Of a DNA stretch of 64,000 nt, positions 1 through 64,000 are shown piece by piece; position 1 is the stretch's first letter; every line of letters begins with the position of its first letter. Origin of the DNA: an uncultured Clostridia bacterium (GTDB lineage Bacteria; Bacillota; Clostridia; Lachnospirales; Lachnospiraceae). The notes below the pieces were generated by a model. That model worked only from the letters and a program-made list of their open reading frames with translations, was not told the DNA's origin and did not search any database. A program made the position numbers and the translations under genes. Where the stretch lies: the NCBI GenBank assembly GCA_937890745.1, contig CALADH010000013.1, positions 5,031-69,030 of the forward strand, written 5' to 3'.

Positions 1-279
1 TGTACGATCGGTATGGAGCACACACAGGTGTTTTTAAACTGCTGTGCCAAGATGGATATTAAAATTCCGGATCAGCTTTCTATTATTTCTGTAGAGCATA
101 AGGAGAATCAGGGAAGCCTTTTATACCCTAAAATTTCTGCGTTTCATGTGCCTGCAAGGCAGATGGGACGGGGAGCGGCAAAGCTTTTGCTGGAGAATAT
201 AAAAATGCCGACAATGGCTTCTGCTTCGATGGAATATGAGTCGGTTTTTTGCCGGAGAGATTCTATAAGACATCTGTAA
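1..279 (+). CDS. LacI-family transcriptional regulator, C-terminal fragment (5' end lies outside the window)
   Basis: Frame 1 is open from base 1 to the stop at 277-279. The tail ...FHVPARQMGRGAAKLLLENI... looks like the C-terminal effector-binding lobe of LacI/GalR repressors. A LacI/CcpA-type palindrome lies just downstream. Confidence 0.55.
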   Translation, partial: CTIGMEHTQVFLNCCAKMDIKIPDQLSIISVEHKENQGSLLYPKISAFHVPARQMGRGAAKLLLENIKMPTMASASMEYESVFCRRDSIRHL

Positions 280-305
280 GAGATGTCTTATATGTTACGA
301 AAATC

Positions 306-319
306 TGAAAGCGCTTTCA
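306..319. promoter_or_regulatory. Perfect 14-bp palindrome TGAAAGCGCTTTCA (cre / LacI-family operator type)
   Basis: Read directly from the sequence and self-complementary. It fits the cre consensus TGWAANCGNTNWCA. It lies 75 nt upstream of the sulfatase start codon. Confidence 0.6.
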
Positions 320-393
320 AGATGAAAATATAACATACCGAAGATGAGAGTCAAAAGTATGTATATATAAAAATAAAAGGGAGATGAAAAAGC

Positions 394-1884
394 ATGAAAG
401 CTATTATGGTTATGTATGACTCGTTAAATCGTCATATGCTGGAAACATACGGCTGTGACTGGACGAAGACGCCAAACTTTAAACGTCTGGCCGAGCGCAG
501 TGTTCAGTTTGACAACTGTTTTGTCGGAAGTATGCCGTGTATGCCTGCAAGACGAGAACTGCACACGGGGCGGCCGAACTTTTTCCACAGAAGCTGGGGG
601 CCGATGGAACCTTTCGATGATTCAATGCCGCAGCTTTTAAAAGAAGCGGGTATTTACACACATCTTGTCAGCGACCATCAGCATTATTGGGAGGACGGCG
701 GCTGTACTTATCATAACCGGTATTCCTCATGGGAAATATCAAGAGGACAGGAGGGCGATTTGTGGAAAGCGGATTTGTCCTGTAAATATGATAAGAAAAC
801 GGTTTTCAAAAATAAAGAAATGATGCTTTCATATCCGCCGTATACGCGAATGATGGCGCATGATCTGATGAACAGAAATTATATGAATACGGAGGAGAAA
901 ACGTCACAGGCTGTTACATTCATGGAGGGACTTGAATTTATCGAGAAAAATCACGGTGAAGACAACTGGTTTTTGCAGATAGAGACGTTTGATCCCCATG
1001 AACCGTTTTATACGCTGAAAGATGACAAGGCGCTGTATCCGCATACGTTTGTTGGTGACAGTGAGGCGGAGGCAGACTGGCCGCCGTATGCGCCTGTTGC
1101 GGAAGATGAAAATACAGTAGAGCATGTCCGCTATGAATATGCCGCACTTTTAAGCAAGTGTGACCGCTATCTCGGCAAGGTGCTCGACATGATGGATAAG
1201 TATAACTTATGGGAAGATACGATGCTTATTGTCAATACAGATCATGGCTTTTTACTCGGAGAGCATGGCTGGTGGGGAAAGACATCAATGCCGATCTACA
1301 ATGAAATCGCACATATCCCGCTTTATATTTATGATCCGAGAAGGAAAGACTGCTGCGGTATACGCCGCCGCGCCCTTGTTCAGATGATGGATATCGCGCC
1401 GACACTTTTGGAGTATTTCGGTGTGGAAATTCCGAAAGATATGCTCGGAAAACCGCTCGGTCCGGTGATGGACGAGGATAAAAAAATCAGGGATTACGCA
1501 GTGTTTGGTTATCACGGAAGTCAGATTGATATTACGGACGGACGCTATGTTTATATGTATGCGGCACAAAATCCGGATATGCCGGTTTATGAGTATACAT
1601 TAATGCCGACACATATGCGCCAGATGTTTCAGCCGTCCGAGTTTGAAAATATGGAGCTGGCAGGGCCGTTTTCATTTACAAAAGGCTGTAAGGTCATGAA
1701 AATTAAAAAGGCAGACAAGATGGGCGATACGACATCTTTCGGAACAATGCTCTTTGATCTTGAAAATGGGCAGGACACACAGATTCATGATGAAGCGACA
1801 GAAGTGCGAATGAGAGCAGCGATCAGGCAGTGCATGGAAGAAAATGATGCGCCTGCAGAGCTCTTTGAGCGCATGGGATTATAG
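394..1884 (+). CDS. Sulfatase (alkaline-phosphatase superfamily), Cys-type, with no signal peptide
   Basis: 496-aa ORF with a GGGAG SD upstream. The formylglycine signature C-x-P-x-R is present as SMPCMPARRELHTGR near the N-terminus. The protein has a typical sulfatase length. Confidence 0.85.
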   Translation: MKAIMVMYDSLNRHMLETYGCDWTKTPNFKRLAERSVQFDNCFVGSMPCMPARRELHTGRPNFFHRSWGPMEPFDDSMPQLLKEAGIYTHLVSDHQHYWEDGGCTYHNRYSSWEISRGQEGDLWKADLSCKYDKKTVFKNKEMMLSYPPYTRMMAHDLMNRNYMNTEEKTSQAVTFMEGLEFIEKNHGEDNWFLQIETFDPHEPFYTLKDDKALYPHTFVGDSEAEADWPPYAPVAEDENTVEHVRYEYAALLSKCDRYLGKVLDMMDKYNLWEDTMLIVNTDHGFLLGEHGWWGKTSMPIYNEIAHIPLYIYDPRRKDCCGIRRRALVQMMDIAPTLLEYFGVEIPKDMLGKPLGPVMDEDKKIRDYAVFGYHGSQIDITDGRYVYMYAAQNPDMPVYEYTLMPTHMRQMFQPSEFENMELAGPFSFTKGCKVMKIKKADKMGDTTSFGTMLFDLENGQDTQIHDEATEVRMRAAIRQCMEENDAPAELFERMGL

Positions 1885-1907
1885 TGTAAGTTGAGGAGGA
1901 AAACAAA

Positions 1908-3284
1908 ATGGAGAAGACAAAATATGCCAAAGCGTCGTTTGGAGATATTGTGAAATATTCTTTTGGAGGGGTTGGTTCAAACCTTGCATTTTTACTTGTA
2001 ATGTCGTATCTGACATTCTTTTATACAGATATTTTCGGCATCAGTTCGATGGCAGTTGCAACATTAATGATGGTTGCCCGTTTAATTGACGCATTTACAG
2101 ATCCGCTGATGGGTATGATCGGTGACCACACAATTAGTAAATTCGGCAAGTACCGTCCGTGGATTATATTTGGGGCGCCGGTGCTCGGCCTGTTTATTTT
2201 CCTGTTATTTACAGCGCCGGATCTTTCACCGTCAATGAAAGTTGTCTATGCTTATGTTGTTTATATTTTATATTCACTTGCATCAACGGTTGTTAATATC
2301 CCATATCATTCACTGACACCGGTCATGAGTGAGGATCCGCAGCAGAGAACAGTTATTGTCACATGGAAACAGGGGATGAGTGTTGTTGCACAGTTTATTA
2401 TTACAATATGGGCTCTGCCGCTCGTTGAAGTATTCGGCGGCGGTGCCAAGGGCTGGGCAATCTACGGCGCGCTTATTGGTATAGCAACAACAATTTCATT
2501 TTGGATCTGCGCATGGGGCGGCAAAAAATACGATGTGTGCAAGAATAATCCGGCAGTCGGGAAAAAAGAAAAAGTTAATTTCTTTAAAGATCTGAAGCTT
2601 TTAGTTAAAAACAAACCGATGATGATGCTGATGATTGCTTTTGGTACAGATGTGCTTGCAAATGCGACATGCAGTGCCGTCAATGTTTACTATTTTAAAT
2701 ATGTGCTTCACCGTGAAGATCTTGTGGCAACAACAGCGTCAGTGATGCTTTGGACAGGTATTGTCGCTATTCCGCTTCTGCCTGTTCTGACAAAACTTTT
2801 AGGAAAGAAGCTTTTATACTGGCTCGGCAGTGCGGCTTCAATAATCCCGCTTTTAGTTTTATGGATCAATCCGACGGCAGAAATGACAATAATGATGGCG
2901 GCATTCGGCGTATTCGGCCTCGTATCAAAGTTCCCAAGCTTTTTAGGCTGGGCAATGCTGCCGGAATGTTCGGATTTTGCCGAATGGAAATTCGGACAGA
3001 GAGCCGACGGTCTGATGTCTTCATCACTGACATTTATTAATAAACTCGGTATGGCAGTCGGCGGTTTTATCGCAAGCTTTTTCCTCGGAATGGTTAATTT
3101 TATTCCGAATCAGGAGCAGACGGGCACAGTCCTCGATATGATCGTATTTTTGCGTTTTGGAATCCCGATCTTAGGTTATGTGGCATCACTCATATCAATG
3201 ATCTTTTACGAGATTAACGATAAAAAGTATGCACAGATCCGTGCGGATTTAGACGCGCGTGCGAAACAGGCGGAAAACAACTGA
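1908..3284 (+). CDS. MFS transporter, glycoside-pentoside-hexuronide (GPH):cation symporter family
   Basis: 458-aa polytopic membrane ORF with a GAGGAGG SD. The N-terminus (FGGVGSNLAFLLVMSYLTFFYTDIFGIS...RLIDAFTDPLMG) matches the MelB/YicJ-type GPH pattern. Confidence 0.8.
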   Translation: MEKTKYAKASFGDIVKYSFGGVGSNLAFLLVMSYLTFFYTDIFGISSMAVATLMMVARLIDAFTDPLMGMIGDHTISKFGKYRPWIIFGAPVLGLFIFLLFTAPDLSPSMKVVYAYVVYILYSLASTVVNIPYHSLTPVMSEDPQQRTVIVTWKQGMSVVAQFIITIWALPLVEVFGGGAKGWAIYGALIGIATTISFWICAWGGKKYDVCKNNPAVGKKEKVNFFKDLKLLVKNKPMMMLMIAFGTDVLANATCSAVNVYYFKYVLHREDLVATTASVMLWTGIVAIPLLPVLTKLLGKKLLYWLGSAASIIPLLVLWINPTAEMTIMMAAFGVFGLVSKFPSFLGWAMLPECSDFAEWKFGQRADGLMSSSLTFINKLGMAVGGFIASFFLGMVNFIPNQEQTGTVLDMIVFLRFGIPILGYVASLISMIFYEINDKKYAQIRADLDARAKQAENN

Positions 3285-3309
3285 TAAAATAGAGATGGAG
3301 GAATTGACA

Positions 3310-5643
3310 ATGAGTATTCGTGAAAAAATTTCGGAAATGACGCTTGAAGAAAAAGCTTCTCTTTGCAGCGGTTTAAATTTCTGGTATATGAAAGGGTTAA
3401 ATCGTCTTGGAATTTTCACGATGATGGTAACGGACGGCCCTCACGGCTTAAGAAAGCAGGCCGGCGAGAGTGACCACCTCGGAATTAATCAGAGTGTACC
3501 GGCGACATGTTTTCCGACAGCTTCTGCGTCGGCAAGCAGCTGGAATACAGATAAGCTTTGTGAGGCCGGTGGGGCGATTGGCGAGGAAGCACTTTGGGAA
3601 AAAGTTGCCGTTGTTTTAGGACCGGGAACGAATATGAAGCGTTCCCCGCTGTGCGGAAGAAATTTTGAATATTTCAGCGAGGATCCGTATCTTGCCGGTG
3701 AAATGTCGGCAGCGTGGGTGAATGGCGTTCAGAGTAAAAATGTCGGCACATCTTTAAAGCATTTTGCGGCAAATAATCAAGAAAAGGCGCGTCTGACATC
3801 AAACTCGGTTATTGATGAGCGGACACTCAGGGAAATTTACCTTGCAGCTTTTGAGCGGACAGTGAAAAAAGCAAAACCGTGGACGCTTATGTGTTCATAT
3901 AATAAGATTAACGGTGTTTATTCATGCGAGAATCCGTGGCTGCTTGATGAAGTCCTCAGAAAAGAGTGGAGACATGACGGCATTGTCATGACAGACTGGG
4001 GCGCAATGAATGACAGAGTGCGTGCTCTCAAAGCCGGTCTTGAACTTGAAATGCCGGGGCCGGACGGTTACAATGATAAACGGATCGTCGAGGCCGTCAG
4101 AAACGGAGAACTTGATGAGACAGTGCTTGATGAGGCCGTTGAGAGACTTTTGGGATTGTATGAAAAGGCGGCGAAGGCAGAGGCAAAGCCTTATGATATT
4201 TCAAAACATCACCGTATTGCACGGGAAATGGCGGCAGACAGTGCAGTACTTCTTAAAAATGAGCATGCGCTTCCGCTTGACAGTCATAAGTCTTATGCGG
4301 TTGTCGGAGATTTTGCACTGCAGCCGAGATATCAGGGCGCGGGAAGCTCTAAAATCAATCCGCATAAGATTGACAGTCCGCTTGATGAACTCCGGGCGCT
4401 TGGCATTGATATAGCCTATGCACAGGGATATCACAGAGAAAGTGATGTTGCCGATGAAAAGCTTGTGGAGGAAGCAAAGCAGCTTGCAGCCGGAAAAGAT
4501 GGTGTCATTGTTTTTGCAGGCCTGCCGGATTCATATGAAAGTGAAGGCTTTGACAGAACACACTTAAATATGCCGGACAGCCATAACCATCTTATTGAGG
4601 TGCTGTGTGAGGTTAATCAAAATGTCATTGTTGTACTAATGTGCGGCAGCGCGGTTATCATGCCGTGGCACGATAAAGTACAGGCTGTTTTACTTATGTA
4701 TCTCGGCGGAGAAGCCGTTGGCGGCGCCTGTGCAGACTTGCTGACAGGCCGCGTGAATCCGTCGGGTAAACTGGCAGAAACATTTCCGCTGTCACTTTCT
4801 GATACGCCGGCATTCGGAAATTTTGCAAATGATGATGCGGATATTGAATACCGTGAAAATATTTTGATCGGTTACCGCTACTATGACGCCTTAAATAAAG
4901 AAGTTGCCTATCCGTTTGGCTTTGGCCTGTCCTATACAGATTTCAAGTATGAACATATGGATATCCGATGGGATAAAGCTGTGAGAGAAGGCTCTGTCAC
5001 AGTGACTGTAAAGAATACCGGAAACTGTGACGGAAGCGAGGTTATCCAGCTGTATGTCGGCAAAAAGGACAGCCCGATTTTAAGAGCACCTAAAGAATTA
5101 AAGGGTTTTGCCAAGGTATATTTAAAGGCGGGAGAAACAAAAACAGTTGACATAGAGCTCGATGAGAGAAGTTTTTCTTATTACAATGTCGATCGTCAGG
5201 CGTGGACTGTCGAGGACGGTGTTTATGAGATTTATATCGGAGCTTCAAGCAGGGATATCCGTCTGGAAAAACAGCTGAATGTTGACGGGGAGAAACAGCT
5301 GACGCCGTCAGTCCTGTTGAAAGATGAGGTGATCGCAGACGGCAGCTATCATATTACGGATGAACAGTTTGCAAAGCTCTTTAAAGGAAAGCTTCCCGAA
5401 AAAACAGATATTTTGGAGAAATCTGTAAACACAAGACTGGGCGCGGTGCTTGCCGATGAAAAAGGCAGGGAACTTTTTGGCAAAATCGCACAGGCATATA
5501 CGGCAGGTTTTGACGACAATGATGATGTCGGCCGCATGATGCTTGCAATGGTCAATGACATGCCGCTTCGAAGTCTTGCAATGTTTGGTCTTACAGATAT
5601 GGAAACAATTATAAAAACAGTCGAAGAATGGAAAAATAATTGA
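3310..5643 (+). CDS. Glycoside hydrolase family 3 (beta-glucosidase-like)
   Basis: The ORF track starts at 3259. I prefer the ATG at 3310, which is preceded by GGAGG (3296-3300). GH3 hallmarks are present: SPLCGRNFEYFSEDPYL, KHFAANNQE and GIVMTDWGA (nucleophile Asp region). Confidence 0.9.
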   Translation: MSIREKISEMTLEEKASLCSGLNFWYMKGLNRLGIFTMMVTDGPHGLRKQAGESDHLGINQSVPATCFPTASASASSWNTDKLCEAGGAIGEEALWEKVAVVLGPGTNMKRSPLCGRNFEYFSEDPYLAGEMSAAWVNGVQSKNVGTSLKHFAANNQEKARLTSNSVIDERTLREIYLAAFERTVKKAKPWTLMCSYNKINGVYSCENPWLLDEVLRKEWRHDGIVMTDWGAMNDRVRALKAGLELEMPGPDGYNDKRIVEAVRNGELDETVLDEAVERLLGLYEKAAKAEAKPYDISKHHRIAREMAADSAVLLKNEHALPLDSHKSYAVVGDFALQPRYQGAGSSKINPHKIDSPLDELRALGIDIAYAQGYHRESDVADEKLVEEAKQLAAGKDGVIVFAGLPDSYESEGFDRTHLNMPDSHNHLIEVLCEVNQNVIVVLMCGSAVIMPWHDKVQAVLLMYLGGEAVGGACADLLTGRVNPSGKLAETFPLSLSDTPAFGNFANDDADIEYRENILIGYRYYDALNKEVAYPFGFGLSYTDFKYEHMDIRWDKAVREGSVTVTVKNTGNCDGSEVIQLYVGKKDSPILRAPKELKGFAKVYLKAGETKTVDIELDERSFSYYNVDRQAWTVEDGVYEIYIGASSRDIRLEKQLNVDGEKQLTPSVLLKDEVIADGSYHITDEQFAKLFKGKLPEKTDILEKSVNTRLGAVLADEKGRELFGKIAQAYTAGFDDNDDVGRMMLAMVNDMPLRSLAMFGLTDMETIIKTVEEWKNN

Positions 5644-5654
5644 CAGCAGAAGGT

Positions 5655-5703
5655 ATAAGACAAAGGGCATGCCATGACGACGTGCCTGTCTTATGCCTTT
5701 TTG
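5655..5703 (+). terminator. Rho-independent terminator after the GH3 gene
   Basis: The arms ATAAGACA (5655-5662) and TGTCTTAT (5687-5694) pair, with inner GGCA/TGCC pairing. A T-run follows (GCCTTTTTTG). Confidence 0.6.
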
Positions 5704-5722
5704 ATTTTAGATTGTTCTAAGC

Positions 5723-7108
5723 CTATATCCCCTGCATGTCCGCTTCCAGTTTTTTGATGTGTGTAAATTCACGTTTGATGACGATGGCCGTTGTGATGAA
5801 AGCGGCGGCGTCGGCAACCGGTCCGGCAAACATAATGCCTTCGATACCGAAAAATACCGGCAGGATAAGAATAAGCGGTATGAGGAAGATCACCTGTCTT
5901 GTCATGGAAAGAAGAACGCCCTTGATCGGTTTTCCGATGGCTGCAAAGAAGTTTGATGAAAGCAGCTGGCAGCCGTTGACAATCACCATAAACAGGAAAA
6001 TTCTCATGAATTTCACTGCAAATTCAAAGTAGAGGGCATCGCCGTTTCCGAACAGGGAAATAATCTGTTTCGGGAAAAATTGAAAAAGAATAAAACCGAT
6101 GGCGGAAATCACAAGATTGCAGCTAATGGCAAGCTTGTAGATGCCGCGGACGCGGTCGTATTTTTTTGCGCCGTAGTTAAAGCCGATAATTGGCTGTGAG
6201 CCCTGTGATATACCGATAATGACTGCGAGAAGAATTGCATTTGTCTTCATGACGATACCGCAGCAGGCAAGCGGAATCTCGCTGCCGTAAATGGAACGGG
6301 CGCCGTAATAGGTCAGCGAGTTATTTAAAACAATCTGCACGAAGGTTAAAGCAAGCTGATTTAAGCTGTTGCTCATGCCGAGTGCGGCAATTTTAGTGCA
6401 TTCATGGAGTTTTAACCGGAAATGATGCCTTTTCAAGTCCACATGTTTAAATTTTCTGAGGTAAAGGGCAGCCATAACAAATGAGAAAAACTGTCCGATG
6501 ACAGTTGCCCACGCCGCGCCTGCGACGCCCATATTAAAAACAAAAATAAACAGCGGATCCAAAATAGTATTGATGACAGCACCGACAAGCATACAGGTCA
6601 TGGAGTATTTCGGGCTGCCGTCGGCTCTTGCGAGATTGCTCATACCGTTGGTGATAATGAGGAGCGGCATACCAAGCGCTGTAATTCTTGTATAGCTTTC
6701 GGCGTATGGAAGTACGTCCGGTGTCGCTCCGAAAATTGTCAGCAGGGGAACGAGAAAAATCTGAATGAGCGCGGCATAAATAAGACCGCAGACGACCATC
6801 ATACAGAATGCAGTGCCGACGGATACGGCGGCATGTTCTTTTTCACCTGCACCCAGTTCGAGGGAAAAGCGGGATGCAGACCCGACGCCGATTAAAAGCG
6901 CAATCGCAAGACAGATTGTTGTCAGTGGGAAAGCGACATTTGTCGCGGCATTGCCGAGATAGCCGACGCCCTGTCCGATAAATACCTGATCGACAATATT
7001 ATAAAGGGAGCTGACGACCATGGCAATAATACTCGGCACGGCGTAAGTTTTTAAAAGCTTCGGGAGCGGCTGTGTACCCAAAGGATTTTCTTTTGTAAGT
7101 TGGGACAT
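5723..7108 (-). CDS. MATE family efflux transporter
   Basis: A 12-TM-like ORF. The ORF track extends to 7234, but the ATG at 7108 (MSQLTKENPLGTQPLPKLL...) has an AAAGGTG SD 7 nt upstream. The sequence pattern (PSIIAMVVSSLYNIVDQVFIGQGVG) is typical of MATE/NorM proteins. Confidence 0.85.
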   Translation of the reverse strand: MSQLTKENPLGTQPLPKLLKTYAVPSIIAMVVSSLYNIVDQVFIGQGVGYLGNAATNVAFPLTTICLAIALLIGVGSASRFSLELGAGEKEHAAVSVGTAFCMMVVCGLIYAALIQIFLVPLLTIFGATPDVLPYAESYTRITALGMPLLIITNGMSNLARADGSPKYSMTCMLVGAVINTILDPLFIFVFNMGVAGAAWATVIGQFFSFVMAALYLRKFKHVDLKRHHFRLKLHECTKIAALGMSNSLNQLALTFVQIVLNNSLTYYGARSIYGSEIPLACCGIVMKTNAILLAVIIGISQGSQPIIGFNYGAKKYDRVRGIYKLAISCNLVISAIGFILFQFFPKQIISLFGNGDALYFEFAVKFMRIFLFMVIVNGCQLLSSNFFAAIGKPIKGVLLSMTRQVIFLIPLILILPVFFGIEGIMFAGPVADAAAFITTAIVIKREFTHIKKLEADMQGI

Positions 7109-7692
7109 ATTTAAAACACCTTTCATTTTGAGGTTTGCTGAGTTGTTTGTGGTACTAAAAATGCACGCTGCACAAAATATATGCAGGTATAAGATATCAG
7201 ATATTGCACTTCTGAGCATATGTGCAGCAGACATCTGTCTGCTATCGCCAAATATTCTCTTACAATTATACTGAAAAAATTTTTACGGTGCAAGGGATAA
7301 ACTTTAGAATCTTTAAGAGAGATACGATTCAGAAATTATTTCATATGAACTGAACGTATCCTATAGAACCGCACATCGTATCCCTGCATCAGCATTAAAT
7401 AATTTTATCGTACCGGAATAAGATTGGCATACTTTGTCACAACATGGCATAAGCATATACACTATTTTAGAAATAAGTAAAGGTACTTGCAGTGATGCCG
7501 GCGATTTTATTATGTATAAAATTGAGGAAAAGTTGATTGCTCTTATTTAAATTTGGCAACAGATTGTATCGAGGATAATCTGAAAATATTTTATTATCGA
7601 GGATTGAAAGAATGGAATAGTGAAAAAGGTTACCTGATAGATACCTGTCTGACGGCACAGGATAAATATAAGACATATTTGGATGTGTATTA

Positions 7693-7730
7693 AGCAGGAA
7701 AGCCATATAAACGGACTTCCTGCTTTTCTT
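7693..7730 (+). terminator. Rho-independent terminator with no convincing gene upstream
   Basis: The arms AGCAGGAA (7693-7700) and TTCCTGCT (7717-7724) pair and are followed by TTTCTT. It lies in the 790-bp AT-rich spacer upstream of nadA. Confidence 0.55.
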
Positions 7731-7794
7731 ATACCTAAAATCATAAATAGTGAAGAACGATTTCGACAGATAGACATAAACCTAAACAACTGTC

Positions 7795-7823
7795 TTGTCA
7801 CATGTAAAAATATGGTGTATAAT
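7795..7823 (+). promoter_or_regulatory. Sigma-A type promoter for nadABC-niaR
   Basis: TTGTCA (7795-7800), a 17-nt spacer and TATAAT (7818-7823), about 77 nt upstream of the nadA ATG. Confidence 0.55.
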
Positions 7824-7899
7824 CACCTTTAACGCCGGTCAGACAAGGAGCGCTGTTTCCGGCAGGATATTGATGAAGTATAATCACAGGAGGATTGAG

Positions 7900-8808
7900 A
7901 TGAATTCAATGATAGAAGAAATAGAAGCACTGAAGCGGGAGAAAAACGCAGTGATTTTGGCCCACTATTATGTACCCGATGAGGTTCAGGCCATTGCCGA
8001 CGAGGTTGGCGATTCCTTTTATTTAAGTAAAAAAGCAAAAGAAAGCGCGGCAGATGTCATTGTTTTTGCCGGCGTGTCTTTTATGGGCGAGAGCGCCTGC
8101 ATGATGAATCCGGGCAAAAAGGTACTCATGCCGGATATCACAGCGGATTGTGCGATGGCGCATATGGCTTCAGAGGCAGCGGTTGCCGCAATGCGTGAAA
8201 AATATGATGATCTGGCTGTTGTGTGTTACATTAATTCGACGGCGGCATTAAAGTCTGTGTCTGATGTGTGCGTGACCTCGTCAAATGCGGTAAAGATTGT
8301 CAAAAAACTGCCGAATAAACATATTTTCTTTATACCTGACGGCAATTTGGGAGCCTATGTTAAGGAACAGGTGCCGGAAAAGGATATTATTTTAAACGAT
8401 GGTTATTGTCCTGTACATAAAAATATTACGGCAGCGGATGTGCGCGCGGCAAAGAAGGCTCATGAAAATGCCTTGTTTTTGGTGCATCCGGAATGTATCG
8501 CAGAGGTTGTTGCCATGGCTGATTTTGTCGGAAGTACAGCAGATATTATTAAGTTTGCAAAGGAAAATGCAGCGTCCGAGTTTATTATAGGCACAGAGGA
8601 CGGTGTAATGTATGAATTAAAGCGGCAAAATCCGGCAAAGCAGTTTTATTCTGTGATGAAAGGACAGTGCTGTGCAGATATGAAGCTTGTGACTTTGGAA
8701 AAGGTCAGAGATTGTCTTAAAAATGAGACAGGTCTTATGGAAGTTCAGAGTGAAATTTCCGAATTGGCGGTCAGACCGCTGCAAAAAATGCTGGAGTTGG
8801 CAAAGTAG
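7900..8808 (+). CDS. nadA: Quinolinate synthase
   Basis: The ATG at 7900 follows AGGAGGA (7887-7893). The N-terminus IEEIEALKREKNAVILAHYYVPDEVQAIAD and the motif VHPEC are typical of NadA. It is followed by nadB and nadC. Confidence 0.9.
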   Translation: MNSMIEEIEALKREKNAVILAHYYVPDEVQAIADEVGDSFYLSKKAKESAADVIVFAGVSFMGESACMMNPGKKVLMPDITADCAMAHMASEAAVAAMREKYDDLAVVCYINSTAALKSVSDVCVTSSNAVKIVKKLPNKHIFFIPDGNLGAYVKEQVPEKDIILNDGYCPVHKNITAADVRAAKKAHENALFLVHPECIAEVVAMADFVGSTADIIKFAKENAASEFIIGTEDGVMYELKRQNPAKQFYSVMKGQCCADMKLVTLEKVRDCLKNETGLMEVQSEISELAVRPLQKMLELAK

Positions 8809-8819
8809 GGGAGTTTGTA

Positions 8820-10127
8820 ATGAAAAAGCTAGAAACAGATATATTAATTGTCGGTACAGGCGTGAGCGGCCTTTTTGCGGCACTTCACCTGCCGGAGGAT
8901 AAGCAGGTGCTCATGATTACAAAGGATGAAGAAAGCCACAGCGATTCCTTTTTGGCGCAAGGCGGTATTTGCGTGATGCGCGATGAGAACGATTATGACA
9001 GTTTTATGGAAGATACGATGAAAGCCGGTCATTATGAAAACAGAAAAGCATCCGTTGACATCATGATACGATCATCAAGGAAAGTCATTAACGAGCTGAT
9101 TGATTTTGGCGTTGATTTTTGTATGAAAGACGGGGAACTTCATTATACGAGAGAGGGCTGCCATTCCAAACCGAGAATTTTGTACCATGAAGATATCACA
9201 GGAGAAGAAATTACAAGAAAACTTCTTGCGGCTGTCCACAAAAGAAAAAATGTGACAATCCTTGAGAATGTGACGATGCTGGATATCATTGAAATGGATA
9301 ACACATGTCTCGGCATTGCGGCAAAAGACGGGAACGGCAGTTTATTTGCCATTGAGGCCGGATATACGATTTTTGCAAGCGGCGGTATCGGCGGTCTTTA
9401 TGAACATTCGACCAATTATCCGCATCTGACGGGGGACGCTCTTGCGATTGCGATGCGCCACGGCGTCGGGCTTGAACATATTGATTACATACAGATTCAT
9501 CCGACAACCCTTTACTCAAAGAAACCGGGACGCCGCTTTCTTATTTCAGAATCCGTCCGCGGCGAGGGGGCGAAGCTTTACAATGCTGCCGGAGCGCGTT
9601 TTACAAATGAGGTGCTTCCGCGGGATTTGCTGACGGAAGCCATTAAGGCTCAGATGGCAAAGGATCATATGCCGTATGTGTGGCTTGATATGACGGTGCT
9701 CGGTAAAGATGAAATACTGAGGCATTTTCCGCATATTTATGAGCGCTGTCTTGAAGAAGGCTATGATGCCGTTCATGAATGGATACCGGTTGTTCCGGCC
9801 CAGCATTATTTTATGGGCGGTATTCATGTGGATAAGGACAGTAAAACGACAATGAATAACCTGTTTGCGGCCGGTGAGACGAGCTGCAATGGCGTTCACG
9901 GCGCTAACCGCCTTGCAAGTAATTCACTTTTGGAGAGTCTTGTTTTTGCGAAGCGGGCGGCAATGAAGATTTCAGAAAGCGGTGCGCCAAACGAGGCGCT
10001 GCATAGGGAATTTGAAACGCTTGGCAGCAGTGTTCTTACACGCCTTACAATGGAACAAAATCATTTGAAAGAAATTTACAAACAGGAAATTCTTGCAGAA
10101 ATAGAAAGGGAGAGACAGGCAAAATGA
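8820..10127 (+). CDS. nadB: L-aspartate oxidase
   Basis: It has an FAD-binding N-terminus DILIVGTGVSGLFAA. The motifs AQGGI and GANRLASNSLLE are typical of the NadB / succinate dehydrogenase flavoprotein family. It sits between nadA and nadC. Confidence 0.9.
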   Translation: MKKLETDILIVGTGVSGLFAALHLPEDKQVLMITKDEESHSDSFLAQGGICVMRDENDYDSFMEDTMKAGHYENRKASVDIMIRSSRKVINELIDFGVDFCMKDGELHYTREGCHSKPRILYHEDITGEEITRKLLAAVHKRKNVTILENVTMLDIIEMDNTCLGIAAKDGNGSLFAIEAGYTIFASGGIGGLYEHSTNYPHLTGDALAIAMRHGVGLEHIDYIQIHPTTLYSKKPGRRFLISESVRGEGAKLYNAAGARFTNEVLPRDLLTEAIKAQMAKDHMPYVWLDMTVLGKDEILRHFPHIYERCLEEGYDAVHEWIPVVPAQHYFMGGIHVDKDSKTTMNNLFAAGETSCNGVHGANRLASNSLLESLVFAKRAAMKISESGAPNEALHREFETLGSSVLTRLTMEQNHLKEIYKQEILAEIERERQAK

Positions 10128-10975
10128 ATACAATCACAATGAAAATGAATGTCGATAATTTAATTATGCAGGCGCTTCGCGAGGATATTACAAGCGAGGA
10201 TATTACAACAAATGCGGTTATGCGTGAGAGAAAGCAGGGCGAAGTGCAGCTTATATGTAAAGAGGACGGTATTATTGCCGGACTTGATGTCTTTAAAAGA
10301 GTGTTTGTGCTTTTGGATGAGACAACAGAGGTTGAATTTTATGCGGCCGACGGTGATGCGGTTAAAAACGGCCAGCTCCTGGGCGTAGTCCGCGGTGATA
10401 TACGGGTGCTTTTATCCGGCGAACGTACAGCCCTTAATTATTTACAGCGCATGAGCGGCATTGCGACTTACACAAAGAGTATTGCAAAGCTTTTTGAAGG
10501 AAGCAAAACAAAGCTTTTGGATACAAGAAAGACAACGCCGAATATGCGTATTTTTGAAAAATATGCTGTAAAGGTCGGCGGCGGCTATAATCACCGCTAC
10601 AATTTATCTGACGGTATTTTACTTAAGGACAATCATATTGCGGCAGCAGGCGGTGTGAAGGAAGCAGTTGCGATGGCAAAAGAATATGCGCCATTTGTCA
10701 GAAAAATTGAGGTCGAGACAGAGACATTGGCACAGGTGCACGAGGCAGTTGAGGCCGGTGCGGATATTATCATGCTTGACAATATGACGCCGGAGATGAT
10801 GCGTGAGGCAATTGACTATATTGACGGCAGAGCTGAGACAGAGTGCTCAGGCAACGTTACACGCGAAAATGTGGAGCGTCTGACGGCACTTGGCGTCGAT
10901 TATATTTCAAGCGGCGCCCTGACACATTCAGCGCCGATTCTTGACTTGTCACTGAAAAATCTGCATGAAATTTAA
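10124..10975 (+). CDS. nadC: Nicotinate-nucleotide pyrophosphorylase (carboxylating)
   Basis: It has an ATGA overlap with nadB. The motifs LLDTRKTTPNMR and KDNH are typical of quinolinate phosphoribosyltransferase. Confidence 0.9.
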   Translation: MNTITMKMNVDNLIMQALREDITSEDITTNAVMRERKQGEVQLICKEDGIIAGLDVFKRVFVLLDETTEVEFYAADGDAVKNGQLLGVVRGDIRVLLSGERTALNYLQRMSGIATYTKSIAKLFEGSKTKLLDTRKTTPNMRIFEKYAVKVGGGYNHRYNLSDGILLKDNHIAAAGGVKEAVAMAKEYAPFVRKIEVETETLAQVHEAVEAGADIIMLDNMTPEMMREAIDYIDGRAETECSGNVTRENVERLTALGVDYISSGALTHSAPILDLSLKNLHEI

Positions 10976-11011
10976 TCACCGGTAAACGCTGCGTGGAAAG
11001 GACTAAAACTG

Positions 11012-11539
11012 ATGGATGGAGAACAGAGAAGAAAAGAAATCGTGGACTGCATTATTCAGAGTCGCAGCCCTTTATCCGGGACAAAGCTTGCCGAGAGTTT
11101 TCGTGTCAGCAGACAGGTCATTGTGCAGGATATCGCGCTTTTGCGGGCATCGGGCTATGAAATTATTTCGACAAACCGCGGTTATATATGTACGGGAAGC
11201 CGCCCGGCGGCTGTCCGTGTGCTGAAAATGTGTCATTCCGATGAGGATATAAGAAAAGAGCTGAATATGATTGTCGATATGGGCGGTACAGTGGAAGATG
11301 TGTTTATACGGCATAGAGTATATGGCGAGCTTCGGGCACCGATGCACATCACATCGAGGCTTAAGGTCGAAAGATTTATTGATGATATTAAAAGCGGTAA
11401 ATCAAGCCCCCTCAAAAATGTGACATCGGATTATCATTATCATACGATTACGGCTGAGAGCGAGGAAGTGCTTGATTATATTGAAAATACGCTTAAAAAA
11501 GAGGGCATCTGCATCGAGATGGCCCCTTATGAGAAGTGA
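11012..11539 (+). CDS. niaR: NiaR (YrxA-type) transcriptional repressor of NAD biosynthesis, HTH + 3H domain
   Basis: 175 aa. The N-terminal HTH ...LSGTKLAESFRVSRQVIVQDIALLRASG closely resembles B. subtilis YrxA (VSRQVIVQDI). His-rich 3H-domain elements lie downstream. It is the last gene of the nad operon. Confidence 0.8.
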   Translation: MDGEQRRKEIVDCIIQSRSPLSGTKLAESFRVSRQVIVQDIALLRASGYEIISTNRGYICTGSRPAAVRVLKMCHSDEDIRKELNMIVDMGGTVEDVFIRHRVYGELRAPMHITSRLKVERFIDDIKSGKSSPLKNVTSDYHYHTITAESEEVLDYIENTLKKEGICIEMAPYEK

Positions 11540-12085
11540 ATGTAGGTTTGTCGGCACAGTATATTTGAAATTTTTCTGTTGATGTTTTAAGTACAGGGCA
11601 GCTATATCATTTTTGGTGACACGCCGCACTTTCTGCTCGTCCCACGCATTTATAGACTCCATTCGCGCAAATGCTTCGCTGCAGCGCTCGGTGGAGTCAT
11701 TAGCGCAGTCCTCGCGACGAAAGTTTTGCTATTGTCACTGTAAAATGATATGCCGCCCCTACGCTAATATGCCAAAGACAGAAGTTTCAATATGCTGTGC
11801 GGCCTTCTGCAGATAAGAGGCGAAAGGATGGTGTCTATTGTCTTATACCTGCATATGCCGGCTGTGTGTTGTAGTTTAGCGGCAGAGACTGTCAAGTTTC
11901 TTGGACTACTGAAGCCGAAAAACAGCGGCTACGAGGGCTGCAAGTATGTTTTGTGCAGCGTGCATTTTTAGCATCGCAAACAAAACCATACGTGAAGCGC
12001 ACGAGCAATGCCGCGTGTATTATGGCTATGGTCAAAAAAATTCGTGACAGCCTCTGACGCAGAGAGTACAAACATAACGGCAACC

Positions 12086-12634
12086 CTACAGCTGCCCCAG
12101 TGCCTTGCGGAGTCTGAAGCCGACGGGTGCGGCGACAATAATTTTTATAATATCAAGAGGGATAAACGGGATAACACACATCGTCAGCGCGGCGGCGAGG
12201 CCTTTGCCGGTCAGTGAGATAAACCATAGAGTACCGCACACATAACATAAGGCAGTGCCAAGGACAAGGGCAAGGGGATATACAAAAAATTTATTTGAAA
12301 ATTTTTGTATGAGCAGTCCTCCGGCTAAGGCACAGCAGATGTAGCCGATAATATAGCCGCCGGTAGGCCCGGCAATGACGCCGGCACCGCCTGTAAAATT
12401 GGAAAATACAGGAAGTCCCGCACAGCCGAGGAGGATGTAGATCATCACACTTAAAAAGCTTTGCAGTGGTGACAGTGCCGATGTGGCAAGGTAGACGGCA
12501 AAGGTGGCAAGGGTGACGGAGGCGGCGGCCGTCGGCACAGGAATAGAAATCGGTGCAAGGACACAGATGACGGCGGCCATCATTGCTGAGACAGCCATTG
12601 TTTTAATTGATAGTTTGCTTTTTGCTTTTGTCAT
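12086..12634 (-). CDS. bioY: Biotin transporter BioY (ECF S-component)
   Basis: 182-aa membrane ORF containing LLGCAGLPVFSNFTGGAGVIAGPTGGYIIGY, which is typical of BioY. It lies directly downstream of birA on the same strand. Confidence 0.85.
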   Translation of the reverse strand: MTKAKSKLSIKTMAVSAMMAAVICVLAPISIPVPTAAASVTLATFAVYLATSALSPLQSFLSVMIYILLGCAGLPVFSNFTGGAGVIAGPTGGYIIGYICCALAGGLLIQKFSNKFFVYPLALVLGTALCYVCGTLWFISLTGKGLAAALTMCVIPFIPLDIIKIIVAAPVGFRLRKALGQL

Positions 12635-12719
12635 GAGAAATTCTCCTTTGATGATTGTGCGGCAGGCCGCAAAATTGTTTTAGGGTTGTGGCTATATGAA
12701 ATAACATCTGCTTCAGATG

Positions 12720-13691
12720 CTATATGAGCCGGGTACTCACCTCGCCTGAATTTAAGGCGAAGCGCCGCCCGTCGGCCTCGACAATGAGAAAACCATGATC
12801 GTCAATGGCAACAGCCTTTGCCGGATAAGTTTCATTCATTGTAATGACATTGATATTTTGACCGATGAGTATGGAACGGCGGCGGCTTTCTTCAAGAAAG
12901 GCTTTGTCATTCATTGTTGCAATATGGTGCTCAAGGGCATTGAGTATTTCGGCGATGAGGCGGTTCCTTGAAATCGGGCAGCCGCTTTCGTTTTCGATGG
13001 ATGTTGCAATATCGGCAAGTTCATCGGGAAAGGTGACGGCGCCTGTATTCACACCGATACCGATCACGACATAATCAAGGACGCCGTTTTCAAAACCGAT
13101 ACCGGCTTCTGTGAGGATGCCGCATATTTTTTTTTGGTGAATCAGAAGGTCATTCACCCATTTAATCTGAACTGAAACATCGGCAAGCGATTCAATAGCT
13201 TCGGCGACGGCGACAGCGGCACATGACGTCAGTAAAAGCGCATCTTCAGGCAGCATATGAGGGCGCAAAAGCACAGACATATAAATGCCGGATTTTTCGG
13301 GAGAGAAAAAAGGCCGTCCGTATCTTCCATGTCCGCCGCTCTGAGTTTCGGCAATAATGACCGTGCCGTTTGGGGCGCCTGCACCGGCCATGGATTTTGC
13401 TTTTTTATTTGTAGAATCAATGGCCGGAAAAATATGAATTTTGCTTCCGAGCTGTTTTGTGTGAAGCGACTTTCTGATGCATGCTTCTGATAAAGTGTTA
13501 TCGTCTGAGACAAAGGTGTAGCCTTTATTTGTCACTGCATCAATGCGGTAACCTGTGTTTTGAAGCTGCTTCACAGCTTTCCACACAGCATTTCTTGAAA
13601 CACCGAGCTGAGCGGCCAAATCATTGCCGGAAAAATACCGGCCTTCACCGTCAACGAGTATATGTAAAATATTTTCTTTAAGCTCTGACAT
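12720..13691 (-). CDS. birA: Bifunctional biotin-[acetyl-CoA-carboxylase] ligase / biotin operon repressor
   Basis: The ORF track extends to 13976. The ATG at 13691 (MSELKENILHIL...) has a GGAGG SD. An N-terminal winged HTH (GNDLAAQLGVSRNAVWKAVKQLQ) is followed by the ligase core (GGHGRYGRPFFSP). Confidence 0.85.
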   Translation of the reverse strand: MSELKENILHILVDGEGRYFSGNDLAAQLGVSRNAVWKAVKQLQNTGYRIDAVTNKGYTFVSDDNTLSEACIRKSLHTKQLGSKIHIFPAIDSTNKKAKSMAGAGAPNGTVIIAETQSGGHGRYGRPFFSPEKSGIYMSVLLRPHMLPEDALLLTSCAAVAVAEAIESLADVSVQIKWVNDLLIHQKKICGILTEAGIGFENGVLDYVVIGIGVNTGAVTFPDELADIATSIENESGCPISRNRLIAEILNALEHHIATMNDKAFLEESRRRSILIGQNINVITMNETYPAKAVAIDDHGFLIVEADGRRFALNSGEVSTRLI

Positions 13692-13796
13692 TGTAAAACC
13701 TCCGAAATTCGTGTAAGATGTTACTAAGGCTGAAATATATTTCGTGTAAAGTCGTGCAGCCCGCAGCGCAGAGTTCGCGAGGCACACGCTTTTTTC

Positions 13797-13825
13797 AGTA
13801 TAGTGTAAAAAAGGTTGATTGTCAA
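13797..13825 (-). promoter_or_regulatory. Sigma-A type promoter for birA-bioY
   Basis: On the minus strand: TTGACA (13825-13820), a 17-nt spacer and TATACT (13802-13797). The -35 element lies inside the left half of the BirA operator. Confidence 0.6.
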
Positions 13826-13851
13826 CTAAAAATATAAAATAGGGTGACAAT
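13818..13851. promoter_or_regulatory. BirA operator (inverted repeat ATTGTCAAC-N16-GGTGACAAT)
   Basis: The arms at 13818-13826 and 13843-13851 are inverse complements except for one position. They fit the published TGTnAAC-N14-16-GTTnACA type BirA signal. A third GGTGACAAT copy lies at 13871-13879. Confidence 0.6.
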
Positions 13852-13921
13852 TTGCGGGGCTGAAAAATAAGGTGACAATACAGACGGCAAAATGCCGGTG
13901 ATGTAGGAAAGGAGTCAGAGG

Positions 13922-14347
13922 ATGATGAAAGAAACGGTATTATATTATAATCCAAATAAGGCGGCACATGCGGCAAAGCTTAAAAGTGTTTTTGTGCGTA
14001 TGGGCATAAGAATAAAGAATATAAGCGAGGTGCAGCTGGATGAGACTGTTGGTTATCTGTCCGGTGTGAATGGTTTTGAAGCGGCGTCTGAGGGCGGCAG
14101 TGGGGAGCAGCCGGAAGGCTCAGATATCACCGGTGAAGCGGATAACGGCGTTGGTGCAATTGATGAGGAGATGCTTGTGATGAAAGATTTTTCTGACAGG
14201 CGGCTTAACGAACTATTAATGCAGATGCGAAAAGCCGGTGTGCCTAAGATTAATTTAAAGGCGGTTGTAACAGAACATAATATCGGCTGGACATTCCGCC
14301 AGCTTTATGAAGAAATTAAAAAAGAACACGAGCAGATGAGCGGATAG
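13922..14347 (+). CDS. DUF3783-like small protein
   Basis: 141-aa ORF with an AAAGGAG SD. The pattern LYYN...LKSVFVRMGIRIK...VGYLSGVNGF...MLVMKDFSDRRLNELLMQMRKAGV...KAVVTEHN..W.....YEEIKKEHE matches my memory of DUF3783 proteins from Clostridia. Confidence 0.55.
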   Translation: MMKETVLYYNPNKAAHAAKLKSVFVRMGIRIKNISEVQLDETVGYLSGVNGFEAASEGGSGEQPEGSDITGEADNGVGAIDEEMLVMKDFSDRRLNELLMQMRKAGVPKINLKAVVTEHNIGWTFRQLYEEIKKEHEQMSG

Positions 14348-14357
14348 CATCAGATTG

Positions 14358-14375
14358 ATGTTAATATTTTAACAA
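14358..14375. promoter_or_regulatory. Rex-type operator upstream of ldh
   Basis: ATGTTAATATTTTAACAA matches the clostridial Rex consensus TTGTTAANNNNTTAACAA at 17 of 18 positions. It lies 106 nt upstream of the ldh ATG. Confidence 0.55.
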
Positions 14376-14480
14376 TAACGTAACAAAAGTTACAGAATAA
14401 GACTTGCGTGTATGTTATCCTTTGGATGTGGAAAAGATAGTAAAAGATAAATATCCTGTCAGAAAAAGGAGGCATATAGG

Positions 14481-15425
14481 ATGGTAAATATTCAGAAAGC
14501 GGCCATTATCGGCTGTGGATTTGTCGGAACATCAATTGCGTTTACACTTGTACAGAAAGGAATTTTTTCAGAGCTTGTACTTGTGGATGTGAATAAAGAT
14601 AAAGCGGAGGGCGAAGTGATGGATTTAAGTCACGGTCTGCCTTTTGCAAAAGAAATGGAAATCAAGGCCGGAGGTTACGAAGATATTGCAGACTGTGCGA
14701 TGATTATTATTACAGCCGGCGCCAACCAAAAACCGGGCGAGACAAGACTTGACCTCGTCCATAAAAATGTGGCTATTTATAAAAGTATTATTCCGGAAAT
14801 TGTCAAATATAATCAAGAGGCAATTCTTCTTGTCGTGTCAAATCCGGTCGATATTATGACATATACAGCGCTGAAGCTTTCGGGTTATCCGAAGCAGCGC
14901 GTTATCGGTTCAGGAACTGTGCTTGATACGGCGCGCCTTAAATATCATCTGAGCCGCCACTTAAATGTGGATAGTAAAAGTATTCATGCTTTTATTATCG
15001 GCGAGCACGGCGACAGTGAGCTGGCACTGTGGAGTTCTGCAAATGTGTCCGGTATACCTCTCAATCATTTTTGTGAGCTGAGAGGCTATTATGACCATGA
15101 GGCGGCAACAGACAGAATTTATAAAGACGTCCGCGACAGCGCCTATGAGATTATCGGCAAAAAGGGCGCAACCTACTACGGTGTGGCGATGGCTGTTGAG
15201 CGTATCGTTGAGTGCATTATAAGAAATGAACATTCTATTTTGCCGGTGTCAGTCTATATGGAAGGACTTTATGGACTCAAAGATTTATGTATCAGTATTC
15301 CGACGGTTGTCGGTCAGAATGGCGCTGAAAAAATTCTTGATATTCCGCTGGATAATGAAGAAATGGAAAAGCTTATAAAATCGACAAAAGAACTGAAAGC
15401 AGTGCTTGAGGCGATTGAAATATAA
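14481..15425 (+). CDS. ldh: L-lactate dehydrogenase
   Basis: It has an AAGGAGG SD and a Rossmann N-terminus AAIIGCGFVGTSIAF. The motifs ITAGANQKPGETRLDL and IGEHGDSE are typical of LDH. Confidence 0.9.
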   Translation: MVNIQKAAIIGCGFVGTSIAFTLVQKGIFSELVLVDVNKDKAEGEVMDLSHGLPFAKEMEIKAGGYEDIADCAMIIITAGANQKPGETRLDLVHKNVAIYKSIIPEIVKYNQEAILLVVSNPVDIMTYTALKLSGYPKQRVIGSGTVLDTARLKYHLSRHLNVDSKSIHAFIIGEHGDSELALWSSANVSGIPLNHFCELRGYYDHEAATDRIYKDVRDSAYEIIGKKGATYYGVAMAVERIVECIIRNEHSILPVSVYMEGLYGLKDLCISIPTVVGQNGAEKILDIPLDNEEMEKLIKSTKELKAVLEAIEI

Positions 15426-15438
15426 GGTGAAACAACGG

Positions 15439-15470
15439 GGCTCCCTGCAAGATTACAGGGAGCCTCTTGT
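15439..15470 (+). terminator. Terminator hairpin after ldh, overlapping the 3' end of the convergent AraC gene
   Basis: GGCTCCCTG (15439-15447) pairs with CAGGGAGCC (15456-15464) and is followed by TCTTGTTCTT. Confidence 0.6.
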
Positions 15471-16340
15471 TCTTAAGTAAGAGTATTTGACATGGGACGT
15501 CTGTGTGTTCTGAAGTGCCTTGCGGTACTTTTGGGGCGTCTCGCCGTAAAATTTGCAGAAAGCGCTTGTAAAAGCGCGCGCGTCCGAAAAGCCGTTGTCG
15601 AGGGCAATCTGCAGAATTGAATAATCGCTGTCAATCAGTGCCTGATAAGCATGGTGCATACGTATGCTTGTCAGGTATTTTTTAAAAGTCGTTCCCATAC
15701 ATTCTTTAAATGTCCGTGCAAGGTGTTCCTTTGAAATGCCGTAGTCGGACGCGAGCGTATCTAAAGTAATTGTCTCCCGGTAATGTTTGTCGATATAATC
15801 CATGATCTGCGTACATCTGTCCATATATTTCTGAGTTTTTATGGCAGACGGCACAGTTTTTGGCGTCTGAAAATCCGAAAACAGCAGATAAAGAATTTCA
15901 TAAAAAAAGCTGTTGACTTTAAGCTGGTAGAAAGTATTTGACTTTCGTTCTTTAAAGACGGGATAAATGTCTATAAAGGCATGCACGAGCGTTTGATAGC
16001 CGGGTTTATTCGGAACTGTGAGAAAGCGGATATCCTCAATATTGTGAAAAACCTCTTTTAAAAACGGGAAAGGGATAATGACAGAAACTGCCTCTGTTTT
16101 TTGTGTGTAATTCATCTGGCAGGCGTGAATATCGCCGCTGTTAATCAAAATAAGGTCGCCGGAAGATGCAATAAATTGATATCCGTTAATATCATAAAGA
16201 GCGTCACCTTCAAGAATATAAGTAATTTCAAGACTTCGGTGCCAGTGCTTGGCAACGGAAGTTACATGGTTTTCTGAAATCAGATAAATCCATGCTAAAA
16301 ACTCACTTGGAACTTTAATAATCTCATGAAAATAATCCAT
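15453..16340 (-). CDS. AraC family transcriptional regulator (cupin sensor + HTH)
   Basis: 295 aa. The N-terminal cupin-like part contains HWHRSLEITYILEG. The C-terminal AraC HTH contains LDTLASDYGISKEHLARTFKE...GFSDARAFTSAFCKFYGETPQKYR. Confidence 0.85.
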   Translation of the reverse strand: MDYFHEIIKVPSEFLAWIYLISENHVTSVAKHWHRSLEITYILEGDALYDINGYQFIASSGDLILINSGDIHACQMNYTQKTEAVSVIIPFPFLKEVFHNIEDIRFLTVPNKPGYQTLVHAFIDIYPVFKERKSNTFYQLKVNSFFYEILYLLFSDFQTPKTVPSAIKTQKYMDRCTQIMDYIDKHYRETITLDTLASDYGISKEHLARTFKECMGTTFKKYLTSIRMHHAYQALIDSDYSILQIALDNGFSDARAFTSAFCKFYGETPQKYRKALQNTQTSHVKYSYLRTRGSL

Positions 16341-16548
16341 TATAAACAGTCTCCGTTCAATGAAAGTAAATATAATCTGATTATATCAAACCGACTTAAA
16401 ATGTCAATATAAAGAAAAACAGCAAAAAATTAATATCAATTATTTGTATATTAGTTGCTAAAAAATGCGATGATTATTGCCGGCTTAAGACTATATAATG
16501 TAAGTATCAGTCAGACAAAAAAAGACAAATTTCGAGGGAGGGAATGTT

Positions 16549-17430
16549 GTGAAAAAGAAGAAAACAGGATTTTGGAGGCACCTGTTATTTTTAGGACCGG
16601 CCTCAGCTGCATTTTTTATTGCCGTGCTGATTCCTTTTATTATCAGTATGGGTTATGCGTTTACAGACTGGAACGGCGTAGCCAATGAAGTAAATTTTGT
16701 CGCATTTCAAAATTTTATTGACATTTTTACAGGAAAATCACGTTTTCTTGATTCATTTTGGTTTACGTTAAAAATTACAATTGTCAATGTTGTTTTAATT
16801 TGTGTGGTCGGTACGCTGCTTGCGGTGGCGCTCACATCAAAGATGAAGGGTACAGGCGTTTTCAGAGTTATGTTTTATCTGCCTCAGACAATCGGCGGCT
16901 TAATTCTCGGCTTTGTATGGCAGTTTATTTTTGTGAATGGATTTCCGGCAATCGCCGAAACGTTCCATATCGGCATATTAGACCAGCAGTGGCTTGGGAC
17001 AGAAACAACAGCCTTTGTGGCGCTTGTTGTTGTCAGTGTATGGCAGAATGCGGGTTATGTGATGGTTATTATGATTGCGGCGCTTTCGGGCGTTCCGTCG
17101 GAGATGGTTGAGTCGGCAAAGATTGACGGTGCGAACGGTCTTACGATTTTCTTTAAGGTGAAATTACCGCTCTGTATTTCATATATTACGGTCTGTCTGT
17201 TTTGGACGATTGCAAATGCGTTCAAGATGTTTGATTTAAACTTCTCTTTGACAAAAGGCGGGCCTTACGGTTCTACAAACTCACTGGCGCTTGCAATTTA
17301 CAACGATGCCTTTTCGAATAATAAATACGGTCTTGCAACGGCAGAATCCATGGTGTTTTTCGTCATTATCATGGTGATCACAGGCATACAGTTCTATTTT
17401 ACAAATAAGAAAGAGAGGGAGTTACTGTGA
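16549..17430 (+). CDS. Carbohydrate ABC transporter permease (MalF/CUT1-like)
   Basis: GTG start after GAGGGAGG. It is a 6-TM protein with the EAA-type loop ESAKIDGANGLTIFFKVKLP. Confidence 0.85.
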   Translation: MKKKKTGFWRHLLFLGPASAAFFIAVLIPFIISMGYAFTDWNGVANEVNFVAFQNFIDIFTGKSRFLDSFWFTLKITIVNVVLICVVGTLLAVALTSKMKGTGVFRVMFYLPQTIGGLILGFVWQFIFVNGFPAIAETFHIGILDQQWLGTETTAFVALVVVSVWQNAGYVMVIMIAALSGVPSEMVESAKIDGANGLTIFFKVKLPLCISYITVCLFWTIANAFKMFDLNFSLTKGGPYGSTNSLALAIYNDAFSNNKYGLATAESMVFFVIIMVITGIQFYFTNKKERELL

Positions 17431-18254
17431 AAAAACAGAGAGTTAAGAATGTCGTTTTGTTTATAGTCATACTTATTTTAGCGCTCATTTTCCTGTGTCC
17501 GCTCTTTATTGCAGGGATTAATTCCTTTAAACCGCTCGGAGATATTATTTCTGAGCCGCTTGCGCTTCCGAAAAAACTGTTATTTTCAAACTATGCCAAC
17601 GCTTTTACAACACTTGAAATTCCGAAGGTGATGGCAAACACAGCAATTGTGACACTCGGTTCGGTTGTCGGCATTGTCATTTTTTCGGCGATGACAGCTT
17701 ACTGGGCAGAGCGTCACCCGACAGTTTATTCAAAAATTTTTGAAAAGCTGCTTATTTTATCCATGCTGATACCGTTTGCGTCTATTATGATCCCGATTGT
17801 CCAGGTGATGAAAACACTTCATATGAACAGTACGCTTCAGGGAACAATTGTGACCTACTGGGGCGTTGGACTGGCCTTTGCTTATTTCATGATGCGCGGC
17901 GCAGTTAAGGGACTGCCGTATGAGCTTGAGGAAGCGGCAAAAATTGACGGCTGCGGACCGGTCAAAGTATTTTTTAAAGTTGTGATGCCGCTTTTACAGC
18001 CGACAATGGTGACAGTTTTTGTCATGGATATTTTCTGGATATGGAATGACTTTATTATTCCTTTGATTTTGCTTGATAATGGTAAGCTAAGTACAATTCA
18101 GCTGGCGATTAAAAAATTATTCAGTATGTATGCGACAAAATGGGATTTGGCGCTGCCGGGACTGATGATGTCGATTTTGCCGATTGTGATTGTATTTGTG
18201 ATATTACAGAAAAAAATTATTAACGGTATTATGGCCGGCGCTGTCAAAGGCTGA
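17427..18254 (+). CDS. Carbohydrate ABC transporter permease (MalG/CUT1-like)
   Basis: It overlaps the previous gene by 4 nt. The EAA loop is EEAAKIDGCGPVKVFFKVVMP. Confidence 0.85.
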   Translation: MKKQRVKNVVLFIVILILALIFLCPLFIAGINSFKPLGDIISEPLALPKKLLFSNYANAFTTLEIPKVMANTAIVTLGSVVGIVIFSAMTAYWAERHPTVYSKIFEKLLILSMLIPFASIMIPIVQVMKTLHMNSTLQGTIVTYWGVGLAFAYFMMRGAVKGLPYELEEAAKIDGCGPVKVFFKVVMPLLQPTMVTVFVMDIFWIWNDFIIPLILLDNGKLSTIQLAIKKLFSMYATKWDLALPGLMMSILPIVIVFVILQKKIINGIMAGAVKG

Positions 18255-18282
18255 CGGTATAAGTTTAAGGAGGAAGAATGAA

Positions 18283-19563
18283 ATGAAGAAGATGAAAAAA
18301 GTTTTAGCATTGGCTTTAGCGGGCGTGATGACGCTCGGACTGACTGCGTGTGAGAGCAGTGACACAACAGAGGGCGGCGGTGAGAGCAAAGCTTCGGGGG
18401 ATAAAAAGACAATTTACATTTATCAGATGAAAATTGAAATTGACGAAGCGCTCAAAGAGGTTACAAAGAAATACACAGAAACGCATCCTGACGTGGAATT
18501 TGTTGTAGAATCTGCAAGTGATAACTACAATACATCTCTGAAAACAAAGTTCACAGGCGGTGAGGCTCCGGATATTTTTACACTGACAGGCTATGAAGAT
18601 GCAAAAATGTGGAGTTCAAATCTTGAAGATTTAAGCGGTGAGCCATGGGTTGAAAATATGGTTGATCAGGCGAAGGAAGGTATTGTCATCGATGGTAAGG
18701 TCTGCGGCTTCCCGACATCGGTTGAGGGCTGGGGCTATATGTACAATAAAAAACTTTTTGAGCAGGCCGGTATTAAAACACTGCCGACAACAATGACAGA
18801 GCTTAAAGAAGTGTGCGGCAAGCTTTCAGACGCCGGTATCCAGCCGCTGACAGAGTGCTACATGGACTGGTATCAGGCAGGTATGTTCATGGTGAATACA
18901 GGTATTGCAAGACAGGAAGATCCGATGGGATTTATTAACGGCTTAAATGACGGTACAAAAACTTTCGTCGGAGATCCTATATTTACAGAGCTTGCAAATT
19001 TCCTTTTATATGATGTATCCCAGTGTGAAAGTCCTATGAACACAGACTTTAATACACAGATGGCACAGTTTACAAGTGAATCTGTCGGCTTTACGGCAGG
19101 CGGAAACTGGAACCAGCCGGCACTTGACGCTGTTTCAGAGGATATCGAATCCGGTTTAATGCCGTTCCCAATCAACGATGATTCTGAAGCAAATGATAAG
19201 CTGTATGTCGGTATTGCAGGTTACTGGGGCGTTAATACGAACTCGCCGGTAAAAGAGGAAGCAAAGGATTTCCTTGAGTGGCTCGCAACGACAGAAGAAG
19301 GGCAGTCATGTATGACAAAGGACTTACAGTTAATTCCGGCATTTACAAATTTCTCGGCAGATGCTGAAAGTATCGGTGATTTAGGTACAGATGTGTCTAA
19401 ATATGTTCAGGAAGGAAAGACATACGGATTCTACTATTCATTCTATCCGGACGGATTTAATCAGGCAGCCGGCGAAGCTGTTCAGAGATTAGTTGCCGGC
19501 AAAGCTTCTGTTGATGAATTTTTACAGGAACTTCAGCAGCAGTGGGATAATTTGAAAAAATAA
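18283..19563 (+). CDS. ABC transporter extracellular sugar-binding lipoprotein
   Basis: AAGGAGG SD. The signal peptide has the lipobox LGLTAC. The 426-aa length and sequence are typical of CUT1 solute-binding proteins. Confidence 0.85.
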   Translation: MKKMKKVLALALAGVMTLGLTACESSDTTEGGGESKASGDKKTIYIYQMKIEIDEALKEVTKKYTETHPDVEFVVESASDNYNTSLKTKFTGGEAPDIFTLTGYEDAKMWSSNLEDLSGEPWVENMVDQAKEGIVIDGKVCGFPTSVEGWGYMYNKKLFEQAGIKTLPTTMTELKEVCGKLSDAGIQPLTECYMDWYQAGMFMVNTGIARQEDPMGFINGLNDGTKTFVGDPIFTELANFLLYDVSQCESPMNTDFNTQMAQFTSESVGFTAGGNWNQPALDAVSEDIESGLMPFPINDDSEANDKLYVGIAGYWGVNTNSPVKEEAKDFLEWLATTEEGQSCMTKDLQLIPAFTNFSADAESIGDLGTDVSKYVQEGKTYGFYYSFYPDGFNQAAGEAVQRLVAGKASVDEFLQELQQQWDNLKK

Positions 19564-19591
19564 TCTGAGAAGAAAATTTTACAAAGATGAG

Positions 19592-19641
19592 CTGCCGCAG
19601 ATGAATGTTAAAAACTTCAGGTTTGCGGCAGTTCTTATTTT
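19592..19641 (+). terminator. Intercistronic hairpin / partial terminator between the binding-protein gene and GH3
   Basis: CTGCCGCA (19592-19599) pairs with TGCGGCAG (19624-19631) around a 24-nt loop and is followed by TTCTTATTTT. Confidence 0.4.
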
Positions 19642-19676
19642 ATGATATAGGAAATTCGTATTTAGGAGGATATGGC

Positions 19677-22013
19677 GTGAATATTGATAAAATAATTGAA
19701 AAAATGACACTTCATGAGAAGGTAATGTTATGTACAGGGAAAAATTCATGGCAGACAAAGGACTATCCGCAGCATGGTATACCGTCAATCCGCATGAGCG
19801 ACGGTACAAGCGGCGTGCGTTTTCAGAAAGGCTCGGATGAGGACGGGGCGGTTTCTCTTTCTGGGGCAGAATCCTTTTATGAAAGCTTAAGCGGTCGTTT
19901 TGACGATGATGATGCGATGGAGAGAACTTATGAGGCGACAGCCTTTCCGTCAGGCTCTGCCATTGCCTGCTCATGGAATAAGGCATTGATTGAAAAAATC
20001 GGCGGGGCGATTGCCGAAGAATGTCAGAAGCTGGGCATTAATCTTTTGCTTGGACCGGGCTTAAATACGAGACGTCACCCGCTGACGGCAAGAAATTTTG
20101 AGTATTATTCAGAAGATCCGTGTCTTGCCGGTGATATGGCGGCGGCCATCGTCAAAGGTGTTCAGAGTGAGGGCGTCGGCACATGTATGAAGCATTATGC
20201 CTGCCATAACTCAGATACAAGAAGGACGAGAGTCAACACGATTGTTTCGGAGAGAGCGCTGAGGGAAATCTATCTTGCGCCGTATGAGCGTGTTGTTAAA
20301 AAGTCTGCGCCGACGTGTGTGATGACAGCTTACAATCAGGTCAACGGCGAGGAATGCAGCGGCGATACGCGCCTTGTACGGGATATTCTTAAAAATGAAT
20401 GGGGCTTTGACGGCATGGTCATCTGCGACTGGGGCGCAGTGAAAGATTCAGTGGCGGCAAGCCGCGGCGGTGTTGATCTGCAGATGCCGATGGCATTGAC
20501 ATCTTCAAAACATCTTGAGCAGGCTGTGCTGGACGGAAAGATTTCCGAGGACTTTGTAGACGAGCGCGTCAGACGTATTTTGAGTACCGTTTTTAAGCTT
20601 AAATCATGGGAAAAAGAGAGAGACAGTGTTGATTTTGAGGCGCATCATAAGCTGGCTCAGAGCGCGGCGGCTGAGTCGATGGTTCTTTTGAAAAATGAGG
20701 AAAATATACTGCCTTTGAATACTGAAAAAATAAAAAAAGCGGCTGTCATCGGTCTTCTTGCAAAAGCGCCGGTATATCAGGGCACAGGCTGTGCCATTGT
20801 CCGTGCACAGCAGGTGGATATTCCGTACGAGTGCATGGAAAAGACGTTTAAAGACCGGCTGACATTCACTTATGCCAAGGGATATGAGGCTGACGGAACG
20901 ACGACAGAGGAATTGCTTTTGGAAGCTGAAAACACAGCAAAAGCGGCTGACGTCGTGATTGTTATGGCCGGTACTTTCCTGCCGGGAGAAGACGACGACT
21001 ACAACCGCAAGGATATGTCGCTGCCGCGCGGACACCGCGAATGTATTGAGCGGATGGCAGCGCTCGGTAAAAAGGTGATTGTTGTCCTTGCAAACGGCGA
21101 CGTGTGTGAGATGGACTGGGCAGATAAGGTTGACGCCGTACTTGATATATGGTACAGCGGCGAAGGCATGGGTATGGCGCTCGCACATATTTTATCGGGA
21201 CGGGAAAATCCGTCGGGAAAACTGTCTGCGACAGTTCCGGTAAAGCTTTCCGATACACCGGCCTATCTTGGTTTTGATGGAAATATTTACGAAATTCCTT
21301 ATAATGAAGATATTTATGTGGGCTACAGATATTATGACAAGAAGCAGATACAGCCGCGCTATCCGTTTGGCTTCGGTTTATCCTATACATCTTTTGAGTA
21401 CAGCAATCTTACGGCAAATGTCAGTGAAACTGCGGAGGAACTTCGTGTTTTAGTTTCTGTGGATATTAAAAATACAGGCGCTTATGACGGAAAAGAGTGC
21501 GTTCAGCTTTACATCGCACCAAAGAAAGACGCGCGTTTGCCGAGACCGGTGCGGGAGCTTAAGGCCTTTGAGAAGATTTCGCTGAAAGCCGGCGAGACGA
21601 AGACGGTAACGTTTGAATTAAGCGGCCGTGACTTTGCTTATTATGATGCGGATTTATGCCGCTGGGTGACAGAAAACGGTGTTTATACAGTCGAGGCTGC
21701 CGCATCAAGCCGCGATATACGCCTTAGTGCAGCGGTGGAAATCAAGGCACAGAAACAGCCTGTAAGACTTTTAAAAGAAGACTGCGGTTTCCATGAAATT
21801 TTTGAGACAGAGAGAGGAAAAATGATGCTCTTTGATTTTCTTGTGGAAAAAGGATTGCTGAAAAGAGAACAGATTGACGCGCGCGTTGAAGCGTCCCTCG
21901 CATGGGCATTTTGGCCGGCAAAAACATTTTTAGACATGGGTGCCTCAGGCGTCGTAAGCTATGAGGAATGGCAGAAATTTGTAGAAAAAGTAAATCAGGC
22001 GCTGGTAAAGTAA
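19677..22013 (+). CDS. Glycoside hydrolase family 3 (beta-glucosidase-like), paralog of 3310-5643
   Basis: The ORF track starts at 19605. I prefer the GTG at 19677, which lies 7 nt after AGGAGG (19664-19669). GH3 motifs are present: HPLTARNFEYYSEDPCL, KHYACHN and GMVICDWGA. Confidence 0.9.
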   Translation: MNIDKIIEKMTLHEKVMLCTGKNSWQTKDYPQHGIPSIRMSDGTSGVRFQKGSDEDGAVSLSGAESFYESLSGRFDDDDAMERTYEATAFPSGSAIACSWNKALIEKIGGAIAEECQKLGINLLLGPGLNTRRHPLTARNFEYYSEDPCLAGDMAAAIVKGVQSEGVGTCMKHYACHNSDTRRTRVNTIVSERALREIYLAPYERVVKKSAPTCVMTAYNQVNGEECSGDTRLVRDILKNEWGFDGMVICDWGAVKDSVAASRGGVDLQMPMALTSSKHLEQAVLDGKISEDFVDERVRRILSTVFKLKSWEKERDSVDFEAHHKLAQSAAAESMVLLKNEENILPLNTEKIKKAAVIGLLAKAPVYQGTGCAIVRAQQVDIPYECMEKTFKDRLTFTYAKGYEADGTTTEELLLEAENTAKAADVVIVMAGTFLPGEDDDYNRKDMSLPRGHRECIERMAALGKKVIVVLANGDVCEMDWADKVDAVLDIWYSGEGMGMALAHILSGRENPSGKLSATVPVKLSDTPAYLGFDGNIYEIPYNEDIYVGYRYYDKKQIQPRYPFGFGLSYTSFEYSNLTANVSETAEELRVLVSVDIKNTGAYDGKECVQLYIAPKKDARLPRPVRELKAFEKISLKAGETKTVTFELSGRDFAYYDADLCRWVTENGVYTVEAAASSRDIRLSAAVEIKAQKQPVRLLKEDCGFHEIFETERGKMMLFDFLVEKGLLKREQIDARVEASLAWAFWPAKTFLDMGASGVVSYEEWQKFVEKVNQALVK

Positions 22014-22083
22014 ACAAAAAGAAGTACGAAACAAAAAACACTCCGTGAGGATCGCACTGCGGCGGAGGGGAATAATGCTGTAA

Positions 22084-22314
22084 AGGCAGTCCGGCGCGGA
22101 GAAGGAACATCTGCCCGAAAATATTAAAAAATTGCTTGAAGTTATGGAAGACGACATTCCGTACACAAGCAAAACACTGATGGATAAACTGGAATTGAAA
22201 TCAAGAGAGGGCTTCCGCAGAAATTATCTGCATCCCGCAATCCAATTAAACTTTATCAAAATGACAATTCCCGACAAACCAAGCAGCAGAAACCAAAGAT
22301 ATATTAAAAATTAA
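22084..22314 (+). pseudogene. Orphan C-terminal fragment of a Fic / AlbA-type winged-helix protein
   Basis: The frame is open from 22084 with no SD or ATG. The tail ...ELKSREGFRRNYLHPAIQLNFIKMTIPDKPSSRNQRYIK matches the conserved C-terminus (MTIPDKPNSRNQKY) of Fic-family and AlbA_2-type regulators. The remaining ~300 aa are missing. Confidence 0.5.
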
Positions 22315-22328
22315 AAATAATCAGAAAA

Positions 22329-22406
22329 AGAGAGAGTCTCTGTGGGTTTTGCCCGGCGTGCATTTGGAAGCACGCCGGCAAAATTTACAGAGACTCTCTC
22401 TTATTT
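22329..22406. terminator. Large bidirectional terminator between the Fic remnant and carB
   Basis: The outer arms AGAGAGAGTCTCTGT and ACAGAGACTCTCTCT pair. The inner arms CCGGCGTGC and GCACGCCGG also pair. The structure has an A-run on the left and a T-run on the right. Confidence 0.75.
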
Positions 22407-22422
22407 AAATTTATCCTACAGT

Positions 22423-25400
22423 TTATTTATCCGTAATCTGTGCGTGGAATTCCTGCAATGATTTTACAGGAAGCTGTTTGTCGCGAATCATGGATTTAAT
22501 GCCTTCAACAGCAGCCTTTGCAGCAGCCATTGTTGTGACATAAGGAATCTTGCCTTTGATGGCAGCTTTACGGATGTAGCTGTCATCTGTAGCACCTTTC
22601 TTATTGCCGACAGGTGTGTTGACAATAATCTGGATTTCCTTATTTGTAATTTTATCAAGAACGTTCGGACGTCCTTCTTTAAGCTTCGCAACCTTAGAAG
22701 CAGGGATGCCGGCACTGTTAATTAAGTCGCATGTGCGTCCTGTGGCAACGATTGTGAAGCCGCAGTCGTGGAAGCCCTTTGCAATCTCAACAACCTCAGC
22801 CTTATCTCTGTCGTTGACGGAAATAAGCACTGTGCCTGAAAGCGGAAGCTTGCTCTGTGTTGCTTCCTGAGCTTTATAGAAAGCATCGCCAAAGTCCGGT
22901 GAAAGGCCTAAAACTTCACCTGTGGAACGCATCTCAGGTCCTAAGAGCGGATCGACCTCAGGGAACATATTGAATGGGAAGACAGCTTCCTTAACACCGT
23001 AATGTGAAAACTTCTTCTCTCTTAATTCTGTGACTGGAGACTTATGGCCTGTGTATGGCGCAGTCATAATATCTGTTGCAATCTTAACCATGTTAATGCC
23101 GCATACTTTAGATACTAAAGGCACTGTTCTCGATGCTCTTGGGTTTGCTTCAAGAACATAAACCTTGCCGTCTTCAATCGCATACTGCATATTCATAAGG
23201 CCTACAACGTTCATCTCACTTGCAATACGCTTTGTATAATCCTTGATTGTTGCAATCTGCTCCTCAGAAAGATTCTTCGGAGGAAGGATGCAGGCGGAGT
23301 CACCGGAGTGGACACCGGCAAGCTCGATATGTTCCATAACTGAAGGGACGAATACGTTTGTACCATCGCTGATGGCATCTGCCTCACACTCTGTCGCATG
23401 GTGAAGGAAACGGTCAATGAGGATCGGTCTGTCCGGTGTCACGCCAACTGCGGCATTCATGTAGAATCTTAATGCCTCGTCATCATAAACAACTTCCATA
23501 CCGCGGCCGCCGAGAACATAGGAAGGACGAACCATGACCGGGTAGCCAATCTTATTGGCAATGGCAAGCGCGTCATCAGCTGTGACAGCCATGCCTGATT
23601 CCGGCATCGGAATCTCAAGTTTGTCCATCATTTCACGGAAAAGGTCTCTATCCTCTGCAAGGTCGATTGTCTCAGGTGTTGTACCGAGAATATTGACGCC
23701 GGCCTTCTTTAAGTCAGCAGCAAGGTTTAAAGGTGTCTGTCCGCCGAACTGTGCAATCACACCGATTGGTTTTTCTTTTTCATGAATACTTAACACATCT
23801 TCAAGTGTTAATGGCTCAAAGTATAATTTATCGGATGTATCGTAGTCTGTAGACACTGTTTCAGGGTTACAGTTGACGATAATTGTCTCAAAGCCAAGTT
23901 CTTTTAATGCTTTTGCAGCATGAACGCAGCAGTAGTCAAATTCGATACCCTGACCGATTCTGTTCGGGCCGCCGCCTAAAATCATAATCTTAGGTTTATC
24001 TGTGTTCACAGGGCTTTCATCCTTAATATGGTAGCTTGAGTAGTAGTAAGCGGAATCCTTTGTGCTGCTGACATGAACGCCCTCCCATGCTTCAACAATG
24101 CCGTTGCCGATACGCTCATTGCGGATGTCATCTTCGCTGACATTTAAAATCTGACTTAAATATTTATCTGAGAAGCCGTCAAGCTTTGCCTGCTTTAATA
24201 CTTCCGGTGCCGGAAGTGTGCCTGCATTTTTCTTTAATGCTTCTTCTTCCTCAACAAGCTCTTTCATCTGTTCGATGAAGTAGTGCTTAACCTTTGTAAG
24301 GTTATGAATTTCTTCAACAGTTGCACCTTTTCTTAAAGCTTCGTACATAATGAAATGGCGTTCGCTTGTCGGTGTCGCAAGCATTTTAAGGAGCTCTGTT
24401 TTGTCTTTCTGACCAAAATCTTTCACGTTGCCAAGACCGTATCTGCCGTTTTCAAGGCTTCGGATAGCTTTCTGGAAAGCTTCCTTATAAGTTTTGCCGA
24501 TACTCATAACTTCGCCGACAGCGCGCATCTGTGTGCCGAGGTGATCTTCGACACCTTTGAACTTTTCAAATGCCCATCTTGCAAATTTAATTACAATATA
24601 ATCGCCGTCCGGTACATATTTATCCAGTGTGCCATATTTGCCGCAAGGAATTTCATCCAGTGTAAGGCCGCTGGCAAGCATCGCTGAAACAAGGGCAATC
24701 GGGAAACCTGTCGCCTTACTTGCAAGGGCTGATGAACGGGATGTTCTCGGGTTGATTTCGATAACGATAATACGTCCTGAAACAGGATCATGGGCAAACT
24801 GTACGTTTGTACCGCCGATAACCTGAACAGACTCAACAATTTTGTAAGCCTGACGCTGAAGTTCTTTTTGAACATCTTCGGAAATCGTAAGCATCGGTGC
24901 GGAACAGAAGGAGTCGCCTGTATGCACACCAAGCGGATCGATATTCTCAATCATACAAACTGTGATCATGTTATTTTTAGCGTCTCTGACAACTTCGACT
25001 TCAAGTTCTTCCCATCCGAGAATGGATTCCTCAACAAGAACCTGTCCGACCAAAGAAGCCTGTAAGCCTCTTGCACACACTGTCTTTAATTCTTCAGTAT
25101 TGTATACAAGACCGCCGCCGGCGCCGCCCATCGTATAAGCGGGACGGAGAACAACCGGATAACCGAGTTTATCTGCAATGGCAAGTGCTTCATCAACAGA
25201 GTAGGCAACTTCACTTCGGGCCATTTCAATGCCGAGTTCATTCATTGCTTTTTTAAATTCAATTCTGTCTTCGCCGCGTTCGATAGCATCGACCTGAACG
25301 CCGATAACTTTTACATTATATTTGTCAAGAACGCCGGCTTTATTTAATTCAGCGCAAAGATTAAGACCCGACTGGCCGCCAAGATTAGGAAGCAGGGCGT

Positions 25401-25647
25401 CAGGACGTTCTTTAGCGATAATTTGTTCCAAACGCTCTACGTTTAATGGTTCAATGTAAGTAATATCTGCCGTGTCAGGGTCTGTCATAATAGTTGCCGG
25501 ATTAGAATTAACTAAAACAATTTCATAACCAAGATTTTTAAGAGCCTTGCAGGCCTGTGTTCCCGAATAATCAAATTCACATGCCTGTCCGATAATAATA
25601 GGGCCTGAGCCGATAATCAGTACTTTGTGAATGTCTTCTCTTTTCAT
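22423..25647 (-). CDS. carB: Carbamoyl-phosphate synthase large subunit
   Basis: 1074 aa with two ATP-grasp halves. The N-terminus is KVLIIGSGPIIIGQACEFDYSGTQA and the second half begins KIMILGGGPNRIGQGIEFDYCCVHA. A C-terminal MGS-like domain is present. Confidence 0.95.
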   Translation of the reverse strand: MKREDIHKVLIIGSGPIIIGQACEFDYSGTQACKALKNLGYEIVLVNSNPATIMTDPDTADITYIEPLNVERLEQIIAKERPDALLPNLGGQSGLNLCAELNKAGVLDKYNVKVIGVQVDAIERGEDRIEFKKAMNELGIEMARSEVAYSVDEALAIADKLGYPVVLRPAYTMGGAGGGLVYNTEELKTVCARGLQASLVGQVLVEESILGWEELEVEVVRDAKNNMITVCMIENIDPLGVHTGDSFCSAPMLTISEDVQKELQRQAYKIVESVQVIGGTNVQFAHDPVSGRIIVIEINPRTSRSSALASKATGFPIALVSAMLASGLTLDEIPCGKYGTLDKYVPDGDYIVIKFARWAFEKFKGVEDHLGTQMRAVGEVMSIGKTYKEAFQKAIRSLENGRYGLGNVKDFGQKDKTELLKMLATPTSERHFIMYEALRKGATVEEIHNLTKVKHYFIEQMKELVEEEEALKKNAGTLPAPEVLKQAKLDGFSDKYLSQILNVSEDDIRNERIGNGIVEAWEGVHVSSTKDSAYYYSSYHIKDESPVNTDKPKIMILGGGPNRIGQGIEFDYCCVHAAKALKELGFETIIVNCNPETVSTDYDTSDKLYFEPLTLEDVLSIHEKEKPIGVIAQFGGQTPLNLAADLKKAGVNILGTTPETIDLAEDRDLFREMMDKLEIPMPESGMAVTADDALAIANKIGYPVMVRPSYVLGGRGMEVVYDDEALRFYMNAAVGVTPDRPILIDRFLHHATECEADAISDGTNVFVPSVMEHIELAGVHSGDSACILPPKNLSEEQIATIKDYTKRIASEMNVVGLMNMQYAIEDGKVYVLEANPRASRTVPLVSKVCGINMVKIATDIMTAPYTGHKSPVTELREKKFSHYGVKEAVFPFNMFPEVDPLLGPEMRSTGEVLGLSPDFGDAFYKAQEATQSKLPLSGTVLISVNDRDKAEVVEIAKGFHDCGFTIVATGRTCDLINSAGIPASKVAKLKEGRPNVLDKITNKEIQIIVNTPVGNKKGATDDSYIRKAAIKGKIPYVTTMAAAKAAVEGIKSMIRDKQLPVKSLQEFHAQITDK

Positions 25648-25762
25648 AGTCTACCTTACCCTTTCTTTAACATGAATATATTCTAAAAATCCATCGTTAT
25701 TCTATCATATTTTTAATGAATAGACAACGAGAAAAAAGGACTTTTTCATGTTTTTTATGTGA

Positions 25763-25793
25763 AAAATTGTTTCTCACGGTGAGAAACAATTTT
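25763..25793. terminator. Perfect 15-bp-arm hairpin between gdhA and carB
   Basis: AAAATTGTTTCTCAC (25763-25777) and GTGAGAAACAATTTT (25779-25793) are exact inverse complements. A/T runs are built into the arms. Confidence 0.5.
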
Positions 25794-25844
25794 AAAATAA
25801 CTGAAAAGTATTAATTGTATTTTAAAATGACTGAATACAACCTG

Positions 25845-25880
25845 TGTAAAAGGCAGTGTTGCCATAACAAACACTGCCTT
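25845..25880 (-). terminator. Terminator after gdhA
   Basis: AAGGCAGTGTT (25850-25860) pairs with AACACTGCCTT (25870-25880). On the minus strand the stem runs into TTTTAC. Confidence 0.6.
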
Positions 25881-25906
25881 CTGTTCAATAAAATGAATAT
25901 TCAAAA

Positions 25907-27379
<1,473 letters not shown>

Positions 27380-27713
27380 TCAGCGCGCTGAATGGCTAAA
27401 ATGAAAAATAATGACAAAAAATGAAAGATTTACAATTCAAAGTTTCATTTTTGACAAAAAAGCCAAGCGCGTGGCGGCGTTTTATGCCGACTGTACCATA
27501 TGTCGAAAAAAGACGCCAAAAACCCCTTTATTTTATAGGAAGAAACGTGTATAATAAAAACAATGATGTTGATGTCAGAAATATTTGCCCGTGATATCAG
27601 CAATTGTTATATTCGTAAAGTCTATCTGTAGCTTATCAGAATAAATCCCGTATATAGAATGAATTAAATAATCAGATTGCAATATAGAAAGCCAGCATTT
27701 GAAGGAGGACAAG

Positions 27714-29192
27714 ATGGAGGAAAAGTATAAAACATTAAAACTTACAGAGCTTCGTGAAATTGCGAAGTCAGCAGGCGTTAAAAATACATCGGTGATGCGT
27801 AAACCGGAACTTATAGAAGTGCTTTGTAAACTTGAGGAGACACAGAAGTCAGCAACAGTGAAAACGGAGAGCGGCGACGACCGCGAGCACACAGATTACC
27901 GCAGCGAGCGGAGCGACAGCCGCGAGCGTGCAGATTACAGGAATGACCGAAGTGACGAACGCACGGATTACCGCAGCGAGCGGAGCGACAGCCGCGAGCG
28001 TACAGATTACAGGGAACGGGCAGAATTTCGTTCGACGGACAATATGCGCATGATGGAGGAACTTGACAGCGGTCATATTGCCAACGGAATTTTAGAAGTC
28101 ATACCTGACGGTTTCGGTTTTATACGCTGTGAGAATTATCTTCCGGGAGATAATGATGTTTATGTGTCTCCGGCGCAAATTCGCCGTTTCAATTTAAAAA
28201 CAGGCGATATTGTTGAGGGCAATTTGAAAATCAAAGGCGCGACAGAAAAATTCAGCGCATTATTATATGTAAGAAAGGTCAACGGTTTTCATCCGTCGGA
28301 AGCAGTGCGGCGCAGCAATTTTGAGGATATGACGCCGATTTTTCCAAATGAGAGGATTCGTCTGGAGTCAGAGCGTTCCAGTGTGCCGATGCGTATGGTT
28401 GACTTAGTGTCGCCGATCGGAAAGGGACAGCGCGGTATGATTGTTTCGCCGCCAAAGACAGGAAAGACGACACTTTTAAAGCAGATGGCAAAAGCTATTC
28501 ATAAAAATCATCCGGATATGAATATGATTATTCTTCTGATTGATGAACGTCCTGAGGAAGTTACAGATATTAAGGAGTATATTGAAGGAGATAACGTGGA
28601 GGTTATCTATTCAACCTTTGATGAGCTTCCTGAGCACCATAAGCGTGTGTCGGAGATGGTGCTTGAGCGTGCAAAGCGTCTTGTAGAGCATAAGCGCGAC
28701 GTTGTGATTTTGCTTGACAGCATTACAAGACTTGCAAGAGCCTATAACCTGACGGTTCCGCCGAGCGGGCGTACATTATCCGGCGGTCTTGATCCGGCGG
28801 CGCTACACATGCCGAAGAAATTTTTCGGTGCTGCCCGGAATATGAGAGAGGGCGGCAGTCTGACAGTGCTCGCAACAGCCCTTGTGGAAACCGGAAGCAA
28901 GATGGATGATGTTGTTTTTGAGGAATTTAAAGGAACAGGTAATATGGAACTTGTCCTTGACAGAAGACTTTCGGAAAAGAGAATTTTCCCGGCTGTCGAT
29001 ATTCAGCGTTCAGGAACGCGGCGGGAGGAACTCCTTCTTGATAAGGATGAACTGGAAGCTGTATATTTGATGCGCAAGGCACTTGGCGGTATGAAGTCGG
29101 AGGAAGCGCTGGAACACATTATTGATATGTTTATGCGCACACGGAGCAACAGGGAGTTTATTGCCAATATTAAGCGCACAAAAATAATTTGA
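27714..29192 (+). CDS. rho: Transcription termination factor Rho with an R/D/S/E-rich N-terminal insertion
   Basis: The ATG at 27714 follows GAAGGAGG (27701-27708). Visible elements are a Rho_N helix ([15 protein letters not shown]), the CSD-like RNA-binding part ([14 protein letters not shown]), Walker A ([10 protein letters not shown]) and the C-terminal RecA-type core. Confidence 0.9.
27894..28013 (+). repeat. Two 48-nt direct repeat copies offset by 72 nt, inside rho
   Basis: 27894-27941 and 27966-28013 differ at a single base (GTGCAG versus GTACAG). Both are in frame and encode [12 protein letters not shown](A/T)DYR. Confidence 0.9.
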
Positions 29193-29210
29193 AATAAAGT
29201 GAATAAGTCC

Positions 29211-29239
29211 TTGCATTGTTAAAAAAAATATGCTATAAT
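29211..29239 (+). promoter_or_regulatory. Sigma-A type promoter for rpmE
   Basis: TTGCAT (29211-29216), a 17-nt spacer and TATAAT (29234-29239) with a TGC extended -10 context. Confidence 0.6.
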
Positions 29240-29264
29240 GTGAAAGCTGTTCAGAGAAAACAGA

Positions 29265-29279
29265 TTGACAAATTGTCAA
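29265..29279. repeat. Perfect 7-1-7 inverted repeat TTGACAAATTGTCAA in the rpmE leader, function unknown
   Basis: Read directly from the sequence. It lies between the predicted -10 element and the rpmE SD. Confidence 0.9.
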
Positions 29280-29315
29280 CTTTCAATATGAATAATTCGT
29301 AGTGAGGTGAAAAAC

Positions 29316-29522
29316 ATGAGAGAAGGAATCCATCCAAAGTATTATCAGGCGAAGGTTACTTGCAACTGCGGTAATGAGTTCGTAACAGGTTCAACAAAAC
29401 CGGAAATTCACGTAGAAGTTTGTTCAAAGTGTCATCCATTCTACACAGGTCAGCAGAAAGCAGCAGCCGCTCGTGGACGTATTGATAAGTTCAATCGTAA
29501 ATATGGTCTTACACAGGAATAA
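29316..29522 (+). CDS. rpmE: 50S ribosomal protein L31, zinc-binding (C+) form
   Basis: [22 protein letters not shown]...[14 protein letters not shown]. Both CxC/CxxC pairs are present. The ATG at 29316 follows GAGGTG. Confidence 0.9.
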
Positions 29523-29533
29523 TGATAAAAGTA

Positions 29534-29567
29534 AGGTTGAGGTTTTTAAAATCTCAACCTATTTTTA
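29534..29567 (+). terminator. Rho-independent terminator after rpmE
   Basis: AGGTTGAG (29534-29541) pairs with CTCAACCT (29553-29560) and is followed by ATTTTT. Confidence 0.8.
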
Positions 29568-29597
29568 AATTCTCAGGAAAGTAGAGGTACAGCCGCG

Positions 29598-30599
29598 ATG
29601 AAATATGCCAAAATCGGAGGGCAGGCCGTCATTGAGGGCGTGATGATGCGCTGCGGCAATGATTATGCGGTTGCCGTGCGAAAGCCGGATGGTGAAATTG
29701 AAGTTAAAAAAGATGTATATAAGGGGCTTGTCGGCCGGCTGAATATGAGAAATGTCCCGATTATCAGGGGCGTTTTTGCATTTATTGATTCCCTCGTCCT
29801 TGGCATGAAGACGCTGACGTATTCGGCAAGCTTTTATGAGGACGAGGAGGATGAAAAGACGCCGGATGCTAAAAAAGTGTCAGATACTCAAATGGAAGTG
29901 AAAGACAAAAAAACGCCGGACGGCAAGACGGCGGCAGAGCCTAAGGAAAGCTTTGCGGACAAGCTTTTAATGGGGGCAACCGTTGCACTTTCGATTGTTC
30001 TTGCCGTCGGCCTCTTTATGATATTGCCGTTTTTTATTTCGGATCTTTTTAGCCGGGTGACAGATTCAGCTTTTGTGCTGTCGCTTATTGAAGGCGTTGT
30101 GAGAGTTATTTTATTTTTAGGTTATCTGATTCTTATTTCGAGAATGAAGGATATTCAGAGAACTTTTATGTACCACGGTGCAGAGCACAAAACAATCAGC
30201 TGTATTGAGCACGGTGACGAACTTACGGTGGAAAATGCCATGAAGCATTCACGTTTTCATAAGCGCTGCGGCACAAGCTTCCTTTTAATTGTCGTTGTTT
30301 TAAGTGTGATTTTCTTTATGCTGTTTTTTACTTTTGTGCCGGTAGAGAGTACAGTGATGAAAGTGATTATTCGCATTCTTCTTGTGCCTGTGATTGCCGG
30401 GGTGTCCTACGAGCTGATCCAGTGGGCGGGACGCAGTGAAAACTGTGTGACAAACACTTTAAGTAAGCCGGGACTTTGGATGCAGAAGCTGACAACGAGA
30501 GAGCCGGATGAGTCGATGCTTGAAGTGGCCATTGCATCTATTGAGGCAATTTATGACTGGCGGGCTTTTCAGGAAGAAGTAAAGGCAGGAGAGCAATGA
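29598..30599 (+). CDS. DUF1385 family membrane protein (prmC-associated)
   Basis: The N-terminus KIGGQAVIEGVMMR and the motif YHGAEHK are typical of DUF1385. It occupies the conserved position upstream of prmC-prfA. It contains an acidic, K-rich low-complexity insert. Confidence 0.75.
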   Translation: MKYAKIGGQAVIEGVMMRCGNDYAVAVRKPDGEIEVKKDVYKGLVGRLNMRNVPIIRGVFAFIDSLVLGMKTLTYSASFYEDEEDEKTPDAKKVSDTQMEVKDKKTPDGKTAAEPKESFADKLLMGATVALSIVLAVGLFMILPFFISDLFSRVTDSAFVLSLIEGVVRVILFLGYLILISRMKDIQRTFMYHGAEHKTISCIEHGDELTVENAMKHSRFHKRCGTSFLLIVVVLSVIFFMLFFTFVPVESTVMKVIIRILLVPVIAGVSYELIQWAGRSENCVTNTLSKPGLWMQKLTTREPDESMLEVAIASIEAIYDWRAFQEEVKAGEQ

Positions 30600-31429
30600 C
30601 ATATAAGGAATTACTTGATGAAGGTGTGAGAAGACTTTCAGACGCACAGATTTTGGAGGCGTCTACGGATGCATGGCGGCTGATGCAGTTTGTTTTTAAA
30701 ATAAGCCGTCTCGATTATCTGATGAATCCGCAGAAAAATGCAGATGATGCTTTAAAGGCGCAGTATGAGGCGTGTATTTTAAAACGCAGTACCCATTATC
30801 CGCTTCAGTATATTACAAACGAGCAGAATTTTATGGGGCTGGATTTTTATGTGGATGAGCGTGTACTTATTCCGCGTCAGGATACGGAAGTGCTTGTGGA
30901 GGAAGTTTTAGCGTATTTAAAACCCGGTATGTCGGTACTTGATATGTGTACCGGTTCCGGCTGTATTATCACAAGCCTTGCGGCAAATAAAAAGCTTTCA
31001 CGCGCTGTGGGCGCTGATCTTTCAGACGGGGCGCTTGCGGTCGCTTCAGGTAATGCCGCGGCAAACGGACAGAAGAAAATTATGTTTGTTAAAAGTGATT
31101 TATTTGAAAATATTGACGGCTGTTTTGATATTATCGTATCCAATCCACCATATATTCCGTCGGGTGATATTGACGGGCTGATGCATGAAGTTGGTGCCCA
31201 TGAGCCGCGCATGGCTTTGGACGGCAGCGGCGACGGACTTTTATTTTACAGAAAAATTACGGAAACGGCGCCGTCATATCTTAATGAGGGCGGTATGTTG
31301 TTTTTTGAAATCGGCTGGAATCAGGCCGCAGATATATGTGTACTTTTAGAAAAAGCCGGCTTTGCGGGAATTACTGTAAAGCAGGATTTGGCTGGTCTTG
31401 ACAGAGTTGTTTACGGGCATCTGTTATAG
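30596..31429 (+). CDS. prmC: Release-factor glutamine N5-methyltransferase
   Basis: It overlaps the previous gene (ATGA). It has the SAM-binding motif VLDMCTGSGCI and the catalytic NPPY motif (IVSNPPYIP). Confidence 0.85.
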   Translation: MTYKELLDEGVRRLSDAQILEASTDAWRLMQFVFKISRLDYLMNPQKNADDALKAQYEACILKRSTHYPLQYITNEQNFMGLDFYVDERVLIPRQDTEVLVEEVLAYLKPGMSVLDMCTGSGCIITSLAANKKLSRAVGADLSDGALAVASGNAAANGQKKIMFVKSDLFENIDGCFDIIVSNPPYIPSGDIDGLMHEVGAHEPRMALDGSGDGLLFYRKITETAPSYLNEGGMLFFEIGWNQAADICVLLEKAGFAGITVKQDLAGLDRVVYGHLL

Positions 31430-31458
31430 CCGGCAGTCAGTAAATAGGAGGAAAAAAG

Positions 31459-32532
31459 ATGTTTGACCGTTTGGATGATATTTTAATCCGTTATCAGCAG
31501 GTTATGGAAGAATTAAATGACCCGGATGTTGTCAGCGACCAGTTGAGATTCAGAAAGCTGATGAAGGAGCAGGCTGATTTAGCGCCGATTGCTGATAAAT
31601 ATACAGAATATAAGCAGACAAAGCAAAATATTGACGACAGCTTAGAGCTTCTTGAGACAGAGACAGACGAAGAAATGCGCGAGCTTGCAAAGGAGGAGCT
31701 TTCCGAGAGCAAGGAAAACCTTGAAAATATCGAGAAAGAGCTGATGATACTTCTTTTGCCGAAGGATCCGATGGACGAGAAAAATGTTATTGTGGAAATC
31801 CGTGCCGGCGCCGGCGGCGACGAAGCGGCTCTTTTTGCCGCAGATCTTTTCAGAATGTATTCGAAATATGCCGAGGGACGCCGCTGGAAAATTGAGATGA
31901 TGAGTGTCAATGAAAACGGCCTCGGCGGTTTTAAAGAAATTATTTTTATGATCAACGGAAACGGCGCTTATTCAAGGCTGAAGTTTGAGAGCGGTGTGCA
32001 CCGCGTGCAGCGTGTGCCGGAGACAGAATCGGCAGGACGTATCCACACATCGACAGCGACGGTTGCCATTATGCCGGAGGCTGAGGATGTGGATGTGAAG
32101 CTTGACATGAATGATGTGCGCATCGATGTTTTCCGTGCTTCAGGAAACGGCGGCCAGTGTGTCAACACGACAGACTCCGCGGTGCGTATTACACATATCC
32201 CGACAGGTATTGTCATTTCCTGTCAGGATGAGAAGTCACAGCTTAAAAATAAGGAAAAAGGTCTTAAGGTGCTCCGCTCAAGACTTTATGATTTAGAGCT
32301 TGAGAAAAAGCAGAAAGAGGAGGCTTCCTTAAGAAAAAATCAGGTCGGTACGGGCGACCGTTCTGAAAAAATCAGAACCTACAATTTCCCTCAGGGAAGA
32401 TGTACAGACCACAGAATTAAGCTGACACTTCACCGTCTTGACCAGATTATGAACGGTGATTTAGACGAAATTATTGATAGCCTTATCGCGGCAGATCAGG
32501 CAGCGAAGCTGGCAAACATGAATGAAGAATAA
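31459..32532 (+). CDS. prfA: Peptide chain release factor 1
   Basis: AGGAGG SD. It has a PxT-type anticodon motif (RVPETES) and the GGQ motif ([16 protein letters not shown]). Confidence 0.95.
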
Positions 32533-32540
32533 AAAGTAAA

Positions 32541-32617
32541 AATACCCTGAACCGGGCAAGGCTGTACATTTGCAGTGACGATGTACAGCCGGGCTGTTTG
32601 GTACAGGGTATTTTTTT
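32541..32617 (+). terminator. Compound terminator after prfA
   Basis: The outer arms AATACCCTG (32541-32549) and CAGGGTATT (32604-32612) pair. The inner arms GGCTGTACAT (32560-32569) and ATGTACAGCC (32581-32590) pair. A T7 run follows. Confidence 0.75.
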
Positions 32618-32825
32618 GGAGGAAAAAATGAACTTTGATAAAAAAAAGGAAATGGTTATATGACGAAACCGTAAAAAGAAATAGGTTGTCCCCTGTTCAC
32701 TGACGCTATATATCGTGTCGAAAGATTGTGAGCGGCATTTTTCTGAAAACTATTGAAGTTTCAGAAAATCTTTGATAAGATGTTTTATAATTCAATATGC
32801 TAAAGGAAGAAAGCGGGAGATTACA

Positions 32826-34022
32826 ATGGTTATTTCTGAAAATATGGCGGATTTGGTAAAGAACAGCTCGGCGATCCGGGCGCTTTTTGAGGAAGGCAAA
32901 GCGATGGCAAAGGTTGTCGGTGCTCAGAATGTTTATGATTTCAGTCTCGGTAATCCAAGCGTGCCGGCGCCGGAAAAAATTAAAGAGGCTGTTTTTGAAG
33001 TGCTTGACAGTGAGGATAGCCTTTTTGTCCACGGTTATATGAGTAATGCCGGTTACGAGCAGGTGCGTCAGGCGGTGGCCGATGATTTGAATGAAAAATA
33101 TGGCGCATCTTATGAGATGGAGGATATTTTGATGACGGTCGGTGCGGCCGGCGGGTTAAATTGTGTTTTGAGAACACTTTTAAATGAGGGCGATGAGGTT
33201 GTCTGTTTTGCCCCGTTTTTTGGCGAATACAGAAGTTATACATCGAATTTTAAAGGCAGGCTTGTTGCTGTTCCGGCAGATACAAGCAGCTTTCAGTTAA
33301 ATTTGTCGGCGCTGCCGAAGCTTCTTAATGAGCGGACAAAAGCTGTCATTATTAATAATCCGAATAATCCGAGCGGCGTGATTTATTCGTCGGAGACACT
33401 GGCGACCCTTCAGAAAATTTTGGGCGAGGCCGAGGCGCGCATCGGTCATCCGATTTATGTCATCTCTGATGAGCCGTACAGAGAGCTTGCCTATGATGGG
33501 TATAGTGTGCCTTTTATGCCGGCGATTATTAAAAATTGTATCATATGCTATTCGTTCAGTAAGTCGTTGTCCCTTCCGGGCGAGCGTATCGGTTATTTGG
33601 CACTTTCTAAAAATATAGACGCCTATGACGAGCTTGCCCCGGCACTTGTTGTGGCAAATCGATGTCTTGGGTTTGTCAATGCACCGTCATTGATGCAGCT
33701 GGCTGTCGCAAAGTGCCTGAAAGAGAAAACGGACGTGGCAGCTTATGACAGGAACCGCTGCCTTTTGTATGATGCGCTCACAAAGCTTGGCTTTGAATGT
33801 GTAAAGCCGCAAGGTGCGTTTTATCTTTTTGTAAAATCTCCGGTTCCGGATGAATCGGTTTTTGTCGAGAAGGCGAAGAAGCATCATCTTCTTTTGGTTG
33901 GTGCGACTGGCTTTGGTTGTCCGGGCTATGTGCGTATTGCTTACTGCGTGTCTTATGAAATGATTCAGCGGTCTCTGCCGGCTTTTGAGGCGCTGGCGCG
34001 TGAGATGGGTATTTTCGGGTGA
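32826..34022 (+). CDS. Pyridoxal-phosphate-dependent aminotransferase, class I (aspartate/aromatic type)
   Basis: The ORF track starts at 32772. The ATG at 32826 follows GGGAG. It contains NNPNNPSG and the PLP-lysine region YSFSKSLSLPGERIGY. Confidence 0.85.
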   Translation: MVISENMADLVKNSSAIRALFEEGKAMAKVVGAQNVYDFSLGNPSVPAPEKIKEAVFEVLDSEDSLFVHGYMSNAGYEQVRQAVADDLNEKYGASYEMEDILMTVGAAGGLNCVLRTLLNEGDEVVCFAPFFGEYRSYTSNFKGRLVAVPADTSSFQLNLSALPKLLNERTKAVIINNPNNPSGVIYSSETLATLQKILGEAEARIGHPIYVISDEPYRELAYDGYSVPFMPAIIKNCIICYSFSKSLSLPGERIGYLALSKNIDAYDELAPALVVANRCLGFVNAPSLMQLAVAKCLKEKTDVAAYDRNRCLLYDALTKLGFECVKPQGAFYLFVKSPVPDESVFVEKAKKHHLLLVGATGFGCPGYVRIAYCVSYEMIQRSLPAFEALAREMGIFG

Positions 34023-34037
34023 AAGGATGGTTTGTTT

Positions 34038-35093
34038 ATGAAAGCATGGGAGAAAAATGTGAGAAAGGTTGTTCCTTATACGCCGGGCGAGCAGCCGGAT
34101 AAAGAAAAGATGATTAAACTGAATACAAATGAGAATCCATATCCGCCGGCGCCTGCGGTCAAGAGGGCGCTGGAGATGACAGACAGGGATTTGCTGCGCC
34201 TCTATCCGGATCCGGCAGCGTCAAAGCTTGTCAAGGCGCTGGCATGGCGCTATGATGTGGAGGAAAATCAGGTTTTTGTCGGTGTCGGCTCAGATGATGT
34301 ACTGTCGGTTGCTTTTCTGACCTTTTTTAATTCAAAGAAGCCGATTTTATTTCCGGACATTACATATTCATTTTATCCGGTATGGGCGGACGTTTATAAA
34401 ATCCCGTATGAAACGCGTCCGCTTGCCCCGGACTTTTCTATAAATGCCGGTGATTATTATTGTGAAAATGGCGGCGTAGTTTTTCCAAATCCGAATGCAC
34501 CGACATCAAAATACGAGGATTTATCTGTCGTGGAGGATATTGTTTCTCACAATCGGGACTGCGTTGTAATTGTCGATGAGGCTTATATTGACTTTGCGGG
34601 GCCGTCGGCGCTCTCCCTCGTTCCGAAATATGACAATCTTTTAGTTGTGCAGACATTTTCAAAATCGCGGGCGCTTGCCGGAATGCGTATCGGTTTTGCA
34701 ATCGGTCAGCCTGAACTTATCAAAGCAATGAATGATGTGCGTTACTCGATTAATTCCTACACAATGAGCCGTCCGGCGATTGAGGCGGGTGTCGCTTCAA
34801 TTATTGAGGAAGGCTATTTCAGAATATGCGTTGAAAAAATAAAAGAAACGAGAGCATGGACGGCCGCACAGCTTAAAGCGCTTGGATTTACATTTTGCGA
34901 ACCGTCGGCAAATTTCATTTTTGCCGCCCATCCTCATTGTCCGGCGAAAAAGATTTACGAAACACTGCGGCGTGAGGATATTTATGTGAGATATTTTGAC
35001 AAGCCGGGTATCGACAACTATATAAGAATTACAATCGGCACAGACGAGGAAATGCGGACGCTGATAGAGGTTTTGAGGGAGAAGTGTCTGTGA
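34038..35093 (+). CDS. hisC: Histidinol-phosphate aminotransferase
   Basis: It contains LNTNENPYPP, IVDEAYIDF and the PLP-lysine region QTFSKSRALAGMRIGF, all typical of HisC. Confidence 0.85.
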   Translation: MKAWEKNVRKVVPYTPGEQPDKEKMIKLNTNENPYPPAPAVKRALEMTDRDLLRLYPDPAASKLVKALAWRYDVEENQVFVGVGSDDVLSVAFLTFFNSKKPILFPDITYSFYPVWADVYKIPYETRPLAPDFSINAGDYYCENGGVVFPNPNAPTSKYEDLSVVEDIVSHNRDCVVIVDEAYIDFAGPSALSLVPKYDNLLVVQTFSKSRALAGMRIGFAIGQPELIKAMNDVRYSINSYTMSRPAIEAGVASIIEEGYFRICVEKIKETRAWTAAQLKALGFTFCEPSANFIFAAHPHCPAKKIYETLRREDIYVRYFDKPGIDNYIRITIGTDEEMRTLIEVLREKCL

Positions 35094-35230
35094 ATTGTAC
35101 GGTATAGATGGTTTTGCATAAACAGAATAATATAGTCGTTTTAACATTTACATTTTGGCCGTTTGGTAGTATAATTCCTTTATGAGTATGTGTGTTTATC
35201 ACAAAATAATTAATCAGGAGGAATGAGCCA

Positions 35231-36904
35231 ATGAAAAAAATGAATCTAAAAAAACAATGTATTCTTTTTATGGCGGCGGCATTGATGTTTACAGGAATGC
35301 CATTAAGTGCAGCGGCGGCTGAAGCAAACGCAGGCAGCGCAGAGGCGATTGTCACAGAGACTGTTGCGGAAACTTCCGGGAGTGGGCAGACTGAGCCGGC
35401 AGAGGCAGTCGAGGGTGAGAAGAAAGAAGCCTATCAGATTGTATATAATCCGGGAGTACAGGTTAAAGTTCCGAAAAGTTTATTTGAAGGCTACAGGGGA
35501 AGTGTAAAAAAGGTCTATGCAGAGGGTATCGGTGAGATACCGGGAAGATTTTGGTATGATGATATGCTGATTGATATTCCTTTAGACAGAGATGTCAAGA
35601 AGGGTGTTTATCCGATTGATGTGACTTTTCAGTATGACGATGTGGCATCAGGTATTATTGAACTTGTCGTGGAAGAAGATATGAAAGGCATTCATATCCT
35701 CAATTCAGTTGTAAACTTTGACGGAACTAAAGATGCCGTTTTCCGCTTTAAAAATGGTACAGGTAAAAATAGGATTACAAAGTTAAAAGACGTATCTTTT
35801 ACGGCCAGATATTGGCATGAGGGTGATGACGACAGTAAGGTTACAGGTTTTGGGCTAGACTCTGATAGAGAAAGCTATAAAAAATATGCGACCTGTGATC
35901 TTGAAAAAGGCGAATTGAGAGTTAAGAAAGATTTTTTTAAGACACAGCTTGGTCAGGGAACATGTGGTTCTAGATTAATGCCGTGGGTATACCCTGTGTC
36001 TAATATGGAATTTGAGTTAGCCAGCGGTGAAACTGTTCGAGTATTCTATGATATTACACATGAGGCCACATTATCTAAAGATTTTAAAAATCCGGGAGAC
36101 AATCGGTGGTATTTTGTAAATCATTATAAAGATGACGGCAAGCCGGTGGAGCCTGAGGAACCGGAGAAAACCGATCCTGTTGAAGATTTTGTAAAACGCT
36201 TATATACAAATATTCTTCAGCGTGAAGCTGATGCAAGCGGACTTAAAGCTTGGACAGATGTGTTAAAGTCCGGCAAGGAACAGGGCGCCAAGGTTGCGCA
36301 GGGCTTTATTGAAAGTCCTGAATTTCAGAAAAGAAAACTTACGGACACACAATACTTGGAGATTTTATATCAGACATTTTTTGACCGTAAGGCAGATAAG
36401 GCAGGTTTAGACGCATGGTTAGATGTGCTTGACAGCGGTTTATCAAGAATGCATGTATTTAAAGGCTTTGCGGAATCTAACGAATTTACAGAGATTTGTG
36501 AGGAATATGGCATTATCCGCGGAAACGTCACACTGACAGCGCCGATGGATCAGAATGAAGGTGTGACAAAGTTTATCGTCCGCTGCTATCGCTTATGCCT
36601 TGGCCGTGACGCTGACAAGGATGGCTTAAACAGCTGGTGTACACAGATTCTGACAGGAAAGAATACGGCGAAAGAAGCTGCACACGGCTTTGTATTCTCC
36701 GATGAATTTAAAAAGAAAAACCTTTCAGATAAAGAATATGTCAAAACAATGTACCGCGTATTCATGGACAGAGAAGCAGACCCTGCAGGCTTAGATGCAT
36801 GGGTGAAAGTGCTTAAAAGCGGCAAGAGCCGTGAACATGTATTCAACGGCTTTGCGGATTCGGGCGAATTTAAAGAAATCTGCGCGGAGTATGGTATTCG
36901 TTAA
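35231..36904 (+). CDS. Secreted protein with four C-terminal DUF4214-type repeats
   Basis: AGGAGG SD and a signal peptide (LFMAAALMFTGMPLSAAAAEA). Four ~65-aa repeats of the form F/YV..xY...L.R.AD..GL..W...L.SG.....V..GF..S.EF are visible. Confidence 0.7.
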   Translation: MKKMNLKKQCILFMAAALMFTGMPLSAAAAEANAGSAEAIVTETVAETSGSGQTEPAEAVEGEKKEAYQIVYNPGVQVKVPKSLFEGYRGSVKKVYAEGIGEIPGRFWYDDMLIDIPLDRDVKKGVYPIDVTFQYDDVASGIIELVVEEDMKGIHILNSVVNFDGTKDAVFRFKNGTGKNRITKLKDVSFTARYWHEGDDDSKVTGFGLDSDRESYKKYATCDLEKGELRVKKDFFKTQLGQGTCGSRLMPWVYPVSNMEFELASGETVRVFYDITHEATLSKDFKNPGDNRWYFVNHYKDDGKPVEPEEPEKTDPVEDFVKRLYTNILQREADASGLKAWTDVLKSGKEQGAKVAQGFIESPEFQKRKLTDTQYLEILYQTFFDRKADKAGLDAWLDVLDSGLSRMHVFKGFAESNEFTEICEEYGIIRGNVTLTAPMDQNEGVTKFIVRCYRLCLGRDADKDGLNSWCTQILTGKNTAKEAAHGFVFSDEFKKKNLSDKEYVKTMYRVFMDREADPAGLDAWVKVLKSGKSREHVFNGFADSGEFKEICAEYGIR

Positions 36905-36926
36905 AATGTTAATTGGATAAAAGTTA

Positions 36927-36968
36927 AAAGACCTGCAGGCACTTCGGTTTTGTAGGTCTTTATGTTTG
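36927..36968 (+). terminator. Terminator after the DUF4214 gene, marking the left edge of the AT-rich island
   Basis: AAAGACCTGCA (36927-36937) pairs with TGTAGGTCTTT (36951-36961), with one G-U pair. TATGTTTGT follows. Confidence 0.65.
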
Positions 36969-37020
36969 TGGAAAATTTTTTGAAAATCCTATATCATGAA
37001 AAGCGTATAGCTAAAGAGAC

Positions 37021-37049
37021 TTTTCAAAGATGTGGCATTGGGGTATAAT
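37021..37049 (+). promoter_or_regulatory. Candidate promoter for the island gene pair
   Basis: TTTTCA (37021-37026), a 17-nt spacer and TATAAT (37044-37049). The -35 element is weak. Confidence 0.35.
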
Positions 37050-37093
37050 AAGCACAGAGAAACTATTATAAAAAAATAAGATGTATAGGGAGT

Positions 37094-38440
37094 GTGAGAT
37101 ATTTGCAAAAAATTATAATTAGGCATCTAGGTCCTGTAAAAACTTTGGATATGGAAATAAAAGATTTTAATATACTTATAGGAGAACAGGCAACAGGTAA
37201 AAGTACTGTTGCAAAAGCAATATATTTTTTTAGAATTATTAAAACTACATTAACAGATTATCTTTGTCAGGTATATGATAGTGCACTTTACAAAGGCAAT
37301 GATATTAGTGAGGGGTTTAATAAGGTTTTAAAGAGAGAGTTAAAGTCAATTTTTATTTCATTATTTGGACGAAGTTGGGATTTAGACCGACGTTTATATT
37401 TAAAATATGAGTACACAAATGATATTTGGATTGATGTTAACCTTAACGGAACGTCCAGGCAGTATATAAGCGTTCGTTATTCACCAAATTTGTCACGGGA
37501 AATAAAACGGTTAGAAGGTGAAGCTTTAACTTTGCATGAGCAAAAAGCAGATGCATATTTTAGTCTTGCTTATGCAAGTAAGGAACGATTGCGTAATTAT
37601 GATAATTTTAAAAATAATATAAACAGAATTTTTGATGATTACAAAGAAACATATTATATACCTGCAGGAAGAAGTATGATTACACTATTAGTTAATAATC
37701 GTTCTTTAATTGAAAGTGAAAATCTTGATTTGATAACACGGGAGTTTATGCGTATTATTGACGGTATTCATGTAGCGTTTGCAGACGGGATTAGGAATGT
37801 GCATAAACGATATCCTGATGGTGAAAGAAAATTTGATGTTAGTAAGATATCAGAGATGTTAATTTCTGATTTGAAAGGTGATTATCAGTATAATCCGGGT
37901 AAAGAATATATTATTATTCAGGATGAGGAGAATCATAACGAGAAAGTACAGGTGCCGATTAATTTTGCATCATCGGGACAGCAAGAGATTTTGTGGTTGC
38001 TGAATCAATTATATATTTTGATGTTAAAAAAAGAAAATGCGTTTGTAATTATAGAGGAGCCGGAAGCACATTTATATCCAAGTCTTCAGGATAAAGTTGT
38101 TGAATTTATTGCTTATTTTGCAAATATTAATGATAGTACTGTCATGGTGACAACGCATAGTCCTTACATTTTAACATCAGTAAATGCGTTATATTGTGCA
38201 GGAAAAGTGATTAGAGATTTTCCAAATCTGACTAAAAAAGTACATGATATTGTGGGAAATGGTTGCGAAATTATCCCGGAAAAAATTACAGCATTAAAAC
38301 TTAATAAAGATACAAGCGTACAGGAATTAATAGATAAAGAATTCGAAGAAATAAATACAGAGATGATTGATGAAATTTCAGACAAAATCAATGAAAAGTA
38401 TACAGAATTGTTTTATTTGTTATCCGAAAGCGAAGCGTGA
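37094..38440 (+). CDS. ABC/SMC-type (AAA_15/AAA_21-like) ATPase, candidate defence-system ATPase
   Basis: 448-aa ORF. Motifs seen: Walker A GEQATGKST (aa 30-38), signature-like SSGQQ (293-297), Walker B FVIIEEPE (317-324) and H-loop TTHSP (353-357). About 250 aa are inserted between Walker A and the signature motif. The start may instead be the TTG at 37103, 10 nt after GGGAG. The gene is AT-rich. Confidence 0.75.
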   Translation: MRYLQKIIIRHLGPVKTLDMEIKDFNILIGEQATGKSTVAKAIYFFRIIKTTLTDYLCQVYDSALYKGNDISEGFNKVLKRELKSIFISLFGRSWDLDRRLYLKYEYTNDIWIDVNLNGTSRQYISVRYSPNLSREIKRLEGEALTLHEQKADAYFSLAYASKERLRNYDNFKNNINRIFDDYKETYYIPAGRSMITLLVNNRSLIESENLDLITREFMRIIDGIHVAFADGIRNVHKRYPDGERKFDVSKISEMLISDLKGDYQYNPGKEYIIIQDEENHNEKVQVPINFASSGQQEILWLLNQLYILMLKKENAFVIIEEPEAHLYPSLQDKVVEFIAYFANINDSTVMVTTHSPYILTSVNALYCAGKVIRDFPNLTKKVHDIVGNGCEIIPEKITALKLNKDTSVQELIDKEFEEINTEMIDEISDKINEKYTELFYLLSESEA

Positions 38441-38451
38441 GAGGTGAGGGG

Positions 38452-39075
38452 ATGAGTAAAAAAGAAAAGCTCAAAAACAGAAATTTTACTCAGACAGGCG
38501 ATTTGGCATTGGGAAAATATAATGAATTATTCGAGTGCCTTAATAAAGGAGAGAAAAGAAATCTTAAAGATAGGAAATCTGATAAAAATTCATTTATGCC
38601 TATAGAGGTAGTAGATGAAGGCGTGTTTTTAACAGAACCTGATGGAAGATTAATTCCTGATACTGTCAGTCAGCGTAAATGCGATTTTTTGTTATACTGT
38701 AAAGATAAGCCGCAGATATGTTTCGTTGAACTCAAGGGAGAGAACATTTCAATCAAAAATAGTGATAATCCATACGACCAAATTAGTGCTACGATAGATT
38801 TTTTGAAAAGATATAATGAGTTAAAAGTTTTAGCAAATCCAACGATTGAAAAACATGCTTTTATTGTATCACCGGGGAGGCAGAAATTTCCAAAAGGTAT
38901 AGAGTCTAAAGAGAGATTTCTTTGGCGGAAGTTGCTTCAAGAAGGTTCTGAAAAAAAGAAAATGGAAGATATTGTGCATCATGTAAAAGTGACGAAATCG
39001 GATAGATACAGCAATAATGGGCAGATTATTTGTTCACCAAAAGCACCTGTAAAAATTCCTTTTATGAATGATTAG
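38452..39075 (+). CDS. PD-(D/E)xK nuclease-like protein, partner of the ATPase
   Basis: The ATG at 38452 follows GAGGTGAGGGG, which spans the ATPase stop codon; the ORF track offers a GTG at 38437 that would overlap the ATPase gene by 4 nt. 207 aa. The motif KCDFLLYCKDKPQICFVELKG gives D78 ... E93-x-K95, the canonical restriction-endonuclease-fold signature. Confidence 0.65.
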   Translation: MSKKEKLKNRNFTQTGDLALGKYNELFECLNKGEKRNLKDRKSDKNSFMPIEVVDEGVFLTEPDGRLIPDTVSQRKCDFLLYCKDKPQICFVELKGENISIKNSDNPYDQISATIDFLKRYNELKVLANPTIEKHAFIVSPGRQKFPKGIESKERFLWRKLLQEGSEKKKMEDIVHHVKVTKSDRYSNNGQIICSPKAPVKIPFMND

Positions 39076-39089
39076 AAGAAAAAATAACT

Positions 39090-41507
39090 ATGATAAAAAC
39101 TAACTACAAAATCTCTGTCCGCCGCCTTGCGGAGTTTATTTTGCAGTCAGGCGATATTGACCGGACGGTCGGCGCTCTAAAAGACGCGGAGGCCATGCAG
39201 GAAGGACAAAAAATCCATAAGAAGCTGCAGAAGCTGGCAGGACCTGAGTACAGAGCCGAGGTGACACTAAAGACAGAATATGATGCCGGCGATGACATGG
39301 TGATTGTCCTTGAGGGGCGGGCTGACGGTATTATTGAGGAATACCGGCTCGGCGGTCTTGAGGACGGAGGTGAAGCCGGAATGCAGCTTTTCCATACGGT
39401 TGATGAAATCAAAGGTACTTATGCAGATGTAAGCCGACTTGAGGCGCCGCTGCCGGAACATATAGGGCAGGCGCTTTGCTATGCCTATATTTATGCACTT
39501 CAAAATCAGTTGGATGTGATGGAAGTTCAGGTAACTTATGTGAATATTGAAACAGAAAAGGTAAAGCAATTTAAGGAGACAAAAACCTTTGAGGAATTAA
39601 AGATTTGGTTTGAAGAACTTATGGCAGAATATGCCAAGTGGCTGAAGTGGCAGCGTCAGTGGCGGAAAAAGCGCAATGACAGTGCGGCAAGACTCTCGTT
39701 TCCGTTTGAGTACAGACCGGGGCAGAAGAAGATGGTTTCCGGCGTTTATCGGACAATTTTGCAGAAGAAACGGCTGTTTATGGAAGCGCCCACAGGAACA
39801 GGCAAGACGATATCCACAGTTTTTCCGTCGGTGAAAGCGATGGGCGAGGGGCAGGCAGAAAAGATTTTTTATCTGACGGCAAAGACAATCACCCGGACGG
39901 TTGCCGAGGAAGCTTATGATTTGCTGCGCAAAAACGGGCTTTTATTTAAGGCGGTAACGCTGACGGCAAAGGATAAGATCTGTATTTTTGATGAGGCAAA
40001 GTGTAATCCCGAAGACTGTCCGAGAGCGAAAGGGCATTTCGACAGAGTCAATGACGCGGTGTTTGATATGGTCACAAATGAGACGGCGCTGACAAAAGAT
40101 GTCATTGAAGTTTATGCTGAAAAATATAATGTTTGTCCTTTTGAAATGCAGCTTGATGCGGCGCTTTGGATGGACGGCATTATCTGTGATTATAATTATG
40201 TGTTTGATCCTCAGGTTTACTTAAAGCGATTTTTTGATAATGTGAAAGAAAACTATATTTTTCTCATTGATGAGGCGCATAATCTTGTGGACAGGGCGCG
40301 GGAAATGTACAGCGCACCTCTTTATCTGGCAGATTTTGAAGCGGTCAGGGCAGCAGTGATGCCTTATGAGCGCCGTCTTGCCGGAAAAATTGGCATATGC
40401 ATTAAGTGTATGAGAGAGCTTTATGACGAGTGTGAGGAATGTATGCAGCTTGAAAGCGCCGGAGGGCTGTCTGTATTTTTAATGCGGATGATTTCTGATA
40501 TAGAAAAGTTTTTAAAAAGCCGGGCTCCGGCACCTGTGAAAGTGAAAGAAAAGGTACTTGAGCTTTATCTTAATGCACGGTGGTTTGTCAATGTGTACGA
40601 TAATATGGACAGCCGTTATATTATCTACGACGAGCGGCAGGGCGAAAAAAAGTTTATGATAAAGCTTTTTTGTGTTGATCCGTCGGGAGATTTGGGGATG
40701 TGTCTTGAAAAGGGACGTTCGGCAGTCTTTTTTTCGGCGACGCTTTTGCCAATCCAATATTATAAGTCGCTTTTGAGTGTGACGCCGAAAGAGGATTATG
40801 ATTTGTATGCCGTATCGCCCTTTGATGTGAGCAACCGCATGATTTTGACGGCGGGGGATGTGAGCAGCAGATATACGCGGCGAAACAGAGAAGAATATGA
40901 GCGGATTGCCGAGTATATTTTAAAAACAGTACGCGGTAAAAACGGCAATTATATGGTTTTTTTTCCGTCTTACGCATTTATGGAGGCTGTCTATGAAGTG
41001 ATTGCAGAAAAGGAGCTTTCAAAGGCAGGCAACGGACTGACAATCATTGTGCAGGAGAGCGCCATGACTGAATCGGCAAGAGAAGCGTTTTTGGAAAATT
41101 TTAAATCTGACATTATGTCAACTGTTGTCGGCTTTTGCGTGCTCGGCGGTATATTTTCGGAGGGCATTGATTTAAAGGAGGACAGGCTTATTGGTGTCCT
41201 TGTTGTCGGTACAGGACTGCCGCAGACCGGCGGTGAGCGTGAGCTTTTAAAAAAATATTTTGATGAAAAAGAGGGCAGCGGTTTTGATTTTGCTTACCTT
41301 TATCCGGGAATGAATAAGGTTTTGCAGGCGGCGGGGCGCGTCATACGGACGGAAAAGGATAAGGGGATTATTGTACTTTTGGACGAGCGGTTTAATTACC
41401 GAATGTACAGCAGCCTTTTTCCGAGAGAATGGTTTCCTTATGAGCGGGCGTCCATCGGCAATATCGAAGAAAAAATAAATACGTTTTGGGAAAAAGCCGG
41501 AATATAG
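39090..41507 (+). CDS. DinG/XPD (Rad3)-family Fe-S DNA helicase fused to an N-terminal Cas4-like PD-(D/E)xK nuclease domain
   Basis: 805 aa. The N-terminal domain contains SVRRLAEFILQSGDID ... VDEIKG. Helicase motifs include Walker A APTGTGKT and the DEAH box LIDEAHNL. A four-Cys cluster (ICIF, KCNPEDCP, VCPFE) lies between helicase motifs I and II. The C-terminal region contains QAAGRVIRTEKDKG. Confidence 0.85.
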   Translation: MIKTNYKISVRRLAEFILQSGDIDRTVGALKDAEAMQEGQKIHKKLQKLAGPEYRAEVTLKTEYDAGDDMVIVLEGRADGIIEEYRLGGLEDGGEAGMQLFHTVDEIKGTYADVSRLEAPLPEHIGQALCYAYIYALQNQLDVMEVQVTYVNIETEKVKQFKETKTFEELKIWFEELMAEYAKWLKWQRQWRKKRNDSAARLSFPFEYRPGQKKMVSGVYRTILQKKRLFMEAPTGTGKTISTVFPSVKAMGEGQAEKIFYLTAKTITRTVAEEAYDLLRKNGLLFKAVTLTAKDKICIFDEAKCNPEDCPRAKGHFDRVNDAVFDMVTNETALTKDVIEVYAEKYNVCPFEMQLDAALWMDGIICDYNYVFDPQVYLKRFFDNVKENYIFLIDEAHNLVDRAREMYSAPLYLADFEAVRAAVMPYERRLAGKIGICIKCMRELYDECEECMQLESAGGLSVFLMRMISDIEKFLKSRAPAPVKVKEKVLELYLNARWFVNVYDNMDSRYIIYDERQGEKKFMIKLFCVDPSGDLGMCLEKGRSAVFFSATLLPIQYYKSLLSVTPKEDYDLYAVSPFDVSNRMILTAGDVSSRYTRRNREEYERIAEYILKTVRGKNGNYMVFFPSYAFMEAVYEVIAEKELSKAGNGLTIIVQESAMTESAREAFLENFKSDIMSTVVGFCVLGGIFSEGIDLKEDRLIGVLVVGTGLPQTGGERELLKKYFDEKEGSGFDFAYLYPGMNKVLQAAGRVIRTEKDKGIIVLLDERFNYRMYSSLFPREWFPYERASIGNIEEKINTFWEKAGI

Positions 41508-41666
41508 CAAAGGATTGTGTATTTTTTAACGTACACACGCATTTGGTATATTTTCCGGCTTTTATTTTAGTCTGAAATCTTTTATAATGAAATTAGTGTC
41601 AGTATATGTTGAATTTGCGCTGACATCAGACAAGGCGAACCTGTCTGAGGATGGGAGGTTTATGCG

Positions 41667-42536
41667 ATGAGGATAGGCTTTATCGGGCTTGGAATTATGG
41701 GTGAGCCGATGTGCTACAACGTCATTAAAAAGCACGATGACAAAGTATATGCTTTTGATATTGACGCAAAAAAAACGGCACTTTTGGCAGGCTATGGCGC
41801 CATTGCCTGTGGAAGCTCACTTGAGGCTGCGGCAAACAGTGATGTGATTATTACAGTTGTTCCGCGCTCAGAACATTCATTGTCTGTTTACCGGGAAATT
41901 GAGCCGGTGATGGACAGTACAAAAATCTGTATTGATATGAGTACCATTGATCCCGAAGCTTCTGAAGAAATTTTTCATATGCTGGAAAAACGGGGGACAC
42001 CGTTTTTGGATGCGCCGATTGTGAAGTCAAGAGATGCGGCAAGACTCGGCGATGTCGGTATTTATGTCGGCGGCGATTATGATGTTTATAAAAAAGTGAA
42101 GCCGATACTTCAGTATATGGGACGGAGTATTATGCATATGGGCGAGCATGGCAAGGGGCTTTTAATGAAGATTTGCCACAATGCGCTTATTGCACAGATA
42201 CAAAACGGCGTCAATGAGACGCTGGCGCTTGCACTTCGGGAGGGCATTGATATTGATAAATTCAGTGCGGCGATTTCCTATGGCGGCGGTCAGAATTATT
42301 ATTATGACTCAAAGCAGATGGCACTCAGATATAAAGATTATACGACACAATTTTCAGTTGCCAATATGGCAAAGGACTTAGAAATCTGTCATAATCTTGT
42401 GGCGCCAAAGCATTATCATATGCCGGGGCTTGAAGTTGCCCGAAATGTTTATGAAAAAGCACTGAATGCGGGCGATGGAGACAAGGATTTTTGTTCAACA
42501 TTGGAAATCGTGCTTCGTGAGCATGAAAAAAATTGA
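41667..42536 (+). CDS. NAD(P)-dependent oxidoreductase, 3-hydroxyisobutyrate / 6-phosphogluconate dehydrogenase-like family
   Basis: GGGAGG SD. The N-terminus is a Rossmann fold, MRIGFIGLGIMGEPM. The 289-aa length is typical of the beta-hydroxyacid dehydrogenase family. Confidence 0.8.
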   Translation: MRIGFIGLGIMGEPMCYNVIKKHDDKVYAFDIDAKKTALLAGYGAIACGSSLEAAANSDVIITVVPRSEHSLSVYREIEPVMDSTKICIDMSTIDPEASEEIFHMLEKRGTPFLDAPIVKSRDAARLGDVGIYVGGDYDVYKKVKPILQYMGRSIMHMGEHGKGLLMKICHNALIAQIQNGVNETLALALREGIDIDKFSAAISYGGGQNYYYDSKQMALRYKDYTTQFSVANMAKDLEICHNLVAPKHYHMPGLEVARNVYEKALNAGDGDKDFCSTLEIVLREHEKN

Positions 42537-42561
42537 ATTTAGTCGAAACTTATGTTAAAAT

Positions 42562-42579
42562 TTGTTAATGAAATAACAA
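42562..42579. promoter_or_regulatory. Rex-type operator candidate upstream of the hydrogenase cluster
   Basis: TTGTTAATGAAATAACAA differs from TTGTTAANNNNTTAACAA at one position. It lies 27 nt upstream of the ferredoxin-like gene. Confidence 0.45.
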
Positions 42580-42605
42580 AGTCAGCCGTAAAGGGAGGAT
42601 GAATT

Positions 42606-42845
42606 ATGGTAGTTACAATATGTATAGGAAGTTCATGTCATTTAAAAGGCTCAAGAGATATTATTGCAAGCTTTCAGAGATTAGTATCTCTGCACGGCAT
42701 CAGCGATAAAGTTGAGCTGACGGGCTCTTTTTGCATGGGCCATTGTGAAAAAGGCGTTTGTGTCAAAGTCAATGATGAATTATTTTCAGTGACGCCTGCA
42801 ACTGCTGAAGAATTTTTCAACAAGGAGATTCTCGGGAGGATTTAA
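42606..42845 (+). CDS. Small thioredoxin-like [2Fe-2S] ferredoxin-domain protein
   Basis: 79 aa with a GGGAGGA SD. The Cys pattern is ICIGSSCH ... FCMGHCEKGVC. Confidence 0.65.
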   Translation: MVVTICIGSSCHLKGSRDIIASFQRLVSLHGISDKVELTGSFCMGHCEKGVCVKVNDELFSVTPATAEEFFNKEILGRI

Positions 42846-42847
42846 TC

Positions 42848-44557
42848 GTGGCAAATATCGGCTTTAGAAAGGCAAAATGTAAGGATTGCCATAAGTGCGT
42901 CCGTCTGTGTCCTGTCAAAGCCATTCGCAGAAAAGACGAGCAGGCCCAATTTGTTGCCGCAGAATGTATTTTGTGCGGACAGTGTATTGAAGCATGTCCT
43001 CACCATGCGATTCAGGTGTTCAGCGACATAGATAAAGTGAAAAAATATATTGAGGACGGCGAAAAGGTTGTCGTATCTCTCTCGCCGGCTTACCTCGGCG
43101 CTTTTGACGAGAGTGAACCGGGACAGTTTATTGAGGCGCTTTATGAGATGGGCTTTTATGAAGTGCGGGAAACTGCAGAGGGTGCTGTCTATGTGACAAA
43201 TGAATATGACCGTATTTTAAAAGACGGGCATATGGACAACGTCATTACGACCGTCTGTCCGGTTGTCAATAATCTTGTAGAAAAGTATTATCCGGAGCTT
43301 GTGAGCCAGCTGGCGCCGGTTGTTTCGCCGATTGTTGCCCATGGTCGGATGCTGCGCCGGGAATTTGGAGACGATGTTAAAATTGTTTCAATTACACCGT
43401 GTCTTGCCGAGGCGCCGGAGGTGCTTAAGGATGAGCGGACGAAGGGCTGCATTGATGCGGTCATCAGCTTTAAGGAGCTGATGCGCTGGATGAAGGCGCA
43501 GAATGTTCAGGTAACAGATTGTGAGACATATCACCATACCCGGATTAATCCGATGGTCAACGGTGCTTATGCGACAGGCGACGGTGTGATCCGGGCGCTT
43601 CGTGCAAAGTCCGGTGAAAAAGACGGATATAAGCGTATTGTTGTCTTTGGTGTCGATGAATGTAAGGATATTTTGGAGTGTGTCCTAAGAGGCGAGCTGC
43701 ATCACTGTCTTCTTGAGCTGAATGCCTGCGTCTCCGGCTGTGTCAACGGTCCGGTTTCGGGTAAGAAGTCTGCACAGCGCTTTAAATCACAGATGCTTGT
43801 TCAGGAACGCATTATGCCGGAATTTCCGGATTATGAAGATATTGATATTGACCTGACAAAGCATTTTGTGGCACATTCAGAGGCGGAGGAGATGCCGTCA
43901 GATTCAGAGATTCGGGCAATGCTTGCCAAAATTGGCAAGGAAACGCCGGATAAGGAGTTAAACTGCGGCGCCTGTGGGTTTAATACATGCCGGGAAAAAG
44001 CAATCGCAGCCATTCGTGGGAGAAGCGATATTTATATGTGTGTCAACTATATGTATGACCGCTTAAGTTCATTGACAGATGTGATTATGTCTGTAACACC
44101 GGAGATGATTATTATTGTTGATGGTGACCTGCGAATCAGAGAATTTAATAATGCAGCCGAGGTCGCCTTTAATATATCGCGGGACGAGGCTGTAAAGAAG
44201 TATTTGTATGAAATTATTGATGCGGAGGATTTTCAGGAAGTATTTCAGAATAAGAGAAGCATCATGAACAAAAAGGTTGTCTATAAGTCCTATGGTTTAA
44301 CGACAGTTCAGAATATTTTTTATTTGAGAAGCCAAAAGGTTGCCATCGGATTTTTCAGAAATACGACAGCTGAGGAAAAGGAAAAAGAAAATCGAAGGAA
44401 GCTTAAGATTGAGGGCGTCAACATTGCCCAGGAGATTATTGACAAGCAGATGATGGTTGCCCAGGAGATTGCCGGACTTTTAGGCGAGACGACTGCGGAG
44501 ACGAAGATGACGCTGATGAAGCTGCGTGACAGTATGCTGTCAGACGCGGATTTATAG
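42848..44557 (+). CDS. Sensory-type [FeFe]-hydrogenase homolog (HydS-like) with a C-terminal PAS domain
   Basis: Two N-terminal 4Fe-4S ferredoxin motifs are present (CKDCHKCVRLCP, CILCGQCIEACP). The H-domain motifs are altered: TTVCP instead of TSCCP, PCLAEAPE instead of PCxxKxxE, and ELNACVSGCVNGP. An extra CGACGFNTC cluster is followed by a PAS-like segment. Confidence 0.8.
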   Translation: MANIGFRKAKCKDCHKCVRLCPVKAIRRKDEQAQFVAAECILCGQCIEACPHHAIQVFSDIDKVKKYIEDGEKVVVSLSPAYLGAFDESEPGQFIEALYEMGFYEVRETAEGAVYVTNEYDRILKDGHMDNVITTVCPVVNNLVEKYYPELVSQLAPVVSPIVAHGRMLRREFGDDVKIVSITPCLAEAPEVLKDERTKGCIDAVISFKELMRWMKAQNVQVTDCETYHHTRINPMVNGAYATGDGVIRALRAKSGEKDGYKRIVVFGVDECKDILECVLRGELHHCLLELNACVSGCVNGPVSGKKSAQRFKSQMLVQERIMPEFPDYEDIDIDLTKHFVAHSEAEEMPSDSEIRAMLAKIGKETPDKELNCGACGFNTCREKAIAAIRGRSDIYMCVNYMYDRLSSLTDVIMSVTPEMIIIVDGDLRIREFNNAAEVAFNISRDEAVKKYLYEIIDAEDFQEVFQNKRSIMNKKVVYKSYGLTTVQNIFYLRSQKVAIGFFRNTTAEEKEKENRRKLKIEGVNIAQEIIDKQMMVAQEIAGLLGETTAETKMTLMKLRDSMLSDADL

Positions 44558-44572
44558 ACCGGGGAGGCTGTA

Positions 44573-45745
44573 ATGAATATCAGTTTGGAAGTATCTTATA
44601 AAAGTCTTTGTAAGCACGGCGAGGAGCTGTGCGGCGATAAGCTTGAGCATATCAAAACCGGGGATTCGGATATTATTATTTTGTCCGACGGTATGGGAAG
44701 CGGCGTGAAGGCAAATATTTTAGCGACGCTGACTTCAAAAATTCTCGGAACGATGTTAAGGCAGGGCGCAAAACTGGAGGACTGTGTTGATACGATTGCC
44801 AAAACACTTCCGGTGTGCAGTGTCAGAAAGGTTGCTTACTCAACCTTTTCTATCCTTCAGATTTTTAACAGCGGGCGGGCATATCTTGTAGAATATGATA
44901 ATCCGGGCTGTGTTTTTATAAGAAATAAAAAGATGATTAATATTCCTTATACAGTCAAGAAAATTGAAGATAAGACGATAAGGGAATTTAGATTTGACGT
45001 TGCGCTGGGAGATTGTTTTGTTCTTTTCAGCGACGGTGTTGTCCATGCCGGCGTCGGCAATATGCTGACCTTTGGCTGGGGACGGCAAGGTGCGGCGGAG
45101 TATATAAGGCGTGCATGTCAGGAGGAGATGTCGGCGCCGAGACTTGTGTCGATGCTCTGCCGGACATGCGGTGATTTATATATGGGTTCGCCGGGGGATG
45201 ATACGACCATATGTGCGGCGCGCATTGTAAAACGTAAAAATGTCAATATTTTTACAGGACCGCCCACCTCCTATGATGATGATGCGGTGCTGATGAGAGA
45301 TTTTATGACGACGCCGGGAGAGAAGATTGTCTGCGGCGGAACAAGCGCCAATATTGCCGCACGAATATTGAATAAGAAAATAGTCGCTTCAATTAATTAT
45401 ACCGATCCGGAAATTCCGCCGACGGCTTCCCTTGAGGGGATTGACCTTGTGACGGAGGGTGTGTTTACGCTGAACCGGTGCGCGGATATGCTGGAGCGCT
45501 ACAACAGAGGCGATATGTCTGAAAAGTTTTTTGACAGCTTAGACGCAGATAACGGTGCGGCTCAGCTTGCTAAAATACTTGTGGAGGACTGTACCCACTT
45601 AAATATGTTTGTGGGCCGCGCTATGAATGCGGCGCATCAAAATGTGGGGCTGCCGTTTGATTTAAGTGTCCGCATGAGACTTGTGGATAAGATTAAAACA
45701 GAGTGTGAGAAGATGGGGAAAGCTGTAACGGTAAAGTATTATTGA
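44573..45745 (+). CDS. PP2C / SpoIIE-family serine phosphatase with an extra C-terminal domain
   Basis: It contains CGDKLEH...IIILSDGMGSGVKANILA ... FSDGVVHAG ... GDDTTI, the typical metal-binding Asp motifs of SpoIIE/PP2C phosphatases. Confidence 0.8.
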   Translation: MNISLEVSYKSLCKHGEELCGDKLEHIKTGDSDIIILSDGMGSGVKANILATLTSKILGTMLRQGAKLEDCVDTIAKTLPVCSVRKVAYSTFSILQIFNSGRAYLVEYDNPGCVFIRNKKMINIPYTVKKIEDKTIREFRFDVALGDCFVLFSDGVVHAGVGNMLTFGWGRQGAAEYIRRACQEEMSAPRLVSMLCRTCGDLYMGSPGDDTTICAARIVKRKNVNIFTGPPTSYDDDAVLMRDFMTTPGEKIVCGGTSANIAARILNKKIVASINYTDPEIPPTASLEGIDLVTEGVFTLNRCADMLERYNRGDMSEKFFDSLDADNGAAQLAKILVEDCTHLNMFVGRAMNAAHQNVGLPFDLSVRMRLVDKIKTECEKMGKAVTVKYY

Positions 45746-45759
45746 AAGGAATAGTGAAT

Positions 45760-47217
45760 ATGAAAAGAAGTTTTGTAACCGATATCAATAAGATTAGATA
45801 CGAGGTCAATGTGGAAGTGGCAAAGGCTGCTTTTGCAAATCAGTTAGATGAAAAAAGAGACGAAATCCCTTACGCAATTATTCCGGGAAATACACCTTCC
45901 TACCGCTGCTGTGTTTATCGTGAGAGGGAGATTATCCGTCAGAGAGTGCGTCTTGCAGAGGGCCACAGTGCTGTTGCCGGCGTAGAAAATAAAAATATTG
46001 TCCAGGTGCTTCCGGCTGCCTGTGAGGGCTGTCCGATTAACCGTTTTTCAGTGACAAATAACTGTCAGATGTGTATGGCTAAAAAGTGTATGGGCGCATG
46101 TAACTTCGGCGCAATTACATTTGAGCAGGGCCGTGCCCATATCGATCCTAAGAAATGTAAGGAGTGCGGTAAGTGTGCCGAAGCCTGTCCATACAATGCA
46201 ATCGCTGACTTAATGCGTCCATGTAAGAGAAGTTGTCCGGTTGATGCGATTTCTCTTGATGACGATATGATCGTTGTTATTGATGAAGAAAAGTGTATCA
46301 ACTGCGGCCAGTGCGTCATTAACTGTCCTTTCGGTGCGATTTCTGATAAATCATTTATGGTGGACGTGATTAAGCTGATTAATCAGGGTAAGAAGGTTTA
46401 TGCGATGGTTGCGCCTGCAATCGAAGGTCAGTTTGGCGCTGATGTCAGTGTCGGCATGATTCGTCAGGCTGTAAAAGCACTGGGCTTTGAAGATATGTAT
46501 GAAGTATCTTTAGGTGCTGACTTTGTTTCGAAGAATGAGGCTGAGGAGCTTGCGGAGAAGCTTGAGGAAGGCAAGAAGATGACAACATCATGCTGTCCTG
46601 CTTTTGTAAATATGATCAAGAAACATTTCCCACAGGTTCTTGAAAATATGTCAACAACTGTATCTCCGATGACAGCGACAGGCCGTATTATTAAGGCAAT
46701 GGATTCTGAGGCAGTATGCGTATTTATCGGACCATGTATTGCAAAGAAGGGCGAAGTTATTGATTCTATTACATATGGCGGTGCAGATTACGCAATGACA
46801 TATGAGGAGCTTGCAAGTATGTTTGAAGCAAAAGACATTGATCCGGCTGATTTTGAAGAAGAACTTCAGCAGGGAAGTAAGTATGGAAAGAACTTCTCCG
46901 TATCCGGCGGTGTGACAGCATCTGTGATTGAAGTGTTTAAAGAAAAGAATCATGATGTTGATGTGAAGGTTGCAAAATGTAACGGCGCCGCAGAATGTAA
47001 GAAAGCGCTGATGATGCTGAAACTCGGCCGTCTTCCTGAGGACTTTGTGGAAGGTATGGCATGTGTCGGCGGCTGTGTCAACGGACCAATGATGATTAAC
47101 AAAGAAAGAACATTTATGAAGGACAGAAATGCCCAGATTAACAAGGCAGATGACAGAGGTATTCTTGAAAATGTCGCTCAGTATGACGAGCTTGGCATTA
47201 AAATGACAAGAGGATGA
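45760..47217 (+). CDS. [FeFe]-hydrogenase catalytic subunit with an N-terminal multi-[4Fe-4S] domain
   Basis: The ATG at 45760 follows AAAGGA. The H-cluster motifs are intact: TTSCCPAFV, GPCIAKKGE and EGMACVGGCVNGP. Several CxxCxxCxxxCP ferredoxin motifs lie upstream. Confidence 0.85.
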   Translation: MKRSFVTDINKIRYEVNVEVAKAAFANQLDEKRDEIPYAIIPGNTPSYRCCVYREREIIRQRVRLAEGHSAVAGVENKNIVQVLPAACEGCPINRFSVTNNCQMCMAKKCMGACNFGAITFEQGRAHIDPKKCKECGKCAEACPYNAIADLMRPCKRSCPVDAISLDDDMIVVIDEEKCINCGQCVINCPFGAISDKSFMVDVIKLINQGKKVYAMVAPAIEGQFGADVSVGMIRQAVKALGFEDMYEVSLGADFVSKNEAEELAEKLEEGKKMTTSCCPAFVNMIKKHFPQVLENMSTTVSPMTATGRIIKAMDSEAVCVFIGPCIAKKGEVIDSITYGGADYAMTYEELASMFEAKDIDPADFEEELQQGSKYGKNFSVSGGVTASVIEVFKEKNHDVDVKVAKCNGAAECKKALMMLKLGRLPEDFVEGMACVGGCVNGPMMINKERTFMKDRNAQINKADDRGILENVAQYDELGIKMTRG

Positions 47218-47288
47218 TTGAGTGTATTGCGCGCGCACAGTATGTGAAATCGTCTGTTTGAAGTCTTACATATTGAAGTCGTACATAA

Positions 47289-47316
47289 GGCGTCGGTGTA
47301 AACCGGCGTCTTTTTA
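47289..47316 (+). terminator. Terminator after the hydrogenase gene
   Basis: GGCGTCGG pairs with CCGGCGTC (one G-U pair) around the loop TGTAAA. TTTTT follows at 47311-47315. Confidence 0.6.
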
Positions 47317-47438
47317 TGACATAGGAAATTGTCCGCTTTGTTTTTAGAAAGCAATATTTTCTATTGACAAATGCTATTTTTTATTTTATTATAATGATAA
47401 CAATTACTAATATTGATTATACAGCAAGGAGGCGGCCT

Positions 47439-47840
47439 ATGAAAACTGTAAAGTACAGCAGGCAGAGAGAGTCCGTGAAGAACTATCTGATGTCGCGCAA
47501 AGACCACCCGACTGCGGATATGGTTTATGAGGCGGTAAGACAGGAGTACCCGAATATCAGCCTTGGCACGGTGTATCGAAACCTTAATTTTTTAGTCGAG
47601 CACGGTGAAATCATTAAGATACGATGTGATGAAAATTGCGACCGATTCGATGCAAATACGCATAAACACTACCATTTTATATGCAGAAACTGTGGTTGTG
47701 TCAGTGATTTGCGGATGCTTCCGGTGGATCACATCGACGTCATTGCGGGAGAGCACTTTGGCGGAACCATTGAAGGGCATCATGCGTTTTTCTATGGCAT
47801 CTGTGAAAAATGTAAATCAGAAGAAACTGAAAAAAATTAA
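47439..47840 (+). CDS. Fur-family metalloregulator, PerR-like
   Basis: The ORF track starts at 47364. The ATG at 47439 follows AGGAGG. It has a winged-helix region (HPTADMVYEAVRQEYPNISLGTVYRNLNFLVEHG) and two CxxC pairs (CRNCG, CEKCK). It lies next to a rubrerythrin gene. Confidence 0.8.
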   Translation: MKTVKYSRQRESVKNYLMSRKDHPTADMVYEAVRQEYPNISLGTVYRNLNFLVEHGEIIKIRCDENCDRFDANTHKHYHFICRNCGCVSDLRMLPVDHIDVIAGEHFGGTIEGHHAFFYGICEKCKSEETEKN

Positions 47841-47848
47841 AAAAACTG

Positions 47849-47877
47849 TTGACAAAACAAAGAACATCATGTATGAT
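47849..47877 (+). promoter_or_regulatory. Sigma-A type promoter for the rubrerythrin gene
   Basis: TTGACA (47849-47854), a 17-nt spacer and TATGAT (47872-47877). Confidence 0.6.
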
Positions 47878-47883
47878 AAGCAT

Positions 47884-47902
47884 ATCAGTAATGATTACTG
47901 AT
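47884..47902. promoter_or_regulatory. Perfect 9-1-9 palindrome ATCAGTAATGATTACTGAT (Fur/PerR-box type operator)
   Basis: Self-complementary around the central G. It starts 7 nt after the -10 element, so it covers the expected transcription start. Its AT-rich 7-1-7 core resembles TnAnAATnATTnTnA Fur-family boxes. Confidence 0.65.
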
Positions 47903-47952
47903 TTTAAACAAGAACCTAATAAAATATCAAATATAAAAAGGAGAGTATTAAG

Positions 47953-48495
47953 ATGAAAAAATTTGTATGTACAGTATGTGGTTATGTTCATGAAGGCGAG
48001 ACAGCACCTGAGGTATGTCCAGTATGTAAGGCACCTGCAGAAAAGTTCAAAGAGCAGACAGGTGAGAGAACATGGGCAGCAGAGCACGTTGTAGGCGTTG
48101 CTCAGGGCGTTAGCGAAGACATCCTTGCTGATTTAAGAGCAAACTTCGAAGGCGAGTGCTCAGAAGTTGGTATGTACCTTGCTATGGCAAGAGTTGCTCA
48201 CAGAGAAGGTTATCCTGAAATTGGTTTATACTGGGAAAAAGCTGCTTACGAAGAAGCAGAGCATGCTGCTAAATTCGCTGAATTATTAGGCGAAGTTGTT
48301 ACAGACAGCACAAAGAAGAACCTTGAGATGCGTGTAGACGCTGAGAACGGCGCTACAGCAGGTAAATTTGACCTTGCAAAACGTGCAAAAGAACTTGGAC
48401 TCGACGCAATCCATGACACAGTACATGAGATGGCAAGAGACGAAGCTCGTCACGGAAAAGCATTCGAAGGCTTATTAAAGAGATACTTTGGCTAA
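47953..48495 (+). CDS. Reverse rubrerythrin (N-terminal rubredoxin-like domain + diiron four-helix bundle)
   Basis: The N-terminus [12 protein letters not shown]...CPVCKAP is the rubredoxin part. Ferritin-like ExxH motifs follow ([30 protein letters not shown]). Confidence 0.9.
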
Positions 48496-48523
48496 TATAT
48501 AAGCCAAGCAAAAGAGTGATTAT

Positions 48524-48560
48524 AACGCCCTGCAAGTTTACTTGTAAGGGCGTTTATTAT
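48524..48560 (+). terminator. Terminator after the rubrerythrin gene
   Basis: AACGCCCT (48524-48531) pairs with AGGGCGTT (48547-48554) and is followed by TATTATT. Confidence 0.6.
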
Positions 48561-48716
48561 TGCTCTTTTATTTGTCGACACAGCAGTTTCCAATATACTA
48601 AGCCGATAAACCTCAAGTTTAATAGTTGAATTATATGTTGAACGTGCTAAAATAGAAGTATAATTTTACGGCGGCGTCCGGGAGACTGCCGCGATATGAA
48701 AAGGAGAGGTTTATTT

Positions 48717-49865
48717 ATGGCAAACAGAATTATGCTTAACGAGACATCTTATCACGGCGCAGGCGCGATTGAAGAAATTGCCAACGAGGCAAAGGCGCAT
48801 GGCTTTAAAAAGGCTTTTGTATGTTCTGATCCGGACTTGATTAAGTTTAAGGTGACGGCGAAGGTCACAGATATTCTCGACAGAGAAGGTCTTCCTTACG
48901 AAATTTATTCTGATATTAAGGCAAATCCGACGATTGAAAATGTACAGAGCGGTGTGGAGGCATTTAAGAAATCCGGTGCTGATTATATTGTCGCTATCGG
49001 CGGCGGTTCATCAATGGATACAGCCAAAGCTATTGGTATTATTATTGCAAATCCTGAATTTGAGGACGTGAGAAGTCTTGAGGGCGTAGCGCCGACAAAG
49101 AAGCCTTGCGTGCCGATTATTGCAGTGCCGACAACCGCAGGTACAGCCGCAGAGGTTACAATCAACTATGTTATTACTGATGTTGAGAGAAAGCGTAAGT
49201 TTGTATGTGTCGATCCGCATGATATGCCGATCATCGCTATTGTTGATCCGGACATGATGTCCTCTATGCCAAAGGGACTGACAGCGGCGACAGGTATGGA
49301 TGCCCTGACACATGCTATTGAGGGTTACACGACAAAGGGTGCATGGGAAATGACAGACATGTTCCACTTAAAAGCGATTGAAATTATTTCAAAATCACTG
49401 CGCGGCGCTGTTGAGAATACAAAAGAGGGACGCGAGGGCATGGCACTTGGCCAGTATATTGCAGGTATGGGCTTCTCAAATGTCGGTCTTGGTATTGCTC
49501 ATTCGATGGCACATACACTCGGCGCTGTTTATGATACACCGCACGGCGTTGCCTGTGCAATGATGCTTCCGATTGTTATGGAGTACAATCAGGAATGTAC
49601 AGGTGAAAAATATCGTGAAATTGCAAGAGCGATGGGCGTTAAGGGCGTTGACGATATGACAGTCGAGGAATACAGAAAAGCTGCTATTGACGCAGTGCGT
49701 CAGCTTTCAGAGGATGTTGGCATTCCGTCAAAGCTTGAAGCTGTGAAAGAAGAAGACCTTCAATTCCTTGCAGAATCCGCAGCTGCAGATGCCTGTGCAC
49801 CGGGCAATCCGAAGGATGCTTCTGTCGAAGATTTTGTAGAATTATTTAAGAAGATTATGAAATAA
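48717..49865 (+). CDS. fucO: Iron-containing alcohol dehydrogenase, lactaldehyde reductase (FucO-like)
   Basis: The ATG at 48717 follows AAGGAGAGG. MANRIMLNETSYHGAGAIEEI... and long stretches (PTTAGTAAEVTINYVITD, RKFVCVDPHD, GMDALTHAIEGY, MALGQYIAGMGFSNVGLG) are near-identical to my memory of E. coli FucO. Confidence 0.8.
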   Translation: MANRIMLNETSYHGAGAIEEIANEAKAHGFKKAFVCSDPDLIKFKVTAKVTDILDREGLPYEIYSDIKANPTIENVQSGVEAFKKSGADYIVAIGGGSSMDTAKAIGIIIANPEFEDVRSLEGVAPTKKPCVPIIAVPTTAGTAAEVTINYVITDVERKRKFVCVDPHDMPIIAIVDPDMMSSMPKGLTAATGMDALTHAIEGYTTKGAWEMTDMFHLKAIEIISKSLRGAVENTKEGREGMALGQYIAGMGFSNVGLGIAHSMAHTLGAVYDTPHGVACAMMLPIVMEYNQECTGEKYREIARAMGVKGVDDMTVEEYRKAAIDAVRQLSEDVGIPSKLEAVKEEDLQFLAESAAADACAPGNPKDASVEDFVELFKKIMK

Positions 49866-49887
49866 TTTAATAGCCTGTTTAAAATCA

Positions 49888-49924
49888 AAAAGTGCTTCTG
49901 CCGTGTTTGGCAGAGGCACTTTTT
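49888..49924. terminator. Bidirectional terminator between fucO and the convergent zinc-ribbon gene
   Basis: AAAAGTGCTTCTGCC pairs with GGCAGAGGCACTTTT (one G-U pair) around the loop GTGTTT. It is flanked by an A-run on one side and a T-run on the other. Confidence 0.8.
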
Positions 49925-50070
49925 AAAGATCATTTTAATAAATATTAATGGCAGCAACATACCATGAGCCGTCTATTTTGAGTAAGATAAGGTCTAAGAA
50001 CTCTTTTGCACTGTCTTTTTCACCTTCTAGCTTGAATGATAGTTCTGCTTTTTTGGTTTCTGTGACACCG

Positions 50071-50145
50071 GAGTCCTCTAAATCAATATCTTCTAAATCA
50101 GTATCTTCTGAATAAATATCTTCTGAGTCAATATCTTCTGAATCA
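50071..50145 (-). repeat. Five tandem copies of a 15-bp repeat encoding an acidic D-S/L-E-D-I/T pentapeptide array
   Basis: Plus-strand units ATATCTTCTAAATCA / GTATCTTCTGAATAA / ATATCTTCTGAGTCA / ATATCTTCTGAATCA plus a degenerate first unit. The protein reads DSEDIDSEDIYSEDTDLEDIDLED. Confidence 0.85.
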
Positions 50146-50520
50146 GGACTGATGTTATAATAATCTGCGATTTCCCGCTTTGCTTTGTTTTTTGAGATAT
50201 CAGTGATATTTTTAATTTCATAAGAAACTTCACAATCTTTGCCTAAGTATTCTTCCCAATTTTTACTGCGATCTTTGTACCCTTTTTCAAAGAGACGAAT
50301 AAGTTCAGAACGATTTGATACTCCGTCGCTTTGCTGTATGAGAAAATCTACAGCTTCGTCGGGCATAACATCAAGCATATCTGTTGGCTCATATATTAAG
50401 CCATTGACAAAGGTATCGATTGTCTTATTAAGACTGCGGCCCCTTGTCAGTAAAACGGCAGTGACGATTGCGCCTGCGATCAAAAGCACGGCGATGATAG
50501 CAATAATAATAATACCTTTC

Positions 50521-50529
50521 TTTTTTTTT
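50521..50529 (-). repeat. Homopolymer T9 (A9 on the coding strand) at the frameshift site
   Basis: Read directly: CTTTC TTTTTTTTT CTTAGG. Confidence 0.95.
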
Positions 50530-50744
50530 CTTAGGTGGTGTGACTGTATTGAAAGTACCTTCGTTATTCTGAAAATTCTGTGGCTGGAAATTTTGTTCCT
50601 GCGCCGCTGCTCTTTGAGACTGTGATGGTGTGCTGAGAGGTGTTCCGCACTGTGGACAGAACGCTGCCCCTTCATTTATTTGTGTTCCGCATTTTGGACA
50701 ATACATAAATAATTCCTCCTGTTTTATATTTATGATATCAGTTT

Positions 50745-51380
50745 TTATTCCTTTACCTTAATAATTACGTTGTAATCACATTCATCGCCGTACTCGCGTA
50801 TCATATGTAAATAATAGGTTGTATTCGGTTCAGCGTCTTCAAATGTATATGTATAAATAGAACCGTCATTGACGATGTAATTAAGTTTGCCCAATCCGGT
50901 TCCAAATTCATCTACAATAGAAATAGACAGCTCAGAGGTATCATCTTTTGCACTTGTATTTTCTGCCATGATTTTATAGACGGCGTCCGGATTTTCCTCT
51001 GTTGTGAATGCGTACCATACAGAATCTACAGGGATTGTTCCCGAAATCTGTGCTCTTAAAGGCATCATACCGGCGGTGCTCATATTTTCACCCGGTACAA
51101 CATCTTCCGGTGCGATGGATTCGCCGGCCGGATCAGGCGTCTGTGTTTCAGACATTTGCGTTTCAGGGAGCTGAGCACGCGTCTCAGGGAGCTGGGTTTG
51201 AGTTTCAGGTGCATCAGTCTCTGCTGTTTTGCTTTCTTCCTTCTTACGCTCTGCTTCATTTAATAAAGATTCAAGACGGCTGCTGTCAATCTCGTCTGTC
51301 TTTGAGGAACAGCCTGTGAGCATAGCGCCCATCATACATGCAATTGTCAGTGATACAAAAGTTTTCTTAAAAGTTTTCAT
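50745..51380 (-). CDS. Lipoprotein of unknown function
   Basis: AAGGAGAA SD. The signal peptide has the lipobox MLTGCSS. A T/Q/E/P-rich linker with short repeats (ETQTQLPETRAQLPETQMSETQTP) is followed by a ~110-aa C-terminal domain. Confidence 0.75.
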   Translation of the reverse strand: MKTFKKTFVSLTIACMMGAMLTGCSSKTDEIDSSRLESLLNEAERKKEESKTAETDAPETQTQLPETRAQLPETQMSETQTPDPAGESIAPEDVVPGENMSTAGMMPLRAQISGTIPVDSVWYAFTTEENPDAVYKIMAENTSAKDDTSELSISIVDEFGTGLGKLNYIVNDGSIYTYTFEDAEPNTTYYLHMIREYGDECDYNVIIKVKE

Positions 51381-51431
51381 AAAATTTCTCCTTCTTCTTT
51401 TTTGTGCTGAGGATTTGTCCGTCTGTTGTAG

Positions 51432-51572
51432 TTATGTATTGCTTATGCGGCAAAAGTATGCTTTGCTGTATTTTATATTGAGAGTGTGTGTCCAAAGCAA
51501 ACTTTTGTTATTGTATATCCAATTATACATGATATAATGACTATGTTCAATGGGATATTGGTGCGTGAGCAT
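51432..51572 (-). CDS. Possible 46-aa small ORF upstream of the lipoprotein gene
   Basis: Not in the ORF track because it is under 60 aa. The ATG at 51572-51570 lies 4 nt after a strong GGAGGTG (51583-51577). It translates to MLTHQYPIEHSHYIMYNWIYNNKSLLWTHTLNIKYSKAYFCRISNT, with the stop at 51434-51432. Confidence 0.3.
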   Translation of the reverse strand: MLTHQYPIEHSHYIMYNWIYNNKSLLWTHTLNIKYSKAYFCRISNT

Positions 51573-51770
51573 GTTTCACCTCCTTAAATCATTGACGGAA
51601 AATCTCTATTTTTCTTGTTTTCACTATATAGACAGATGAACTTTCAAAAAGGTTTTAAAAAAAATAAAAAAATTTTCGATTTTTATAAAACTTTTTTAAA
51701 ATACCACTTGTCTATTAAGTGAACATTAAAAAAAGCTGTGAAAAAGCACGATCAAAGGAGGAATTTAAAA

Positions 51771-52553
51771 ATGTTTTGCAGAATTTGCGGAGAACAGATA
51801 CCGGACAATGCGAAGTTTTGTCCGAAATGCGGCGAGGGTGCCGCTTCATTATCAAAAAATGGGAAACAGGTTAAAATACCAAGGACAGTAAAAAAGGCAG
51901 AAAAGGAGCAGCAGACGGGACAGCAGGCGGGGCAGCAGACGTGGCGGCAGCGCCGCAGGCAGAAGCGGTTGAAATGGGAAATGGCTCATCCGATATACAG
52001 TGTACCTTATAATATAGGAAATTTCGGTATGCTGGCAGGCATTGTGATGGCGGTTGCAGGCTGGTTTATATCCAATGATCTGGGAGGCATATTGGGCAAG
52101 GTGTGGAACACATTGAGCAGTATGTTTAACGGAAGTACATCTATGGCCGGTATTCTTAAGGAAGTGCTTTTCGGAAAATATTCGGAGATGATACTTGATA
52201 TCGGCAGTGCTTCAGATGAACTGTTTAATACGTCTTTTGATTTTACGCTATGTATGATTTTTTTGACTGGTATGATATGGGTTATCGTATTAATTGTGAT
52301 TATTTATTACGCGCTTACGAAAAATATACGCGGGCTGACAAATATTTATGTCCTTGAATGTGTGATGATTGTATTTTTTATCATTCTTACGCTGATTATA
52401 TATGCATGCTTCGGACTCCTTACAGATGTATCCGAGGGTGCCGGCTTTAATGTCTTTCTTATCGGCTCGATTGTGATTTTGATTTCATTTTTTATAGAAA
52501 TGATGCTGGACCGTAACGCTATATCGAAACAGAAAAGAGGTTTTATGAATTAA
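51771..52553 (+). CDS. Zinc-ribbon domain membrane protein
   Basis: The ATG at 51771 follows AAAGGAGG. The N-terminus MFCRICGEQIPDNAKFCPKCG is a zinc ribbon. A Q/R-rich linker follows, then four or more predicted TM segments. Confidence 0.75.
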   Translation: MFCRICGEQIPDNAKFCPKCGEGAASLSKNGKQVKIPRTVKKAEKEQQTGQQAGQQTWRQRRRQKRLKWEMAHPIYSVPYNIGNFGMLAGIVMAVAGWFISNDLGGILGKVWNTLSSMFNGSTSMAGILKEVLFGKYSEMILDIGSASDELFNTSFDFTLCMIFLTGMIWVIVLIVIIYYALTKNIRGLTNIYVLECVMIVFFIILTLIIYACFGLLTDVSEGAGFNVFLIGSIVILISFFIEMMLDRNAISKQKRGFMN

Positions 52554-52627
52554 TTGCCGGGAAAGCGGCAAAGTCATTGGCAGTGTACGCTGTAAAAGTC
52601 GGCGGTACATATTCGGAGGTGGATAAA

Positions 52628-52975
52628 GTGGCATTGCCATATGAGAAACAAATGAAAATGCTTTTATGTGAGCGAGCACATATATGTCAAAAAGCTGCCG
52701 GGAAGTGCAACAAAACGGATAAAACAGGCAATATCTGTGAGCAATGTCAAGAAATTGAACTGGCTTTAGACTATCTGAAAGAAAAGCAGCGCGGCGTGCT
52801 TGGACAATGGCAGAAAATTGGCATTCGGGCACAGATGAAAATTCTTATACCGATTATTGATGGCATGGAGCAGATGACGGCACTCGCAAAGCAGATGGGG
52901 TGCGAGGCCGTCGGAGAATATATCGAAGCCGTGATGACAGAAGAAGTGCTTGATATGATTGACTGGACAGAGTAA
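52628..52975 (+). CDS. Hypothetical Cys-rich small protein
   Basis: The GTG at 52628 lies 8 nt after GGAGG (52615-52619). The ORF track gives a TTG at 52577. I recognise no family. The Cys pattern is C..H.C......C.........C..C. Confidence 0.4.
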   Translation: MALPYEKQMKMLLCERAHICQKAAGKCNKTDKTGNICEQCQEIELALDYLKEKQRGVLGQWQKIGIRAQMKILIPIIDGMEQMTALAKQMGCEAVGEYIEAVMTEEVLDMIDWTE

Positions 52976-52982
52976 AATAAAT

Positions 52983-53189
52983 TTAATCTTTGTCCGGTAT
53001 AAATGTCAGAATATCAGATACCTGACAGTCGATGACCGTGCAGAGCGTATTGATTGTTTTTGTTGTGATTGTTTTTTGACTGCGCAGACGCTGAATTGTG
53101 TCGGGAAGAATACCATGCTCATAAATTAATTTATATGTGGATATATTTTTTTGACGGAGCGTCTGCCAAAATGGTTCATAAGAAATCAT
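52983..53189 (-). CDS. XRE-family helix-turn-helix transcriptional regulator
   Basis: 68 aa. YEPFWQTLRQKNISTYKLIYEHGILPDTIQRLRSQKTITTKTINTLCTVIDCQVSDIL is the typical short Cro/C1-type HTH protein. Confidence 0.75.
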   Translation of the reverse strand: MISYEPFWQTLRQKNISTYKLIYEHGILPDTIQRLRSQKTITTKTINTLCTVIDCQVSDILTFIPDKD

Positions 53190-53273
53190 ATTATCACCTC
53201 TATTTGTAAAAATGGTATCATATATGCAATATTATCTATGCACGGTATAGCATTTATGTTTTGGAGGTGCATC

Positions 53274-53402
53274 TTGGAAAAAAATGGAACTTATAAAATA
53301 ATGCAGTTTTTTGTCTGGCTTCTTCGGAAAGAACGTTCAGAGATGAAGATGACACAGACACAAAAAAATAAAATAAGAAAAATGAATGAAAGTGGGAATT
53401 AA
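53274..53402 (+). CDS. Possible 42-aa small ORF immediately upstream of the sigma-factor gene
   Basis: A TTG at 53274 follows GGAGGTG (53263-53269); an alternative ATG lies at 53301. The stop at 53400-53402 is 2 nt before the sigma ATG. It is basic (LEKNGTYKIMQFFVWLLRKERSEMKMTQTQKNKIRKMNESGN). Confidence 0.3.
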   Translation: MEKNGTYKIMQFFVWLLRKERSEMKMTQTQKNKIRKMNESGN

Positions 53403-53404
53403 AA

Positions 53405-55612
53405 ATGGATTACAGACAGGCAGTTGCCGCCGCACTTGCGGGAGATGGTCAGGGTTTTGCGTGGCTTTATGAAGCGACACAGCATGATATGTATTATATT
53501 GCATTAAAATATATGAAAAATGAAGATGATGCGATGGACGTTTTGCAGGATTCTTATATGAAGGCGTGGCAGTCGCTTGCAAGCCTTAAAGAGCCGGAAA
53601 ATTTCCGGGCATGGTTTGGACGGATCGTGGCAAATACAGCAAAAAATGCTTTGGCAAAGAAACGCCCGACACTGTTTTCTCAGATGGATACGGAAAATGA
53701 GGACGGTGATTCTTTTGAGTTTGACATTGAAGATGACAGAAAAGAATACCAGCCGGAGCGCAGCTACACAGAAAAGGAAACACAGCTTCTTGTGCGTGAG
53801 CTGATTGACAGTCTTTCGGATGAGCAGCGTTTGTGTATTATGATGTATCATCTTGACGGTCAGAGCATCAAAGATATTGCACAGGCATTTGGTGTTTCTG
53901 AAAATACAGTGAAGTCGAGACTACTTTACGGGCGCAAGGCCATCAAGGCAAAAGCGGAGGAAATGCAGAAGAAAGGCTATCAGCTCTACAGCTTCGCACC
54001 GCTGCCGCTTCTTTTATTCCTTCTTCGCAGCGAGCGGAAATCACAGGCGTTTGCGGCGATGGCAGAAGCTGTGAAAAAGGTGCAGCAGGAAACTGTTCTG
54101 ACCAATACCGGAGCGCATGCGCAGGGCACAGGAAACAGCGGCGTGCAGGGCAGAAGAAACAGCGGCATGCAGGGCACAGCTTATAGCGGTGCCGCAAAGC
54201 AGGCGGCAGGACAGGCAGCAGGGCAGGCCGCAAAGCGCGGCTTCATACATACCGTTGCCGGAAAGGTCGTGCTTGGTGTCATCTCGGCGGCTGTCATTGG
54301 CGGTGCGTCCGCCACGACGACATACTTTGTGCTTGAGCATATGTCAAATAAGAAAGCACAGGAAAGCTATGAGGCGATGGCTGAGAATAAGGATGATGCG
54401 CTGTCAGAAACAGTACCGGAGGAAACTGTCATGGAAACAGAGCAGGTTGTTCAGACCGAGGCACCGGAGACAGAGCCGCCTGAAACCGAGCCTCCTGTCA
54501 GGGAGGTGGCAGATACCGAATATCCATCGCTGCTCGCAGGTGAATTGACAAAGAGTGAATTAAATCTGGTGCTTTCCTACGGCCCGACAGAAATCGGCGA
54601 GGGCGGCCTGTCAGATGCGGATTTATTTTATTGGTTTCCTCTGATTTGTATGGGTGATGAGCAGGAGGGAAATCTTATTTCAAGCTTTGGCATGAATGCA
54701 GATTATACATACGGCTGTTCGGTTGAAGATGCCAACCGTTTTGCTTCGGTGCTCACAGATACACGTTTTTCGGAAAATAATGATAATGATGCACTTCGTG
54801 TGAGCGGCGGAAGAATAAATTTCTATGGCGTCACCTTAAGCTACGGTGCAAGTACACAAATCAGCTCTGCAAAACATACAGAGGATGCCATGGTTATCCA
54901 ATATACGCATACGACGACATATTATAACGACGGCGGCCGAAAAGAAACGGCTAAGAAGGAGGCACTCTTAAAACCGGATGCAGACGGAAAGTTTAAGATT
55001 GTAAGAATTTATAATGTGGATAACAGACCTGCAGAAGCGGAAGAAATTTTTGAAAAAACGGCGAAAAAGTCAGAGGATAAAACTTCGGACAAAAGTTCAT
55101 CAAAGGTTGCGGAAGATGGAGATTATAGTATTTATCAGCCTGTTTTAGATTATGCAGCAGAGGGCGCAAACGGCTACGATTTTCCGGGGTATGAAGATGT
55201 TCTTTCAGGCGAGCTGGAGTATACGCTTTACGATATGGATCATGACGGAACGAAAGACTTGCTGCTCCGTGATAAGCAGAATATACCTCAGCCGATTTTA
55301 TACTATGTCTATCGTGTTTTTGAAAAGGAGCAGACTGAAAAAGAAATAAAATATAACTTCTATGATGGTATTATTTCATCGACGGACTGGTATGCGACGG
55401 AAGACGGCAATGGCGTGTATACGTGTGAAGTTTCAAGAGGCAACGGTGATATAGATTATTATCGTGTGACTGCAGAAGATGGAAAACTTACGATGTCAGA
55501 CCGTCCGGAAATTTCAACGACAATAGGCACGCAAGAAGCAAAGACATATGCTGATAAATTTTCGAAGCTGACATGGTATCCGATATCGGACAGAAGTGCT
55601 TTAGAAAAATAG
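53405..55612 (+). CDS. ECF-type sigma-70 factor fused to a transmembrane helix and a large extracytoplasmic domain
   Basis: Region 2 is present (DAMDVLQDSYMKAWQSL...FRAWFGRIVANTA), as is region 4 (LSDEQRLCIMMYHLDGQSIKDIAQAFGVSENTVKSRLLYGRKAIK). A G/Q/A-rich linker follows, then a TM helix (VVLGVISAAVIGGASATTTYFVL) and about 430 further aa. Confidence 0.8.
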   Translation: MDYRQAVAAALAGDGQGFAWLYEATQHDMYYIALKYMKNEDDAMDVLQDSYMKAWQSLASLKEPENFRAWFGRIVANTAKNALAKKRPTLFSQMDTENEDGDSFEFDIEDDRKEYQPERSYTEKETQLLVRELIDSLSDEQRLCIMMYHLDGQSIKDIAQAFGVSENTVKSRLLYGRKAIKAKAEEMQKKGYQLYSFAPLPLLLFLLRSERKSQAFAAMAEAVKKVQQETVLTNTGAHAQGTGNSGVQGRRNSGMQGTAYSGAAKQAAGQAAGQAAKRGFIHTVAGKVVLGVISAAVIGGASATTTYFVLEHMSNKKAQESYEAMAENKDDALSETVPEETVMETEQVVQTEAPETEPPETEPPVREVADTEYPSLLAGELTKSELNLVLSYGPTEIGEGGLSDADLFYWFPLICMGDEQEGNLISSFGMNADYTYGCSVEDANRFASVLTDTRFSENNDNDALRVSGGRINFYGVTLSYGASTQISSAKHTEDAMVIQYTHTTTYYNDGGRKETAKKEALLKPDADGKFKIVRIYNVDNRPAEAEEIFEKTAKKSEDKTSDKSSSKVAEDGDYSIYQPVLDYAAEGANGYDFPGYEDVLSGELEYTLYDMDHDGTKDLLLRDKQNIPQPILYYVYRVFEKEQTEKEIKYNFYDGIISSTDWYATEDGNGVYTCEVSRGNGDIDYYRVTAEDGKLTMSDRPEISTTIGTQEAKTYADKFSKLTWYPISDRSALEK

Positions 55613-55712
55613 AGGAAATTGCGGCGTCGCATACACAAGGTGTGCGGCGCAAGAAAAACGGCCTGCGGGAAAATCCTGCAGGCCGTTATTGATATTGGGA
55701 AAATCCCGCCTT

Positions 55713-56219
55713 TTACCGGAAAAATTTCCGGATATCGATTCTCTTAATAAAAAATCCTGCGGCAAGTCCGGTGAAAATTCCGGTAATGATGCCGCTGACT
55801 AAAAGAAATGGTGCATAATAAATGACATATGTGCTCTGAAGTGTTATAATAGCAGCAAGGAGCTGTCCGGCGTTGTGAAAAATCGCGCCGATAATACTTG
55901 TAAACCATAAAAGCTGTCCTTTGAGCAGACGGTTTGAGGCATACATTGCTAAAAGGCAGAAAAGTCCGCCGAGAATACTGAAGAAAAAGGACATCATTTG
56001 GCCGGCAAAGACGCTGGCGAGAAAGACGCGGGCAAAGAGCACTGCGGCGGCCTCGCGGGGCATACCGGCCGAAATAAGAACGAGTGTTACAATATTTGCA
56101 AGGCCGAGTTTGATACCGGGAATCGGAACAATCGGAGGAATGGCCGATTCAAGAACGAAGATTGTTAAGGCAATCGTTGTAAGGATGGCGAGCATTGTCA
56201 GTTTTTTTACAGATTTCAT
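55713..56219 (-). CDS. Gx transporter family membrane protein (heptaprenyl diphosphate synthase component I-like)
   Basis: 168 aa with 5 TM segments. The N-terminus LTMLAILTTIALTIFVLESAIPPIVPIPGIKLGLANIVTL is typical of this family. It is paired with a NusG-domain-II gene. Confidence 0.7.
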   Translation of the reverse strand: MKSVKKLTMLAILTTIALTIFVLESAIPPIVPIPGIKLGLANIVTLVLISAGMPREAAAVLFARVFLASVFAGQMMSFFFSILGGLFCLLAMYASNRLLKGQLLWFTSIIGAIFHNAGQLLAAIITLQSTYVIYYAPFLLVSGIITGIFTGLAAGFFIKRIDIRKFFR

Positions 56220-56227
56220 GGCGCCTC

Positions 56228-56617
56228 CTAAAATGAAATGCCGTCGATGTTATCGCTGGCGCTTTTATCTTCAATTTGAATCACAAGCTTATTTGGCAGG
56301 CAGCTTATAGGTAGCGCTGTATTTTTGATAAAGCCCATATTGATGCAGACTTTATCGGGACAGCTGGACTCGGTGACAGCAATTTCACCGGGCCGGACTT
56401 CAATCGTATTATAGGCGCCGTTTTCACCTTCAACGGTGAATGTATAGCTTTCGGTGACGGCGGACAGGTCAATTGATTTGATAAGCGTACCGTCCTGATA
56501 AATTTTGGCCGTCAGCACAGCGGAAGATTTTCTTGTATAGATAAAAATACTGCCGGCGATGCCGAGAATTAAAAGCAGGGCAGCGGCAGCGATACATATT
56601 TTTTTTGTACGGTTCAT
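56228..56617 (-). CDS. NusG domain II-containing (DUF1312-like) membrane-anchored protein
   Basis: 129 aa with an N-terminal TM segment. The motifs CPDKVCINMGFI ... ISCLPNKLVI are typical of this family. Confidence 0.7.
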   Translation of the reverse strand: MNRTKKICIAAAALLLILGIAGSIFIYTRKSSAVLTAKIYQDGTLIKSIDLSAVTESYTFTVEGENGAYNTIEVRPGEIAVTESSCPDKVCINMGFIKNTALPISCLPNKLVIQIEDKSASDNIDGISF

Positions 56618-56701
56618 AAGTCACTCCTTTGTATATGTGCTGTAAAATAATTTCAGTATTCAGTATAAGACGAAATATCAATTTTTTCAAGAGGTGAAGA
56701 C

Positions 56702-57715
56702 ATGGATAGAGATGACATCATTATAAAAAAGGTAATTATACATATTTTAGATTCCTATATGGGAATGCCGGTGCTTTCAGATAAAGAGCTGGAATGCGGG
56801 CCGGATTTATATGAATTTTTCAGGGCACATCTTGAAAAAGTGACAAACAGCGATGATATTAAGGCGTGCCGTTTTGAGGAAGATTCAGTTGTGCCGGTGA
56901 TGCTTGAGGGCTTTATGCCGGAAAGCTTTGTGGATGTCAGCCGTGCGCTGGCTGAGGAGCTTTACCGCATTATGAATGCAAATATTGATATTCCGGCGGC
57001 AGATTTGGCGGTGATTTTATTCAGATATAGCGAGAAGGATTATCTGGGTCTTTTAAAAATGAATTATAAATCATCCTACACACATTTTACGGTATCGGAT
57101 TTTGGTGAAAATACAAATGATATTATTATGCAAAAAGCGCTGCTTCCGTCAGAGAGCCAAAGACTTTCGGAGGCGGCAGTGATTGATTTGGAGACGATGG
57201 ATATACAGCTTCTTGAAAAGAAGTATGATATTAACGGGACAAAGGTGAATTATATGTCCAATCTGTTTTTAAAATGTCATGCGCCCCTGTCTCAAAAGGC
57301 ACGCCTTGATATTGTGGCAAAGGCTGTAGAGCAGGTGAATAACAAGTATTTTGACAAAGAAGATATTGACCGGAAGATGGAAGTCAAAAAGATTATTCAT
57401 AATGAATTGGAAGAATCCGGCGCCTTGAATGTGGCATCAGTGAAGGAAAAAATTTTTAAGGATAATGACGAGATGAAAAAGGATTTTGAGGAAAAGCTTG
57501 AGAAATATCATCTCGATGAATCGGTGGAAATCCGTCCTCAAAATAAACAGACGGTTAAAAAATTTGAGCGCCAGCATTTAAAGACGGACACTGGCATAGA
57601 AATTACAATACCGATGGACCAGTACGGCAATAATGAAAATGTAGAGTTTTTTACAAATCCGGACGGAACGATTTCCGTGATGATTAAAAATATCGGAAAG
57701 CTGACAAGCAACTAG
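56702..57715 (+). CDS. Nucleoid-associated protein (NdpA/YejK-like family)
   Basis: GAGGTG SD. The N-terminus [24 protein letters not shown] matches the family pattern. The length is 337 aa. Confidence 0.65.
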
Positions 57716-57728
57716 GAGGGACAACATC

Positions 57729-58652
57729 ATGCCAATTAAAATAAAAGATGATTTACCGGCAAGAAAAATTTTGGAAAATGAGCATATTTTTGTAATGACA
57801 GAGCATCGGGCGCTGACGCAGGACATCCGCCCGCTGAAGATTCTTATTTTGAATCTTATGCCGACAAAGGTTGAGACGGAGACACAGATTCTGCGCTGTC
57901 TTTCAAACACGCCGCTGCAGATTGAGGCAGAGCTTCTGCAGACAGAGACGTATCAGGCAAAAAATACGTCGGAGGAGCATATGCTTGCTTTTTATAAAAC
58001 CTTTGACGAGGTGAAGGAAAGCCGCTATGACGGTCTGATTATTACGGGGGCGCCGGTAGAGATGATGGATTTTGAAGAAGTGGAATACTGGGACGAGCTT
58101 TGCCGGATTATGGAATGGTCAAAGACACATGTCCATTCGACTTTCCATATTTGCTGGGGAGCGCAGGCCGGACTTTATTATCATTACGGCGTTCCGAAAT
58201 ATATTCTCGATCATAAAATATCGGGTGTATTTAAGCACCGGATGCTTAACCCGAAATCCCGGCTGTTCAGAGGCTTTGACGAGCATTTTTATGTGCCTCA
58301 TTCAAGACATACTGAGGTGCGGGCGGAGGATATTTTAAAAATACCGCAGCTGCGTATTATGGCAGATTCCGACGAGGCCGGTGTTTATATTGTCGGCAAT
58401 GAGAGCGGTTCTCAGTTTTTTGTGATGGGACATTCCGAATATGATGCGGACACGCTGGCCAAAGAATATTTCAGAGATCTTGAAAAGGGGATGAATCCTG
58501 ATATTCCGGCTCACTATTTTCCGGATGACGATCCGTCTAAAAAGCCGGAGATGAAATGGCGGGCACACGGCACATGGATATATTCAAACTGGCTTAATTA
58601 TTTTGTATATCAGACGACGCCTTACGAGCTTGATCAAACAATGGAAGGATGA
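57729..58652 (+). CDS. metA: Homoserine O-acyltransferase, MetA family
   Basis: [23 protein letters not shown]...[25 protein letters not shown] and [13 protein letters not shown] (catalytic Cys region) are typical of MetA. Confidence 0.9.
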
Positions 58653-58662
58653 TGAGATTTCG

Positions 58663-61059
58663 ATGGAAAACAGCAGCTATACAGGTCTTACAAGTGCCGA
58701 AGTCAGAAAGCGCATCGACGACGGTCTGATTAATGAGACAAATAATAATGTATCAAAGACAAAAAAAGAGATTATCCTCACACATACACTGACATACTTT
58801 AACTTTTTAAATATATTTCTTGGTATTATTGTCATATGTTCGGGACAGCTTAAGAATCTGACATTTTTAGGCGTTATTATTATTAATTCAGTGATTGGTA
58901 TTATTCAGGAGCTGAAGGTGAAAAAGCTTGTGGACGGTCTGTCAGTGATTACAGCCTCTAAAGTGAAAGTTATAAGAAATGGCCGGCAGCAGGAGATACC
59001 GATTGACGAGCTTGTCATGGATGATGTGATGGCGGTGGAGTCAGGCAATCAGATTGGTGCGGACAGTATTGTGCTTTCGGGCGAGGGTATTGAGGTCAAT
59101 GAGTCAATGATTACCGGTGAATCTCATGCCGTGAAGAAATTTAAGGGCGATACACTCTGGTCAGGCAGTTATCTTGTGGCCGGCAGCGGTGTTGCACAGG
59201 TTGTTCATGTCGGCAAAGATAATTACGCGGTCGAGCTTGCCAATAAGGCTAAAGACAAGAAGCGTGCCACATCGGAAATGCAGGATTCCATTAAGCGGAT
59301 TATCAAAATTATCGGCTTTGTCATTATTCCGGTAGGAATACTTTTATTCCTCTCACAGAGAAGCATTGACGGCACAAGCCTGTCTGACGCGATGGTCAAT
59401 ACGGTTGCCGGTGTGATCGGCATGATTCCTGAGGGGCTTGTATTGCTCACAAGTATTTCCTTTATTTTGGGCGTCGGCCGTCTTGCAAGAAAGCGGGCAC
59501 TTGTGCAGGAAATGGAAGCTATTGAAGCGCTGGCCCGCGTTAATGTGTTATGTACAGATAAGACGGGAACAATTACGACGGGGGAACTGAAGGTTAAGGA
59601 AATTATTCCGATTGACAAAGAGCTTTTGGTTCACCCTGCTGATGGTGCTTACGAGGAAAGCTGTGAGGCGGACGCGGAGACGAAAGCGGCAGGGATTGAA
59701 AAGATTAAAGAAGTCATGAATGAGATTGCTTTTGCGTTTAATGATGTCAACAGCACGCAGACGGCTCTCATGAATTATTTTGAAAAAACGGCGGCATGGG
59801 AAATTGAAGACCTTATTCCGTTTTCGTCGGCGAGAAAGTACCGTGCCATAAGCTTTGCGGCCCACGGTGCTTATGTGCTCGGCGCGCCGGAGTTTATTTT
59901 AAAGGGAACGGCTTATACAGATGTTTTAGATCTTGTTGAGCCATATTCAAAACAGGGGCTTCGTGTCCTTTTGCTCGCTTCTGCAGAAAGTATTTCAAGC
60001 AGTGAGGAAACAGTTTCGGGCATTAAGCCGGTCGGCCTTATTCTTATTTCAGATATTATAAGGACAGAGGCGAGGGCGACCTTTGATTATTTTGCAAGCC
60101 AAAATGTCGATGTGAAGGTTATTTCCGGTGATAATCCGGCCACAGTATCGTATATTGCCGTGGAGGCCGGACTTAAAGACGGTGATAAATATATTGATGC
60201 AACACAGCTTCCTGAGGATGATTCGGAGCTTCGCAATGTGATCTGCAATTATACGGTTTTCGGCCGTGTTACGCCGGAGCAGAAGCAGCGTATCATCAAG
60301 GCTTATCAGGCCAATGAAAAAATTGTCGGTATGGTCGGCGACGGTGTCAATGATGTTCTTGCGTTAAAAGATGCCGACTGTGGTATTGCCATGGCAGCCG
60401 GTTCCGATGCGGCAAAACAGGTGGCGCACATTGTACTGCTCGATTCGGATTTTGCATGTATGCAGGATATTGTCCGCGAGGGGCGCATGATTATTTCAAA
60501 TATCGAAAGAGTCAGCGCGCTTTACCTTACAAAGACAATTTATTCTGTCCTTTTATCGGTTATTTTTATATTGCTTGGACGGGCATATCCGTTTATACCG
60601 ATTCATTTAAGTATTATCAGTGCAACAGCCATCGGACTTCCAAGCTTCCTGCTTACGCTGGAGCAGACAGAAACAGTGACACAAAACGGCTTTTTAAAGC
60701 ACGTACTGCGAATCAGTCTTCCGGGTGCATTGACGATGGTCGGCGCAATGCTTTTAAATCAGCTTCTTTCGGCGGTGCTCGGCTTTGACGAGACAATGCT
60801 TGCCACATACAATCTGCTTGTCGCAGGTTTAATCAGTATGCTCGTACTCGTCTATGTGTGCAGCCCGATGAACAAAAAGCGAAAAGCGCTCTGCATTGTA
60901 TGCGTCAGCCTGTTTATACTGGCATTACTCGTATTACCGGGATTTTTCAGTATTACATCATTGTTCGTATGGCGGATGATATTTGTCGTACCGCTGTTCT
61001 GGCTTGTCTACGTCGCAATGAAACTGCTCGTCATGCTCATGCGGCGGTTTGTAAAATAA
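58663..61059 (+). CDS. Cation-translocating P-type ATPase
   Basis: The ORF track starts at 58603, inside metA. I prefer the ATG at 58663. Motifs seen: TGES (MITGESHAV), the phosphorylation site CTDKTGTITTG, and the hinge VGDGVNDVLALK. Confidence 0.9.
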   Translation: MENSSYTGLTSAEVRKRIDDGLINETNNNVSKTKKEIILTHTLTYFNFLNIFLGIIVICSGQLKNLTFLGVIIINSVIGIIQELKVKKLVDGLSVITASKVKVIRNGRQQEIPIDELVMDDVMAVESGNQIGADSIVLSGEGIEVNESMITGESHAVKKFKGDTLWSGSYLVAGSGVAQVVHVGKDNYAVELANKAKDKKRATSEMQDSIKRIIKIIGFVIIPVGILLFLSQRSIDGTSLSDAMVNTVAGVIGMIPEGLVLLTSISFILGVGRLARKRALVQEMEAIEALARVNVLCTDKTGTITTGELKVKEIIPIDKELLVHPADGAYEESCEADAETKAAGIEKIKEVMNEIAFAFNDVNSTQTALMNYFEKTAAWEIEDLIPFSSARKYRAISFAAHGAYVLGAPEFILKGTAYTDVLDLVEPYSKQGLRVLLLASAESISSSEETVSGIKPVGLILISDIIRTEARATFDYFASQNVDVKVISGDNPATVSYIAVEAGLKDGDKYIDATQLPEDDSELRNVICNYTVFGRVTPEQKQRIIKAYQANEKIVGMVGDGVNDVLALKDADCGIAMAAGSDAAKQVAHIVLLDSDFACMQDIVREGRMIISNIERVSALYLTKTIYSVLLSVIFILLGRAYPFIPIHLSIISATAIGLPSFLLTLEQTETVTQNGFLKHVLRISLPGALTMVGAMLLNQLLSAVLGFDETMLATYNLLVAGLISMLVLVYVCSPMNKKRKALCIVCVSLFILALLVLPGFFSITSLFVWRMIFVVPLFWLVYVAMKLLVMLMRRFVK

Positions 61060-61064
61060 TAGGC

Positions 61065-61141
61065 GCCCGCGGTATGTATGCTTTTCATCGTGCAGCTGCA
61101 GAATGCTGTGTCCATGAAAGGATATATACCGCGGGCTTTTT
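61065..61141 (+). terminator. Terminator after the P-type ATPase gene (long-loop hairpin)
   Basis: GCCCGCGGTAT (61065-61075) pairs with ATACCGCGGGC (61126-61136) and is followed by TTTTT. The 50-nt loop contains the palindrome TGCAGCTGCA. Confidence 0.55.
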
Positions 61142-61159
61142 GTGTGCGGCTGCGGTGGC

Positions 61160-62416
61160 TTATATCAGTTCTGCGATGCGGCTGACGCCGACGTAGATTT
61201 CGCTGATTTTGTACCATGTTCTGTAGTCGACAATGCCGGTTTGGGGAAGACCGAAGATTTTTTGAAATTCCTTCACGGCGTTTGCGGTTGCTGGGCCGTA
61301 GATACCGTCAACGGCGATGGTCGGCAGTGCCGGGTAGTTTCTTGCGATTCTGTTTAATTGTTCTTGCATCTGCATGACTTTTTGACCGCGGGAGCCGATA
61401 GTTAAATTGCTGCCCGGCCATGATGACGGAATACCGCTGATTTGTTCTGCTGTGTTGATATACATATCATCGCCGTAATAGTAGCGCAGGATTTCTATTG
61501 GTTCATAGCCCTGCTCACCGAGTGTTTTGGAACCCCACTGGCTCATCCATTGAGGACAGGTGACACGGCTGCCGTCACAGTATTGGGTGAGAATCGGCTG
61601 CCGCACATTGGGGCGCGAGAGGAAGTTTGTAAAAATTGTGTCAACGACCTCAGAAATACTTTCATACACATTTCTGCCCGGCACAAAGAAGTGGTCATAA
61701 GCTGTGGAATTTGTAATAGTGAAGTTAAAACCTTTATTTCTGTACCATTCCGTGTAAACCCTGTTTAATGTAAACGACATGATGGCAAGGACGTTGGCAA
61801 CGATGGTGCTTTCGGGCCATGTGGCATAAATTTCACTTGAGGCAACATTTTTGATATAGTCTTTATACGGAACATAATAATTTTTTGCGCCCGCATCGCC
61901 CGGAGGTCCGGTGTGGACAACAATGGTTTCGGGGATAACGACGCGGCTTAAGACAATTTCACCGCTTTCGCTGACCGGCTTTATTTCATCTTCAGGAATT
62001 TTCGGAGGATATTCGCCGTAGAGCGTATGTGCCGGAATAACAATGTTTGACGGCGCTGTTTCAAGTGGGACAAGCTGTACCGGCTGAACAGCTGTTTCGC
62101 CGGATAAAAGCTGGGTGTTATTGATGACGGCTGTCTCATATCCGGGTGCGGATATCGTCAGCGTATATTCGCTGTAGGGCTGGGTAGATTCCGGCTCAAG
62201 GCTGTATTCAACCGGCGGTGTTGTCAGCTCAATCGTGCCGGTCTGCCCGGATGCATCGGTTGTCAGCTGTTCAATGGCATTTGTCTGTCCGGGGTAGGAT
62301 ATGTTGACGGTAGCGCCGGCAACAGGTGTATACGTCAGTTCTGCATTAATTGAAACGCGCAGCCGACCGAAGGATTGCGTATTTGTGACCGCCGGCATAA
62401 TCTGGGTTATTTCCAT
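61160..62416 (-). CDS. sleC: SleC-like spore cortex-lytic enzyme with a C-terminal peptidoglycan-binding domain
   Basis: Long stretches match my memory of clostridial SleC: HTLYGEYPPKIPE, YIKNVASSEIYATWPE, FTLNRVYTEWYRNKGFNFTIT, QYCDG. The C-terminal PG_binding_1 pattern is VDGIYGPATANAVKEFQKIFGLPQTGIVDYRTW. Confidence 0.7.
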   Translation of the reverse strand: MEITQIMPAVTNTQSFGRLRVSINAELTYTPVAGATVNISYPGQTNAIEQLTTDASGQTGTIELTTPPVEYSLEPESTQPYSEYTLTISAPGYETAVINNTQLLSGETAVQPVQLVPLETAPSNIVIPAHTLYGEYPPKIPEDEIKPVSESGEIVLSRVVIPETIVVHTGPPGDAGAKNYYVPYKDYIKNVASSEIYATWPESTIVANVLAIMSFTLNRVYTEWYRNKGFNFTITNSTAYDHFFVPGRNVYESISEVVDTIFTNFLSRPNVRQPILTQYCDGSRVTCPQWMSQWGSKTLGEQGYEPIEILRYYYGDDMYINTAEQISGIPSSWPGSNLTIGSRGQKVMQMQEQLNRIARNYPALPTIAVDGIYGPATANAVKEFQKIFGLPQTGIVDYRTWYKISEIYVGVSRIAELI

Positions 62417-62577
62417 AAAACATCCTTTCTTAAAATCTAAAAGACTTGTTATTAAAAATTATATGCACATCGGCTTCAAATGTGAGGGAAAGTGTGTTAT
62501 ACTGGAAATAGCTTTTTAATGATACATTAAGATTGCCGGCAGCGTATGGCGCCGGTCATAAGGTGGAGTGATATATT

Positions 62578-62853
62578 ATGGTTACGGGGAAATATGTAAT
62601 TAAAGATGTGTTGGGGATACACATGAAGCCAGCCAGCAATATTGCGGAAATCGCCCTTTCTTTTAAATGCTCGGTTATGCTTTCTCATGACGGTCACTGT
62701 GTCAATGGCAAAAGTATGCTGAGTGTTTTAAGCCTCGGCGCGAAGAAAGGATATGAAATTGAGGTATGCTGTGACGGTGAGGATGAAAAGGAAGCGCTCG
62801 CCGCAATTTTGCAGTGTGTTGAGAAAGATAATTCAGTAAAACAGTCGATATGA
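62578..62853 (+). CDS. HPr-family phosphocarrier protein
   Basis: 91 aa. His15 (LGIHMKPA) and Ser46 (NGKSMLSVLSLGA) sit at their canonical positions. Confidence 0.8.
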   Translation: MVTGKYVIKDVLGIHMKPASNIAEIALSFKCSVMLSHDGHCVNGKSMLSVLSLGAKKGYEIEVCCDGEDEKEALAAILQCVEKDNSVKQSI

Positions 62854-62855
62854 TA

Positions 62856-62881
62856 AAAGCCGCCGCAAGGGCGGCTTTTTC
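62856..62881 (+). terminator. Rho-independent terminator after the HPr-like gene
   Basis: GCCGCC (62859-62864) pairs with GGCGGC (62870-62875) and is followed by TTTTT. Confidence 0.8.
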
Positions 62882-63077
62882 AAGTTGCAATAACTATCAA
62901 GAATTTTATGTATTTTGTATTGCAAATAGAATAAAAACAGTATATAATATATTTAAAAATACTAGCCACGGAGATTATTGGAGAAAAAGGCATACGACAG
63001 TTTCGTTCTGTTTGTATGCCTTTTTGTGGGTATTTTTTAACAAAATGTACAAATATGTAGTGAAAAGGAGGATGTTT

Positions 63078-64000
63078 ATGAAACAAAAAAAAATCAATGC
63101 CAAAATCGGATTATGTATTGCATTAATATTGTGTCTTATTAGTATGATTGCGGTATCACTTATTCAAACTGGGGGAAATCAAATCAAAATTAAAAAAATG
63201 TCGTGGGAAACTTCTGCAGGTCATCAAATTAGCGCTGATTTATGGATTCCGCCAAATGCGACGATAAAATCGCCTGCCCCGGCGGTTATTACTATTGAAG
63301 GATGGTACAATAATAAAGAAATGCAGGATTTATATACTATAGAATTAGCACGTCGAGGTTATGTTGTTCTCACGATGGATCTGCATGGACATGGAAATTC
63401 AGAAAGTCTTCCTTCAGATCAATTGTACGAAGGCGCAGTTGGTGTAGATGGTGCTGTTCAGATGGTTGCAAGTTTGCCGTATGTGGATACTTCCCGTATT
63501 GGTATCAGTGGTCATTCTAGCGGAGGAACTGCAGCTAACATGGCTGTTACTATTGATAATACACGGGAAACACCGCTTATTGCCGCTATTCTCCATCAAG
63601 CTGCTGACTGGCAAGATGATACGGGCGGAGACCACAGCGGTGAATATGGAAATCGTAGTATTGGCATAATTGCCAGTGAATACGATGATTTCTATTTCGG
63701 AACATATGATGAAAATGGTGAAATGCTTACCACGCCTAGAGAATTTATGCAAACTGAAGGGGCAAAAAAATTTTTGAATTTTAATGATGATATTACTTCT
63801 TTTGAAGGTGATGCTTTGGCAAATCATTTTTATGAACGTGAAATTGATGAAAAGAATGCATATCGTATCATTTACCGACCAACTTGTATTCATCCAGCGG
63901 TTGTATTTTCACCTACTTGTGTGGAGTATGCTGTAGAGTTTTTTGATACTGTATTTGGCGCACCTAATCCAATTGCAGCATCTAATCAAATTTGGCAATG
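63078..64000 (+). CDS. Membrane-anchored alpha/beta hydrolase, 3' end outside the window
   Basis: Not in the ORF track because there is no stop before the window ends. I translated it by hand: the ATG at 63078 follows AAAGGAGG (63064-63071), and the frame is open to base 64000. It has an N-terminal TM segment (IGLCIALILCLISMIAVSLI), HGHGNSE, and the nucleophile elbow GISGHSSGG. Confidence 0.7.
   Translation, partial: MKQKKINAKIGLCIALILCLISMIAVSLIQTGGNQIKIKKMSWETSAGHQISADLWIPPNATIKSPAPAVITIEGWYNNKEMQDLYTIELARRGYVVLTMDLHGHGNSESLPSDQLYEGAVGVDGAVQMVASLPYVDTSRIGISGHSSGGTAANMAVTIDNTRETPLIAAILHQAADWQDDTGGDHSGEYGNRSIGIIASEYDDFYFGTYDENGEMLTTPREFMQTEGAKKFLNFNDDITSFEGDALANHFYEREIDEKNAYRIIYRPTCIHPAVVFSPTCVEYAVEFFDTVFGAPNPIAASNQIWQ

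Follow-up and report, generated by a model that had tools for sequence, protein, structure and literature searches.

The second gene of a two-gene cassette in the window, by which we mean the whole 64,000-nucleotide stretch of DNA analysed here, encodes a 207-residue protein (the partner) that is likely to be the nuclease effector of a self-contained, horizontally acquired ABC-ATPase cassette, one that most probably serves in defence against phages or other mobile elements. The partner itself is very probably a small nuclease with the restriction-enzyme fold, dependent on metal and acting together with the ATPase whose gene lies directly upstream. The coordinates of the features discussed below are collected in Table 1.

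Table 1 Features of the ATPase–partner cassette in window coordinates, with the basis of each assignment
Feature	Position	Strand	Basis
Terminator-like hairpin with U-rich tail at the end of the upstream DUF4214 gene	36927..36961	+	RNA fold
Promoter-like site TTTTCA-17-TATAAT, 5′ of the ATPase gene	37021..37049	+	Consensus scan, 10/12
ABC-type ATPase (AAA_15/AAA_21), proposed sensor/regulator subunit	37094..38440	+	Pfam, PADLOC, motifs
Shine-Dalgarno region GAGGTGAGGGG between the ATPase stop codon and the partner ATG	38441..38451	+	Sequence reading
207-aa partner protein, predicted PD-(D/E)xK-fold nuclease effector	38452..39075	+	ORF, AlphaFold, alignments
D64, acidic loop residue following strand 58-61	38641..38643	+	93.6% conserved in 187 sequences
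Proposed catalytic hairpin, C77-D78 and E93-L-K95-G96	38683..38736	+	Conservation and AlphaFold strand positions
Q110, fourth near-invariant residue, in helix 107-120	38779..38781	+	99.5% conserved in 187 sequences
C-terminal extension, residues ~166-207, HYVKVT..RYS..IICSP..P..IPF	38947..39072	+	Alignments A2 and A4

The partner ORF runs from an ATG at 38452 to a stop codon at 39073-39075, and this start is supported because homologues begin with the same N-terminal M-S/G-K-K sequence. A GAGG Shine-Dalgarno element at 38441-38444 is placed 7 nt 5′ of the ATG, within the 11-nt gap that separates it from the ATPase stop codon; this arrangement suggests that expression of the two genes is coupled. 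In homologous loci, the ATPase and partner ORFs overlap by 4-17 nt. One search placed 100 clusters at 90% identity in the partner family, and a full HMMER scan gave 127 representatives. The family has about 190 clusters at 90% identity and occurs in Bacillota, Campylobacterota and Bacteroidota. Human-gut metagenomes commonly contain the version encoded in the window (167 contigs). No Pfam domain is on record for any family member listed, and the family is without a Pfam, NCBIfam or PHROG model.

We examined the residues that a sequence-only reading had singled out as a PD-(D/E)xK arrangement, namely D78 (codon 38683-38685) followed, in a hydrophobic strand, by E93 (38728-38730) and K95 (38734-38736). 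The peptide KCDFLLYCKDKPQICFVELKG was confirmed in the translation of the partner, with a spacing of 15 residues from D78 to the ExK element, inside the 10-30 expected of the superfamily, and with 'CD' (C77-D78) standing where 'PD' is usual. A loose regular expression for the motif had one match in the 28,288 amino acids of the six-frame ORFs of at least 100 residues across the whole window. Taken alone, a D...ExK motif is weak evidence; its conservation, as judged from the alignments, is far above chance. In an alignment of 58 partner sequences (A3; 20-65% identity), D78, E93 and K95 were the sole invariant columns. Across 187 sequences of the family, conservation was highest at four columns, K95 (99.5%), Q110 (99.5%), E93 (98.9%) and D78 (98.4%), so that the three residues first proposed, whose conservation among homologues that reading had named as a test, proved to be nearly invariant. 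The rare exceptions at the four positions resemble chimeric or frame-shifted metagenome calls. There are PD-(D/E)xK families in which the helix that follows the ExK strand holds a conserved Gln or Glu, and by comparison with them Q110 is a probable active-site Gln. Further conserved positions downstream of ExK are T114, P147, L157 and L161.

Two other suggestions of the sequence-only reading fared less well. The upstream stretch IEVVDEG, put forward as the source of a helix-1 Glu, is predicted to be a strand, with no helix, and its E52, D55 and E56 are unconserved; D64 is a better candidate for the extra acid, and on its conservation may be an additional metal ligand or a structural turn residue. 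The approximately 110 residues after the motif had been described as matching nothing recognisable. This holds only for residues ~166-207; residues ~96-165 belong to the conserved core, whose Q110 helix, strand 133-140 and helix 150-161 are common to the 150-residue relatives. The C-terminal extension is confined to a clade of long family members and is missing from the ~150-residue relatives. It may be an ATPase-docking or regulatory element.

The AlphaFold model of the window partner (pLDDT 84.7, pTM 0.84) contains strands at residues 58-61, 79-83 and 88-93, a helix at 107-120 and a strand at 133-140. D78 directly precedes strand 79-83 and strand 88-93 ends at E93; going by the DSSP strings, the four-residue turn (84-87) would set D78 opposite E93 in a hairpin. 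A 151-residue relative from Chryseobacterium, also modelled with a pTM of 0.84, has an equal order of elements together with an N-terminal helix, its D56 being followed by strand 57-62, by strand 70-76 ending in E76, and then by K78. The two models are independent, and in each the elements follow one another as strand(D)-strand(ExK)-helix(Q)-strand-helix. The order of elements fits the alpha-beta-beta-beta-alpha-beta core named in the sequence-only reading, the window model showing the beta-beta-beta-alpha-beta order and the model of the 151-residue relative adding the N-terminal helix; the hairpin register suggests that the catalytic residues cluster. The central PD-(D/E)xK assignment of that reading is supported, and none of the three observations that it had named as refuting was encountered.

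Comparisons with curated families and solved structures produced no match above threshold for the window partner. The Pfam model HSDR_N_2 was matched below threshold (E 0.021; 15.4 bits, cut-off 25), as it was by 10 of the 58 family members (best E 2.8e-5). Other weak Pfam matches among the 58 were to SduA_C (four members), HSDR_N (two) and NERD (two), with single matches to Tox-REase-7, a cap-snatching endonuclease and DUF2726; these weak matches recur within one clan. Foldseek returned no match at E <= 1e-3 for either model against the PDB or for the window model against BFVD, and the top matches, being sub-threshold, served as weak evidence through their identity alone. In the PDB, the window model was closest to EcoO109I (E 0.26). 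For the short relative, Mus81 chains made up 14 of the 17 top matches (E 0.0096-0.1, probability up to 0.72), with Card1 and Can2 ranking after them; TM-scores were only 0.2-0.3. Sequence-profile searches of the PDB with alignments A2 and A3 gave no match at E <= 10. All of these fold links, each below threshold, are consistent with a PD-(D/E)xK nuclease (Pfam clan CL0236). Mus81, the best structural match (of the short relative), and HSDR_N_2, the best profile match, are both sub-threshold (TM ~0.3); Mus81/XPF (ERCC4) and HSDR_N_2 domains have in common with the partner family a D...E-x-K hairpin followed by a helix. The partner family departs from Mus81 and the HsdR N-terminus in three ways: 'CD' stands where those domains have 'PD/GD', the helix carries a conserved Gln, and the N-terminus includes a beta-rich region that is not seen in them.

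The product of the upstream gene (448 residues from GTG 37094, or 445 from TTG 37103) is an ABC ATPase of the AAA_15/AAA_21 class, resembling those of OLD, Gabija, PARIS and Septu, with its motifs intact. It matched Pfam AAA_15 (1.1e-24, 88.2 bits; cut-off 32.1) and AAA_21 (1.2e-18, 68.7 bits; cut-off 27). Its top match in PADLOC was AriA (1.5e-27), and other defence ATPases matched there were PD-T4-4_A over its full length (4.6e-22, with ATPase residues 6-442 aligned to positions 2-457 of 460), PDC-M29A (7.9e-21), NsnB, GajA and PtuA. The Walker A motif, G30-x4-GKS, occupies residues 30-37 and includes the Walker A lysine K36; the Walker B motif FVIIEE is at 317-322, the H-loop TTHS at 353-356 and a signature-like SSGQQ, read from the translation, at 293-297. 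The solved structures nearest to the protein are AriA and PtuA.

These features suggest how the pair might work. Transcription would start at a promoter of its own, the site 5′ of the ATPase gene being a putative cassette promoter recognised by pattern match only, and the observed gene arrangement would allow coupled translation of both genes. If PD-T4-4, PARIS, Septu and Gabija are a guide, the ATPase would oligomerise and hold or control the nuclease in a higher-order complex, and a phage-derived cue would then alter the state of the ATPase so as to license or release the nuclease. If the chemistry follows that of the superfamily, D78 and E93, with Q110 and possibly D64, would bind Mg2+, and K95 would position or activate the attacking water for cleavage of a phosphodiester bond. 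The basic pI of the partner (9.2) and its restriction-type fold make DNA the more likely substrate, with RNA or tRNA as possible ones.

The possibility of an RNA substrate leads to an alternative in which the fold and the control by the ATPase are the same but the small nuclease acts as an RNase or tRNase: released when the ATPase scaffold senses a phage protein, it would cut host tRNA or mRNA and so abort the infection, in the manner of PARIS. We consider this unlikely. It would suit an ATPase whose top PADLOC match is AriA, a component of PARIS, and whose nearest solved structures include AriA as well as PtuA. tRNA is the target of several ABC-ATPase defence nucleases, with PrrC and RloC listed in this ATPase class (10.1101/2024.01.29.577857), a preprint on an OLD tRNase exists, and RNA cleavage is possible for PD-(D/E)xK enzymes (10.1101/2025.07.10.664194); the one family member that weakly matched the cap-snatching endonuclease family points the same way. 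However, the weak matches that recur are to DNA enzymes, namely the HsdR N-terminus, Shedu, NERD, Mus81 and type II restriction enzymes, and no RNA-binding domain was detected. A bolder version, to which we give rather little credence, is that the family represents a distinct, so far undescribed branch of PD-(D/E)xK enzymes with a CD...ExKG...Q tetrad, whose nuclease might be kept on the ABC-ATPase scaffold until a phage is sensed and then set free to cut tRNA or RNA instead of DNA. Further marks of such a branch would be the N-terminal beta-rich module and the C-terminal extension conserved in gut Lachnospiraceae. If true, a restriction-fold enzyme would here execute an abortive mechanism like that of PARIS, for which this combination of fold and ATPase is not known so far.

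The genomic setting bears on whether the proposed DNA nuclease and its ATPase serve in immunity at all. The 2-kb pair has a GC content of 30-34%, against 42-49% in its flanks. At the left, GC drops from about 0.41-0.44 to 0.29-0.35 from the terminator-like hairpin onward, and this hairpin marks the border of the low-GC cassette; the fold of 36915-36975 has a free energy of -17.4 kcal/mol (z = -3.32), with none of 200 shuffles as stable. Related loci were sought with partner alignment A2. The ATPase gene was directly upstream of the partner gene in all 28 assessable related loci, which come from three phyla and unrelated neighbourhoods, and immediately 5′ of it in 23 of 23 loci of the Clostridia type. 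The same order was found in the Campylobacter, Chryseobacterium and type-I-RM-adjacent loci, where the ATPases are 25-42% identical and ATPase and partner co-diverge. The genes flanking the cassette vary from locus to locus. Next to one cassette lie type I RM genes with a transposase, next to another a phage-type integrase. The window cassette itself lies among housekeeping genes, outside any defence island and with no other defence genes nearby, and 14 nt downstream of it starts a gene for a DinG/XPD-like helicase with its own nuclease domain. We considered the helicase as a third component and rejected it, as none of the 29 other cassette loci contains it and about 50 of its orthologues occur without the cassette. 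When partner alignment A3 was compared by hhalign with aligned sequences of the helicase's RecB-like N-terminal domain, no similarity was found (probability 0.2). We also sought an empty insertion site by way of helicase homologues and found none, the homologues being either conspecific (100% identical) or at most 52% identical and without synteny, and tblastn of the cassette against plasmid and phage collections gave no match.

The housekeeping neighbours, the lack of nearby defence genes and the closeness of the nuclease-domain helicase could be read as signs of a non-immune pair, either an accessory to DNA repair or recombination or a selfish, toxin-antitoxin-like addiction module that stabilises its own DNA; the label of AAA_21 in Pfam, 'putative AbiEii toxin', would suit the latter. 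The helicase, however, is unlinked in the other loci, and the patchy spread over three phyla, the low GC and the varying neighbours fit an accessory defence pair, as do the locus with adjacent type I RM and transposase genes and the one with a neighbouring phage-type integrase. We regard a non-immune role as improbable, and the cassette as a horizontally acquired, probable anti-phage system of a type known from other bacteria.

It is more improbable still, and in our judgement very much so, that the partner is not a nuclease. On that reading its D, E and K would have a structural role or bind a ligand in an adaptor without catalytic activity, or E93 would be the Glu of a Toprim-type partner. 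The fold lacks a significant structural or profile match and Toprim proteins are frequent among the partners of ABC ATPases (10.1101/2024.01.29.577857), but other than by catalysis it is difficult to account for a near-invariant D...ExK...Q set at the canonical places in the secondary structure. A Toprim partner of the AriB/DUF4435, AbiLii/RloB or OLD type was rejected because the family alignments contain no conserved downstream DxD and none of the 58 members matched Toprim, RloB, DUF4435, AriB or AbiLii in Pfam or PADLOC.

The ATPase class is shared with PARIS (AriA/AriB), Septu (PtuA/PtuB), Gabija (GajA/GajB) and AbiL, and the logic that we propose for the window pair, in which an ATPase controls a nuclease, is also theirs. 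Their nucleases differ from the partner: those of PARIS, Gabija and AbiL are Toprim enzymes (AriB, GajA and AbiLii/RloB) and that of Septu is an HNH enzyme (PtuB), whereas the window partner is predicted to be a PD-(D/E)xK enzyme and its family lacks the Toprim DxD motif.

A further counterpart is PDC-M29, a PADLOC candidate (cassette CAS_00123, FAM_00005>>FAM_02872; Payne et al. 2024, 10.1101/2024.01.29.577857) that, as in the window, has an ATPase gene followed by a gene for a small partner, and whose ATPase model is among those matched by the window ATPase. PDC-M29 is a computational candidate only, and no mention of it by name was found in the paper texts searched. Across the D...ExK core, 42 of the 58 relatives of the partner weakly matched PDC-M29B (best 2.6e-9), whereas the window partner matched no PADLOC family at E <= 1, PDC-M29B included. 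The window partner is thus a divergent sister that falls outside PDC-M29B as modelled; PADLOC would not call the locus, and its current PDC-M29B models miss the Lachnospiraceae clade. Unlike PDC-M29, the long clade has an extra N-terminal tail and a conserved 40-residue C-terminal extension. One short relative that lies beside type I RM genes agrees with the 'embedded' route by which PDC-M29 was discovered.

Two pairs validated by experiment have the same general composition. PD-T4-4 of E. coli ECOR58 (Vassallo et al. 2022), an 'ATPase, nuclease' pair of 1,973 bp (PMC9519451, Tables S1, S2), is protective against T4; its components, which assemble into higher-order complexes, are assigned to the PD-(D/E)XK and P-loop (ABC) NTPase classes (bioRxiv 10.1101/2025.07.10.664194). 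It resembles the window cassette in having two genes of nearly the same total length (1,982 bp in the window) and an ATPase model collinear with the window ATPase over residues 6-442. It comes, however, from an ICE-like element of Proteobacteria, whereas the window cassette occupies a different genomic setting in Bacillota, and the PD-T4-4_B models matched none of the 58 partner-family members at E <= 1. HEC-02, whose defence activity was likewise validated (bioRxiv 10.1101/2024.01.29.577857), pairs an ABC ATPase with a small nuclease of the PD-(D/E)xK superfamily, in this case a NERD nuclease with a (D/E/Q)xK motif. That nuclease is of a different family, NERD being matched only weakly in two of the 58 members and HEC-02B in one (0.0041). 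Attributing to the partner family a catalytic D-ExK-Q site and an obligate ABC-ATPase partner makes testable candidate defence nucleases of a set of "hypothetical proteins". It introduces no new principle, as PD-(D/E)xK nucleases controlled by an ATPase are already established in PD-T4-4 and HEC-02. We conclude that the pair is a previously unannotated member of the known "ABC ATPase plus PD-(D/E)xK nuclease" defence pairs.

The 207-aa partner had been assigned a PD-(D/E)xK arrangement (D78, E93 and K95) in a sequence-only reading. The residues and coordinates proved exact, since codons 78, 93 and 95 fall at 38683-38736. A loose regular expression for the pattern (D-hydrophobic...two hydrophobics-[DE]-hydrophobic-K) had a single match among the window's long six-frame ORFs, which total 28,288 aa; a short D...[DE]xK-type motif by itself proves little. 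The homologues form 100 clusters (45-100% identity), with a Pfam domain on record for none of those listed; when all 1.84 billion representatives were scanned with HMMER, 127 family proteins emerged, down to relatives of ~150-180 aa. In a 58-sequence alignment (20-65% identity to the query), D78, E93 and K95 were the only invariant columns, with D64, L94, G96, Q110, T114, P147, L157 and L161 near-invariant. Our own alignment, with 187 family sequences, ranked K95 (99.5%), Q110 (99.5%), E93 (98.9%) and D78 (98.4%) as the four most conserved columns; the few sequences without the motif seem to be metagenome calls that are truncated, chimeric or frame-shifted.

Features of the ATPase-partner pair and its flanks
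Feature	Position	Strand	Details
Terminator-like hairpin of upstream DUF4214 gene	left of pair	+	z = -3.3
Promoter-like site	after hairpin, before ATPase gene	+	
ABC-type ATPase ORF	37094-38440	+	AAA_15 1.1e-24; AAA_21 1.2e-18
ATPase motifs	residues		Walker A 30-37; SSGQQ 293-297; Walker B 317-322; H-loop 353-356
Shine-Dalgarno sequence	within 11-nt gap between ATPase gene stop and partner ATG	+	GAGG
Partner ORF	38452 (ATG) to stop 39073-39075	+	207 aa
Partner motif codons	38683-38685; 38728-38730; 38734-38736	+	D78; E93; K95
DinG/XPD-like helicase	39090-41507	+	N-terminal residues ~1-135 with RecB/Cas4-like nuclease motifs

We modelled the partner with AlphaFold2 from a 42-sequence alignment (pLDDT 84.7, pTM 0.84). 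The model comprises helix 21-26 and strands 28-30, 35-39, 48-53 and 58-61; then strands 79-83 and 88-93, helices 107-120 and 125-128, strand 133-140 and helix 150-161; and, C-terminally, helix 171-174 and strands 175-180, 192-195 and 200-202. D78 immediately precedes strand 79-83, E93 closes strand 88-93 with K95 after it, and Q110 lies within the helix after the ExK strand, strand 133-140 coming next. This predicted order is that of the β-β-β-α-β core of PD-(D/E)xK enzymes, and the hairpin register, with a four-residue turn at 84-87, would place D78 opposite E93. A second, independent model, of the 151-aa Chryseobacterium relative P0232 (pLDDT 85.4, pTM 0.84), has helix 3-11, a β meander, strand 57-62 after D56, strand 70-76 closing with E76 and followed by K78, helix 82-100 with Q88, strand 107-113 and helix 121-134, a predicted complete α-β-β-β-α-β-α pattern. 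Two side remarks of the sequence-only reading did not hold up: the acidic stretch IEVVDEG, offered as the helix-1 acid, is modelled as a strand rather than a helix, and its E52, D55 and E56 are not conserved in the 187 sequences; and within the supposedly unmatched ~110-aa tail, residues ~96-165 are part of the conserved core, and the clade-specific stretch that short relatives lack is limited to ~166-207. The long (~207-aa) clade has added conserved C90 (38719-38721), H176 (38977-38979) and C194 (39031-39033), beside the family-wide C77, and a C-terminal segment, HYVKVT..RYS..IICSP..P..IPF; both are missing from the 150-aa relatives and could serve to bind a structural metal or to dock the ATPase.

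Links to known nucleases are singly non-significant, yet all point in one direction. The sole Pfam match of the window protein was HSDR_N_2 (E 0.021, below cut-off), which was matched by 10 of the 58 family members (best E 2.8e-5); SduA_C was matched by four, HSDR_N and NERD by two each, and Tox-REase-7, the cap-snatching endonuclease and DUF2726 by one each. We take all of these to be PD-(D/E)xK clan families; other single matches are unrelated noise. Foldseek returned no match to the partner model at E <= 1e-3 (PDB and viral lists); in the PDB, EcoO109I, a restriction enzyme, came first (E 0.26) and MunI and HindIII ranked lower, and the viral list included RecU, VRR-NUC, Cas4 and "PD-(D/E)XK nuclease" proteins. 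With P0232, Mus81 ERCC4 nuclease chains made up 14 of the 17 top matches, including the first 14 (E 0.0096-0.1, probability up to 0.72); Card1 and Can2 came next. PDB sequence-profile searches with partner-family alignments were empty. We consider the PD-(D/E)xK fold likely, mainly because of which residues are conserved and where the strands and helices fall around them.

The adjacent ATPase is intact; its closest solved relatives are, weakly, PtuA and AriA, and it is acidic (pI 5.4) whereas the partner is basic (pI 9.2). Its start is ambiguous between GTG 37094 (448 aa) and TTG 37103 (445 aa); public gene calls pick the latter, for which AGGGAG (37087-37092) is better spaced. All 23 loci from Lachnospiraceae, Eubacterium, Tissierellia and similar genomes place the ATPase gene directly 5′ of the partner, with 53-81% identity for the ATPase and 41-71% for the partner. 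Campylobacter, Chryseobacterium and a locus next to type I RM M/S genes and a transposase likewise have the ATPase gene upstream, and there the two genes show parallel divergence (ATPase 25-42%). The pair is strictly linked and co-evolving, with coupled or overlapping ORFs. Cassette neighbours are unrelated between loci, and in the window the 2-kb pair has 29-35% GC against 40-49% in its flanks; the pair behaves as an accessory, horizontally moving unit. Relatives elsewhere lie near a phage-type integrase (locus L004, 1-662) or a DDE transposase with type I RM S and M genes (L028, 2497-6292, and L029), settings that fit carriage on mobile or defence-associated DNA. Some copies are truncated (L012; L023, 4974-6180, which keeps only ATPase residues 122-448 and partner residues 146-206), suggesting cassette decay or assembly breaks.

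The cassette ends 14 nt 5′ of the helicase gene. We rejected the helicase as a component because it is missing at every other cassette locus and ~50 orthologues (38-52% identical) have no cassette within 5 kb. Its N-terminal region, in which Pfam finds no domain, carries nuclease motifs (G39..H43, G76-R-A-D79-G, D105-E106-I-K108, Q127..Y131; conserved to 90% or more across 32 homologues), so two unrelated PD-(D/E)xK-type proteins adjoin without functional link. A close full-length homologue has been solved (9kqh_A, 'DNA 5'-3' helicase', E 7.8e-156). On the other side, a signal-peptide protein with four DUF4214 repeats (35231-36904, +; 6.5e-64) is 87-100% identical across contigs that share 99.5-100% identity in the ATPase, nuclease and helicase genes; this surface protein appears to diversify more quickly than the genes around it.

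Taken together, the partner is probably an ATPase-controlled PD-(D/E)xK nuclease of a likely anti-phage cassette, and the main point of the earlier interpretation, the restriction-endonuclease fold, is supported. D78, E93, Q110 and possibly D64 would bind Mg2+, with K95 activating water; an ATPase oligomer may bind the nuclease and restrain or license it, a phage cue switching the complex. DNA is the likelier substrate. An RNA-targeting variant of the same system, acting on tRNA or RNA by analogy with PARIS, PrrC and OLD, is rather unlikely. A non-defence or addiction module seems improbable. The D/ExK/Q set is invariant and occupies canonical structural positions, and a partner that is non-catalytic or of Toprim type is very improbable. 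The finding would hardly surprise a specialist but helps annotation and gives a candidate to test in gut Clostridia.

In PADLOC, the ATPase matched AriA (1.5e-27), PD-T4-4_A (4.6e-22; collinear over 6-442 of 460) and PDC-M29A (7.9e-21), and also NsnB, GajA and PtuA, while the window partner had no match. Among the 58 partner relatives, 42 had PDC-M29B matches that span the D...ExK core (best 2.6e-9), a few matched PDC-M47B and none PD-T4-4_B. PDC-M29 is a candidate only, proposed through "guilt by embedding" (FAM_00005>>FAM_02872, 110 instances; 10.1101/2024.01.29.577857). The "ATPase, nuclease" pair PD-T4-4 from E. coli, 1,973 bp long, has been validated (PMC9519451); it is classed as PD-(D/E)XK plus P-loop NTPase, acts against T4 and assembles into higher-order complexes (10.1101/2025.07.10.664194; PMC10952713), and HEC-02, an ABC ATPase and NERD pair, is likewise a validated defence system (10.1101/2024.01.29.577857). 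An ABC ATPase controlling a small PD-(D/E)xK nuclease is therefore an already known kind of system, and the window locus, missed by current models, is a divergent, so far unannotated member of that kind.
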